DNA of 64,000 nucleotides, from positions 49,602,001-49,666,000 of the forward strand of contig NC_087436.1 of assembly GCF_036321535.1 (NCBI RefSeq). The letters run 5' to 3'. Below the pieces are notes generated by a model. That model was not told where the DNA came from. It was given only the letters and a program-made list of their open reading frames with translations, and made no database searches. Of this stretch, positions 1 to 64,000 are shown piece after piece. Every line of letters begins with the position of its first letter. Position 1 is the first letter of the stretch. Source of the DNA: Camelus dromedarius. Lineage: Eukaryota. The translations under genes and the position numbers were made by a program.

Positions 1-547
1 CACAGTTCTGTAGGTCAGAAGTTCAATACAGTGTGGCTCAGCTGACTCAGTGTAAGGTCTCAGCAAACCAGAATCAAGGGGTTGGTAGTATTGCATTCCT
101 TGATGGAGGTTTCTTTCTGCGAAAGAGTATGTTTCCACGGTCACTAGGATGTCAGTGGCATTCATTTCCTATGGTCGTAATGCCGAGGTTCCTATTTTCT
201 TGATGGCTGTCTGACAGGAGACTCTCTCAGCTCTTTCAGGCAACATTCCTTCGTCATCCTGTTGGCCCCCCCATCCTCGAACCAGTAACAATGCACCGCA
301 TTCTTCTCACACTTAATCTTCCTTGCTTCTTATGCTCTCTTTGACTCCAGCTGGAGAAAGTTCTCTGCTTTTAAGGGCTCATATGATTAGACTGAGCCCA
401 CCTGGATAAACCAGGCTAATCTTCTTAACCTAAAGTCTGTAACCTTAATTACATCTGCAAAGTCCCTTTGGTCATGTAATAAAATCTACTCACAGGTTCT
501 AAGGATTAGGGTATGGGTGTCTTTGTAGGTTCGTTCTGCTGACCACA
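1..547 (-). mobile_element. MaLR LTR (MLT1D-like), truncated by the window edge
   Basis: Reverse complement begins TGTGGTCAGCAGAAC...CCCTAATCCTTAGAACCTGTGA, resembling the MLT1D start; typical MLT1 blocks such as taattacatctgcaaagtccctttg. Confidence 0.8.
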
Positions 548-551
548 AGGG

Positions 552-1600
552 AAGACCCAGGCTTTTGAGGACCTTTGGACACAAGGTCTGAGTTGATATT
601 GATCTGGAAACTCAGAGAATCATTATTATTTTGCTCTAAGAATAGAAGTTTCAGAGTCCAGATAATAAATGGAGTCTTGTGTAAAATTGGCTCATGGTAG
701 GCACCTTGGATCCCCAGATTCATCCAGTTGTCATTTTCTCTGTCAGTCAATGGAAAATTGATGTACTTAGCAGTTAGAGCAACCCTCACATTGTCTGCAG
801 ACTATCTTAGTGGGAAATGCCAAGCAGGAACTTCTGAAATGTCTGTTGTTCCTCTCCCAATTACCCAGTTAAGATTGTAAATAAAAAAATAATACAACAT
901 TTTAAGAGGATGGTAGAGATTAGTGAGACCATTAAAGACCCAAAGACCAGGAGTAGGGGTCTCTATCATATCTGTTAAATTTTCTATTCTTGTCCCTGCA
1001 GAAACTGGATTATCCTGTCAAACGACTATAGTTTAGACCAATCTCAACCAGTGGCCCCTATAACATCTGGTCTTCTACATGTTTTGTTTTGCTGGAGGAG
1101 ATTAGTAGGGCTCTGGATACATGTTATGTAGCCACTCATTTGGCAAATTTGTTAATTTTCATTCTAAGTTAAAAAGTGGATCTAAAACAGTTTGCATTAA
1201 TGTAGGGTACCCACCAGTTTTCATTTACAGTTTTGCCTTTAGGCTGTTTTAACACTCTTCTGTATATTATATTATAGCTTGATGAAATCTGAACTGTTTG
1301 TTCCCCACCAGTCTTCATACAGATCCATTAAATTTATGGCATCATGTCAATGAGATAGGATGAATAAGATTTGGCTAGTGAACTGGAAACCTTGGAAAGA
1401 TACATGTGCACCAGAGATTGGCAAAGAAATTCTGTGTTATTTCAGAGACCTGCTTCTTTGGTGAAAATTTAAAGGGTCCAGTGGTTAGGGTACAGTGATA
1501 TCTACTGAAAAAAAAAAAAAAACCAGACAATTTGCTTTATTGTGCATCGTCTTTCACCAAAAAGTAAGCACAGTCCTTGCTACACCACTCTGTGTTTTAT
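552..1600 (+). mobile_element. Degraded ERVL (class III ERV) protease/reverse transcriptase remnant
   Basis: Frame-broken translation gives LDTRSELILI (cf. ERVL protease LLDTGSELTLI), LLEEISRALDTCYVATHLAN (cf. LLEQINTSPGTWYAAIDLAN), KQFA, FSFTVLPLG (cf. YTFTVLPQG) and VK..GVQW; many stops and frameshifts. Confidence 0.8.
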
Positions 1601-1614
1601 AAGCATCCCAAATA

Positions 1615-1953
1615 TTCTACAGATATTAAAAGTATAATAAGAAAATATTACAAATAATGTTATGACAATAAATTTGAAAACCTAGACAAAGCAGACAAAT
1701 TCCATGAAAGACACAAACTATCAAAACTGACTCAAGATGAAATTGAAATTCCAAATAGTTCTCTATCACGTAAAGAAAAATTTGTAATTGTCTTCCCACA
1801 CCAACATCCTCCAGACCCAGATGGCTTTACTAGCAGTTGTCGCATCTGGAAGACGTTATGAAGAATTGATGGTATTTCTATACAAAAGGGTACACTTCCC
1901 TCATCATTTTATTGAGGCAAGAGTTACTCTGGCTCCAAAATCACACAGAGACA
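1615..1953 (+). mobile_element. Old L1 ORF2 fragment
   Basis: aataaatttgaaaacctagacaaagcagacaaattccatgaaagacacaaactatcaaaactgactcaag matches the L1 ORF2 segment NKLENLEEMDKFL; ccagacccagatggctttac matches PGPDGFT. Confidence 0.8.
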
Positions 1954-1954
1954 T

Positions 1955-2300
1955 TGTATTAATTTCCTAAACCTGTGCTAACAAAGTACCACAAACTTGT
2001 TAGTTTCAAACAGTAGAAATGTATTCTCTCAGAGTTATGGAGACTAGAAATCTAAAATCAGAATTATGACAGGGCCATGGTCTCTCAAAAATATATAGGG
2101 AAGGATCCTTACCTGACTCTTCCAGCTTCTGGTAGCTTCAGGCATCCCTTGGCTTTCAGCTGCAGTACTTCAATTTCTGCCTCTGTTGTCACATAGTATT
2201 CTCTCCATGTGTCTCAGTCAAAATGTCCCTCTTATAAGAACAGTAATCATATTGAGTTAGGGCCCTCCCTAATGACCTCATCTGAACTTGATTAGGTGTG
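1955..2300 (-). mobile_element. MaLR LTR (MLT1B/C-like)
   Basis: tgtattaatttcct...aacaaagtaccacaaacttg...tctcagagttatggagactagaaatctaaaatca is the reverse-complemented MLT1 3' end. Confidence 0.8.
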
Positions 2301-2376
2301 GTATTGACCTTGGAGAAATGCAAAGATTTCTTAGGTGAAACAAGGAGTGAATCAGAAAGAAAAATTAATAAATTAG

Positions 2377-3280
2377 GAAGACATACAAATGATCAATAGG
2401 CACATGAAAAAATGCTCAATATCACTAATTATCAGAGAAATGCAAATCAAAACTACAATGAGGTATCACCTCAAACCAGTCAGAATGGCCATCATTCAAA
2501 AATCCACAAATGACAAATGCTGGAGAGGCTGTGGAGAAAGGGGAACCCTCCTGCGCTGCTGGTGGGAATGCAGTTTGGTGCAGCCACTGTAGAAAACAGT
2601 ATGGAGATTCCTCAAAAGACTAGGAATAGACTTACCGTATGACCCAGGAATCCTGATCCTGGGCATATATCCAGAAGGAACCCTACTTCAGGATGACACC
2701 TGCAGCCCAATGTTCATAGCAGCACTATTTACAATAGCCAAGACACGGAGACAGCCTAAATGTCCATCAATGGATGACTGGATAAAGAAGAGGTGGTATA
2801 TTTATACAATGGAATACTACTCAGCCATAAAGACTGACAACGTAATGCCATTTGCAGCAACATGGATGCTCCTGGAGAATGTCATTCTAAGTGACGTAAG
2901 CCAGAAAGAGAAAGAAAAATACAATATGAGATCGCTCATATGTGGAATCTAAAAAAAACAAAAACAAAAACAAAAACAAACAAAGCATAAATACAAAACA
3001 GAAACAGACTCATAGACATAGAATACAAACTTGTGGTTGCCAAGGGGGCGGAGGGTGGGAAGGGATAGATGGGATTTCAAAATTGTAGAATAGATAAACA
3101 AGACTATACTGTATAGCACAGGGAAATATATACAAGATCTTATGGTAGCTCACAGAGGAAAAAAATGTGGCAATGAATATATATATAGGTTCATGTATAA
3201 CTGAAAAATTGTGCTTTACACTGGAATTTGACACAACATTGTAAAATGATTATAAATCAATAAAAAATGTTAAAAAAAAA
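2377..3280 (+). mobile_element. Relatively young 5'-truncated L1: ORF2 C-terminus, 3' UTR and poly(A)
   Basis: ORFs 2389-2592 and 2710-2952 share a frame and are separated only by one TAG (2590-2592, a Trp codon in L1 consensus); canonical HMKKCS...CWWEC and MFIAALFTIAK motifs; AATAAA and A-tail near 3260-3280. Confidence 0.95.
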
Positions 3281-3289
3281 CCAAGTTAC

Positions 3290-3960
3290 CACAATCTTTT
3301 CACAGCTGAAATTAACAAGACCGACCTGTCAAGGTTTGCTGAGGATGTGATGCACACATTGCTTGTGTGTGACTAGTATTTTACAGCTGCTTTGACAAAT
3401 GGTAGAAATTCACCAAAGAGAAATGAAAATTTAGGTCCATACAAAGAACTAAACACTAATGTTCTTAGCAGCTTTTTCTATTGCAGCCCCAAACTAGACA
3501 GAACCCACATGAATATCAGCGGGTCATTGGTCAGTTGTGTTAAATCCATATAATGGAATATTCTTTTATACTATTAGTATGTATTATACTGCAACTATTT
3601 ACACTATTTAGCAATAAGAAAGGAATGAAATGCTAGTATACTCAATGCCATGGATAAGGCTCAAAAACATTATGCTGAGTCACGAAGCCAATCCAAAATA
3701 ATACATACTTTATGATTTCATTTTATGAAACAAACAAACATAGACTTTTGTAACAGAAAGCAAATCAATGATTGTACCCAGGTGGGGACAGGGACATGAC
3801 TGCAAAGAGTACTGGGGAAATGTTTTGAGGCAATAAAAATATATCGTTTTGGGGGTTATTTTAGTGTATATACTTGTCAGAATTTACCAACGTGTACGCT
3901 TACAGTTGGTTCACATTATTGTATTTAAACTATACCTAAATAAAGTTGATTTTACAAAAC
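3290..3960 (+). mobile_element. Old L1 (L1MC/ME-like) 3' end
   Basis: aaacattatgctgagt...acatactttatgatttcattttat...ctatacctaaataaagttgatttt. Confidence 0.8.
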
Positions 3961-5935
3961 TCTCACAAGTCTAAAATGAGAAATTTAAGTAACAATGTTA
4001 GACTAAAGTGTCAGAGCTGTCTTTTCCCCATTTTATCTCAGTAGTGCATACATGCGTTTTCCCAGATGGTTGGATATGGACCCTGACTCCAATAGATGTG
4101 ACTTCTTCATGTGGAATATTCAGAATTTGCATTAAAACAAACATACATTTAAAAACACACACTTTAAAAAATGTGACCTAAGACTAGGCTTGTCAGTGTT
4201 CTTCAGATTAGAAGTTCAATTTTAATGAACCGAATGAACATGTGTGAAAACAATTTGTCTCCTATGCGATCAGAGATGAAGAAGAAAACAGGGATTTTGC
4301 TCAGGAGGCTGTGGGCACAGTTACTGGTATGACCTGGGAATTTCTGTAGGGCCATTGATTAAGTTTCTGTGTATGTTAGCTGGCCACACAGAGCCTTCAA
4401 TGTCAGTTTTAGAACCTGCACCTTTGTTGTAATGCTCCACGTCAGTCTATGTAAATGGGCACACCTCCTGATGCTGTCTCCTGGGAACTTTCCCTCCCCA
4501 GGAGTCACTCTCCCTCTCTTTTTCATTCTTCCTCTCTTCATTTTTGTACTCGGGGTGCCTGGTCACCCTATCTAGGTGTCCTAGCAGTCGAAGAAGCAGC
4601 ACCTTTTTTCCTACCTTTGTTAACAACGCTTTCTTACTTTTCCTTAAAGTGGTTTCATAATGTCTGAAAGGTAACTTACATGAAAGAGGATCTCCCATGA
4701 TCATGCACAGTATTTTCAAGGACCCACATCAGGGTCTTTTCTATAAGCACATTTTTTTCCTAGCATCAACTCTCAGGTAGCTTAATCCCTGTATTAAGCA
4801 TATGGAGAATGCGGCATAAAAAAAGTTTTGAGAAGAACCGCACTTCAGACCTCTGTTCTCTCTCCCCTCTGGTTGTCCTTCTCATGTGCCCCTACCTTCC
4901 AAGCCACCATTTCATATCTTCTGTTCTTTTTAGATTCCAAACTAGATACCATCAATCTTCTTGTTTCTCTAGTACATACTCCTTGCCCTCAACCTCACCT
5001 CGCTGCTCTTGCAAATCCTCTTGACAACCACCCGTGTAATCTGGTTTCCTGGGAGACAACCTTGCTTATTCCTTGAAAGCTTCAGTTACGCACATTTACA
5101 GTGATCACCATTCTCACCTCTTATACATGCTTTCTATACACTGGATCCAAAACTATAAATAAGTCAAAGCAGTTTCTCCTTACTATACTCAGTACATTCA
5201 TAATTGTCGTTAAAAGCACTTAGAAACAGCTGTAATTGTCTAATACCTTTGTCCTAACACCTTTCTCTTTTTATCAACACTATAAGGAATCAGAAAAATA
5301 GAGTTAGTCGTCACTTCTATTTTTTCATTTCTTTGTAAAGACAATTGATTTTCCTTCTTTATGTCCCTCCTCTTCGAGGAACTCTGGTTATGCTTGTGTT
5401 CTCTGGTTTTGTTTTTAATGGATTTGTTTTCATCAGAATTCCTTTGTTTGCATTAATTCTCTTTTTACTGTCACTTGGGGTCTGAAGACTTTCCAAGACT
5501 TAACAAGATTATTGGGGTTCAGAGTTGACATTCAATTACATTTTTATTTTTCTTGGTTCTCTTCTGTCAGATCAGTAAAACTCATTCCACCTGCTGTTTA
5601 GAAAGATTATAGTGACAGAATTTGGAGGAAGAAGTCCTGAAGATTAGTCAGCTAATAGTTCATATTATAATATGGACATTTCTCAACCCTCAGCTGTGGA
5701 CAGAAAACCATATTACAGCACACGATGTGAGACATTCTAGAAGCTCAGTAATATGTGTGGAATTGTCAATAGATATTTTCACCATGTTCAGTATGTTGTC
5801 TTTACTAGTCAGGATGGGGATGCCCTGTCTCTGATTTGAAAGAGAGGTTTATATTGCATACCAGTTACATGAGGAGATTATAGGAAACACCTGGGCTCTT
5901 CTATCAGGTATCACTGGTCAAAAGAGCTAAGAGAG

Positions 5936-6450
5936 TGTCTTAGCTTGATTCCCCCAGAAAGCAGAGCCAAAGCAAAGGGCTAACGTGCAGTTAACTTATA
6001 AGGAGGACAATTCCAGGGCGGAGGAGTGAGGAACAAAAGGAATAATTTAGAGAAGGAAATAGAGCCTAGATGGGACTCTGGTATTGAACGGACTCTAGTA
6101 CCACACCCTGGAGAGGCCTATAAATTGCATCTCTGATCCATCCCTGGAGAGGGAAGGGAGAAAGGAGAAATAATTTATCCACTAGCTCTTGTAAGCCATT
6201 GGTAAAATTTACCCCATGACATAATAACTCTCCATACTTGCAAGTTGTGCATACAGGGTATGGGAACTGAACAGAGTCCTGTGGTACCACCTGCAAGGCA
6301 ACCCTGGGATGGGAAGACAGAGATGCATACGTGGGAGGGGTGGAAGATGGGGCATCATCTGGTTGCATCTATGTGAATTTGGTCAGAGCACATGGAGAGC
6401 TGGAACAGGATGCCAAGAGGATCCGAAGAGAAGGAAAATAGATGTCTGAT
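5936..6450 (-). mobile_element. Ancient ERVL-type LTR (LTR16/LTR33-like)
   Basis: tgtcttagcttgattcccccagaaagcagagccaaagcaaagg resembles the LTR16/33 terminus. Confidence 0.6.
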
Positions 6451-7519
6451 ACAAAGGTCTTCACTTCCTTCTGCAAACATAGGTGATGTAAACATATCAT
6501 GGATATGAGACCCTGTGAGCTCAGTCTCTGCGCTGCGGACAACTGCCTTCTTACTGGAATTATCTCCCTATTGGATGTTGCTGATGGGCTTTCTGTTATC
6601 GAAGGCTGATGCATGGGGGACGTTGTAAGATGGATGGAGAGCCTTGTGGTCCATTCCTGTAGAGGGAAGAGTGTTAAGAGCATACATGGAAGTACAATTC
6701 TTCTTTGCTTGCTTACTTGGGAGTAATGTTTATGGAGAATTTGTGCCTCATTACAAGGATCACTCACAAGTGTGAGGGCTGTATATTACACACTTGGGAG
6801 TGGCTAAGAACAGCTGGTTATGTAGCTGCCAACATTGTAACTGACAGAAAGAGGATGCTCTGAATCAGTGCCCCAGTGAGGATGTGCAGAGGGATAAAAA
6901 TACACTGAAAATAATGCTAAGAACAAGTTATGGTTTGTGGGTGAATGGTGATTTCAAATTTCTTTTAAAACCCTCAGACAGAGATATTACTTTATTTACT
7001 TAAAGTATATTGTTATAAGATTACTTCATCTTCAGAAAGGAAAATTGACTAATAGAAAAATTAAACAGATAAGTTAGTTTTCTTTTCACTTTATGTTTGT
7101 CTCAGGACTGGAATCTAGTTCGATTTTGCCTTTTTGAAGGAGGCAGAGCTCCATTATGAAAGCAATGAATGTGTTTACCAGAAAAATGCACTTTGCACAT
7201 GTAACCTTATGCATATGGGTGCATATATACAAGTCTGCATAAAATTTCAGATGCTTGAAATCTTTCTCTAATCAAGGCAGAAACAGAAAGATAATCTTAC
7301 ATAGTCTTTTATGAAATTGTGAATGAGAATGAACGTTAAGCAAACCTATTTCCCGAGTAGAATTTCATGCTTACTTTCTATCAAATGAGGTAAGTTATAC
7401 ATGGTACTATTTATTTTTTTCTCATTTTCAGGAAATTATGAATGCATTTTTTCTCTTTATGGACAAATTAATATACTTTAGAAGAAAACCACAAAATATG
7501 AGAAATGCAGGTAGGATAC

Positions 7520-7860
7520 TATGTATGATAAAGGTTAGTAGAGCTGGGAATTTCCCAATCTGGAGAAAAGAAGGCTAAGGGGAGACATGGTGGCTTCTGA
7601 AAATATGTTAAGGGATATTACCAGGAGGACAGGGACCAATTCTCATTAGTCAGTGAGAGCAGAACAGGAAGTAATGAGCTTAAACTGCACCTGGGAAATT
7701 TAAGTTAAATATAAGAAAACTTTTTAACCATGAGAACAATTAAGCGACGGTGCAGATTGTCAAGGGAAATAATGAATTCACCTTTACTAATAACATTCAA
7801 AGTAGCACTTGCCACTCATCCATCAGGGTAAGTTAGGAATAATAAAAATCAATTCTACCA
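7520..7860 (+). mobile_element. Ancient CR1/L3 LINE, 3' end of ORF2
   Basis: Translates piecewise to ELGISQSGEKKAKG / LEKRRLRGDMVA / SRTGSNELKLHLGNL, matching the CR1 ORF2 end LEKRRLRGD...RTRSNGLKL. Confidence 0.85.
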
Positions 7861-8094
7861 ACATCCTGGGAATAGATTAGATGATCCAAGAGAGAATACT
7901 TCTCAAAATCCCCACCATGTATAAAAATAGACTTAATGGAAAAGAGTAGCTTTTAAAATATGCAAGAGGAACAGAATATTAATTCTACAAATAGTTATTT
8001 GTTTTCTACTACATACAAAGCTCAAGTTTAGCCTCTATGGAGGAAATAAAGATAAATCCTAAATAGCTCAAGCCCTCAAGTCACTTATTTAGTA

Positions 8095-8990
8095 GTAAAC
8101 CGGTACTCCCGATTTTTAAAATTACATGTCCTTATTAAGAAAAATATCTGAACACTCATCCCTAATAAAAGCATATTAATTTATTTATAGATGTAAAATT
8201 GTATAAAGTAAATGCAATATGAATTTAAAAGGGTAAAATAAAGATGAATCAATCTTATTTTAAAAAATATTTTGCTAAGTATGGTACCCTCATCTATTAT
8301 TAGTTTATGGTTTAAAGCCACAATAATCAATTAGACTGGTTTCATATTTAACAATGATATTTGTTACTCTTTATATAAAATCAGCCTCTGGATAATTTTA
8401 AGATTCTTGGCTGACGTCTTGTCACATCTAACTAGATTGTCATTATTTATGCCTTATACAGTGGCCAACAAAGCACTCACACTGAACAGGGCGGTATAGC
8501 TCAGTGGTAGAGCACATGCTTAGCATGCATGAGGTCCTGAGTTCAAACCCCAGTACCTCCTAAATAAATAACCCTAATTACTTCCCCCAAAAGAAAGACC
8601 AGCAAAACAAAACAAATATTAAAAATAAAATAAATGTCACTTCTTTAGAAACATCTTCCCTGATGTCTCTAAAAATAAACCTTTCTTCAAAGCCCTCATG
8701 CTGGGTATGGGAGAACTCAGCTCACTACTGCAGTTTGTTTGCTATGTTTCAATTTAGTGTAACTTTCAATCTGCGATTTTCCTGCAGGAATTTTTCTAAG
8801 GTTCTTATGCTTTATATGAGGTTTGTTTCATTAGAACTAGGTAACAATGGAACAATCCATAAAACTACTTAATTGACCCATGTGGCCTATAAAATATATG
8901 TCAGTATTTTAAACAAACAAACAAACGAACAAACAAAACTGCATGCATTGAGGCATCCCTACCAACTCTTATCTGAGTTGGGAAGATCCT
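8095..8990. mobile_element. Possible degraded hAT-Charlie DNA transposon remnant, interrupted by a SINE
   Basis: Charlie-like terminal motifs (…agttgggaaga) around an AT-rich interior; weak resemblance only. Confidence 0.3.
8489..8632 (+). mobile_element. tRNA-Ala-derived SINE (camelid Vic-1-like)
   Basis: gggcggtatagctcagtggtagagcacatgcttagcatgcatgaggtcctgagttcaaaccccagtacctcc has Pol III A and B boxes and AGC anticodon context, followed by taaataaataaccctaattacttccccc and an A-rich tail. Confidence 0.9.
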
Positions 8991-10426
8991 TCTCTTTCTT
9001 CAGGACCTCATGTTCTGTAGGTCACTTGAGACCTTAGAATCTGTGCAATGAGTGATGGTACATCCATCAATTTATATATTGCATATTGGGAAAGCTTAAC
9101 TATGTTTATAGGTAAAATAATAGAAATAGACTGCTGCCTTCCTTATAGCAGACTAGATTATTCTAAAAGCCTTTCAGTGCAAATCAGCTTAGATTTCAAA
9201 TGAACATACTTTTAAATGCGTTGATTACTCACAGGAACATTCTTTAAATCCCCAAGAATTTCCCCCCTCAATAAATTTAAATCTAGAAAAGATACTTAGA
9301 TTTTATGGACAATAGAAATATATTTTCTATTAATGAGAGAGAGACTTCATTACAAACTTACTCTCATCAAGGTAAGTAAAAAAAAAAACAAAAAACTTCT
9401 CTTTGATGCATATAATAAAAAAGAAAAATGACCTTAGAAGATCTGAAGTGGGATAAATAATAGTGAACAAAGATATTAGTGAGCATGTCAACAGATACAG
9501 ACACACATTGTATAAAAAAGTAGTGATCATGTTCAATGTATGAGGTTAAGATTAAATACAAAGCAAGAGAGAACTAAAATACTAAACAGTAATATAAAGT
9601 AATTTTCAATGAAGGCAAGCAGTGTTAAAGTATTAAAACTGAATTATCCCAAGATCTTCATGTTGTTTGGCAGGAGGAATAACAAAGGGATGTTTTAAAT
9701 GTTAAAATATAAGGTGAATTTTCAAAGGTAACCACCAACAACATATTACTCCTATATAGAGCCAAATGGTGTAATGAAATTTTTAAAAAATCAATGTAAT
9801 CAATACAAAAGAAAGAGGAAATAAGAAAAAGGTAGCATTAAAAAGTAGGACAGATGAAAATACAAAACAAGAAAGTAGAAAAAAAGTATCAGCAATCACA
9901 ATCAATGTAAGTGAACAAACTGTTGAGCTCACTAGCTAAAATACTAATATTTCCAGCTATTTTGCAGGGACACACCTAAAACATAAAGGTAAGCAAATAT
10001 TTTACTGTGAAAAATGAGGGAAAAGAAGGCAAAACTAGCCTAAAGAAGATAGATAAGAATAATAATTTCGGACTTTAAGGTAGAACTTAGCAGAACTAAA
10101 AGGAGAAATGAACAAATCCACTATTAGAATGAGGGATTTACACATCTCTCACATTATATTGATACCATTTAATTTGAATAACACAATCAATAAACAGTTT
10201 TAGTGAACGTATGAAGAACTCTGCACTCAGTAACTATACAATGCCCATTCTTCTTCAAGTACCCCATAAAAAAAAATCCTACAGATTTCAAGGGATACAT
10301 TGTATGGTCATAAGATAGTAAGTCAGGAGATAAAAGCTGTGGGGGGGGGATCATAAATAGTGAGGGAGCCAAGGAGGGAATCTTACTAGAAATTTGGAAA
10401 CATTTAGAATAGATAATAAAAATATT

Positions 10427-10890
10427 TGTGTCAATTTGAATCCTCTGAGAAGCAGATACCAGTACAGAATTAGATGTATAAGAGAGATTGGGGGGGGGGG
10501 GATGCTTTTGATGGATAAAGAGGGAAGAGGTAGGAGTGCGCCCCAGGAGGCTTCAGTCTGTGATGCAGGGCTGATGTCTGTGGAAAGAGGAAGGAAGACT
10601 GGGGAGGAAGAACTTTAGACAGTTGCACAGTTCTGAGAAAGCCTCAGCCAAGCTGATGGGAGTCCCAAGATAAGGCTGCCCATTGGAGGAGTCCCATATC
10701 CCACAAACAAGACCCCATTCTGGTACCCTTGCTGTGCTGGGTCACTGGCTATGAGCAGTTTGGGAAAGTCTGGCCTTGGTGAATGCTCAGTGGACCAGAA
10801 GGTGTGGCGGCTGCAGCTGTCTCAGTCAACTGTGTTTTCATAGCACAGGCTTTTGAAAAACATATGAGCAGTGTACCTCCATGGCCACCA
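10427..10890 (-). mobile_element. ERVL-type solo LTR (LTR16/LTR33-like) inside old L1
   Basis: tgtgtcaatttgaatcctctgagaagcagatacc start and ...ccatggccacaca end (TG...CA); GC-richer block within AT-rich L1. Confidence 0.65.
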
Positions 10891-11183
10891 CGATACAAAA
10901 CATACACACCGGCACTTCTGGAATAGAGTTAACCACTATTTTGAGGGAAATGTATGGCAGTAAGTACTTGGAATAAAAGCTTATTAATGAGCTTTTTTTC
11001 ACCATAAGTTCAAAAAAAATGTCAATAGAATAAACCCAGAGAAAATAGAAATAATAAAGATAACAGCATAGATTAATATGACATAAATTTAAAAATGGAA
11101 TACATGTGCTTAAAATAAATTGTTGAAAAATTTAGTAAAATACGTAACCATTGGCAAAATGGATCAAAAAAACATCAAGTAGT

Positions 11184-11224
11184 GCAGCGTTGGTGGTATA
11201 GTGGTGAGCATCGCTGCCTTCCAA
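11184..11224 (+). pseudogene. Tailless retropseudogene of the tRNA-Gly(TCC) 5' half
   Basis: GCGTTGGTGGTATAGTGGTGAGCATCGCTGCCTTCCAA (11187-11224) matches the mammalian tRNA-Gly-TCC 5' half as recalled, with one mismatch; flanked by perfect direct repeat AAAAAACATCAAGTAGT (11167-11183, 11223-11239). Confidence 0.93.
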
Positions 11225-12019
11225 AAAACATCAAGTAGTAACGCAAAAAGAAACATACTTGTAGTTACAGTGAATAGCTAAAATGATAAGGAAATAAGAT
11301 GAACAGTCTGAATAATGAATAGGAGAACTTAGGTAGAATGGATAAAATTATTAGAAAAATATAACATACCAAAAATGACTTGGAAAAACAAGAATATCAA
11401 ATAACCCTAACTAGTCTAGAAATTAAATCAGTATTTTAAAGTCTTCCTACCAAGAAAATATCAAGTCCAGCTAATTTTTATGTGACTTCTGCCAAACATT
11501 TAGGGATATGATCATTCCCAGTAAACAGAAAATCTTCTAGAAAATGGCAAACACTTCCTACCTCATTTTATATAAGCACATGTGAAATTATAAATATCTA
11601 TTGTATAAAATATATATATTATATAATACTTATATATGTAGTACAAGCTTCAGTACCCAAACAGGCAAAGCAAGTATAGAATAATATAGAGCTATCTCAT
11701 TCATGAACATAGATGTTAAAATCCCATTGTTAGTACACGTCCAAATGTATCAGTCTCATAAGCATGAGTAAAAAGGAAAAACCTAGAAATTGCACACAGC
11801 ATGATATAATTTTAGAAAGTTCAAAACACAAAAGTAAACAATATATTGCTTACAAGTGCATAGATTCACTCATGAAAAGGTTTAGAATTGAGGATCCTCT
11901 GTGTGGGAGGGAGGAGAATGTGGTCTCTGAGGGCACGTGGCAGAGATTCAGTGTTAGTAATGTTCTTGGTCGTAAGCTGGATGGTGACTCTTTGAAGTAA
12001 TTTTTGTCATATCAGACAT

Positions 12020-12170
12020 TTTTGGAGATGGATAGGACCTTTGAAATAAACAAGTCTGGTTTCTCATTTTACTCATGAACAAACTAGGCTCAGAATTTCT
12101 AAGTTCTTTACGTAAAGGCGCACAAAATCATCTGACTCTCTTTCTAATATTGTTTTCATCATAAAACACT
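12020..12170 (-). mobile_element. MIR SINE remnant
   Basis: ctcattttactcatgaacaaactaggctcaga resembles the MIR core. Confidence 0.6.
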
Positions 12171-12929
12171 GATAGAAGCTGAGTGATTTTTCTGTCTGGA
12201 TTTTTTTTTTGTCCAGTTAAACTGTCGTTAGGTATGAAATCCTTATGCCAAACATTAAATATCAGTACCCATCACTTGGCATTCACGTTTTAAGTTTGTT
12301 TTCATCATTTATTTTTAATATGGTATCAAATTATTTTTAAATAATGAAATGTGAATAGTTATCATTTATTAATTGTTACCTGTGTGTTTATCACTATGAT
12401 CTTTACAAATATTTTTGACTGATTTGATGTATGGTTTTGTTAAATTTAGAGTCACAGTTTATTCTTAGGGAGCATTTTCCTAATTGCATCATTATTAGCT
12501 GTAGTATAGTGACTCAGTTTGCAGAAACACTTGGTGGGGTGGGGTGGGGGGAAGGAAAGTTTTCTCAGAGGAATGCAATGAGAAGAAGTTGGCTGGGAGG
12601 GAAGTGGAATTGAAAGTGGCAGAGGAACAGGTGGGGCAGAGGAGAGAAAGGGAGATGCTCTATGTGAGACTGTCCTGCAAGTAGGAGGACAGTCCAGGCC
12701 TTGTGTCTTAATAATACAGAAACAGCAGAAAAGTGGTGGACCCTGAACATCAGATGTAGGCTAGGTCAGGGGAGATCTTTTTAGAAATCTTTGAGGTCTG
12801 GGTGTGTGGGATGTGCTACTTAGCTCTCCATCCCGACCCCAATCAATGCCTGTGACCCCAGAGCTGCAGCATTAATTGCTGGGGCCCCTAAAGGAACTAA
12901 AGGTTTCCCCCGCCATCAGTCTGTAGAGT

Positions 12930-14520
12930 AACATCTCTGAGATGGAATTTCAAATGAGTTGTAACTCTTAACTACCTGCGTTTATGGGTTGAGTTACATA
13001 TCCACCAAGGAGCGATGAGCACATACTGGGACAGCCATGTACGTGTGACCTGAGAGCAGAGGGTGCCAATGGCCGCAGTCTGAGGGATGGCAGCCTTTAA
13101 AGGAACAGAGGGACCAGAGCCTGCCACTGCAGTTGGAAGCGCATTCGTGGAGCCAATGGGAAAACTTGAGAGTATCGAGTTATGTAAACCAAGGAGGCAG
13201 TGGGGAATTTCAGGAAGTTAGGGTGAAGTCAGCAGGGTCAGCCTCGGCTGAGGATTTCATGAAGACAAAGGCTGAGAAGTGCATGCTGGGTTTAGTGGCA
13301 TTGAGGTCACTGGTTTCTTTGGAGTTGTTGGGAATATACGGAGGACAACATGTAAAGGAGCAACAACTAAGTGAGGAGGAGACAGCCAGGGAGGGTGGCA
13401 GTTTCGAGAAGTTTGCTTCTGAACAGATAATAGAGATAGGACAGCACTTGAAAGGAGATGTGGGGAGGACGAAAGGTTTTCTTTGGAATGAGTGAGAGTG
13501 GAGCACGTTAAGTACTGATGGGCAGCAGACAGAGTGAAAGGATGGGAGTAATTGATGGAGAGAAATCACAGAGGATATGGGAAGGGACAGAGCCAGAAAA
13601 GAAGTGAAGGGACTAACCATAGACAGGAGGAGGTTTGCCTGTGACTTTAATGGCAGAAAGAAGGATAAGAGAGTTTTTTTCTGATAGATTCTACTTTCTC
13701 TCTCTGGAGGATGCAAGGCCATCATCTGCTGTGAGTTGGGAGGAGAAAGCTGGAGGCCTGAGGAATTGTGACTCACCAGTGGGTCTTACCTTTGTCTTCA
13801 CTTTGGCATTGTCTGGACAGTCATCACAACTCCCAGACTGTACCTTAAGCAAATTACATCAGAATACATGACAGGGGAAACCCAGAATCAGTACTCTGAA
13901 TAACTTCCCAGATGATTGTTATGTGCTTCCAAGGCTGAGAACACTACTCTAAACCCTGGTTGTGTGTTGGAATCATTTGGGGGAACTTTGAAATTTATGG
14001 ATGCCTTGATCCTGCCAGCAGAGGATTTAATTGTATTGGTCTAGGATGAGGCCCAGGGATCAGGATTTCTAAAAATCTCCCCAGGAGTCTAATGTGTAGC
14101 CAGGGTTGAGAATCCTTCATGTACGTGGTGGTCAGGCAGTCTGGAGGACTCAGCAAAGATTGGAAACCTCAGGTCTGTCATGACAACAGCTTACAGAACT
14201 GAGTGATGCATGTGGCACTCAGCAGTCCTGATGTAGAATTGGGGAGAATGAAAAGTTGGATTCGTCTGAGCCCAGGGATTTGTCAGTTGTTACTCTCTTG
14301 GAAGGAAAATAGAGAAGGAGACTTGCAGATTACTGACAATAGAGGAATTTAAATGATGGATTAAGAAATGTAAGCTTAATAGGAAAGGAAGTAAAGATAT
14401 GAGGGTGTCCATAAGAAAGAAAAAAAGGGTCCTGAGGCAAGAGCTTCCTATGGGGTTGAAGGACAAATGTTAGGCAAGCAACTGCATGAAAGGGCTGGTA
14501 ATAATTATGAAGGATGATCT
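12930..14520 (-). mobile_element. L2 LINE remnant, interrupted by MER5 elements
   Basis: Purine-rich plus strand; gaagacaaaggctgagaagtgcatgctgggtttagtggcattgaggtcactggt matches antisense L2. Confidence 0.7.
13830..14115. mobile_element. Two adjacent MER5-type hAT-Charlie MITE remnants
   Basis: ttcccagatgattgttatgtgcttccaaggctgagaacact and ctccccaggagtctaatgtgtagccagggttgagaatcc are MER5A/B termini. Confidence 0.75.
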
Positions 14521-14806
14521 AAACTTGATTTCATTTTTGAACTTTTTTGTTGTTGTTTATTGACGTCACTCACATAGATAGGCTCATGCTAGAGTTACAA
14601 GTGGTGCGAAAATGAATGAACAGATAGCTATTAGAGATGATCCTTATATAAACCACTGAGCCATTTTAGGATCATATAGAGTAGCCACAGTCTGACGTTT
14701 CTGTGTGTATTTTGGAAGCGTTGACTCATATTTGGCCTTGGCATTTAGAAATGGCAGTTGTGACAGATGCCTGATTCTGATGCTGTTTTAAGAGGTTGGC
14801 CTCCTT

Positions 14807-15295
14807 TAAGATCCTGCCATTTGCAATGTGGATGAACCCGGGGGATGTTATGCTAAGTAAAATAATCTAGACACAGAAAGAAAAACCCTGCATGGTCTCA
14901 CTTATATGTTGACTCTGAAACATTTGAATATGTAGAAGCAGAGAGTGGAGCCAGTGGTTATCAGGGGCAAGATGGTGGGGGAAATGGGGAGATGTTGGTC
15001 AAAGGGTACGAAGTTGGAGTTAATGTAGGATGAGTAAGTCCAGAGATCTAATGTACAGCATGGGGACTATAGTTAATCATACTGTATTGAGGAAAATTTG
15101 CTAAGAGAGTAGATTTCAGGTGCTTTCATCACATACAAAAATGATAAATATGTGAGAAGACAGGTTAATTGGCTTGAATGTGGTGATCATTTCACTATGT
15201 ATATGTACATCAAATCATCATGAGGCCCTAATCTATACAAGTCTTATTTTAAAAATAAAACTAAAAATAAAACTTGAAACAAAACAAAACAAAAA
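14807..15295 (+). mobile_element. 5'-truncated L1MA-like 3' end with TSD
   Basis: atcctgccatttgcaa...gttatgctaagtaaaataa; A-rich tail; TSD AAGAGGTTGGCCTCCTT (14790-14806) / AAGATGTTGGCTTCCTT (15296-15312). Confidence 0.9.
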
Positions 15296-16009
15296 AAGAT
15301 GTTGGCTTCCTTCAGATAAACTCTCAGAGAAATCTCCAAGGCTTAAGATGTCTCTGAAGAGGTCTCTGTGTGGCCGTAAACAAGACTTTTAGTTGGACCA
15401 CACCTCCTCACTGTGTACCCTAAAATTGATCTCCCTTTTGGGGGTGCCTCATCTTGATGAGCTGCCTTCACCATGTGTGCCTTTTGGGGACACACTGCTG
15501 TCTTGTTTACACTTCAGCTCAAATGGTGACACTACGTTTCCCCCAAAGGCTAACAAAACAAACAAAACCTTCAGGTAATAAAGGAGAAGAAGGTGAGAAA
15601 AGACAGGAAATAAAAAGGTAAAAAATAAGTTTCCAAAGCCCAAGTTTTTGATTCTACAATAATTGAATTCTAAAATTTTGAAGAGATTGTTTGGTCTTGG
15701 TTCCACCCCTGCTTCTTCCAGGGCTTACATGGTGTATTTAACTTTATATCCTGCCACACGGAAGACGATTCTAGGGAAACGTGTGCCCTTTTGAAGCAAG
15801 TCTTAAGTGTTTGATCTAATTCCTCTGCCATTCTGGGGCTCCCCTGTTCTGTTTGGGTTTCTACTCTTACAGAGTCAATGGCAGGGCTATAGTGAGAAGC
15901 ATCCAGTTTTGGAGTGGGTCTTCCTATTGCGCAGTCACTAGGAGGTACCTTTATTCATTATAGACCAATGAATATGTGTATTAGATAACTTTAATTCATG
16001 TATATTAAT

Positions 16010-16145
16010 AATAACAGCTAATATTTATTGAGCATGACTGTGTATAAGACACAACTCTAGATAGTATCATGTAATCTTTATAACAACCCTTTATTTCACA
16101 GATGAGGATGCTAAGATAAATGTTCCTCAGGATCCTGTAAGTAGT
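16010..16145 (-). mobile_element. MIR SINE remnant
   Basis: ataataacagctaatatttattgagc...ttatttcacagatgagga. Confidence 0.7.
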
Positions 16146-16639
16146 GCACGGTTAAATTTTATTTTTGATTGGAAAATTAAAATGTCTTCTTGATAAGATG
16201 GCTAACTAACCCAGGCTGTTGACTCCCACTTCAAACCCAATATGGAAAATGTCAAGGTAGCTTGAGGAGACTGGGATTCCTGAATTAACAGAGAAACTGC
16301 CAAGAAACCCTTGAGGAGATATAATGTGGTTTCATCCAAGTATGGGATTAAAAATCCGTCTACAGCGGAGGAAGGTCAGTCATCACTGATTGACAGGCTG
16401 GGGAAGTTCTTTCTAGGTGGGTCTTTTATCCTCTCACCATATTTCCCTGAGGAATTTCCCTCTCCCACCACCACTACGAAGCACACAAAGCAAATTCTCT
16501 TGGCTAAGATGCAAGATATCAGCAAGAGGGGGTGGTCGTTTGCATTTAATACCATTTCCTGTGTTCAATCCGTGCATTCATGAATTACTAGCAGAGCCAG
16601 GTTTCCAGTTAAGGAGCCCTGCTTCCTAGTCGTCCCTCT

Positions 16640-19600
16640 CTGGGGGAGCCTAGCTTTCCCAGCAGGAAAAGACTCTACAACAAGGGCTTGATTGGGAGTA
16701 GTTTGTTTTGGGAAGTTAATTCCCAGGGCGGTAACATTCCTGCACTTCTAAGCTGTACTTACATTCATACCTAGTGGGTCTCTTTAAACACTGCCTTGGA
16801 GGCCTTCTGACCTGCGCAGCATGACTTGAGTTGATAATTAGCTAATCTGAGGTTGTCTTTTCTTTTTTCAAGGTTCCCAAGAAGCTGACAAAAGGGTTGT
16901 TAATGGGACATTATCTCCCTTTCACTTCCAGGCTGCTCTCTTGAGAGCGCCTGGCAATTCTCCGAAGTGTCCCGTGCTTCTCTGGAGTCATTGAAGCCCC
17001 AGAGCGTAAAGCAAGTGATATTTGGAGTAGCTGAGACAAGGCGCTATCAGGATTCGTTCTGTTTCCTGTTACTGCAGCGAGGACTGAAGTACAGGACAGG
17101 CCAAGGGAGTGGCACGAGGGAAGTCCAGTACCTGCTTATTTGATAGGGCCATCCATTCTGGTGCTCCTGCAGGCGCTCCCGCAGGCGCTCCCAGATGCCT
17201 GTTCTGTCCTAGAACATCAGAGCAGAAAAGGCCTTTGGGGATTTTCCTTCACCTCAGGATTTCCTGGAGTGGGGCCCTGTAGTGCATCCATGAAATGGAG
17301 CAGGACCCTGTGGGGTCCTCCCTGGTACAAATCCTTTTCGTGTCCCCCATTGCTTGTTAGTAGGGCATAGGCTTCATTCAGCCTCCTTGACCTACCCTGA
17401 GTTCCAAAGGGCAGATTCAAATAGTTGCTAATCAAGGAAGGGAGGAAATGCAGAACAAGGGAGGAAGAGGCAGGAAATAATAGTGCAGCCTTGGGACAAG
17501 GTCCTGCTTCCTCCTCAAGAAATATATATATAAGAAACAATATCTTTGAGTTCTTCTGCAGGAAGTAAGACCCTCATCCAGGTGGAGGATGGTACCTTCA
17601 GGCTGAGCACAAGATGCCTGGAGCACTGCCCTGTTACCACCATCCTGCTGCCCTTACCCCAGATTTTTCCCATAAAACTTTTCCCTCTAAACCATCAGGG
17701 AGCTCAGGTTTTTTGAGTGTGAGCTGCCTGTCCTCCTTGCTTGGCCCTGCAATATATCTTTCTCTGTTCCAAACTACCATGTTTCCGTTCATTTGGCCTC
17801 ACTGGGCATCAGGCACATGGACTTTTGTTCAGTAACATCAGTGGTCCAGATTGGACCAGTACCAACATATCAAGATAAACCATTGATGATCTCGTCCACG
17901 TTTTCCTCTTTTGCTGTTTGGGTTATACCGTTGGCAACACCACATGAGGCTTTAGGCCTTAGCTGAGAGAAAGCATTGTGCAACAAAAGTATGAGAAATA
18001 AGATTCTGGCTCAAATGTTCATAGAATTTCCTTGTACTCCCTGGACCTGCTGCACACAATACACCTAATAATGGGTCACTCCCTCATTTACCCAAACTTA
18101 TGGCTCAGCAGTTGGGGTAATGCTCAGCTTAGAATGGATAGCTTTGGTGGCATATTCACTATACCCTGTGGTCAAGGTGTTTTGCCTCTACTAAGGCTTG
18201 GTGGCAAGCCAGGAACTGCTTTTCAAATGGAGAAGAGTTCTCTGCATTGACTCTCCTCAGGAAACATACCTGACACCACGTGCAGCATCAGAACCCACCA
18301 CAGGCACCTCTAGAACCATTGGATCTGCTGTGTCATGTGGCTTCTTGGTCAGGGCAGCTTGTGCCGCAGTTAGGAACTTCTGTAATGCCGTCTCTTGCTC
18401 TGAAATCTACTCAAAACCGGCAACCTTCTGCGCCATCAGATAAATGGGTTTGAGAAGTATTCCCAAGGGCAGTGCACATTGTCTCCAACATCCAAGTAGG
18501 CTCACTGTATGCTGCACGCCCAGCCTGTGAGGTGCGAGGCCCAGTGACTTGTCCTTTATCTTACAGCGTTGGGGTGGGGTTTGGGGATGTCTTAGCTTGC
18601 TCCAGACCTTTTGACCCCTAGTATTTTGTTGGCATGGCAGGCTCACAGGTGTAGATTCTTTGGTCTCTCATTTTTAAAAAACCATTCTATTATTTCTTTT
18701 TTTTCTGAGGTTTATGACTTCCTCCTTGATCCTCTGCTAAGGCAGTTCTGATATCCCCGAACCACTTACTATAGACCAAACTTCAAGCACCACCCTAGCA
18801 CCTGACCCAGCATATTGAGACTGCTTCTAGGTTTCATTGCTAGAATGTTAACTCCTGAAACATGAATGCTTGAAGTCAGTAGATTTTCTTTCATGCAGCT
18901 TTACAGTCTAACCTCCTGGTACACAGTGCCCCCATCTCAGGCCCTGGAACGCCACTGGTTTTTCTGTCATGTCTTTGACATTGGCATATAAAAGTTATTT
19001 AACCCATGCATTCTATCTGCTCACAATTAAATCCAGGGCCTAAATTTTAGCAAAGTCTGCTTGGCAGCTGCAGGAGACAAGAGCCTCTCTAAATGCTTCC
19101 TTGGGATTCTTACGACTTATATTGTCTCTCAACTAAATGCTGGTGCTAGCTCAGTAATGGTGATGGTACAGCGTACTAAGGGTTATCAGGACTTCACCTG
19201 CTACTACAGCAATGAGGTCTTTACTGCAGTGTGTTGTTGAGTGATTCAGTTCCAAACCCATCCTGAGGGACTGCCCCCAAGGCCACTTGTTTCTTAGTCT
19301 GTGATTTACCAACAAAATGTAGTGTGAGGCAAGGTCTCTGTGTTCAGGTGGCTGAATTTGGGAAGTGATCCCAAGGGACAGAAGTGGTGTGTTAGGAACC
19401 ATGAAACAGAGAAGAGGGAAAAAGCCAGTAAAGGATGAAGTCTTGAGTCGGCCACCCCTGAGGGGACCTGGGGTTTTGTCCTACCAGGACTCTGAGAAAC
19501 CCTAGAGCATCGCCTCAGATATGTGCACTTGAGGGACAGAAGAGGGGAGTTGTGTCCACTGGATCTTGTCTTCTGCTGACGAAAGCTTTCCTCATTGGGG

Positions 19601-19800
19601 TCTGACTTCCTCACACTCTCAGGCTGCCCATGTGTGAGTGCCTGGTGGGTTTCCTGAGGGGTCCATGTTGTGCAGTGAGGTTACACCTGAGGGAAGCTGG
19701 TTGCTGCAGTTCTGACTGGATTGAAAGCTGAGCCAAGGAGCTGTAAGTTGGCCACCAGAAGTGACCAACCATACTCCCTTCTTTTTTCTAGCACTTTCCT
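16640..19800 (-). mobile_element. Ancient, internally deleted ERVL provirus remnant: LTR16-like LTRs at about 16640-17140 and 19320-19800, pol remnant between
   Basis: ORF 18407-18646(-) KIKDKSLGLAP...LLGCWRQCALPLGILLKPIYLMAQKVAGFE matches ERVL pol KVKDKLLHLAP...LFGFWRQHIPHLGVLLRPIY; both flanks carry same-orientation LTR16-like motifs (tttgggaagttaattcccagg / tttgggaagtgatcccaagg). Confidence 0.7.
17291..17837 (+). mobile_element. Younger ERV1-type solo LTR nested in the ERVL remnant
   Basis: TGAAATGGAGCAGGACCCTG...TTCAGTAACA (TG...CA); TATA-like cataaaa near 17671; degenerate poly(A) signal aatata near 17751. Confidence 0.75.
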
Positions 19801-19857
19801 CAAGTCTGGTCTTACTTTTTGGATTCTGTTCCAGGTGCCTCATCCATCTGTTTCCGT

Positions 19858-20320
19858 CATAGAATCATAAAACCTTGGAGCAGAAAGGAACCTCAGGGAA
19901 TTGTATGAGGGCTTCATTATCCAGACAATGTTACTGAGGTACAAAAATGCTCAAGAGTTCTAGCAAGTCTCACAGCAAATCTGCTACAGTCAGCCTTGGA
20001 ACCTGCGACTCTTGGTTACTCTTTGGTGCCTTGGAACTTTTAACTCCTTGGAGTCCAGGAGGCCATATAGTTGCTCTTATGTGAATCTTAATGTTCCTCT
20101 GTGTTCTTTGTTCTCTCAGAATAACTTCAGTAACCCTACTTACATTTATCCAGTACTTTACATTCCACCAAGCAGTTTCACAGATGTCAATTCATTTAAT
20201 CCTCCCAGGAACCCTATGAGAGCTGGGTTATTGTTACTTCATAGATTAAGAAATAGAAGATTAGAGATTCAGTCACTTGTCTGCTTGTGGCCTCGGTTAG
20301 AAAATAGAATTCTGTCTTCT
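19858..20320 (-). mobile_element. Two MIR remnants (about 19858-20010 and 20130-20320)
   Basis: catagaatcataaaaccttggagcagaaaggaacctcag; tcatttaatcctcccaggaaccctatgag. Confidence 0.65.
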
Positions 20321-20584
20321 GAAATAGTTGGGATTTTGTCCTCTAAATTCATTTATTACAAGCCACAGGAAAATGCTTTATAAATGCTAAAGGGTACACA
20401 CATATCAAATCATGTCCTCACTGAGCAATCTTTAATCTTTCGTGGAAATGTGCAGAGTCCAAATAGAATCTCACACAAAATAGAATCACACACACACATA
20501 CAAGCACATACCAAGAGGAGAATAATTGTTAATTTAAAATATATGAACTTCTGGTGTCATGCACAAAATAATGGTTGCTTGTGA

Positions 20585-20695
20585 TATTCATTCACTCATT
20601 CATTCAATAAAAATTACCAAGCACTTAACTGTATGCCAGGCATTGTTACTGCATTGCAGATTATAGTTAGAACAGACACAGCCTTGCTTTCAGGC
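20585..20695 (-). mobile_element. L2 3' end
   Basis: attcattcactcattcattcaataaaaattaccaagcacttaactgtatgccaggcattg. Confidence 0.8.
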
Positions 20696-22206
20696 AACAT
20701 ATTATGTATATTTAAATCCACATCATTTATGATTTGTGCCTATGGCCAGAACTCAAACTGACCTGCTGTGTATTGTGATATTTTTATTGAAGCAAAGCAT
20801 GAAAGAAAAAAAATCACTTGGTGCCTAGAACAGAGATGTGAGCCAGAATCCACATTCTTTTTATCATAGGTGATTTTCAGATTTGCTCCTCTGTGAGTAG
20901 GGAGACCAGCAGGAGGAAAGGTGGTGAAACAAAGAACTTCCATTTCCCGTGAAGAGTTCCTTCCTCACTGATACCATGATCACTTACATAAAATGGTCAT
21001 ACCCTCATCTCCATTCCTCTTAGATCGAGTTCCCAATTCTGCTCAGCCACCAATAAAAGCATTGTCCTCATTTCTAACTTTCAGCACTTGCCGGCTACTT
21101 CTGCCAGCTTGTGGTTACCTATGGAAGGCATTTTATGGACTGAAAATGCCTGGCTTAAGAAACTCCCCCCCCCCCCCAAATATGCATAGCAAAACTGATG
21201 GTAACATATGGCCCTATATTTTTTCCCTTCTTGCCAGTTCACTAAAATAAATTTACTTTCAATTTACATATTCTTGTCTGCATTTCAGAGCTTTAAAATA
21301 TATTTGTAAGGTCTGTCCTGTCTATCTTTTTCTGAGATTATGCAACAGCTTTGCATGCTGTTTAGGAAATAACAGGAACTTTTCTGATTTTCAGAATCTT
21401 TCATTTCCTAAAGAATTTAGAAAAGTTTATGAGATTAGAAAAAGAAAGGCTGGCTTATCCTTGGAAATGTAAAATTATGTAAAATGTATTGTTTCTATAA
21501 GCTTGACAGTAATATAACTCTCAAATTTAAAAGCAAATCTACTACTTATAAAACTCTAATAAAATTCTATTAGATAGATTTTGCTGTCTTTATACAATTC
21601 TGTTTGGATCCTTTAAATGAAGGCCAAATTAGTAAGAATCGTAGAAATGTGAAGGGGCTTACGGTTAATTTTTAAATGAAGGAAAAACTTACCATGGACC
21701 TTTGAGTGTGCTAACGTGGAAATAATATTATTTCATCCAGAGACAAGACTACTCTTTTGTTCTGTGAGAAAAACTGGTGGGTTCTAAGAGAATGTCTCAA
21801 AAAACTGACTTCCCTCTTCTAGGTTCCAACCTCAACTTTTCTTAAGATTTTTTCAATGGAATGTTAAATGTGAAGAGGGGTGTCCTGTAGGCAGAGTATC
21901 ATGTGCCTGTAGTGTGAGTGTTCCGGAAGTATGATGTGGAGATACCAGGCCTGCTTGTCGTCCGGATCGTACTGTGGGGAACAGAGCTGGGGCTGGGTCT
22001 TCATAAATCTGTGATAAAGCTGAGTCATCAACTTTCTTTCCTGATATTGTAACTAACCAGGCGGCTGCTTAACCATTACTAATGGTCATGAGTATGGAGT
22101 GTTGAAACTCTAAGGCTCCTTGCTTTGCCCTGAAAACCCTACAGCAGGTAATATTAGGGATACCTGTGAAGTCGCAAGTAAAGTGAGACATTTTAAGGTC
22201 TTCAGA

Positions 22207-22395
22207 AGCGTGGTTCTCAGATGGATGAAGTTTCACCTTCCAGGCAGGGGACATTTGGCTGTGCCTGGAGACATTCTAGGTTGTTACACCTGAATGAAAG
22301 GCTACTGGCATCTGGTGGGTAGAGGCGACAGATGTTGGTAAACATCTTACGGTGCACAGGATGGCAGGCTACAACAAAGAAACCTTGGTTTAGAG
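22207..22395. mobile_element. MER20 hAT-Charlie MITE
   Basis: ggggacatttggctgtgcctggagacattctaggttgttacac...gctactggcatctggtgggtagaggc. Confidence 0.85.
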
Positions 22396-25020
22396 ATTTG
22401 ATTTGATTTGTTTTTGACATTGTCATCTTCATGTCTCAAACAGCTATAGTAAAATATAAGTACAGCTTATTGTTACCAAGTAATATGTGCAAAGGCACTC
22501 CTTATGGTACACCTTCCCAGGGTTCGCCATTCCTCCCTTCTTCACCGAGACTCACATCATTCCTCGTAGTATCCCCAAATCTCGCTCCATTCCAAACATC
22601 CATTGTATCCCATTCCTGACCCGATCCCTGAGCATCATCTCAGACCTGAGTTTCATCTGAGGGGTTGGATTCAAATATGTTGTAGTTAGGAAAAAAACAA
22701 AACAAAACAAAACAAAACAAAGAAAGACACATGATTTATTTCTTTAAGCTGCAAAATGGCCTTATTGAACATGATGTGCCCATGAAGGAAGACTCTTCAA
22801 CAACACGTTACCTACAGCACCCGGGTGACTTCCGACTCCTTTTTCTTTACTGGTATTTTGCAATGTTGGGTAGGCATCCTCTGACAGAGGAAGTACATGT
22901 TGTCACCTGCCAAATGTACTGCAAACATTTGTATCTATGTCTCCATGGAAAGGAGACACAAAAATAATACATAATAAAAAATTAAGAGTGATTATCTTAT
23001 TGCAAAAGCAGAAGAATATGATAAAGTATCATATAACATTTCTTTTTTGCATAATGGAGTAGATAACTTGTAAAGTTAGAAGTAGAGTAGGATTTAGTCT
23101 CTAAATTTTCAGGCAGGTAGATATTCCTTAAATTGGTAAGAACCGTTAGAGTGCCATGGTCAGGAAAGGTGGAGTTAGTACCAAGTGAAGAACAATGTTA
23201 AGGCTGGATGCTGATTTGAAATTTTAAAAAAGTTCTACATTTAAATTATATTTAGAGAGATGGAAAGATAAGAAAGACAGTGCGGGAGTGGCCTGGCTGT
23301 GTGTATGCTCAATCATGAAGGTTTAAAAACAGTATAATTAAGCTTGCGAGCTCAGATCTCAAAGACAGTAGGCTGTCTGATTGTGGGGAAAAGTCTTATT
23401 GTGAAAGATGGAGCAGATGTTCATGCTTGTGAGACATGGCAACAGACATGTCTGATTCTGAGAGATCAATACTTTCTGATTGTGAAGTTGGACATTCCTA
23501 ATCTGATAAAGGAAAAATCTCTCACGTGGTATGGTGCTCTCTGCTCTTCTTGACAAACAAACTGCATGTCGCGTGTTATCTCTTTTCTTTTCTTTTTTTT
23601 CTTCTTTTAGGAAGGGAGACAATAAATGACGATCATATGAAACTATTCCTTTCTAGGCATTTTCACTAGAATACAACGTCCTAAAAATGCAGAGAGAAAG
23701 GAAAGAATCATGAAAGCGAAGGGTCCATTTTCCTCTGCAAATTCTTTTGGAAGGATGGTCTCACCTTCCAATCTCCAGGGCAAATCACACACTTTTTTAT
23801 TTTTCATTCCAAATTAGAATGTGTTACTCGTGTAAACCCCTTTTGATTACTTCCATCTCCACCCCAAACATTTTCCCTCAAAAGGGAAAGACAGTATATG
23901 CATAGTAGCTGGTGGAATCTTTATTTTTAATTTTACTTTAAAATTTCTCTAAGCCACTTTTGGTAATCGCCTCCTTCAGACAAACAAGCCCAGCCAATTT
24001 GCCTGGGGAAACAAGAAAAGCTTCACGTCCCGAGGACTTTCTATCTTCCATAGAGAGTTGAAATTTGGCATCACACAGGCCCGTCATAGCCAAGAAATGA
24101 AAGGATTTTCTCGTCCAATAGCTAGCTGCATTCGGAGATGTTAGCTTAATAGGAACGTGTGTGTACAGTCACTAGCACCTAAGACTGATAGGAAATGAGA
24201 CATGTCAGAGAATTCTCTCAAACATTGCTGCTGCTGCTGCTGGGTTTCTGCTAGAAAATAAATAACAAATATATTGACATGCATTTTCCTTAGAAGAGCA
24301 GCTGCACTGATCAATGCTGTTGGAGGGGCTGCCTGGCCAAGTCAGCAGTTGCGTATATGACAGTCTGAGTTGATGCCTTGTAACGCTGATGTCCTTGTTA
24401 GTCTCATTTGCCAAAGGAGAGCCCAGTTCTCCCAAATTGAATTCTCTAGGTGCTCTTCTAACCTGACACTAAAATTATATGCCATCTGGGGGGTGATAAC
24501 GAGGACCTCGCCTGTATTTTCTCATCACTGCCATTTCCTGGATTGAGCCAAGAGGGAGGCACGGGACTCCCCTGCCCTTACTCTCCTGCTCTGTTTCTCC
24601 AAACAGGCAATAAAAACGTTTTGCATAAATAAATTCCCAATCATAACTAATCATGTGGAAGCTGACAAAAGTATGTTATCTTACACTATGAAAATGCTAA
24701 TCAAAGCAGCTTGTCAATTGTTAAAGTTAATGATTTAGCTATGTAACACTCTGCCTAAATTTTGTAGGTAATTACATAATTATACACAGGTTAACACAAT
24801 CAGAAATAGTAATTGCCTCCTCAGGCTTTAAACTCTGTCAGGGTACCACAGTCCCATTCTAGAAATGATGCTCATGTCTCAGGGCTTGAGAGCCTGAGTA
24901 TAGCACAGTTATTTCACTTAGGAAAGATTTTCGTGCATCTGGGTCAAACCCTTTGAGGTTCAAGATTAGGAGACTTGTCTGTGAGAGTGCAGTCAAATCT
25001 GTTGTTAAAAACACTGTATT

Positions 25021-25315
25021 CAGACTCACAGACATAGAAAATAAACTTATGGTTACCAGGAGGGGAAGGGGGTGGAAAGGGATAAATTGGGAGTTTGAGA
25101 TTTGCAGATGCTAACTACTATGTATAAAATAGATAAACAACAAGTTTCTTCTGTATAGCACAGGGACTATATTCAATATTTTGTAGTAACCTATATAGAA
25201 AAAGAATATGAAAAGGAATATATATATATGTATATGTATGACTGAAACATTATGCTGTATACCAGAAATTGACACAACATTGTAAACTGACTATACTTCA
25301 GAAAAAAAAGAAAAG
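25021..25315 (+). mobile_element. Short cetartiodactyl-type L1 3' UTR insertion with TSD
   Basis: cagactcacagacatagaaaataaacttatggttacc...aacattgtaaactgactatacttca plus A-tail; perfect 13-bp TSD AAAACACTGTATT (25008-25020, 25316-25328). Confidence 0.92.
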
Positions 25316-25839
25316 AAAACACTGTATTTGTAAGTTTCTATTTCTTCTATCACCAAATGAGCAGGCTTATTGTAAGTTACACAATGATCCAATCTAATTC
25401 ATAGTGTCCACCCCCCATCTCAAACTTCGGGATTTAAACACAAATATTGGTTAGTTTCTAGAGCTAAGGTGTTTCAGAACACTTTCCTTCAAGACAAATT
25501 TATGGAGAGCAACCTTTTCTTTACTGATTTTTATTGTACTATTGAAAGCATGTTTCAATCAGAAAAAAAAATCTCCAGAGGACTGACTTAAAATATTTTG
25601 TGGTCCAGTGCATGAAATATTGTGATGTTTTCTAGAACTTTCAAAAATCTGTAGCCTTATTTTAACTTTGGACTCTCTTCTTCAAATCCAAAATCTGAGG
25701 GAAAGGAAGAGTGGCAGGAAGCGGGTCATGTACATCCGTGTTCTTCTCTCCTCTTTGTCCTTGTTCACCTCATCACCTTTCCCTTGCTTCCTTTTCACTA
25801 GGTCCTTATCCCATCTGAGGGGTCATGAGACATATTGAG

Positions 25840-26200
25840 GATAGAAAAATAAAAGCAACCCAATCTGAAAATTTAGGGAATTCCCACTATGATTAAAAAG
25901 GCCAGTGGATGGAGAGGTGCTGTCTATAAGCAAGGTGTTAGAATAGAAGTATAAATAGGTAGGCGTGGAGGCAGAAACACTTAATTTTGTGATGAGAAGG
26001 AGGGACAGTTGGGGACATCACAAGAAAGGTCTTTATCTGAATCATCAGTATTCAAGGTAGAAGGTGTGTGTATGGGTGTGTGTGTGTGTGTCTGTGTGTA
26101 GGACATCCAGGAGGAATGAACAGCCTGTGTGAAGACATGGAAGTCTGAGAGCTTTATAGTGTTGTTTCTGGAGAGCTTTGATGTATCCAGAATTGATGTG
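25840..26200 (-). mobile_element. L2 remnant with internal (TG)n
   Basis: catccaggaggaatgaacagcctgtgtgaagacatggaagtctgag resembles antisense L2. Confidence 0.55.
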
Positions 26201-26579
26201 TAGAAGTATTAAAGGAGACCTTCAGGAAAGTCTCTTTTGGGGCCTAATACTTCCGGGACCACGGTGTAAGAACTTCTTTTCCCATCTCACAATGAATGTG
26301 AAGAATTAATAGGCAAGGACTATTTTCCTAAATCAAGGTATGTTGAAGTCTTCTTGTCCTTTCCTGAAGATAAATTCAGGGCAGCATCTGTACCATCTGT
26401 AAATCCACCACTGAAAACCTTGTGTTTGTGCTTTTCTCCTTTTGTGTTTCTGGGAAAGAATAGAGATGATACTTGATCCATAGTATTGTAAATGAATTAA
26501 ATACTTTTGACTAGATAGTCTCATGGGCCAAGGATTTCTGCTCATGACAGCATTCAGTCAAAATAATGAAATCTACCAG

Positions 26580-27010
26580 GCATCCTTGCTTAGCCCTAAA
26601 CAACAGAATGAATCTGAGGTGAAATTTCTATGCTAATGCTTTACTGCAGAGTACAAGTCAGGGACGGTGGGAATGAAGGGAAAAGGGAAGTGAGGAAGAA
26701 ACAAAGGGAAAGCACATGGAACCTGTTGTGTTATTGAAGTGGCCACAGCTTCAGGAAAAAACACAGACATTTAGCTAAGTCTTTCCGGATGGCTCTGGGG
26801 AACCATGTGGGACCATGGTTTCTGGTACAGTCTGCGAGAGGGAGGGAGGAAGAGGAGTTTATCTTCCGGGTTCTTCTGCGTCCTGTTCAACATTAACTCC
26901 CTCCCCCTTACAGGGTTCCAGCATAGCGGGTGGCCGTGCTGTAGCCTAAGGTTCCAGAAGGAAGTGGATATGGAACATCGTTAAGCCCAATGCGAACGGG
27001 GAAGAGGGTT
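26580..27010 (-). mobile_element. Ancient ERVL-type LTR remnant
   Basis: ctgaggtgaaatttctatgctaatgctttactgcagagtacaagtcaggg...gttattgaagtggccacagc resembles LTR16/33. Confidence 0.5.
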
Positions 27011-29964
27011 TGCTGAGAGGGAAAAAGTAGCCTCAGAGTTTTTAGAAATGATTCTTTTAGCCAGAAGTTGTATGCCGAATGCTATCATGGACAGAAAGGA
27101 CTGCTCACCTTGAATGATGTACTTACCTTACTAACCACATGTGTTCTAGAAGTTCCCAGGTCAAATTTAGTCCTTGAGGAGTACTTGTAGATTAAGACAC
27201 GCTGGAGGGCACGCAGTTCCTCTAAACAGACCTTGTTACCATAGGACACAGGGAAGATCTGAACTGCAGCTTGCTGCCTCCGACTGTGTGTGTCTGGCTG
27301 GAGGTCACTTCCAATTTGATAACTAACATTAAGAACATTTATCAGGATGACTTTTCCCCCTAGTTAACAGAGACTCTTCCCACCTGGCCTCTCTTTTTAA
27401 ACTGTTGTGTACCAGTATTAAAACTTTCAAAACCTAATTCTAACTGTCAGAAATGACAGTCGTTTTGTAAATGCCATTACAAAAATAGGGTGTTTTCAGT
27501 TTAGGCTGATCAGTTCCTTCTAAGGGCACTGTTCCTACAGTGTAGGTAGCTGATCCCAGTAGACAGGATCGGCTATAGATTACAGAACTCAGACTGAATG
27601 AGTTATTGTTTTCATAATGCGATTACTTGAGATAAATGAAAAAAAGGTGACACTTCCAGGCTAGATGGTGAGTTCTTTAAAACACACACACACACATATA
27701 CATACATATATATGAAACATATATTTTGATATCATCTTTCACTATTATTTTCATTCTCATTTAGATGACAGGAATATAATTTCTACCTTGCCAATTACAC
27801 TTAAGAGCTCATTTCTTAGATATAGGCGGCAAGACTGAAAGAAATACCAATACCTATACACAAGTGTGTTTTTAATCTATTTTTAATTTCTGTCTCAGTC
27901 AAACCTGAAATGTTGATCTATTGTCCTTCTTTGCATTGCCTTGAACCTACTCGCTGCTCTGCTCACAAATGCTAATATTTCTGTGACACGCAGAGCCTGG
28001 CTCCTGCAGCTTTTGCTTCAGGCATCACCTCATTATTCTTTTCAGCTCCTTATTAGAGAAAAGCCACTGACCTCTTACCTGGGTCTTTCTATCCAGTTAG
28101 TACTTGTGAAAGGGCAGCTCATCTCAAGGCTTCTGTACACCTGCTGTGTTTCTAAATCACCTTACATTCTTATCTTTCTGATTTCCATCTCAGAATAGAA
28201 ATATATTGACAAGGTACCATCTTTCCTCCCTAGTTGTCAAAGAGCCCACGATAACTTACCTCCGTTTAAAAGATGATTACTTTCACAATATTATTGCTGA
28301 TGAAGAGAAAATTTCCTACTATTTATCTTTTTAAAAAAAATCTCTTCTCTCACTTCTTTTTTCCCTTCTTAATGATTGCTAATAAGCATTACTTGGAAAA
28401 TACAACTCTGATATTATATTTCCTGTGTGATTTTAAGCAAGCTTGGTTTCATTCACCCCTGCTCCCAATTTTAAATCTGAGTTCTGCGCACGAGCAAACT
28501 TTTTCCTTCTTACATTAAGACATATTTTGAACATAACATGTCAGAACTGTTTTTAAATGAAGTGGTTGGTCACAGCCACAAATACTAAAGTCTTTCTATT
28601 CATGGAAATCGTTCCCAGGACCCACACCTTCAGGTGCGTTAAAGCTGATGGAAACAAAACATCATTCTAGAACCTAAATTTAAGATATTTCCATATAGAT
28701 TCAACCAAACAGACAATTTTCACAGATGACACCAAATTTCACAGTTTTTTTTTATTTCTCTGAGACTGATTTATGTAAGACTTTTACTTTGATCAATGAC
28801 CTTGAATAAGAATGCTTCTATCGCTTGACTTATGTGCTCCTGACCAGGTTTAAAGATGGGGTCAAAGGGCTGTGTACCATGTGAAATGAAAACATCAGTG
28901 TGTGCAGATGATAGTTCTACAGTGTGTGCACACTACAAAGGACTAGCACTAAGAGATGAGATAGGAGCAATTTCAGGTAAAAGAAAAAAAACAGTCTTTG
29001 AACAATAAGAAGGTGAAAGATTTATTATAAGTAACTCCAAGAGAATTATTTTTGTATGCTACAATATTTCTCAAATCAACATAATCATCTCCACTTTTGT
29101 CATTAAATAACTGGGTAACAACAAGCATTCAAACTCAACCAGGTAAAGCCTGATGTTTACATGGGAGGAATGGTGTTGCCTGCATCAGTGCCTTTTGCTC
29201 CTCCTGTGCCTTTTTCTTTCTTTTTTTTTTTTTGGAGTACACATCCTTTCGTCCAAAGGTTTCTTCCTCACTCCTCAGAATGCTGGTATTGATGGAGAGG
29301 TAGCAGAGTTCACATAAATGAAAGCTTAGAAGATGAATATTTAAATTAAAAATGCTTTAAATTTTATTAAGTTAATATTTATTTTCATGTAAAAAAGGGC
29401 CAGAGTATTGAAAAAATTGGTTAAATATTGGGGAGAGGATTATTTTAATTAATTGCATTGATACGGTCTTTGTGTTTGTGTTTATAGCAGCGTTGGTCAC
29501 CAAGTGATTTTTCCCACAAATGATATTATAGAAGACTGGAGAAGGTCATGTTGTTAAGCATGAATGAGGTCAGAAAAGGAAAATAAAATCTATGCACAGA
29601 GAAAATAGATTTGAATTGCTAATCTGGATTCTGAAGGCTGGCATACTAATATTTATCAGATAGGCATCATCTAATGAAAAATCTAAGGGACACTTACTTT
29701 GCAAGTGTAAGAGGCACCAGAATTTCTTCTTACCCACTAAGTCACGATCAGTTCTGTGAAAGCCAGGGAAATGGAGAAATCATCCCACATCCCTTCTTCT
29801 CCTTTACCATCTTAAACTTTCAAACCAGTCATCATCCATCCCCCATACTGTCATAAAATTGGTCTATCTCTTGTTATTTGTCTACTTAAACCCTTCAATG
29901 GACACCCATTATATATCAGACAAAGTATAATTTCTTGACTAGTGAAAAAGTGTTCCTAGACCCA

Positions 29965-30822
29965 ATTCCAATGTGTGTATATGTGTGTGTAGTCTTACCC
30001 ACACAGATCCCTGGATACCAACAGAGGGAATCCAAGGATTCAACTCAGTTCTGATACTATCTACCCAGAGATAGAATCAGATTCTACAGGTGAAGGGCTC
30101 AGTCCCACAAGACCACCCTCCACTCAGATGCCAATCACAGGCCCAAGTTATTTCCTGCACTTCTGACAAACTGGCTATAAATTAGAGGTCCCCATGACCC
30201 CCTCCTTGGGTTCAATTAATTGGCTAGAATGGCTCACGGAATTCAGGAAAACCCCTTTAACCACTAGATTATCAATTTTTAATGAAAGAGTATTAAAGGA
30301 CACAAATCAAGAGCCAGATAAAGGGATACACCTGGTGAGGACCTGAACAAAGCAGCTTCTGTCCTCCTGGGCGTGGGACCCAGCTTGACTCGGTGGCATG
30401 TGGAAGTGTTCTGGTTCCCCAACAGGGATGCTCTCCAAAAAAGGACCAAAAAGGCTTTTTGCGGAGAGGTTTTTATGGAGGCTTCATTACATAGTCATGA
30501 TTGGTCAGCTCGTTGGCCAGTGTCAATTGATGCAACCTCAAGTCCCGTTCCCCTCCCTGGAAATCAGGGGGTGAAACTGAAAGTTCTAACCCTCTAATCA
30601 CACAGTTGGTTCTCCTGACACCTAGCCCCCACCCTTAGTTGCTTTCCAAAAGTCATCTTATTAACATAACAAAAGACACCTTTTTCATTCTCAACACAGG
30701 CAATTCCAAGGGTTTTGGGAGCTGTGAGCCAGGAACTGTGAATGAAGACCAAATATGTATGAAAATATACATGGGTCACCTGAATGACCAAATACATATT
30801 TCTTATAAATCACAATATCATG
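29965..30822 (-). mobile_element. MER21-like LTR
   Basis: attcaactcagttctgatactatctacccagagatagaatcagattctacaggtgaagggctcagtcccacaagac; end ccaaatacatatttcttataaatcacaatatca is the reverse complement of the MER21 start. Confidence 0.85.
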
Positions 30823-30949
30823 ACTAGTATATAAATTCTTTCATTATTCAACTCTTGAGGAAATAAATGTTCAGTTTTGTCAAGTGACTTCCCCAGTTAC
30901 ACCATGCACTGCATCTGTCTGTGTTATGTATAATTCCCTGAACGTGACT

Positions 30950-31272
30950 TTTACATACATTGTTCCTTTAGCTTGAATGCCTTACCATTTTACTCTTAGT
31001 ATATCTCTCAGACCTCCTACTTAATTTTTGAAAATCAGCTCAATATCACTCACCTTCAGGAAAAGCTATACGTATATAACACTGAATATATAGTTTCTAT
31101 TCTCTTTCATTGTTTTGTTCTTATCGGTCTTGTCATTTTGCTTGTCTCCCATACTGTAAGCACTTTGAGGGCAAACTCTAGGCCTTATTCATCTTGCACA
31201 CCCAAGTATAGCATGACATTTGGTGCACAAGAGTTACAAGATGGACATTTTTGTAAGAAGAGTGAATGGATG
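30950..31272 (+). mobile_element. L2 3' end
   Basis: cagctcaatatcactcaccttcaggaaa...actgtaagcactttgagggca...gagtgaatggatga. Confidence 0.7.
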
Positions 31273-31779
31273 ACCCTGGGAAATAAGACTGTCAGAAATA
31301 GTTTCTGGACACTGTTTAGGTCCATCACACTTAGTTTGGACAATGGACGCCAGTCCGAAGGCCAGTTTTGGATGTAGGGACAGCTCTAAAGCAGGCTTGG
31401 AAGTCTCTTCTTCAGGGTGAAGAATAACCTTTACACAATTCCAGAACTGCCTTAGCTGTCACCGATGGGGAGAGTAAGGTTAATATTGCTGAGTAACATA
31501 AAAGTCCTTTGTCCCAAGTCATTGGTGTTGCCAGGTGTGTTTTGGGGAAGAAACGACTGAATAAATATTTTAATAGACGAATTAATTTTGAGTTGGCTAA
31601 GTGTTTTAAAGATATATTCATTAAATTACAAAGGATCGACGCTTCAAGTGAAGTAGCACATCTGCAAAGCACTGAACTGACTTGCAACTCACTGACCTAA
31701 ATGGGATAGTAAGTATAAATATGGAAGATGGGGGAAGAGTGGCTCTAAAATGAAGACAGAGTTTGTAATGAGAAGAAAA

Positions 31780-31897
31780 GGGAGCATTCAGAGATAACTT
31801 ATTCATCTTGCATTTTCAGCACCTAGAGCAAGGCTTGATACTTGGTAGATGCTCAATATAGTTTTGTTGAATAATTGAATGACTGAGTGAATGAATA
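31780..31897 (+). mobile_element. L2 3' end
   Basis: cagcacctagagcaaggcttgatacttggtagatgctcaatatagttttgttgaataattgaatgactgagtgaatgaat. Confidence 0.75.
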
Positions 31898-32059
31898 AGC
31901 CAGGCAGACAGAAGGAGGGAGATGTGAAGAGCTGCTATATTTGGGTGAGTTTTCAGTAGAAGATCACAGAATGAAAAATGTTCTACTCTGATCATGAATA
32001 AAATGTAGAGAAACGTATGAAGTATTAGCAGAAGGAGAACAGAACAAGCCTAGATTTTA

Positions 32060-32975
32060 AAAAGCTCTCTATCTATGTAATTTATCTTAGAATCCACTGA
32101 TTTTATGTGTACACTTTGATGGAGTTTTATCAAATTTAGTTGTTCAATCAGCAACACAATCTAGTTTTACAACATTCTCATCATCCTCAAAATTCCTCAA
32201 TGCCCATTTTAGCCAATTCTCACTTCTGTCACCAGCCCCAGGTAAACATTGATCTGATCTCTGTCTCTATGGTTTTGCTATTTCTGGAAATTCCATATAA
32301 ATATAATCATACTATATGGAGTCCTTTGTGTAGAATTTCTTTCACTTAGTGTGGTGTTTCTAAAGTTTCATGTTGCATGGATCTACTAATTCATTCCATT
32401 TCCATTGTTAAGTAGTATTCTGTCAAGGGGATATACCACTGTTTGTTTTGCCATTCACCTGTTGATGGACATTTAAATTGTCTCTATTGTTTTTTAATTT
32501 TGAATAATGCTGCTATGAGCATTCACATTAAGTCTTCGTGTGGACATGCACTTTTAAAAATTCTTTTCTTTATTTCTTTCTTTATTTTTGTTTTTTATTG
32601 AAGTGCAGTTGATTTACAATGTTAGTTTCAGGTGTGCAGCAAAGAGATTCAGTTATACATATACATATATAAATATATTTTTTCAGATTATTTTCCATTA
32701 TCTGTTATTACAAGAAATTGAATATAGTTCCCTGTGCTATACAGTAGGTCCTTGTTTATCTATTTTATATATAGTAGTGTGTATCTGTTAATCCCAAACT
32801 CCTAATTTATCTCCCACCCCACCCCTTCCCCTTTGGTAACCATAGTTTGTTTCCTATTGGACATATACCTTTACCTGGGGGGATGGGGCAGGTAGCTGGG
32901 AGTAGATTCACTGGGTCATGTTATAAATATATGTTTAAGTTTCAAGGAAATGCCAATCTACTTTCCAAAGTGCAA
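32060..32975 (-). mobile_element. Old L1 (L1MB/MC-like) 3' end, antisense
   Basis: ccattcacctgttgatggacatttaaattg...tgaataatgctgctatgagcattca; resumes after the nested insert with gggagtagattcactgggtcatg. Confidence 0.85.
32556..32857 (-). mobile_element. Cetartiodactyl-type L1 3' UTR nested in the older L1
   Basis: T-rich tail then ttattgaagtgcagttgatttacaatgtt...tttggtaaccatagtttg; degenerate TSD TGGACATGCACTTTT / TGGACATATACCTTT. Confidence 0.88.
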
Positions 32976-33640
32976 AACTACATCTAATGTGAGTTTTGTT
33001 GTTGTTGTTGATCATTATTATTGAAGTCATTTTCTCTTAATGTTTATTGGTTTAGTGATTAAACTTAACATCTTAAGTCAATTGAGTCATTTTTTTCCAG
33101 ACTTATAAATAGAGATGCAAGAATCACCATATTTAAAAAATTTTTAAAAAATTTTTTGCCAATAAAATCAAAGCAAAACAAAACCTAAGAGCAAGAATAT
33201 GAGAGACTTAAAGGCTTATATGACTGTAGGTGTGCAAACTTTAAAACCAGAGTTTGTTTTCACTTAATAAATCTGATAACGGTCATGATATGAAAATGTA
33301 CCTTGCTTGTATCTTACATATACTTTCTTTATATTATTTTTCAGATATTTTTATATTATTTACATTGTGCATTTAAATTATACTGTTTAACTATAATAAT
33401 TTTGGAGAAAGAGACTATATGATTATATAATCTAATTTATACTAAATTTTAATTATCTGTGTTGAAGAAAAACCATTGCTAGTAGTCCATATAACCAAGT
33501 GCTAAATGATAGCCATTTCCTAAATTACAAGTAATAATTTAGGAGATGCTGAAAAACATAACAGCATTTTATTGGTGGAATATGTTTCAGTTTGTGAAAC
33601 TAGATGATTTTATTATTCCCCCTTGAAAAGTCTTAGTTTC

Positions 33641-33774
33641 TTTTTTTTTTTTTTTGAGGGGGGAGGTAATTAGGTTTATTTATTTATATATTTATTTTAA
33701 CAGAGGTACTGGGGATTAAACCCAGGACCTCATGCATGCTAAGCATAAGCTCTACCATTGAACTATAACCCCCC
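33641..33774 (-). mobile_element. tRNA-Ala-derived SINE (Vic-1-like)
   Basis: Poly(T) then ggggaggtaattaggtttatttattt...gaggtactggggattaaacccaggacctcatgcatgctaagcataagctctaccattgaactata; same family as 8489. Confidence 0.9.
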
Positions 33775-36129
33775 TTAATTTAAATAATTGTAGCATAAAG
33801 TTACTTTTGAACATTCAGTGTACAACTTGGGCCAGGCTTTGCAACAAGTAAAGACGAAAATAATTAACTCTAAACTGCAAAAGAGTACTTTTTGTTTCAT
33901 TGCACAAAATAGCACAAGATGCATGGTGAACACTGTATGTACGAGCATACATATGAGCAAAAACCATTCATGATTTCCAGGTTTTGAAATCTCCTAATTA
34001 TACGAAAATAAAAGATTGTCAGTGAAAGGCATGTTAAAAGCTTCCTGACTAAAATGGCTGCTTTTGGTTTGAGAATCTATTAAGTCACTCTAGTTGCAGA
34101 GGGTTTGCATTTCATTTCTTACAGTCACAGTACACATGGTACAAGACAAAAAAGGGCTGAAAATAAAAATCAGGCCCAAGACTCTAAAAAAGGAAAGTTC
34201 TTTTGTTTCCGTTCCGGACCTCTCCTTAAAGCACGTTCTGCAATGCGCTGGGGTGGGGTGGGTGAGAGTGGAGGTGTGAACAGCTCTTCACAGCTGGTGG
34301 TGGGTGCACATGAGGCTAGATTAGCATCCCTGGTCTCAATACCAGTTTCCATCTTAATGTGAATGAGACTTCAGCATCTGCACAGTAAATCAGTTGGGGT
34401 CCTGGCTCTGGTGTCCTTCAGAATGGTTTGTATTTGTTCTCTTGTTCTGCTTTCTTCCCTTACAAGTAACCCAAAAGAGATGTTTTTTGAAATCTGTGCT
34501 TCCATTAGACACTCATGTTTCTCTTTACAACCTGAGAACACACGTCTCCATCCTCACCATGTTTTAAGGTGAGTCAGCCAGTTAAAGGAATGAAATCACC
34601 TCTGTCTAAAGTAGAGTTCACTTATTAAAAAAAAAATTAATGGATCAGACTGTGCATTGTATAAAGCAAGGCCTTTGCTATTTTTAAAGCCGTGGTCTAG
34701 AGTTAAGGTCAAAATAAACATGCCTCAATGACTTTGGTAGGTAACATTACAAAAAAAAAAGAGAAGCTTCGAGAGGTTAACAGAGGTGACAGTCTGCTCA
34801 TAACTATAAACATTTCTGAGCCTCCGGTGGCATCTCAATATTGTTAGTTGTCCCTTTTACGTGCTCTCACCATATCCTTGTTTACATCTCTGTCTTAATA
34901 ACAGCACATACAGCTATTGTTTTGAATAGTCCTAACTACTCAAACTGGAGTTAGAAAGAAGATAGAGTTTCATTATTTCTCAAAGACCACTTTCAAATGG
35001 CTTTCCCATCCAGTGTCATCTCAGGAAAATCCCATGGCTATCTGATCATTTTCATATATTATACAAAGGATCAGTCCAGTCAAATTTAAAATTATAACCT
35101 TGTATCCAGTGTAACACTCCCTTCTCTCCAGCCCAGGTTTGACTATAACTTGAGTCAGGAGTGGAGTTTATCTACTACTTAACTCCTCTTACCATTTGCT
35201 TTTGTGTTGAAGGGAGGATCTGACACAGAGGGTGTTAGTTCTGTTTCTTTAATGACCACTGTCAGTCATTGCTCTTCCCAGAAGTCTTCATCTTTGTCAT
35301 AGACACCATCTGTGGGCCAAGTGTCCAAATGATTGCACTTCTTTGGGGTTCACGTGTGGACTCTTCAAGAACCTCCTCATTATAACTTCCCAGTGTGAAG
35401 ACCTACTCTGGCTTGACTTCTTCTGACCCCTCCCCAGCTCCTTCCTGATGAGCCCCCACTCCCCAGCCTCTAGATGCCTGTGTATCTCTGTCCTGTTGCT
35501 AGTCTTCTTAGCTGTGGTACCAGCATGCTGATTTAAGCCCTGTTACTTCTTAGACTAAAGGAAAGGCACCAACTCTTGCTAATCCCCTCCTGAGGCAACT
35601 GGTAGAGCACCATGCAATGTTCTAATTACATATCCTGTTTCATTCGCCTGATGGCTGACTTTGCTGCACCACCCTTAAATGACCTTGAAATGACCCTGAA
35701 ATGAGCACAGGACAGGGAGTGGGTAGTGGTCATATCTGAATTTTCAGAACCTGGCTTACTGCCTGGGACAAAGTAGGTGTTCATTAAAGAGCTGTCAAAT
35801 TAGTGAGAAGATAAATTAACAAATGCATTCTTATAGTGAAGAAAAGCCCAGGATATTGATGATGTTATAAAGAAAAAATATAAAATACAACTATTTAGTT
35901 GAAGTATATTAACCAACTCTTTTCCTATCATTTAATATTTTTAAAATTTGACATGTGAAATCCTATGAGACTTCTGATGAATTAAGCATTATTTGTGCAT
36001 TATTTATGCTTCATTTATAAAACTCATCAAATATGGGGAAAAGTTGTATCATGGAGACTATGTCACAGACTTTGGGACGTCTCAGCCAAGCAATTGCTTC
36101 ATTTAAATGTCTTAAGTCAAATTTAAGTC

Positions 36130-36336
36130 TAGTTGACCCTTGAACAGCACAGCTTTGAACTGTACTAGTCCACTCAGACGTGGAGATTTTTCAGTAGTAA
36201 ATACTGTAGTACTACATGATCGGTAGCTGATTGAGTTGGAATCTTGGATATGGAGGGCCGACTATAAGTTACATGTGGACTTTCAACTGAGTGGATGGCC
36301 AGTCTCTGAATCCCTGAGTTGTTCAGGGGTCAACCA
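36130..36336. mobile_element. Tigger2-derived MITE (Tc1/mariner)
   Basis: Terminal inverted repeats agttgacccttgaaca ... tgttcaggggtcaacc followed by TA. Confidence 0.85.
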
Positions 36337-36844
36337 TAGTCCTGTGGCTTTGAAGAAACACAAGTTTTCTCTGGCAATGTGGTGGGTGGCGTTTCTACGA
36401 GCCATTCACCCCACAGCCCTCACTCCATTCCATCTCCTTAATGCTTTGGGCGTCGAGTTTCTACACGTCAGCACTGGGGCCTTCAGGGTAACCTTTGGGG
36501 TTTTGTGGTTGTTGTCGTGTGTGCGTTTGTTTTGTCTAGGCAAGGGCATATGGAAAACACAGTAGTAGCAATTTCACTTTTAATCTCACAGAAATTCCTA
36601 ACCCTACCCTATTGGCATAGTCTTATTTTTTAAATAAAAGTAGAAAAAAATCGGTAAAACCAAATTTCCTAACTTAGTATTTTTGCTTTACCTTTATATA
36701 AGTTTTCCTTAACCAACTCTAAATTCCACTATCAACCCCCAAATTGTCTCTTTGTTATTAGATTTTTTTTTAACAGACAACCCTCTTTGTTAAACCTTTT
36801 TAGAAGCCACTCTCAAACATCTATGGAAACAAAGACAAGGGCCT

Positions 36845-36995
36845 CATGGGACAGGGGTTTAAGATCACCTGGATTCAAGGTTTTGCTACATTACTTCCTA
36901 ACTGGGGACCCTGGAAGGTAAACCACATCTCTGCATTTAAGTTTCATCATCAATAAACTGAGGAAAATAATATAACTTACCACATGAGTTCATTA
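36845..36995 (+). mobile_element. MIR remnant
   Basis: cctggattcaagg...acttacttcctaactggggaccctgg...agtttcatcatcaataaactgaggaaaataa. Confidence 0.65.
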
Positions 36996-37349
36996 AACAG
37001 AGCCAAGAACTAAACTAATAAATCAACAGGTAAGAAGCTCTGGATTATTGACAGTTTACCAAAGGTGTATGTTTATTTGTTTTAGCACTTAGTATTCAAA
37101 ACCTCTTCTAAAATGAGAAACATTGGTTTCAATTTCATCACCCAGGTTGTTTTTTAGATTAGAAACCCCAAGCATAAAGAGTGTTTGCTGACAGATACCC
37201 GTGCCTCCTCTGCTCAGTCCAAACATTGTGAATGTGGATAGTACTTGAGGGACACCCCCTAGCTAGGGCTTCAGAAGGATATTTGTGGAGGTCCTCTGCT
37301 CCCTGAATTTCCTTCTGAGAAAAACGTTTACAAGGGCACAGCTCTTTTT

Positions 37350-37525
37350 AGTTGAAGATGTGCTATGAGCCTCACTAAAACTCTGAGAAGTTGTCCGACG
37401 AGGGATTACTGTCCCCATTTTACAGATAAGGAAAATGAAGCTCAAAGAGGTTAACAGAGGCACCTGAGGTCACATAACTATTTAATAGCACAGTTAGGAT
37501 TAGAACCCTGTTCCTCTGCTTTTCA
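37350..37525 (-). mobile_element. MIR remnant
   Basis: ccccattttacagataaggaaaatgaagctcaaagaggttaa...aggtcacataacta. Confidence 0.8.
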
Positions 37526-39412
37526 ACCCCATATTCCGTCTGCTGTGTGTTGGCAGAAAGCCTAAAAGGTTATCATCACAACAGAAAGAAAGTTAATTCA
37601 GCTGCAGATTGATTAACCTAAAGGGGAATCCAATCAACATCAGCAGAGACCCGGGAGGAGCACTTTTCTTTCCACACTGACGTTTTTACCAGGACGGCAC
37701 AATCTCTCCCATCTGGATCAAAATCAGAATTCCAAATATCAGAACAAGTTAAATTACTTTTTCCTCTCTGCAGTAGCAGCTGTCTGTTTTGTGGGGTAGT
37801 TATATATACAGCCAAAAGTCCTAACTGACGTCTTAGATTCACTCTATTATACTGATTTTTTGTGGTCATCTCTGGCATCTTTCTGGACTTGTGATTGTGG
37901 ATGATGAATCTAATAAAAAATTAAATATTCACGTGATTCAAAATGGAAGTGTGAGGGCAGCTCAGAATTTCTGTTAGGTCAATTACCACTCAGAAGAATA
38001 CGTCTGCAGCCGAACTTCCTCCTTTGAGTGGAATACTGGCTCACGTTCAGGAAATGGCATTTTAAGCATGGCCTTACCGACTTGAACTGAGAGCTTGTTT
38101 TGCTTAACAACCCGAGGGAATCAGGATCTAGGTAAAACCAGGAGGGTGAGATTTAAGACTACTCCAGGAATATGAAATATGTGTGTTCTTTTTATTTTCG
38201 TGAGGAATAAGCAGTCATAATTTAAAGCCGTCTTTCTGTTGCAATTTTGCTTTGTGTTGCCACGATACCCTTTTAATTTTTCTCATGTTCAGTTTTCCTT
38301 TGTGAAGAGAAAAGGCTGAGTATTTGTTTTGTATTAATTGGAATACCTGTGCTACTTTTAGCAGAAATGTCTATTTTCATTTATTATAATAATCAATTGT
38401 CTTCTCATTAAATCTGAAGCTATCCCACACTACTGTTCTGTTTCTAAAGCATATTACCTTCGGTACTTGCACGTTCATGATCTCATTTGATTCTCACAAC
38501 ATCCTATGAAGTAGAATTTCATAAAAGGCATCGTTTGCCATTGCAAATTCATATGTTAAAATGAGATGAGACTTTTTGCTCTGGGGGAAGTTTTATTGTG
38601 ATTTGAGTATTACCTAGTTTGTGACTGTGGAAACAACTGGGTTAGTCCTATTATTCATAACTTCCTAACTTTGGGTGATTTTCCAGAAATGTTTACTCCA
38701 TCAAAGTTCAGATAAATTCTCTTTTTAAAGAGCAATTGGAAAATGAGTAACAATGATTATTTAAGGGAAAACTTGGGGCACCTTCATCTTTTTATCGGAA
38801 AAATGAACTAATTCTGTAATCTAACCTGTCTCTTTAAGATGTGCCACTAGGGCCAGGAGCAAAGAATCTGCAATATTCTTTATAATTTCATGGGGTCTTC
38901 TGAGGAAATGTGCCAATTTTATGCGGACTCGTAGGGAAAAATTTTGATTTCATGTGGATTCGAGTGAAAAGGTAAATTTCATGGGATTTCTAAAAATGGC
39001 TGGATTTCTCAGGATCCATGAAATCTCTGACAGCCATGGAGAAAATGCACTGCTCTTGTCATGGAGTACATTTTAGTGCAGTTGGGCAAAACTTTATTTC
39101 TTATACACCTGCTATGATGTACATGACACGTTCTGAGTCTTTTTCAACCATTTACCTTTTTATAGATGTGTGTGAATACTGAAGGTGGTACTCTGTGTAT
39201 GTAACAGCAATGTGCTTATTTTGTCAGTTGCTTAGAGTGTACACTGTGTGGTCACTAATACACATGTGACTCATGTGGTCACTCGTGCTGAAGCCAAGGT
39301 CAGGATGGTGGTCCCAGTCAGGAAATGGATAGAAGCCTCTCACTCCCATGGCCATAGTCCTCATAGGGTCAGGGAACATTAGGCTTAGAGGAGACCTTAG
39401 ACATCATCCAGT

Positions 39413-39831
39413 GTAGCAGTTCTCCAAAGTGTTCCAAGGCAGTGTTTTTTTTTCCCCCTCTGAAATGAAGAACTCTTGATAAAGTCCCAAAGAAAACAAA
39501 ATACAATTTTACCTCAATTTATATGGTACATGTATTCATGCAAAATTCACTATAAATTAAAACAGTGAAAACACTTTGTTTTAATATGTTAAATGGTGTT
39601 CGAGTCTAAATCAGATGATCAGGAAAAGGTTGCTCACCTGCTTGAACATCCAGTGGGAGATGAGGAAGTAGGGTTGGGTGCAGGAACAGTCTTCCTTATT
39701 CAGGGCTGCAGCCATTGCAGGATCTCCTGCATCTCTGTCCTTTTGTCTTCTAAATGCTCATAATACCTCCTAATTATTGTGACAAAAACTTCTTAAAATT
39801 TCCAAATTGTAATCTCCCTTTGAGAACCATT
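39413..39831. mobile_element. hAT-Charlie (MER20B-like) remnant
   Basis: gcagttctccaaag start and tttgagaaccatt end resemble Charlie TIRs. Confidence 0.55.
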
Positions 39832-39889
39832 TTCACTGGTTTTCTTGCTTTTTAGCCGCATGGTATACAGATTTTAGTAAAAATGAAAA

Positions 39890-40835
39890 TCTGCCCACGT
39901 AATTCTCTTGCTTAAAGTCTTCTGATGGTTCTCCATTCCTTTCAGGGTTAAGTTCAACAGCTTAGTTTAGCATATAGAAACCATCATGGTCCGGTCACTT
40001 TCATTCCTCTGATTTCATCACCCTTGCATGACTCTAGGTATATTGGGTAGTTTAAACACCATCTACGTCTACTGTTTACACCTCTACATCTTTAGATATG
40101 CATTTTTTCCCCTTATAATATGATTGCTCATTCAAAGCTCAAGTATCACATTTTTGGCAAGGCCTTTTGGACAGCCAACTTGGATTACATTGCCTCTCCT
40201 CTGTGCTCTCACGGCGGTAACCTAGGCTTCCACTGTACTCTGAATATTGTTTATTCAACCTCTTAAAGTAAGAACTCTGATGTTTCACTAAAACATTTAT
40301 ATTTCTTAACATGGCCTACACAGATCTTCAAGATGTGCTCCTACGTATCTGCCTAGCTTCATGGCTCGTGATCTTCCACCAGCACTTCATTTTTCAGCCA
40401 TATCTAAAACTTGCCTTACAATTCTTAGAACTTCCTTTCGCCTGCAGCCTCTACTCTTGGACATGCTGGAAAAGCGATTGCTCTTCTCGTAACCTGTGTA
40501 AATCTTGCTCATTCTCTAAGACTCAGCAGAGCTTGTCATCAATTCACTGAGAACCTGTTAGGGGTATGTACAGTGGTTGGTACTGAGGGTGTGGAAGTTG
40601 TGGAGACATGGTCTGAGTTTATATGGCGCTAATAATCCAATTATAAATCTTCCCTCTCTCCTGAGGCTGGATTAAAAGTCCTTCCTCCATCCAGTCTCTA
40701 GCACAGCACTTATCTCACAATGTTGCATATGCACTGTAAGCTTCTTGAGGAAAGATGATGAACCATCTTTATATTTGTGTTGTCAGCACCCGGCAGAGAG
40801 CTTGATTCATAATGGGCATTTCAAGAGTGGATAAA
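39890..40835 (+). mobile_element. L2 remnants
   Basis: ctcttgcttaaagtcttctgatggttctccattcc; actgtaagcttcttgagg...cagcacccggcagagagcttg. Confidence 0.65.
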
Positions 40836-42029
40836 GACCTGGGATGTTCACTAATTTCAAGACAGTTAATGTAGTATGTATTGAAAAGATCTTGAGTGGC
40901 ACTTTGACGGACTCCTCCTTATTTTGCGTCCTTATAATTATCAAGTACAGTATTTTGAAATAGAACCTCATATAGCTTTCTAGCGATTTTTTTCCTTCTT
41001 CTTCATTTCTCAGTAGAGTTTTCCTTCTTGATAACAGCCCTGGAGCTCAGACTTGCCACCCTGGACCTCTCTAATCTCTTACACAGAAGAAGTCAGGGAA
41101 GGGAGGTTAACACATATGCAAATCACTTTGTGTAGATCCTGGTTTCAAGCGACGGAGGTCAGCTGTATGGTCTCCCCCCTGTTTCCTAGTTACCAAAAAG
41201 TTAAAAGGGAAACAGAATGATAGGCCTGGATCTTGCAGACTGCACATTTTCTTAATTCTTCATGGAATATTTGGTTTTCTGGCTAGATAACATCTGATTT
41301 TGTTTTTCTGCATATGAGTAGGCTTCTGTGAGATATGAAGGAAATTTATAAATTCTGAAAAAGAGACTGCATGCTTATCATTTCAATTTCTAAAGCACCT
41401 GACTACAAGATAAGTAGATGCCCCTTCTCCAAATGGGGCAAACAAACTGAAAAATGAAATTTCTTGGATTTTAGTATTCTGTTTATTTGGAACAAAATGA
41501 AAAAAAAAAAATTAAGGTCCTTTCTAGCATAAGAAATGACCTTGGGAAAAGTTGTAGATCTTTTCATTCTGGACTCAAAGATAACTTTTAAAAAAGAGAA
41601 ACTTACCACCTTCTATGTGGAAATATACTGAATATATATTTTAATAAATATGTATACTAAATACATATATTTCAAAATATACTAAATATATATTTTAGGC
41701 AATAAAAAGATATATGTATATGTTGCCTAAAATAATTAAGTTATTTTAAATGAGAGTCTAATAAAACTACAAATATCACCAGCTATAAGATATTGACATA
41801 GTGATTTTTTAAAAAGTCTTATCAAATTCCCTTCCAGCAAACATTTTTACTTTTCTCCCTGAATTATAAAACTATTCTTGAAAGCTTTTATAGTGGAAAG
41901 CAAGAAATAAAATGCTTGGATAAGAAATCCACAGGCCTGAAACACAATAACTTAAAAAAAAAAATCTTTCAAATACTACAGGTTGGGTATTAGGCCTGCC
42001 TTCATTGGCTATTGGTTTAGACCACTACT

Positions 42030-42200
42030 CCCAGAGCCAAGAGGAGTTGACTTCTGGTTCTGGATTCACTTTTTCTAACCATGTTGCTTGGTGAAGAACC
42101 TTCAGTTCTTTGAGCCTGAATTTCCTCATCTGTGTAAAAGAGAGTTTCACTCCACAGGTGGTGGTTATACAGAAACAACAAAAGTTACTGTGTGTAAAAA
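42030..42200 (+). mobile_element. MIR remnant
   Basis: ctttgagcctgaatttcctcatctgtgtaaaag. Confidence 0.6.
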
Positions 42201-43639
42201 AAATTCAAATGAACTAATAATATATAATTGTAAAATATTGTTATAATTATTGCAATGTCTTATACTTGCCTAATGTGCCCTCTAGTCGTCATTTTGTTCT
42301 TTATGAAGTTAGAAATTGCTCAGAGACCCTTGATATATAGAAAGCCACTATGCTTTAAAAAAAAATCTTGCAGGATATATTAGCATTCATCCTGCTGGAT
42401 GCATTCTTAAGACACCTCCGTGATATCATCAGTGCTTTGAGGACTTGCAGAGTTCTGTGATTTTCACAAATCAGCCCTTAAATTGCAGCAGGTAGGCAAT
42501 GTGGAGAAATAAATACTTAAAATAGAAAATTTAAAATACATGAATTTCTTTAAAATCAGGCTCCAACTTTATTTTGGCCTCTTCCAACATATTTTAAATT
42601 AAAAAAATTCAACCAAAAAGAAATGAAACATGTTACCAATACTTCGCTTTATTTCCCTTCCAAAAGGACCTTGGCATAATTTTTAAGAGACTATTTCATG
42701 CAGCTTCAGAGTTTGTTGTTGTTCTCTTTGCTCGCATAGTTACGTCCATTGTATTTTTTCCTCTTAGACTCAGTCTCTGTTTTTGCTAGCTGCTGGTACT
42801 GATTTCACTGCTGAAATCTGGGAATATCAACCTGGACAATCAGAGGAGCTCATTCAAGTGCTCCCACCCCCCTGAGACACGATCAAGACATAGGGCTAAA
42901 TTTGGGGTTCCAACTCCTACCCCCAAGTGGCAGTGGACTGAAGCCACACTTAGCCTTCATATAAGATTCATGACAATCCGGGGACTGGCTGGGCTCTGAC
43001 ACTGTATTAGATATGTGAAGATCCAAGCTGCTCTCTACATAACTCAGGGCCGAATAGGGATTGCTTTGTAGGTACCTTGGCTGTTTTAAAGTTTTCTTTT
43101 AACCCAGTGACTTTGAAATTTCTCAGTATTTTTTGTGTGTGTGAGTGAAAAGAAAGTCAGACAGGGAAGAGCTGATGTTCCCTAGGGGCAAATCGTGTTT
43201 TCGGCTCCTCTTTATACCAAAGTTCTTCTTGCATTTTATCTTATTTCTCCTCCTACAAGCTAAAGATTTGAGCAGCTCTTCTTTTCTGACCAAATGTAAG
43301 GGATGGATGCTGCAAGGACATCCATCGTCCACTGGATCTTAAATGCCTTACTCGACGTGTAGAAGGTAAATGCAGGAGTTTTCCTTAATTCCTAACATTA
43401 TTTGGCCCATAAGCCCTTTTATTAGAGACCTTGAACTCCCAAATCCCTGGACATTTCTGGAGAAACATTTGAAATCTTCATTTCAAAAAGCAGATGATAA
43501 AATGAGATTTTTATCAATGGATTCTTTATTAAGAACTAGCTGAAAGATTTTTTAATTTGTTTCTATTAAGACAAGGAGTGGAAGTTGTACACTTTCATAC
43601 CCCAAGACCACTTGGATGCACTACTACATAGCAATGTAA

Positions 43640-43810
43640 TTGAATTTTCACCAAAGTCCTAGTGAGCAGGTATTACAAATGCAATTTTAGGTGGGTGGGA
43701 ACAGGCTCCGGAGGGTTAGCTGACATTTGAAATCATACAGCTAATATGTAGCAGATCCAGAATGTAAAACCAATTTTGTCTGATTCCAAAGCCCATGCTT
43801 TCCCCACTGA
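43640..43810 (-). mobile_element. MIR remnant
   Basis: aggctccggagggttagctgac...tcatacagcta...tgtctgattccaaagcccatgcttt. Confidence 0.7.
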
Positions 43811-44805
43811 TTCCTAATGCCTTGTAGAAAGGAAAGAAATTAAGGTACATGACCTAACCAGGGAACGGTGGAGATTTATGTTCCAGTTCCCTGGTTTCTG
43901 AGCAATTCTTCCATGAAATGGTGATGACACCACCATATTTCGTTTCAGGGTTGTCAAATACAGTGGAGACTGTAAATTTTTAACCAGGACCAGAACAGAA
44001 CTTAGCATCTCTACCTCTTGCCTATTCACAGTCCTTCTGAAACTTCTGTACACACTTCCTCTCATGAGGTTTCCCCTCCCTCCACCCTTGCTTTGCTCTT
44101 GTAGCATTTTCTCATTGAGGCACCTCCTTTCCCACCTCACTTGCCACATGGCACTACAGAAGAGCCAGGCAGATAAATGGTATCAGAGAGAAAGGAAGGG
44201 AACAATCAGAGGTCAATTAGGACCTCCCTTCTCCGGATTAAAAATGATGCATAAGGGATTTTGGTAACATGACTGCACTGTAACTTCTAATTTAACAAAC
44301 AAATGAAAAACCTCATCAAATAAATCAAAAATGAAAAAAATCCTTTTGCATATGCCTCAGTGCTACTTCATGGTCCACATTTGGCTTGAATTAGGTGAAT
44401 TTTAAACCCTTATTTACCACTGACAGTAAAGTAAACCATTATATGGCTGTAAGCAAAAGGTAGGCACTTCTGTGGGAGAGAACTATATTTATATATTTAT
44501 TTGGTAATATTTACTCAACCTAATTTAATAACAGAGGACTATGGGGCTCTAAAATGTTCTAATGGAATGGGTAAACAATATTCACGGTTTTCCTGTCACT
44601 ATTAGCTGTTTCCGAGCAATCTTTAACTCGGCTCTGTGGCCCTTTTACCAGATTTTAAACTCTGCGAGGGCACAGAATCATTTATTTACACTTATTTATA
44701 AAACCTGTTGGTTTTGAGGCTTTTGCTACATGTCAGGCCCTGCTCTAGATACTGGGGGGTAACAGCAGAAAATGAAACCTGAACTTTTGGTAAGTAGTTA
44801 GTATT

Positions 44806-44839
<34 letters not shown>

Positions 44840-44868
44840 CGCGCGCGCGTGCGCGCTTGTGTGTGCAT
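44806..44868. repeat. Compound (TG)n(CG)n microsatellite
   Basis: Directly visible alternating purine-pyrimidine tract. Confidence 0.95.
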
Positions 44869-45103
44869 GTGGTCAGGGAGATTTTATGTGAGTTTATGTG
44901 TATATGGTAGGAGAGAAACAGATAATAAATATATACATATATATAACACATACATATATATTATATATATAGTGCCATAAATGGTTGCTAATGATGATGG
45001 GTGCCATAAAGAAAAATAAACTCCAGGGTAAGGAGTTTGAGAATGACTGAGGAGGGATCGTAGTTCCTATTTTACACTGAACTGTCAAAGGAGCCTCTGA
45101 TAG

Positions 45104-45689
45104 TATGGAGAAAAGAGAACCCTCCTACACTGTTGGTGGGAATGTAGTTTGGTGCAGCCACTAGGGAAAACAGTTTGGAGATTATTTAAAAAAATAAAAA
45201 TAGACTTACCATATGATCTAGCAATCCCATTCTTGGGCATATATTCAGAGAAATCTCCAATTCGAAAAGATACACACACCCCAATGTTCATAGCAGTACT
45301 ATATACAATAGCCAAGACATGGAAGCAACCTAAATGTCCATCAACAGATGACTGGATAGAGAAGGTGTTATATCAAATGGAATACTACTTAGCCATAAAA
45401 AAAGAATGAAATAATGCAGCAACATTGATGGACCTAGAGATGAGTGAAGTAAGTCAGAAAGATATCACTTATATGTGGAATCTGAAAAAAAAGGCACAAA
45501 TGAACTTATTTACAGAACAGAAATAGATTTACAGATATAGAAAACAAACTTATGTTATCAAAGGGGGAAGGAGAGAGAGGGATAACTTGAAAGTTTGGGA
45601 TTTGCAGATAAAAACTACTATATATAAAATAGATAAACAAAGTCCTACTGTATAGCACAGGGAACTATATTCAATAACTTGTAATAAAC

Positions 45690-45759
<70 letters not shown>

Positions 45760-45825
45760 TGAATCACTATGCTGTACACCAGAAACTAACACAACATTGC
45801 AAATCAACAATACTTCAATTTAAAA
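45104..45825 (+). mobile_element. 5'-truncated L1 (ORF2 end and 3' UTR) with perfect 17-bp TSD
   Basis: ORF 45149-45409 [14 protein letters not shown]...[41 protein letters not shown] at 45087-45103 and 45826-45842. Confidence 0.95.
45695..45757. repeat. (TA)n microsatellite of about 30 units inside the L1 3' UTR
   Basis: Directly visible. Confidence 0.95.
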
Positions 45826-46329
45826 AAAGGAGCCTCTGATAGGTCATTTTTTGAGCAGAGACCAGACAAAAGTGAGGGAATGAGCCCTGTGATTATCTGG
45901 GTAAGAACATGCCAAGCAGAGAAAACAGCAGAGACAACAGCCCTGAAGCAGGGGCACATCTGGCATTTTTTCAGCAACAGCAAAGAGGACAGTGTGGCAG
46001 GAAGGGAGGAATGAGGGGAGTGGTAGGAGAATCAGCCAAAGGCTGTACTGTATAAGGGCCTTCTAGGACATAGCAAAGATTTTGGGATTCTACATTGAAG
46101 GAAATGAGATGCATCAGTGGGTTTTGAACAAAGAAGGTGAGCTCTGGCTGCTATGTTGAACATAGACCAGAGGAGCAAGCATGGACCTTCGTTATATTTA
46201 TTTATGCCCCTGAATAAACTTACAGGGGTATGGAGAGAAATGAGTGAGATAATATACATAAAGAGCAATTAAGTTAATATGCCCTGAGATGCTGAACATG
46301 AAAGTACTCAGTGTGTTAGCCAGAGAGCC

Positions 46330-46570
46330 AGCATAATTCAGTGGTTTGGAGATGAACTTGGGCATTTCACTGTCTGGGTTCAATCCTAGCTCCGTTTCTT
46401 ACTTGTGTGATTTTGGAAAAGTTACTTAACTCCTGCTTGCCTTTCATTTCTCATCTATAAAGTATGAGTAATAAGAGTTTCTGGTTCATAGAATCATTGT
46501 GAGAATTAAAATGGAGCCCATATCAGTAAAATACATCACCTTGCACACAGCAGGCACTCAATAAAAGTTT
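46330..46570 (+). mobile_element. MIR SINE
   Basis: ctgtctgggttcaatcctagctcc...ggaaaagttacttaac...tttctcatctataaagtatgagtaataa. Confidence 0.8.
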
Positions 46571-46579
46571 TCAGTCTCA

Positions 46580-46795
46580 TTGTATAGCATTTCTACTTTG
46601 CAAAGTGGTTTCACGTGCTCCTTCTCACAAGCGTCAGGTAGTAATTTGCATAAGGATTGTTATTCCCATTTTGTAGATAAGACAGTTGAGGTTCAGAGAA
46701 GTGAAGTGGCTTGCTTTAGATCACCTAGCTGGAAAGCAATGGGCTGAGATCAAGCCCAGATCTTGCAACTCCAAGTACTCTTTTCATTATGCTCT
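46580..46795 (-). mobile_element. MIR SINE
   Basis: ttattcccattttgtagataagacagttgaggttcagagaagtgaagtggcttgc. Confidence 0.8.
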
Positions 46796-47519
46796 GCTGC
46801 ATGTGAATATTCTCATGTGTCCAAGAGGAACTCAAGGTCAGGCCTCTTAACTCTAAATTGATTATTACTTCTATTTTATCACAGTTCTTAATTAAATCTT
46901 TGTATAATAAATGAATCTGTGCATTAACAAAAGAAATAACATGAGAAAGGAAGACCCTTTAGAGAGAAGACAATACATTTAGGTTGCCAGAACATGAAAC
47001 ATGGATTTGGGAGACTGGATACCGATCAGTTGGTGACACACTGTTTAATTCTGAAAAAATTGCCTAACATCTTGAGTCCTTGGTTTCTTCATATGCTAAA
47101 TGAAATCTCAGTATATTCTCATATCTGCTGGCTAGATTTGTGAAAATATATGCCAAGATAAAGATGGAAACATTTAGAAAAAAATGCTACATATACCACA
47201 TGTGTTGCTACTATTAAACTTCTCTAAGAAAATTCAGATCTAGACACCTCTAAACTACCTTCTGGGGTTGATTAGTAAGCATTTGCTCAAAAAACTTGAA
47301 TTCTTTGCACTTTTCTTGGGGGAGGGTGAGTGTAGATTAAAAATTTTTCTAAATTCATGGGAATTTTTCCAGCTAGCTTAGAGAAAGTCATCCAGTCCCA
47401 TCTTCTTCTCGACTTTTCATAGCAGAAGAAATTGCCTTAAATTCTTTCCTAAGCATTGGTATCATGGGAAATTGAACATCCCACTCCCATGGAAACACTT
47501 AACAAAACTGTTGATTGGG

Positions 47520-48900
47520 TTTCACTGAACAAATATTGAGTATCTATTATGCACCAGTCATTCCACAAAGGGTGGCCAAAAAATATAAGACATCATTCCC
47601 GACCTCAGGGAGCTCAGAATCAAATAGAGAGACCATGTAGAGACCACATGTGATCTGGGCTGCAGTAGAGGCTTTTACAATGTGCTTTGGGGGTATGGTA
47701 GTTCAAGGTACATCCAACTTTGACTGGTGCTGAGTAGGGAGGATCAAGGAAGTTGTGCCACAAGTGATGCTTAAACTGAGCCTTGAAGCATAAGGAAAGG
47801 TTTTCTAGGTAAATAGAGTGGGAGAAAAGGTCTTTTAGCAGAGGAGGACCTTTGCAGGGTCATCAAGCACAAGAGAGTATATTGTCCTCAAGGACATTAA
47901 AAGGCTCAGGAAAGGATGGATGGAGCACCTGAGATTATGGCCGGGGATGAGATTGAATATGGAAGCAGAATTTAGAGAACTTTTTTCTGGTGCTAACAGT
48001 AAATGGCTCGGTGTAACAGTAATGTGATCAGATTTGATTTACAGCAAGTTTGCTAATGGATGGATTGGGGAGGAGCATGACTGGAGTCTGAAACACCAGT
48101 GAGGATGCTATTTCAGTAGGTTGAGTGAACTATTATTGAAGTAGGAACTAAGACTATGAAGCTGAGAGTTGAAAACTGAATCTAAAAAAATTTTTTTAAG
48201 TAGAATGTACAGAACTATTAACCAATTGGATGTGGATGCTGAAGGAAAAAGAAAAGTCCAAGAATCTCTCTCCATTTATGATTTTTATTAATGGAGGTAA
48301 AGTGGAAGGAGGAGGTTGGCTGATAGGCAAAGGGATTGAAGGTCCTTGATTACAGTTATGCATGTAATAATCTTGGGGTATGTGAGGGACAGTCAGAAAA
48401 TATCTGTAGATCATATAAGGTTTTAGAACTCAAGCAAAGGTTTGGAATGGAAATACAAATGCAAATACAGATTTGGGAGGTTTGGAATGTGGGTGATAAT
48501 TAGATGAGATGAAGAAGCCAGGAAATAATAAAGTGAAAAGAAACAAAAATAATGAGATAATCTTGGAAAGGCCAACTTGAAGGAGTACATCGAGCAAGAA
48601 GAACCCATGGGGGAAAAGAAAAACAACGAGAAGGAGCAGTTGGAAGGACAGTAAGGAGGCACTGATGTCTCTGAAGCCAAAGAAGGCAAGAGTGCGAAGG
48701 AGAGTGTAAATTCTGCAAGAATACCCCCCCCCCCCAATGCTCGTGAGGCTGGGCTATTAGGAGGCCGTGAGTGACATTTACCTAAGCAGTTTGAAGCCAA
48801 ACTGCCAAGGCTGGAGATTTGACGGGTGCTGGGGACTGTGAAGAAGCAGAGCCCATGAGTTTGTGCCTTTTTTTTTCCCTCAGAGAATTTTCTTAAAAGG
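47520..48900 (-). mobile_element. L2 remnant
   Basis: cactgaacaaatattgagtatctattatgcaccag (antisense 3' end) followed by a long purine-rich L2 body. Confidence 0.75.
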
Positions 48901-50344
48901 GATGAGATATGGTTGTAAATAGAGAGGGCACTTTGGGGGGGGGGGCGGATATTTGAGCATAATTATAAGTTGAAAGGAAAGAGATTGATGAAGAAGGGAA
49001 GAGATACTTAACCGGGCAGTGTCTTAACTGGATGTATGAGGTTTGAATCTATTTGAAAGAAGGAAGAGGATGCTTTCTGTGAGACTGAATTTCCACCTGA
49101 TGTGTGGACTGAGATGACTGTGTGAGGGCTGTTTTCTGGACTGTAAGGCCTTTCAGTGTTCAGGGAGCACGTAACCTAGCACATAGGTCCTCACAGAGAG
49201 GAACAAGTAACGGTTCGCCCCTAACACATGAGACATCTGGGTGTCGAAATATTTCATAACAATAATAGATCAAACTATGGTAAAATTATGATTTGTATAG
49301 GTCGTTTTTTGGAATTCCTCCCTCCCTCCAGAGGTTAAGAGCTAGTCTGGTGATTGGAAAAGGGTCAGAGGCGCTATGGGACTGACCAGTTTAGATAAGC
49401 ACTCACCATTATCTGATGTCTATCAAGACTGAATCTGAATTCCAGACCTGGAGGTTTGCCCAGCTGCGCATCCTATCTGGCTTATGCTTTTTCCGATAGG
49501 CAAATAAGTCAGGATCAGACGGTGGCAGATACCGGGCCATATGCGTATTTATAATATTGCAAACTTGCCATCACGCTGACTAAGCCAAATTAAGCACATA
49601 AGAACACGGAAAGTTTAGATGGAAGCTGATGTTTTTAGGATTCCAGGATGTGGCTCTGCCAGATCAGTGTGTTAACTTAATGAGGGAGAGCAGCTCGCGT
49701 TTCAGGAAGGAAAGCAGCCACGTTGTTTCCCTGACAAACGTATCCATCCCTCCGCGCAGGTTCTGTGCCTCGTAGAGCCCCTCCCCCCACCCCAAGAAGC
49801 GCTTATCTGACTCCTTATAAAAATAGGCTCGGGGTTGTGTCTGATACCGGTAGCCTTTTCTGCAGACCGCAGTAATTACTCTGTAAATACGTTGCGTCTG
49901 AATCCCCTTTAACGCACTGGTCTTTGTTCCTTTCCGCTCATGTCCTCTTTTTGCTTTTGAGCTATTTCCTCTCTTCCTTCTCAATACTCATCAGAGTTTC
50001 AGACACCTCAGTAATTATCCCTTCTCATCTTTTTTTTCCTAATGAACAGAAAGCCAATTTTTCTCCCTTCTCTTCACAGTTATAAACATGGTTACTGTTT
50101 CTCTTTTTGTTGCTATTTCTGTCCCTTTCCGAGTCTCTGATACCCTTTCTCCTAATAATATACCTGAAACCTTGTGCAGTGTTTCAGTGGCCTGTCATAC
50201 TGTGGTTAGTGTTTATTTTTAATTTTTGTCAGATCTCTGGCTTTATGTCACTCTTTTGTTTTGAATGTGTTAAATGGCATGGAATAAGTGGTTTCAAATT
50301 TCTGCTTCCTTCTGGCTCTGGAGCGTTCTCTTGGTCCGCATGTG

Positions 50345-50688
50345 CTACCTTAGTCTGTCTGGGCTGCTGTAACACAAATACTGGAGACTGAGTAGCTCAG
50401 ACAGTGGGCTTCATTTCTCACAGTTCTGGAGGCTGAGAAGGCCAAGAGCAAGATGCTGGCAGATTCTGTATCTGGTGAGAGCTCAGTGCCTATTCCTAGT
50501 CTTTTTACTGTGTCCTCAGGTGTCAGAAGGAGTGGGGCCTCTTTTTATCAGGGTGCTAATCCCATTCATGAAGGCTCCACCCTCCTGACTTAATCACCTC
50601 CCACAGGCCCCACCCCTTGATATATTACATTGGGGGTTAAAATTTCAACATAGAAATTTGGGGGCCACACAGATATTCAGTCCATAAA
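50345..50688 (-). mobile_element. MaLR LTR (MLT1A-like)
   Basis: ttagtctgtctgggctgctgtaaca...tttctcacagttctggaggctgagaag...ctaatcccattcatgaaggctccaccctc...attcagtccata. Confidence 0.88.
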
Positions 50689-50886
50689 ATGAGATGAACA
50701 GCTTGTGAGCTCTAGGATTTATTCTCTGTACCCCTTACATGCATTTACTTCTCTGCCTGTACTTACAGGTTCCTAGGTGGGACTCATACCTTAATCATTC
50801 ATATTCTCACGTTGAGAATGCTTGCGCAGTCAATTGTCCCTCAGTGAAAAGCCTATACCATATGTATTCCATTTGTTTCCTTTCTT

Positions 50887-51023
50887 TTAATTAATTTTTT
50901 TTTGTGGGGGAGGTAATTAGGCTTACTTACTTATTAACTTTAAGAAGAGGTACTGGGAATTGAACCCATGACCTTGTGTATGCTAAGCGTGCACTCTACC
51001 ACTTGAGCTATACCATCCCCCCT
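50887..51023 (-). mobile_element. tRNA-Ala-derived SINE (Vic-1-like) with 17-bp TSD
   Basis: Same family as 8489 and 33641; TSD CATTTGTTTCCTTTCTT (50870-50886) / CATTTGTTTTCTTTCTT (51024-51040). Confidence 0.92.
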
Positions 51024-54000
51024 CATTTGTTTTCTTTCTTACCTGTCTTTCTATCTTAGACCCCAGCCTGAGAAGAAAACAGGACTTCACTTATCAAAGT
51101 GTGGAGTATAAGGAAAAATGTCAAAGCTCTTCCACAGAGGATTTATGATTTAAGTCCACTAGATCAATGTTTATCCAAGTGAAATGCTGTCTCTCTTAAA
51201 TCCTTCCCCTTTACCCGCTGAGCTTAGAGGTCCTGCCTGCTCTTGTTTCCTCTACCCTCAACTTTTCATCACCGAGGCTGACAACCAGCTGCAGAGCTGG
51301 ATTGGGGACATCTCTGTGCCAGATGGCAACCTCTCCCCATGTCCTCAAGCTCACCGTACACTGGGAGACTTAGACTCGGCCAAAGGCTAAGGCATTGCTC
51401 TGGCTGGAGAACCCTTGTATTTTCACTGCCTGTACCCAGCAGTTAACCTCCAGACAGACTTACTTCCTGTTAAAAGTAATGTGTAGCACGCGCTCCTTTC
51501 TGTCTGAGGAAGGAAGTTTATATGGGGCTTTCCACTAGCACATTTGATAAAACTGAGTTCCCTGGGAGACGGCTGCATTTTTGCCTTTGTCTCATTTGGG
51601 TGACACAGGGAAGGAAAGAGGTCCAACAAAGGAATATTCTGGGAAGAAAGTCTCTTCCCTAATAGTTCCAGTTTATATATAGAACCTCAAGAACCTCATG
51701 AATTTTAAAAAGGATTTAATTTGGAAGTATGTACATATTTTATCTGCCAGAGATGTGGTGGTGTCTTTATGCAAAAACTCAGATAAGAGGCTACTTTTAG
51801 GGCAGTAGCTGAGTGGTTTACTGAAAGTTTATCTTTCATCCTGCAGAGAGTCTCCTCACAAAAGGATCACAGTGGCTGCAGGAGGACCCCGGGGGAGGGG
51901 GCAGTCTGACCATTTAGCACGGGGTGGGGTGCGGGGGGAACAGTGACATGCTGGTTGTATTAACTCACAAGGTAGATAAGGGTCAGATAGCTGAGGGAAG
52001 TTTTCTACTGCCGCCCAAAGAAAGTCTGAGAAGCCCATTGTGGGAAGAGAGGAGGACAGCTTCCTTCGTAAGTCAGACCTTCAGGAGGAGTGTCTTACAG
52101 GAGACAGAGTCAGAGGAGGAGGCGACTCACACTATGGTTCGTCTTGGGCATCTAGGTATAGCAGCTGGGGTAGAGTCCAGGCTGTGGTCCAGTCCATGCA
52201 CGTTGCAGAGTTGGTGGGTTGCTGGTTAATGTAGCAGCAACAGCCCCACCAATGAAAGTGGACAGTAAAGAAGCTGAATCCTAGTCCTTACCCATTAATT
52301 TTCCCCTAAGTGGTACATGGGAAAATATTATTACTCGTACAGTTACGAAGAGAATCTTAAACTTCTTCAGGTCAATTTAACAAACACTCATTTAGCCCTT
52401 TATATGTACCAAACATTTTGTAAGATGCTGGAAAAGTCAGAAGAGCTGCACATAGTATATTGCCTTCAAATTGGGTTTGGGGATGCTTGCTAACATGAGA
52501 AGATCATTGTTTTTCATGAGGTGATGGGTAAATCCTCACATAAATAGTCTCTAACTAATTAAAATGACAGGCTTATACAAGTTGCCAGCGAGATGCCATG
52601 CATTCTGTTTCCTGTCCAAACATCACACCTGGTGATTGCAGGTAGTAGAATATATTCAACCTGGTTAAACCTTTGTGGAAACTTGAGACCACAAGGCATG
52701 CCTACTCTGGTTCCTGAACTAGTTGTGTCTTTCAAGACTATTTAACTGCAAATGCTTGTGGTAGCAAGAATGAGGGGTAAGGCTCTTTGACTTAGGGTTT
52801 TCAAATGGCTTATTTATGGCCAGGAAGTATCCAAGATCAAAGGGTACAGAGACAAAATAATTAGAATTACAACAGCATAAGCAGAGACAGTGTCAAGTGT
52901 GTGACACAAACTGAGAAATGTAACAGTCACGGGTAAGGTGAAGATCTTGCTTTAGATGGTACTCAAATATCTGTTATGTTTCCAGTCACCTTCCCCTGTT
53001 TCTACTATAATGAAGTTTTTTTGGGTTTTTTATGTTTTGCTTTTTTTTGGTTCTTTTTTTTCCCCACAAAGATAAAGGAAAATACTCAAGGACATAGGAC
53101 ACTGTATTGGAGCCAAGGTTGGAATTCAGGTATTGGGGCTCTTAATTCTCTGCTGAGTCCATTAGACGATGTGTCCTCTTAGTTCTATTATTTGATTTTC
53201 TGTTCTCTGTGTGTTTACATACTCAAAGTGATAAAATACATTTTTGTTCTTATGTTACTAATGCAGTAGAGGTATTTTTCAATTTTGCTGAACTACAACA
53301 CTCTAAACATGGCAAATAACTGCTTTCAACAAAATGTTTTCAAGGCATGCCTTGAAATGGGAGTTAAAAATAGGAATGCAAATGCTAATAACGGTATTGA
53401 TAAAAGAAACTCTGGCTTCAAAAGCCAGAAATTCAATTAGAAAAAAAGTGAAAGTATTTGAGGAAAATACAGTGTATGAGAGTACTAATGGAAAATTCTG
53501 TTTCACAGTATTATTACTAATTAGATAAAGTTTTCCACAACATAGCTCCTTGCAGGTCAGCTAAGATAACAGGGGAGTGGTTCTGGGACTGCCAGTTTTG
53601 TTTGACTCTGGAAGTTGCTTCCTAAAACTTAGATCACTTTGATATTTGTAAACAATAAAAGCAGGCTACTTAGCCAAAGGTTTACCCACTGGACCTAGCT
53701 TCTAAATGTTGAGACACTCATTATGATCATGAACTTTATCCATCTGCATCTCAAAGAGGTTATTGCCTCACTGTATATTTAAGACCATCTAGTATACAAG
53801 TGCTTAGGTAGGTAGACAAAGGCATTATTATATAAAGGTATTTTTGTTACATGGTTTCCCCCAAAGAGGCTCAAAGTAATTATCAGACTGTCTGTTATTA
53901 ATTTTAGCAACATCTCTATGAGGGAAAATCATTCTGCTCCTTGTTACCATTAACATTTGTGAAAAATACCCTTAAGAAACTCTGTAAAACTCAAGAAAAC

Positions 54001-54463
54001 TGCTCTGTCCCTCTGCACGGTGCTTACAGTCTAAGAGGGCCTGATAAGCTCAACCTCACAGACGTCAGAACCACTTGTGATAATGAAATGGTAAATGCCC
54101 TTCAGAGCCAGAGATCCTGTGTTCTCCCTCCTTAGCACATCCCAGTTAATAACAGGAATCTTAATATTTCATGCTTTGACATCAAGCTGCTTACTTTGGA
54201 TCTTTTCTCAAAGGACATGGAGTTCAGTCCATCACCAAACTTTGTGGAGAAGACCTGAACTTTTACTCCTGCCGACTTTGAGTGAGCAGGAAATTTGCAT
54301 CACATAGGAGTTTTCATATAGCCTGAACAATTGCCCATAGTTGGGCTGAGGATGGTCAGACTAGACTTTTGAACACATATAGATACTCAGAATTATTTGA
54401 TATGCTGCATATAAATAATATTATATATTTGGAAAGAGAGTTGGATGAGGACTAACTCTTAAG

Positions 54464-54712
54464 CCAGCCTTTTCAAAAGTGTATTCCAGAACACTGGTTG
54501 CATAACATGCTTGTGAAGTAAAAGGTCAATTAATTTGCTAAACTCTTCATTATTATTCTCTTTTAGATATTAACTATATATGTAGTATATTAAACACTCA
54601 GAGATGTCTTAAAGAGACATGTTTTAACCTTGTAAAAACCACCCCCCATACTTATTTTAACACCAAATCAGTTTTCATGTAGCATCCATAAGGAACAAAA
54701 ATTGGGAAAATA
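54464..54712. mobile_element. Probable hAT-Charlie MITE remnant
   Basis: ccagccttttcaaaagtgtattccagaacactgg start and ggaacaaaaattgggaaaa end. Confidence 0.5.
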
Positions 54713-54960
54713 ATCTTGCTTCATTTCATCTGAGTGTTTAACAAGTTGGGTGCATTCCCCCTACACTAGGGTAGATTTGGAAGCCACGGTACTTGAACTC
54801 AACAAGATCACAATCTAGAAGAGATACTGTGTTTTGGTTATGACCTAAAAATGTTTGAAAGGTTGTATAATATTATAAATGCTAAGTTCCAAATGGCTGA
54901 GGCAGGCAAGAACGTGTCTTGAAAGTTGAGAGAGAGGAGTAGATGTGTATAGAAGGTTGG

Positions 54961-55330
54961 TGTCATCTTGGAATAGTTTGTATTCCCTAAATACGTATGT
55001 TGAGACCTGATCCCCAATGGGATGGTACTTGGAGGCGGAGCATTTGGAAGGTGATTAGGTCATAAGGGCAGAGCCCTCATGCATGTGATCAGTCCCTGTA
55101 TAACAGACCCCAGAGAGCTCTCTGGTCTCTTCTGCCAGGCGTGGACACAGAAAAGACAGCTATATATTATCTAGAAAGCAGACTCTCACCAGACACTGAA
55201 TCTGCCAGAGCCTTAATTTTGGACTTTCCAGCCTCCAGAACTATGGGAAATAAAGTTTTGGTGTTGATAAGTTACCCAGTCTTGCTGGTTTATAAGCCAC
55301 CCATTACAGCAGCCCCAATGGACTGAGACA
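54961..55330 (+). mobile_element. Complete MaLR solo LTR (MLT1A-like) with 5-bp TSD
   Basis: TG...CA ends, MLT1A body, AATAAA near 55249, and GTTGG on both sides (54956-54960, 55331-55335). Confidence 0.92.
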
Positions 55331-55841
55331 GTTGGACAGTCTCGGCTCTGCAGGAGGGAACAAAGCAGTCAGAGCGCTTAGGGGCATGGTATGTAGCAGG
55401 GACTGGGAGTGGGGAAAGAGGCTGAGCACAGCGTTCCATCTTACAGGGATGAGCACAGAATGCCTGATGGGCAGGTATGCTTCATAATGACAGGTTAAGG
55501 AAAAGAGGTTTTACTCCTCAGCCATAAGCTTAGCTGTATCAGTAGACCCTTAGACTTCACTCCTAGACTCCAGTGTGGCTGCTGCTGCCACAGTTGCTTT
55601 TCACGGAAAGGCAGCCTCCAGCTCTCTTCATTTCCCATCCGATTCCTAACCTCTCTGTCCAGGCCTGTCCGCTAGATTTGCAGCGTTGGAGCAGGAATAC
55701 AATCGAAGACCTACATACTGTATATCTACATACTTAAATAGTAAAGTCGGAAAACTGTTAAATAGAATATGTTCTGTCCTCCTACATTGACAAAGATGCC
55801 TTCATAGAAACCTTCGAGGCCAGGTTCACATTTAGAATTCT

Positions 55842-56825
55842 TGTGGTAGGCAGATTTCTAAAAGTAGCATAGGCCCTATTATGAGTTGAATCATGTCCCC
55901 TCAAAACCCATAGGTTGAAGCCCTAACCCCCCGTATCTCAGAAAGTAACTGTATTTGGAGACAGTGTCTTTAAAGAGGTGATTAAGGTACAGCGAGGTGC
56001 TGTGCATGGGCTCTAGTCCAACATGACTGGTGCTCTCATAAGAAGAGGCAATCAGGACACAGACGTGTAAAAAGAGAAGACTGTGAAGACACAGGGGCGG
56101 GCAGTCATCTCCAAGTCCCTGAGAAAGGCATTTGAAGAAACCGACCCTGCTGACACCTTGACCTCAGACTCTCAGCCTCCAGAACTGTGGGAAAATGCAT
56201 CCCTGGAGTTTTAGTCCCCAGTGTGTGGTGCTTGGCCATAGCAGCCCGAGCACTAATTCAGCTCCCAAACGTGTCTGGCCCTAATTTCTAGAACCCGTAA
56301 ATATGATGAGGCACCACTTTTCCGGTAAGTTTGTAGGGCACAGCTGCCTTTAAAACAGCACTGTTATCTTGGATTTTCTTGATGGGCCACAGTAATCGCA
56401 TGAGCCATTAAAGGCATGGAACTTTCTCCGTCTGCTGGCTGAATTGAAAGAAAAAGTGAAGACTCCATGAACCATTGCTGGTCTGAAGATCGAGGGGCCA
56501 TGTGAGGAGGAATGCAGGTGGCCTTAAGGAACTGAGAGAGAGGCCCTTGAATGGCAGTCAGAAGAGAACGGGGACCTCAGTCCTACAACCATGGGGAACT
56601 GAATTCTGCTAAAACCTGAGTGAGTGTGGAAGCATATTCTTCCCTAAACCCTCTATAAGGCTCTAGCCCAGCCAGCACCACATCTGTGGCCTTCTGAAAC
56701 CCTAAGTGGAGAACCCATCTGAGCCCACTTGGACTTCTGACCTACGGAACCATAGATAATAAATTGGTGTTATTTTAAGTTGTTAAGTTTGTGGTTTGTT
56801 TATGCAGCCATTGAAAACTATTAAA
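55842..56825 (+). mobile_element. MaLR LTR (MLT1D/E-like) interrupted by a second MaLR LTR
   Basis: tgtggtaggcagatttctaaaa start; resumes near 56261; gggacctcagtcctacaacc...gaactgaattctgc; ends gcagccattgaaaacta. Confidence 0.85.
55878..56260 (+). mobile_element. MaLR LTR (MLT1B-like) nested in MLT1D/E
   Basis: ttatgagttgaatcatgtcccctcaaaacccataggttgaagccctaacccc...tggccatagcagcccgagcactaattca. Confidence 0.85.
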
Positions 56826-58654
56826 ACCTTCTTAGAATTTTAGCTCACAACAGGAGAGCAGTGGGCCTCCAGCTCATACCCCTTCTCTTCCTGTATCTAC
56901 CTCCATCCCTCACCCTGCAGGCTGAGGCCCTGGAGTGTATACATTCCAGCTTTATCTATGCCCTTTGTAAACGGCTACTCCTTGGCCACTCTTCCAACAA
57001 AGACACGCACAGATTTGCCTCATGACTCCATCAGGAGGACAGATTCAGGGAAGAGGTCTGCACAGGCCTCAGAAGTAGGCCCTGGGCTATTTGGGAAGAA
57101 ACTTTCAGGGGCACAGGTATCTGGAGCATGGTTCAGATTAGGGAATGAATACTCTCCATGGGTACCTGACCTGGCCTATAGTTTACTTGCTGGGAGTAGA
57201 GGGTGGGGAATTGGTGGGGAGACATATTCAGAGGAGGGCCAAGTGGATCTCTAAGTGCAGGACCCAGGGTTGGGCCTGCTGACAGCGTCCAGTGCTGATA
57301 CAGTCTCTGGTTAGTGCTTTTGAAATCTAAAACAAACAAGCAAAAAAAGCCCCCCAAAACAAGGGTTCCTCTAGAAACTAGGTTAAGAAACTTCATTATG
57401 ATGGAAAGCTAATTAAGCTTTTTTCCTTTTAAGTCAGAGGAATAATATGATAAAAATGGAATTTGAGTTCTCTTTAATTCAAAGTTAGATATCAGTTGGA
57501 TTTGAAGTGGAAGAGATTAAAGGAAGAATTACCAGATGGGAATGCATTGCAGTAATCTGAACACAAGGCAAGGAACCCTCAGATGCCGATAGTAACAATG
57601 GGACTGTGTTAAAAAAAATACGGGGAAATATTTTTTTAATACTGATGAATTTGTAATTCAAAAGTATTTCTAACTGGAGATGTTTGTTTGCAGTTAATGC
57701 TCTGAAACAGGGATTCAAGAAAAGATCGACATGGAGAGAAAGAGGCACTTTGCTATAAATAGCATTATACCTGGAATATGCCTGAAACTGTTAAGAGCAC
57801 ATATAAGATTTTCCAGGGAGGAGTGCAAGGGATGGGAATAAACCTTAGAGGACTATCAAAGATCAGGAATGGAATAAGGAAAATCTGGAGACAGAAAAAA
57901 AAAAAGAGAAAGGGCATACACAGAATGAAAAGCTTTTCTGGAAGATTCCTGCTGAAATGGACCCGAGCAAAAGAAAGAGTTAAGCTCCGAGAGTTAATCC
58001 TCTCTTTCCTTGCAAGATCTGCTTCTCTCCTGAACCAAATTCCAATTCTTCAATGGTGTCCTGACTTTGGGTTAATAACATTGTTAATTTTCTGCCTCTG
58101 AGACTCTTCTTCCTGACAGGCAAATGCTAGACTCAGTGTTCCTGATCTCATCTTTACCCTCAGTCCTGCCCTGATAGAACTGATTGTATTGGAAGGTTTG
58201 AGACCTTTCTCTGGCAATACTGGGTGGTCCTCAAGGTTAAATGCAGCAATAAGGAGAATAAAGATTAAGGAAAGGAGTTAGAGATTAGGTATTCATCACT
58301 GGTCTTGAAATGACCATCTCTTGCCAGAAATATTAAAAGAAAATCAGTCGATAAATCAGCCATCTAACCTCAGTCTTATCACTTTGTATTATTGATTTTC
58401 CAGGGAATTTTAAGAGTGTCTAATCCGAAAATTAATTTGGTGCTCATTATTTGGAGGAAGAAGATAGAGCCAGAGTTCAGGGAGCTTTGTCATTACATTT
58501 CTCATTGCTGTCCTCAAAATGTCAGAAACAACCCCAATTTCACTGATTTGACAGTGCAGGAAACAAAATACCACATGAATACCTAGCTGAAGATGCTATG
58601 TAACTATGAGGGTTCCTGTAATCAGGATCTCAGCCACACTCACTGGACTGTCAT

Positions 58655-58800
58655 TCCGTGCATATATATTTATTGAGTCCTTACTCTATACCAGGGACTA
58701 TTCTATATGCAGGGTTTAGAGTGGGAATAGGAATTATAAAATCCCTGCCCTCAAGGAGTTTACATTTTAAGGATATGGCATAGATAAAAGCAAATGTAAA
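58655..58800 (-). mobile_element. L2 3' end
   Basis: atatttattgagtccttactctataccagggacta...atccctgccctcaaggagtttacatttta. Confidence 0.75.
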
Positions 58801-59019
58801 AACAAATAAAATGCTTTCAAATACGGAAATCACCTGACTTGTAGTTCAGAATGCAAATTGATTTTTCATGTGCTCTTCAAATTTATTCTAATAGTAGCAT
58901 TTTCTAATCTTCACTACAACAAAACTTTACCATGACTTTTGAACCTAGCCTGATAACTGGGTCTTTGTTATATGTCGTTTATTAGCCTCTCCATGACAGT
59001 AGAGTTAATCTCTAGTATA

Positions 59020-60005
59020 TCTTTGATTTATTCAGTACCCAAACAGAGATCTGGGAATCATTATAGACTCCATTCTTAGCAAGGAAATCTATTGGTCTCT
59101 ATACTTGCCATTTTCCACCTCTTTGATATACCTAGAATCATCCCTATCTACTCCAATTCCATGGTTACTTAACTGAATGGACATTATTTATTGCTTTGGG
59201 TAATTTAACTAGTTTACTAATTGGTCTGTCTGATTCCCAATTTGAGTGAGTCTCTACAATTTACTCCTTACCCATAATGATCTTAAAGCTCCAATAAGAT
59301 CATGTCATTTCCTCATTTAATACCTATCAAAGATTTCTTGTCAACCAAGAATAAGATATAAACACTCTCACTTGGCTTACACATCTTTTTGTGACCTGTG
59401 TCTGTTCACCTCAAAAGGCTCAATTCCACCACTTTCCTTCCTACCCACCCTGATCCAGTGCACTGGTGATCATGAGACTTTGGAAAGAGCAGAGACTTTA
59501 GAGATGCTTTGGATTTGATATCAAGCGAGGCTTCAATGTGTCAGACACTTGGTAGATTACTCAACATTTTCTTGGGCTCCATCTTGTCTTCTCTAAGAGG
59601 AATGTAATATTATCTACTTCATCAGATCATTATGAGAACCAAGTAAGGTGTGTTAATTTGATAGTTATATACCTTGTACATTAAATATCTAACACGTCAT
59701 AAATGCTTTAAATAATAGCTATTATTATGATTACTCACCCTCTGTCCAAAATAGTCTTTCTCTAATGTTCACCTGCTCATAAAACAGGCTTTAATTCTTT
59801 CTTCAGAATCCAACATAGGCATAACCTTCTCTGAAATACTTTGGCTAAACTTACAGGAATTAAGTTCTGAGTTTGTTAGAACTGGGTTCAATCTTAGTTC
59901 CATTTTATTCTATTTGCACAACTTTCATCAAGTAACACATTCTCAATCTTCAGTTTTCTTATTTGTGCAATGAGGATGAAAATTCCTATCTTATGAGTTT
60001 CTTTC
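59020..60005 (+). mobile_element. L2 remnant (about 59020-59450) followed by MIR remnants (about 59480-59730 and 59870-60005)
   Basis: gatcatgtcatttcctcatttaatacc (L2); ctgggttcaatcttagttcc...cttcagttttcttatttgtgcaatgagg (MIR). Confidence 0.6.
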
Positions 60006-62049
60006 AGCATTAAATTATTTTTGAAAAGGACAAATAAATCTAAGCCTTCCTTCCCAACACACAAAGGTTCTGTCATTTCCATGTTTTCTCTCCATCTCTT
60101 TGGTGTTTTTATTGTTTCAAAATTCATGGAAAGCTGATTCTATTTTCCTAAATTATGGGTTTATCGTTGTCTTTTTAAACTTTCCTTGAAAGTCACTGCC
60201 AATAAGTAAGCCTGAATCATTTTAATTATTTTTGTCTTCGTTCCTTTCAGGAACAAGAAGGCCTTTATTTATGTTTGGTAGAATCTATAAATGGATGATG
60301 CTTCATAAAACCTGTACCATCAGAGCCCATCACCCATTGACATATCCATGTGTAGTATCCATTAATGCAGACGATCTGGTTTTGTGTCACATATTGGCAA
60401 ATGAAGCATAAGTCTTGTCCAGGGTGAGAAACACTTCATTTCCCCTTGAAAAAGAGAGCAATTATTTAGGGCAGTAGACGAGGTTCTAGCCAGGATAATC
60501 GGCCAGCTCTGGGAAAGGCATATGGTCATCAGCAGAAGAAATTTTAAATAAGCACCTTTTAAAAATTACTACAGGGTTATTTCTTTTAAGTATGCACAAA
60601 ATGTGCTTTGATCATTAACTTTTAAATAATAAAGACATAATGGACTAATGTGGAATTTTCAGTCTGTTGTGTTTATACATTTTTGTTTGCATCATCCGTC
60701 TTCAGTATTGCCAATACCTTCCTTTGCAAAGCTCTCCTGACAGAACTTCAAAATCTCTGCACAACCATGTTATTTGAATAACATGTACTGTTTGAATGAT
60801 CATCATATCAGGAGATGAACAGAATTGATAGCAATGTCTTCCTAGATTTTTTAATAAAGAGAGGAGTGCGTATACTGGTGCAGGCATTTCTTACAACACT
60901 TAACAATTAGTCACTAAATGAAATCTATAGTAGGCATCCCCCAGTCTCATTGCCATCTGCCTCTCGCTGTCTAAACATAATTGCCTCCAATTAATTCTCT
61001 CTGTGGTTTTTTAAAATCATGTAAACATGCTTCCTTTATTGATACAATAAGGGATATCTCAGCTTTATCCCCACAGGTTGAGATGTGTCTGTAATAACCT
61101 GGCAAGTTTATAGGCGTTATACTAGCAACCGATTGCTGATAAGTTGCTCTGTGCTATACAGTCTTACACAAGTTTCGTTTTCTTTCAAAATCTTTGCAAA
61201 CCGTTTGGGCCATGCCGAATGATTTCTTGAATGAGTTGACTCATCTTTGGCTGTTTTCACACACACACATACTCCTGAAAGAGATGAGTCACCAAGATGA
61301 GTGAACCCTGAGCACAGACTGAAGCCTTGCCAAGGTAAATAGCAAGCCAAATAAATCAGCATCTCCTTCAGCTGGGTGGCCTGTGGACTAAGGAAGAATA
61401 AGCTCCACACACACAGAAGCCCTCAAATCTCACTGAACAGAGAGGAGAGGGAAGCTCCAGGGATGGCAAGATCCTGACACAGCCAATCAAATCGTTCTGG
61501 ATAGGAAAGGCTGAGAGAAGCTAGAAGATAGGAAACGCCGTAAAAATGCGTCAAGTTAATTTCACGCTTTTCCACCTTCAACTTTTGCACAAATTAAATT
61601 TAATGCTCCTCAGCCTGACTGGTCTGCATGCAAAATGGTACCACAGTGGTTGGGGCTGATGGAGATAAAAAGGGTTCAGTGTTATTTACAGAAGAGTAAG
61701 AAAATATTTCTTCTGTGATCATGAGTAGCTTCACAGTAATTAAAATGTCTGCTCCTCCTCTCTTTAAATGTGCTGAAACTCTTGTGATTCACCCAGCATT
61801 AACATTAAGCCATTTCCTTGATGTGAGATACCAGGTTAAGTTAACCAAACATTTCAACCTCTCTTAATTTCAGTTTCAACGTAGGAGTGGGGATTTTGCT
61901 CATTAGATGATTATCTTTGGCACTTTCTTGTTCTGATGCTTTAAAATTTAAATTTTAAATTGGTGCCTATCACAACATAAGAGTTAGAATAAAGCTCCAC
62001 AGGACAGGGAAGTGGGGTGCGTGCGTGGCCTGAAACATGTTGACTAGAG

Positions 62050-62166
62050 GTTAACTAGCCTTGCTGTGGTAATCATTTTGCAATATATACTAAATATCAA
62101 ATCACTATGTTGTACACTTGAAACTAATATGATGTTACACGTCGAGTATACTTCAACTGAAAAAAG
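62050..62166 (+). mobile_element. Extreme 3' end of an L1MA-like element
   Basis: gttaactagccttgctgtggtaatcattttgcaatatatac...aaatcactatgttgtacacttgaaactaatatgatgtta, short A-tail, flanking 23-bp direct repeat. Confidence 0.88.
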
Positions 62167-63339
62167 GACAATAAAACTCCACAGGACAAGGAGATGTGGT
62201 ATTGTGCATTATCTGTATTGTATCTGGAAACAGACACATTTCTAATAGTCACTAAATTGCTGACACCAGTCTTTACCTAAGATGAAACAAATCCCAACTA
62301 ACCATGCCCACATAAGACAACCCTTAGCAGTATTAGGGTGTTTGACCTGTAAATACTTGTGAGAAAGTCATACACAAATGTATTCTGCTCTTCTTCTGCT
62401 ATTTCTCTGGTCTGACCTACCAAGGCGCTCTGAAGAGTTCGAGGGCTTAGGGAAAAGTCTGCTCTTCTAGATCTGTTCCCTCAGGAATGAGGGAATGATA
62501 GAAACCCACAAGAAATATGTCCATTGTAAGAGCTAGGGGTAGAATCTAGGTTCAAGGACAGAACCTGGCAGAGTTTTGAAAGTGTGTTTGTTTTGTCCAT
62601 TTTTTGTCTCAGTTAGTATACTCTTCCTGCACTTCAACACTTCTGGAACATTTTTTTCTCTACTTCATCCTATAATACAGTTTTGTTCCTAATAACTCTT
62701 GAGGGAAGCTTTTCCCAACAGTGACTCCTGTGTAACCTACTCGTCTTGGGATGTGGGAGTTAAAGCTGAAGTCAAGAGGTCACATTTTTGCTGATTGCCC
62801 TCATTAGACTGGGCTTACTTTTCTATAATGTTTCTTTTTGTTGAGGCAGAAGAGGTGGTGAGAACTTATTTTATTTTATTTTATTTTTGCAGGCTGGGAA
62901 TGGCTATAAGGGCATTGGAGGTGCAAATGCAGACACCAGGTTGCCATAGCCGTCATCCTTGTCCTTTCTTCCCATTACAAGGAGACGCTTATAAAGAGAA
63001 GACAGGTAGTGATGCCGACTGAACCGCACCACAAGGAGAAGGCGGATGAAAGGTAAGAGAAATTACGATTACTTCCAACTGCACTTAACTGTCTTCCCTA
63101 GATGATGCTGAAAGTTGCCTTGATAATTTTGTTTACCACAACATCTCTATGAAGTATGACATGAATCAAAGATTTCATCTTTTCAGTAGGAATTACAGGA
63201 AACACATACTCTCCTGCCTTGAGCAATCTTAGGCATTTGTAGGAAAAATTTTTTTTTTCTTTAATCCAAGCAAAGTATCTTTGAGAAATATTATTTTACT
63301 TTTCCCTGAATTTCATTTTTTTTTCCTGAGCCTTGCCTT

Positions 63340-63775
63340 AAAATCCTGAAGCTAAGCCAACATCCAGATTTTGTCTCCTGAAACTCCCTCCTCTCCCTGA
63401 CCCACCACACACACCCCCAAATCCTTGGTCTGCAGTGACTCTCCCTTTTCCTCTCTCCTCTCTGTCGCCATCCTCACTGCCACTGCATGGACTGGTGACC
63501 CCTTAATCATCTTTTCAAAAGATGCTCAGATACCTCTGTGAAACCTTCTTCTATCTGTTCCAGAAGAGTTAGTTGCCTCATTTGTGCTCCCAAAGTACCA
63601 TGGAAACCCTGCCATTACCATTTATCTAATTGCACTGTGGGTATCTGCTTACATCTGTTTCTCCCACTGGACTGTAACATCCTTCAGGGCATGACTGTGC
63701 CTTTGTCAACTTTGTATCACTGGTGTCCAACCTAGTACCTAGACACTCGATAATGTTTGATAAATGAATGAATCA
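63340..63775 (+). mobile_element. L2 3' end
   Basis: tctgtttctcccactggactgtaacatccttcagggca...taatgtttgataaatgaatgaat. Confidence 0.8.
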
Positions 63776-64000
63776 AGAGCTGGATAAAAGAGAGGAAAGC
63801 AGAGAGTAGCATAAAAGAATTAGAGCTAGCATATAAAGGGCAGCATAAAAGGCTGTCTGCTGTCCTACTGTCCCTCCCCACACCCCCTGGGGGAGGTGGT
63901 AGGCAGTATCAACGTGGACAATGTGAGGCAGCTTTGAAGAGGAAGCTGGAACTGGTCAACAGGATGCAATAAAGCAAGTAAAATCACTGATCTGGTGGAC

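Follow-up and report, generated by a model that had tools for sequence, protein, structure and literature searches.

A fragment of tRNA-Gly(TCC) at positions 11187-11222 of the window (the whole 64-kb stretch of dromedary DNA analysed here, C1:49602001-49666000) is a real, further case of a well-known class, and its source has now been assigned. The locus almost certainly belongs to the tailless retropseudogenes, and its 5' leader identifies, at the level of sequence, the Gly-TCC genes of a tandem tRNA array on C23 as the source. We consider it probable, at roughly 60%, that it arose when L1 ORF2p copied an intact, unprocessed pre-tRNA-Gly(TCC) in the germline or early embryo, with priming at the anticodon loop.

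Results

The original prediction described a perfect 17-bp target-site duplication (TSD) around a tRNA-Gly(TCC) 5' half, and direct reading of the window confirmed this. Positions 11167-11183 and 11223-11239 form an exact 17-bp direct repeat, and between its two copies lie GCA (11184-11186) and nucleotides (nt) 1-36 of tRNA-Gly(TCC) (11187-11222), all on the plus strand. The pair encloses just 39 nt, its copies are identical at 17 of 17 positions, and the left one ends 3 nt from nt 1. It is the sole exact repeat of at least 17 bp at 20-100 bp spacing in the window, a dinucleotide microsatellite aside. The fragment is identical to the genome's own intact Gly-TCC genes at 35 of 36 nt and has retained its CpG. 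The only mismatch is at nt 26 (window position 11212), where C replaces A; this C was found at this locus alone, nt 26 being A in 72 of the 73 dispersed copies described below.

The end of the fragment was also as predicted: its last base, C36, is the last anticodon base, and A37 and A38 of the tRNA fall on the AA with which the right TSD opens (11223-11224, plus strand), probably the microhomology used for priming. In total, 34-36 of the 72 tRNA nt are missing from the insert, the As after C36 being present in the left TSD copy as well, and there is no A-tail beyond the target's own A-run. This run comprises seven As on the left and six on the right, with C before both. Because the left run is one A longer and C precedes both, the duplication may be 18-19 bp long, its right copy having lost one A; its possible true start is the C and extra A at 11165-11166 (plus strand), of which the C aligns with C36. 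In the family, 46 of 52 copies have C before the TSD, and a one-A offset between TSD copies recurs in 3 of 52. The duplication could equally be as short as 15 bp if its final GT is leader. As for the three extra 5' bases noted originally, GCA does lie outside the TSD, and the number of extra bases is 3-5 nt, since the GT that closes the TSD also matches the source leader (GTGCA, positions -5 to -1, at 11182-11186 on the plus strand).

Directly after the right TSD, AACGCA (11240-11245, plus strand) equals the last 6 nt of the tRNA gene. We rejected it as part of the insert, because a match of at least 6 nt to the tRNA 3' end follows the TSD at chance-level frequency (1 of 57 copies versus 5 of 570 control 12-mers). 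The original suspicion of chance was therefore correct.

Neither Rfam nor ARAGORN called the fragment 11187-11222, which is too short for such a call, so their silence is no counter-evidence. We identified it as tRNA-Gly(TCC) by comparison with the intact Gly-TCC genes of the genome, which ARAGORN does call; the reversed-pattern control for the 36-mer search of the genome gave 0 matches. Among the 23 public runs listed (two organisms, eight studies in all), 20, with both organisms represented, contain all 93 sampled words of positions 10600-11600, every one of them sharing 1.00 of the sampled words. Fourteen of these 20 runs are flagged as a possible source, and six, from two studies, are not so flagged. 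When positions 10990-11560 were used as a query, the flanks were matched here alone, and the other 39 scored matches covered the insert only (40 of 130 candidates were scored). By this comparison, segmental duplication of a gene or of a further copy does not account for the insert.

We surveyed the 2.3-Gb, 171-contig assembly for related copies. The 36-mer gave 107 genome matches with up to three mismatches (100 among the matches listed), and a 26-nt query without the anticodon requirement gave 82 matches with up to one mismatch and 9 further loci, which likewise extend to the anticodon. From 101 short loci we removed 22 full-length or near-full-length ones (genes, one degenerate array copy and the diverged longer copy L101) and six segmental duplicates (L091, L095-L099), which left 73; ten array copies were left out of the fetched set. 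The genome contains at least 73 independent dispersed Gly-TCC copies, a lower bound, as are all family counts here, that is skewed to young copies by the three-mismatch limit. The idea of the locus as a rare fossil was not borne out: the genome has no fewer than 73 such copies, and supplementary file 2 of Noll 2015 (PMC5322556) has 67 human Gly-TCC entries, next to 16 for Glu-CTC, 16 for Gly-CCC, 15 for Asp-GTC and 13 for Gly-GCC.

A TSD was called (score of at least 9) in 57 of the 73 dispersed copies; this threshold gave a single call among 600 mismatched flank pairs. Most of the 57 are 12-18 bp long with an A-rich run at the start, and in 52 copies the TSD begins directly after C36. The tRNA match ends at nt 35 (1 copy), 36 (10), 37 (18), 38 (28), 39 (10), 41 (4) or 42 (2). 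The proposed check for tRNA-Gly fragments with the same 3' breakpoint was thus positive, with 66 of 73 copies ending within nt 36-39; similarly, 24 of 30 human Gly-TCC entries among those listed in Noll 2015 (PMC5322556) are 36-39 nt. These TSDs, the common end and the match between target and anticodon described below support the predicted tailless L1-type retrocopy. A 3'-half pattern found 30 matches, 25 in the C23 array and five elsewhere, all in full-length copies, and this genome-wide search detected no stand-alone tRNA-Gly(TCC) 3' half.

Some members of the family have been copied by other means. Segmental duplication has multiplied one tailless copy, flanks included, at least six times, mostly onto small contigs (L055, L091, L096-L099), and another is duplicated in inverted orientation on C38 (L094, L095). 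Two longer loci are candidate genes or pseudogenes: L100 (C5:38212714-38212786) is a full-length Gly-TCC copy with 95% identity, a 1-nt insertion in the D-arm and a T-run terminator, and L101 (C13:1544318) matches at 86% over nt 2-60.

The GCA had been proposed to be a pre-tRNA 5' leader that names the source gene, and a search for a host Gly-TCC gene with GCA directly upstream had been suggested. Indeed, all 15 intact array genes read on C23 have GTGCA directly before nt 1, which extends the proposed leader by two bases; other Gly-TCC genes have other leaders. The locus matches the array leader at 5 of 5 nt, GT coming from the TSD end and GCA from between the repeats, and L056 is arranged alike. 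The left flank ends in GTGCA in 13 of the 73 copies (null: 0.055% per flank position); with any gene's leader as reference, 18 of 73 agree over at least 4 nt (null: 2.0%); for a 3-nt leader match alone the null is 1.1%. Since the copy carries the array leader, its template was an unprocessed pre-tRNA transcribed from the array, and this speaks against a sperm 5' half of mature tRNA. We infer that transcription started at G-5, because this corresponds to the commonest leader length.

The array (C23:11094000-11305000; L017-L031, L034, L102-L104) is a tandem repeat of about 25 units. Each unit measures 8.3 kb and carries Asp-GTC, Leu-CAG, Gly-GCC, Glu-CTC and Gly-TCC; a degenerate unit and an inverted unit close the array, which resembles the human chr1 tRNA array. 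Two further leaders recur among the Gly-TCC retrocopies, AGTGT in five (L003, L033, L039, L049, L058) and GAAG in six (L052, L055, L062, L065, L070, L076). Neither matches any of the six present gene leaders compared, and both classes possibly stem from lost or changed source genes.

The target sites of the family match the anticodon end of the tRNA. In the 52 copies whose TSD directly follows C36, this base lines up with a C of the target in 46, compared with 18.5% C in the flanks, and the next two target bases are A in 44 and 34 copies, respectively; G39 is matched in just nine. Eight of the 52 targets lack the initial A, and there the homology ends at C36. At the locus itself, the target is an A-run preceded by TC, the nick position is ambiguous by 1-2 nt, and the in-register match comprises 2 nt, or 3 nt if an A has been lost. 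The genome is rich in L1-type reverse transcriptase (RT) frames, some of about 1,290 aa. A control with target sites of tailed SINEs gave 11 matches, of which eight were examined and three had a TSD, a number too small for use.

Two other array tRNAs were analysed in the same way, the samples covering all 41 Gly-GCC matches outside the array (40 regions) and 40 of the 51 Glu-CTC matches. 5' fragments were found in 29 of 40 Gly-GCC regions and in 35 of 40 Glu-CTC regions; 20 of the 29 truncated Gly-GCC/CCC copies end at A37, and 27 of the 35 truncated Glu-CTC copies at nt 36-37. Of the 20 Gly-GCC/CCC sites with an anchored TSD, 19 have C in the target at the position of C36, and 17 have T directly before the match. 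This pattern would fit a nick by the L1 endonuclease (EN), after which those DNA ends able to pair with the anticodon would be selected. To distinguish an intact from a cut RNA, we compared pairing at nt 38: the target has A at this position in 30 of 44 Gly-TCC sites versus 13 of 26 sites for tRNAs with C38, a difference that is not significant (Fisher p = 0.20; range 0.20-0.62).

Among the Glu-CTC copies (L145-L184), 21 of the 35 truncated ones have one to five extra TC units after the anticodon, partly target-derived and partly beyond the target, which suggests RT slippage at initiation on the CUCUC loop of this tRNA. In L175 (C2:101728798), a Glu-CTC 5' fragment runs directly into leader-like bases and a renewed start of this tRNA, which may be a double insertion in tandem. 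Asp-GTC has only eight matches outside the C23 array (genes included), compared with 51 for Glu-CTC and about as many for Gly-TCC, although all three are array-resident; as a general rule this shortage is unsupported, the human list of Noll 2015 having 15 Asp-GTC and 16 Glu-CTC entries.

The insert had been placed inside a much older L1. On its right, positions from about 11314 to 11571 (plus strand, same orientation as the insert) hold a decayed L1 ORF2 remnant, 68-73% identical to nine other genomic copies and the probable host element; its paralog L224 matches L1 ORF2p residues 432-522 (E 3e-24), and paralog L220 has RVT_1. The left flank gave no significant L1 match in our searches, and its translation presumably resembles L1 ORF2. 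The claim is thus supported on the right side and without a significant match on the left, and we consider a position inside L1 likely. Pairwise alignments to paralogous L1 copies, made to find the empty site, placed gaps erratically, and the nine-paralog profile covers 11314-11571 only.

The dispersed copies have no, one, two or three mismatches in 14, 21, 36 and 2 cases, and the locus is, by sequence divergence, among the younger ones and unexceptional. Its perfect TSD is weak proof of youth, as 39 of the 57 TSDs are perfect in a copy set biased to young members by the three-mismatch limit. Elsewhere in the window, tRNA-Ala(AGC) was called at 8489-8562 (plus strand) and 33701-33773 (minus strand), with A-rich tails following, and a site near 12983 grouped with tRNA-Ala(AGC) SINE-like heads. 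The two calls look like heads of a tRNA-derived SINE and not like tRNA genes.

Discussion

Tailless tRNA retropseudogenes have been known since Schmitz et al. 2004, as related in Noll 2015 (PMC5322556) and Doucet 2015. Judged by its sequence, the locus agrees with every sequence criterion of Noll 2015 (PMC5322556): a 5'-complete match of at least 30 nt with more than 69% identity (here nt 1-36, 35/36), a 3' truncation of at least 10 nt without an own oligo(A) tail, a TSD of 8-35 nt that is at least 70% identical and at most 20 nt from the 5' end (here 17/17 and 3 nt), a break in a loop with a target complementary to the terminal 2-18 nt (here the anticodon loop and 2-3 nt), and no segmental duplicate (flanks unique among the 40 of 130 candidates scored). 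In addition, its extra 5' bases match a real gene's leader (5/5 nt), which places it in the pre-tRNA subtype. The class of Noll 2015 and Schmitz 2004 shares all these features with the locus, namely a 5'-complete, 3'-truncated tRNA without A-tail, a break in a loop, a TSD of 8-35 nt and a target complementary to the RNA end, and precursor leaders are allowed for. Our case differs from that of Noll 2015 in that it concerns another mammal, that the leader was traced to one gene cluster, and that two leader classes match no present gene found. The assignment of leaders to genes may already be covered by Schmitz 2004.

The L1-made, 3'-truncated snRNA pseudogenes described in Doucet 2015 (PMC4476161), of which 70-100% have a TSD, are similar in their truncations clustered at single-stranded segments, junction complementarity and shifted EN consensus, whereas the source is an snRNA there and a pre-tRNA here. 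In Law et al. (bioRxiv 10.1101/2025.02.02.635956), nt 1-37 of tRNAs were likewise taken in by L1, with TSDs of 9-19 bp; those halves are, however, fused, mostly in antisense, to a co-inserted L1 within one TSD pair. At our locus the TSDs enclose the 39 nt of tRNA piece and leader alone, and the neighbouring L1 is far older, so that we rejected a tRNA/L1 chimera. A tRNA-derived SINE was rejected as well, since B box, body and tail are missing and the copies have different gene-specific leaders; because these leaders differ among copies, the copies would come from tRNA genes directly. Nor does the locus correspond to a retrocopy of a mature 5' tRNA half as made by angiogenin or RNase 1, which would span nt 1 to about nt 30-35: it has a leader and ends at nt 36-38.

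In the reading we prefer, a C23 array gene would be transcribed from about position -5, and ORF2p would nick an A-rich target before RNase P removes the leader. In the intact RNA, C36-A37-A38 would lie exposed in the anticodon loop, at its 3' side; the freed DNA end would pair with them, and reverse transcription would be primed from there back to the RNA's 5' end. The cDNA end would then join the second nick via the 2-nt microhomology (GT), and fill-in would leave a duplication of 15-19 bp. Internal priming at single-stranded loops with target complementarity is proposed in Noll 2015 (PMC5322556) and Doucet 2015 (PMC4476161); the latter cites Schmitz 2004 for pre-tRNA retropseudogenes and reads them as a sign of nuclear recruitment, which would presumably have taken place here, too. 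The original prediction had offered internal priming or a 5' tRNA half; the leader and the end at nt 36-38 weaken the latter in its mature or sperm form. Against an intact template, the family gives no significant pairing past nt 37, and the 2-3-nt match at the locus is shorter than the 4 matching nucleotides that suffice for priming according to Monot 2013.

A tentative alternative, which we regard as possible yet clearly the less probable, retains the L1 route but starts from a leader-bearing pre-tRNA already cut 3' of the anticodon, at nt 36 or 37, in the nucleus, with ORF2p priming on the last 1-3 bases of this fragment. The sharp common end at nt 36-37 in three isoacceptors speaks for it. 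Neither nt 38 nor nt 39 shows significant pairing, and in 8 of 52 targets no A follows C36, the outcome expected of a cut RNA, so that such a template is possible. A free RNA end would also permit the extra TC units in 21 of 35 Glu-CTC copies; slippage on the CUCUC loop, however, probably requires no RNA end. It also counts against this route that RNase A-family cuts leave a cyclic phosphate and are made in mature tRNA. Law et al. (bioRxiv 10.1101/2025.02.02.635956) favour pre-cut halves for their tRNA/L1 chimeras of nt 1-37, whereas Noll 2015, with data on 5S and U2 and not on tRNA, found no truncated RNAs that correspond to the break points. Our literature search, mostly outside subscription journals, found no nuclear cut at this place in intronless pre-tRNA-Gly and no paper that decides, for tRNA, between an intact and a cut template.

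It is very unlikely that a mature 5' half, as found in sperm or under stress, served as template and that GCA is untemplated or due to chance. Gly and Glu 5' tRNA halves are abundant in sperm, and 10 of the 57 TSD-bearing copies have no base between TSD and nt 1, so some members of the family may derive from mature RNA. For the locus, however, this option is largely refuted by the leader match, which it shares over 5 nt with 12 other copies. Moreover, the mature 5' end is where angiogenin-type halves begin, and the length of RNase 1 halves has its peak at 32 nt (PMC7430647), not at 36-38.

We give similarly little credence to a tRNA cDNA having been captured at a staggered break that was already present, be it without the L1 endonuclease or through a different reverse transcriptase. 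The target sites do have C where the classical TT/AAAA has T, and Noll 2015 (PMC5322556) notes that L1 RT is able to use pre-existing nicks. But most TSDs are 12-18 bp long with an A-rich start, as expected for L1 EN, and the shifted consensus is already described for tailless copies in Noll 2015 and Doucet 2015. Tailless copies are also reported there as absent in lineages without active L1, platypus and chicken (Noll 2015, PMC5322556).

A chance repeat, a decayed tRNA gene or an assembly artefact can be practically dismissed: the missing Rfam and ARAGORN calls are set against the match of 35/36 nt plus leader, the empty reversed-pattern control, the only complex 17-bp repeat at such spacing in the window and all 93 sampled words in 20 of the 23 runs listed, six of them (two studies) not flagged as a possible source.

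The insert is a neutral by-product without a B box, and no function is expected. As a single copy it carries little weight, being neutral and of a class described since 2004, and it could be used as a presence/absence marker once an empty site is found. The family tells more: gene-specific leaders show which tRNA genes were active where L1 was active. With the common end point, internal priming (Noll 2015) and pre-cut RNA (Law et al.) can be tested against each other with one defined substrate.

tRNA introns sit in the nt 36-37 region. It is conceivable, though rather improbable, that the stop at nt 36-37 on leader-bearing RNAs and the AGTGT and GAAG leaders are the fossil record of a real nuclear cut, by a splicing-endonuclease-like ruler on intronless pre-tRNA, and of lost or rewritten source genes. 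If this were true, the leaders would allow past germline start sites and tRNA gene turnover to be reconstructed.
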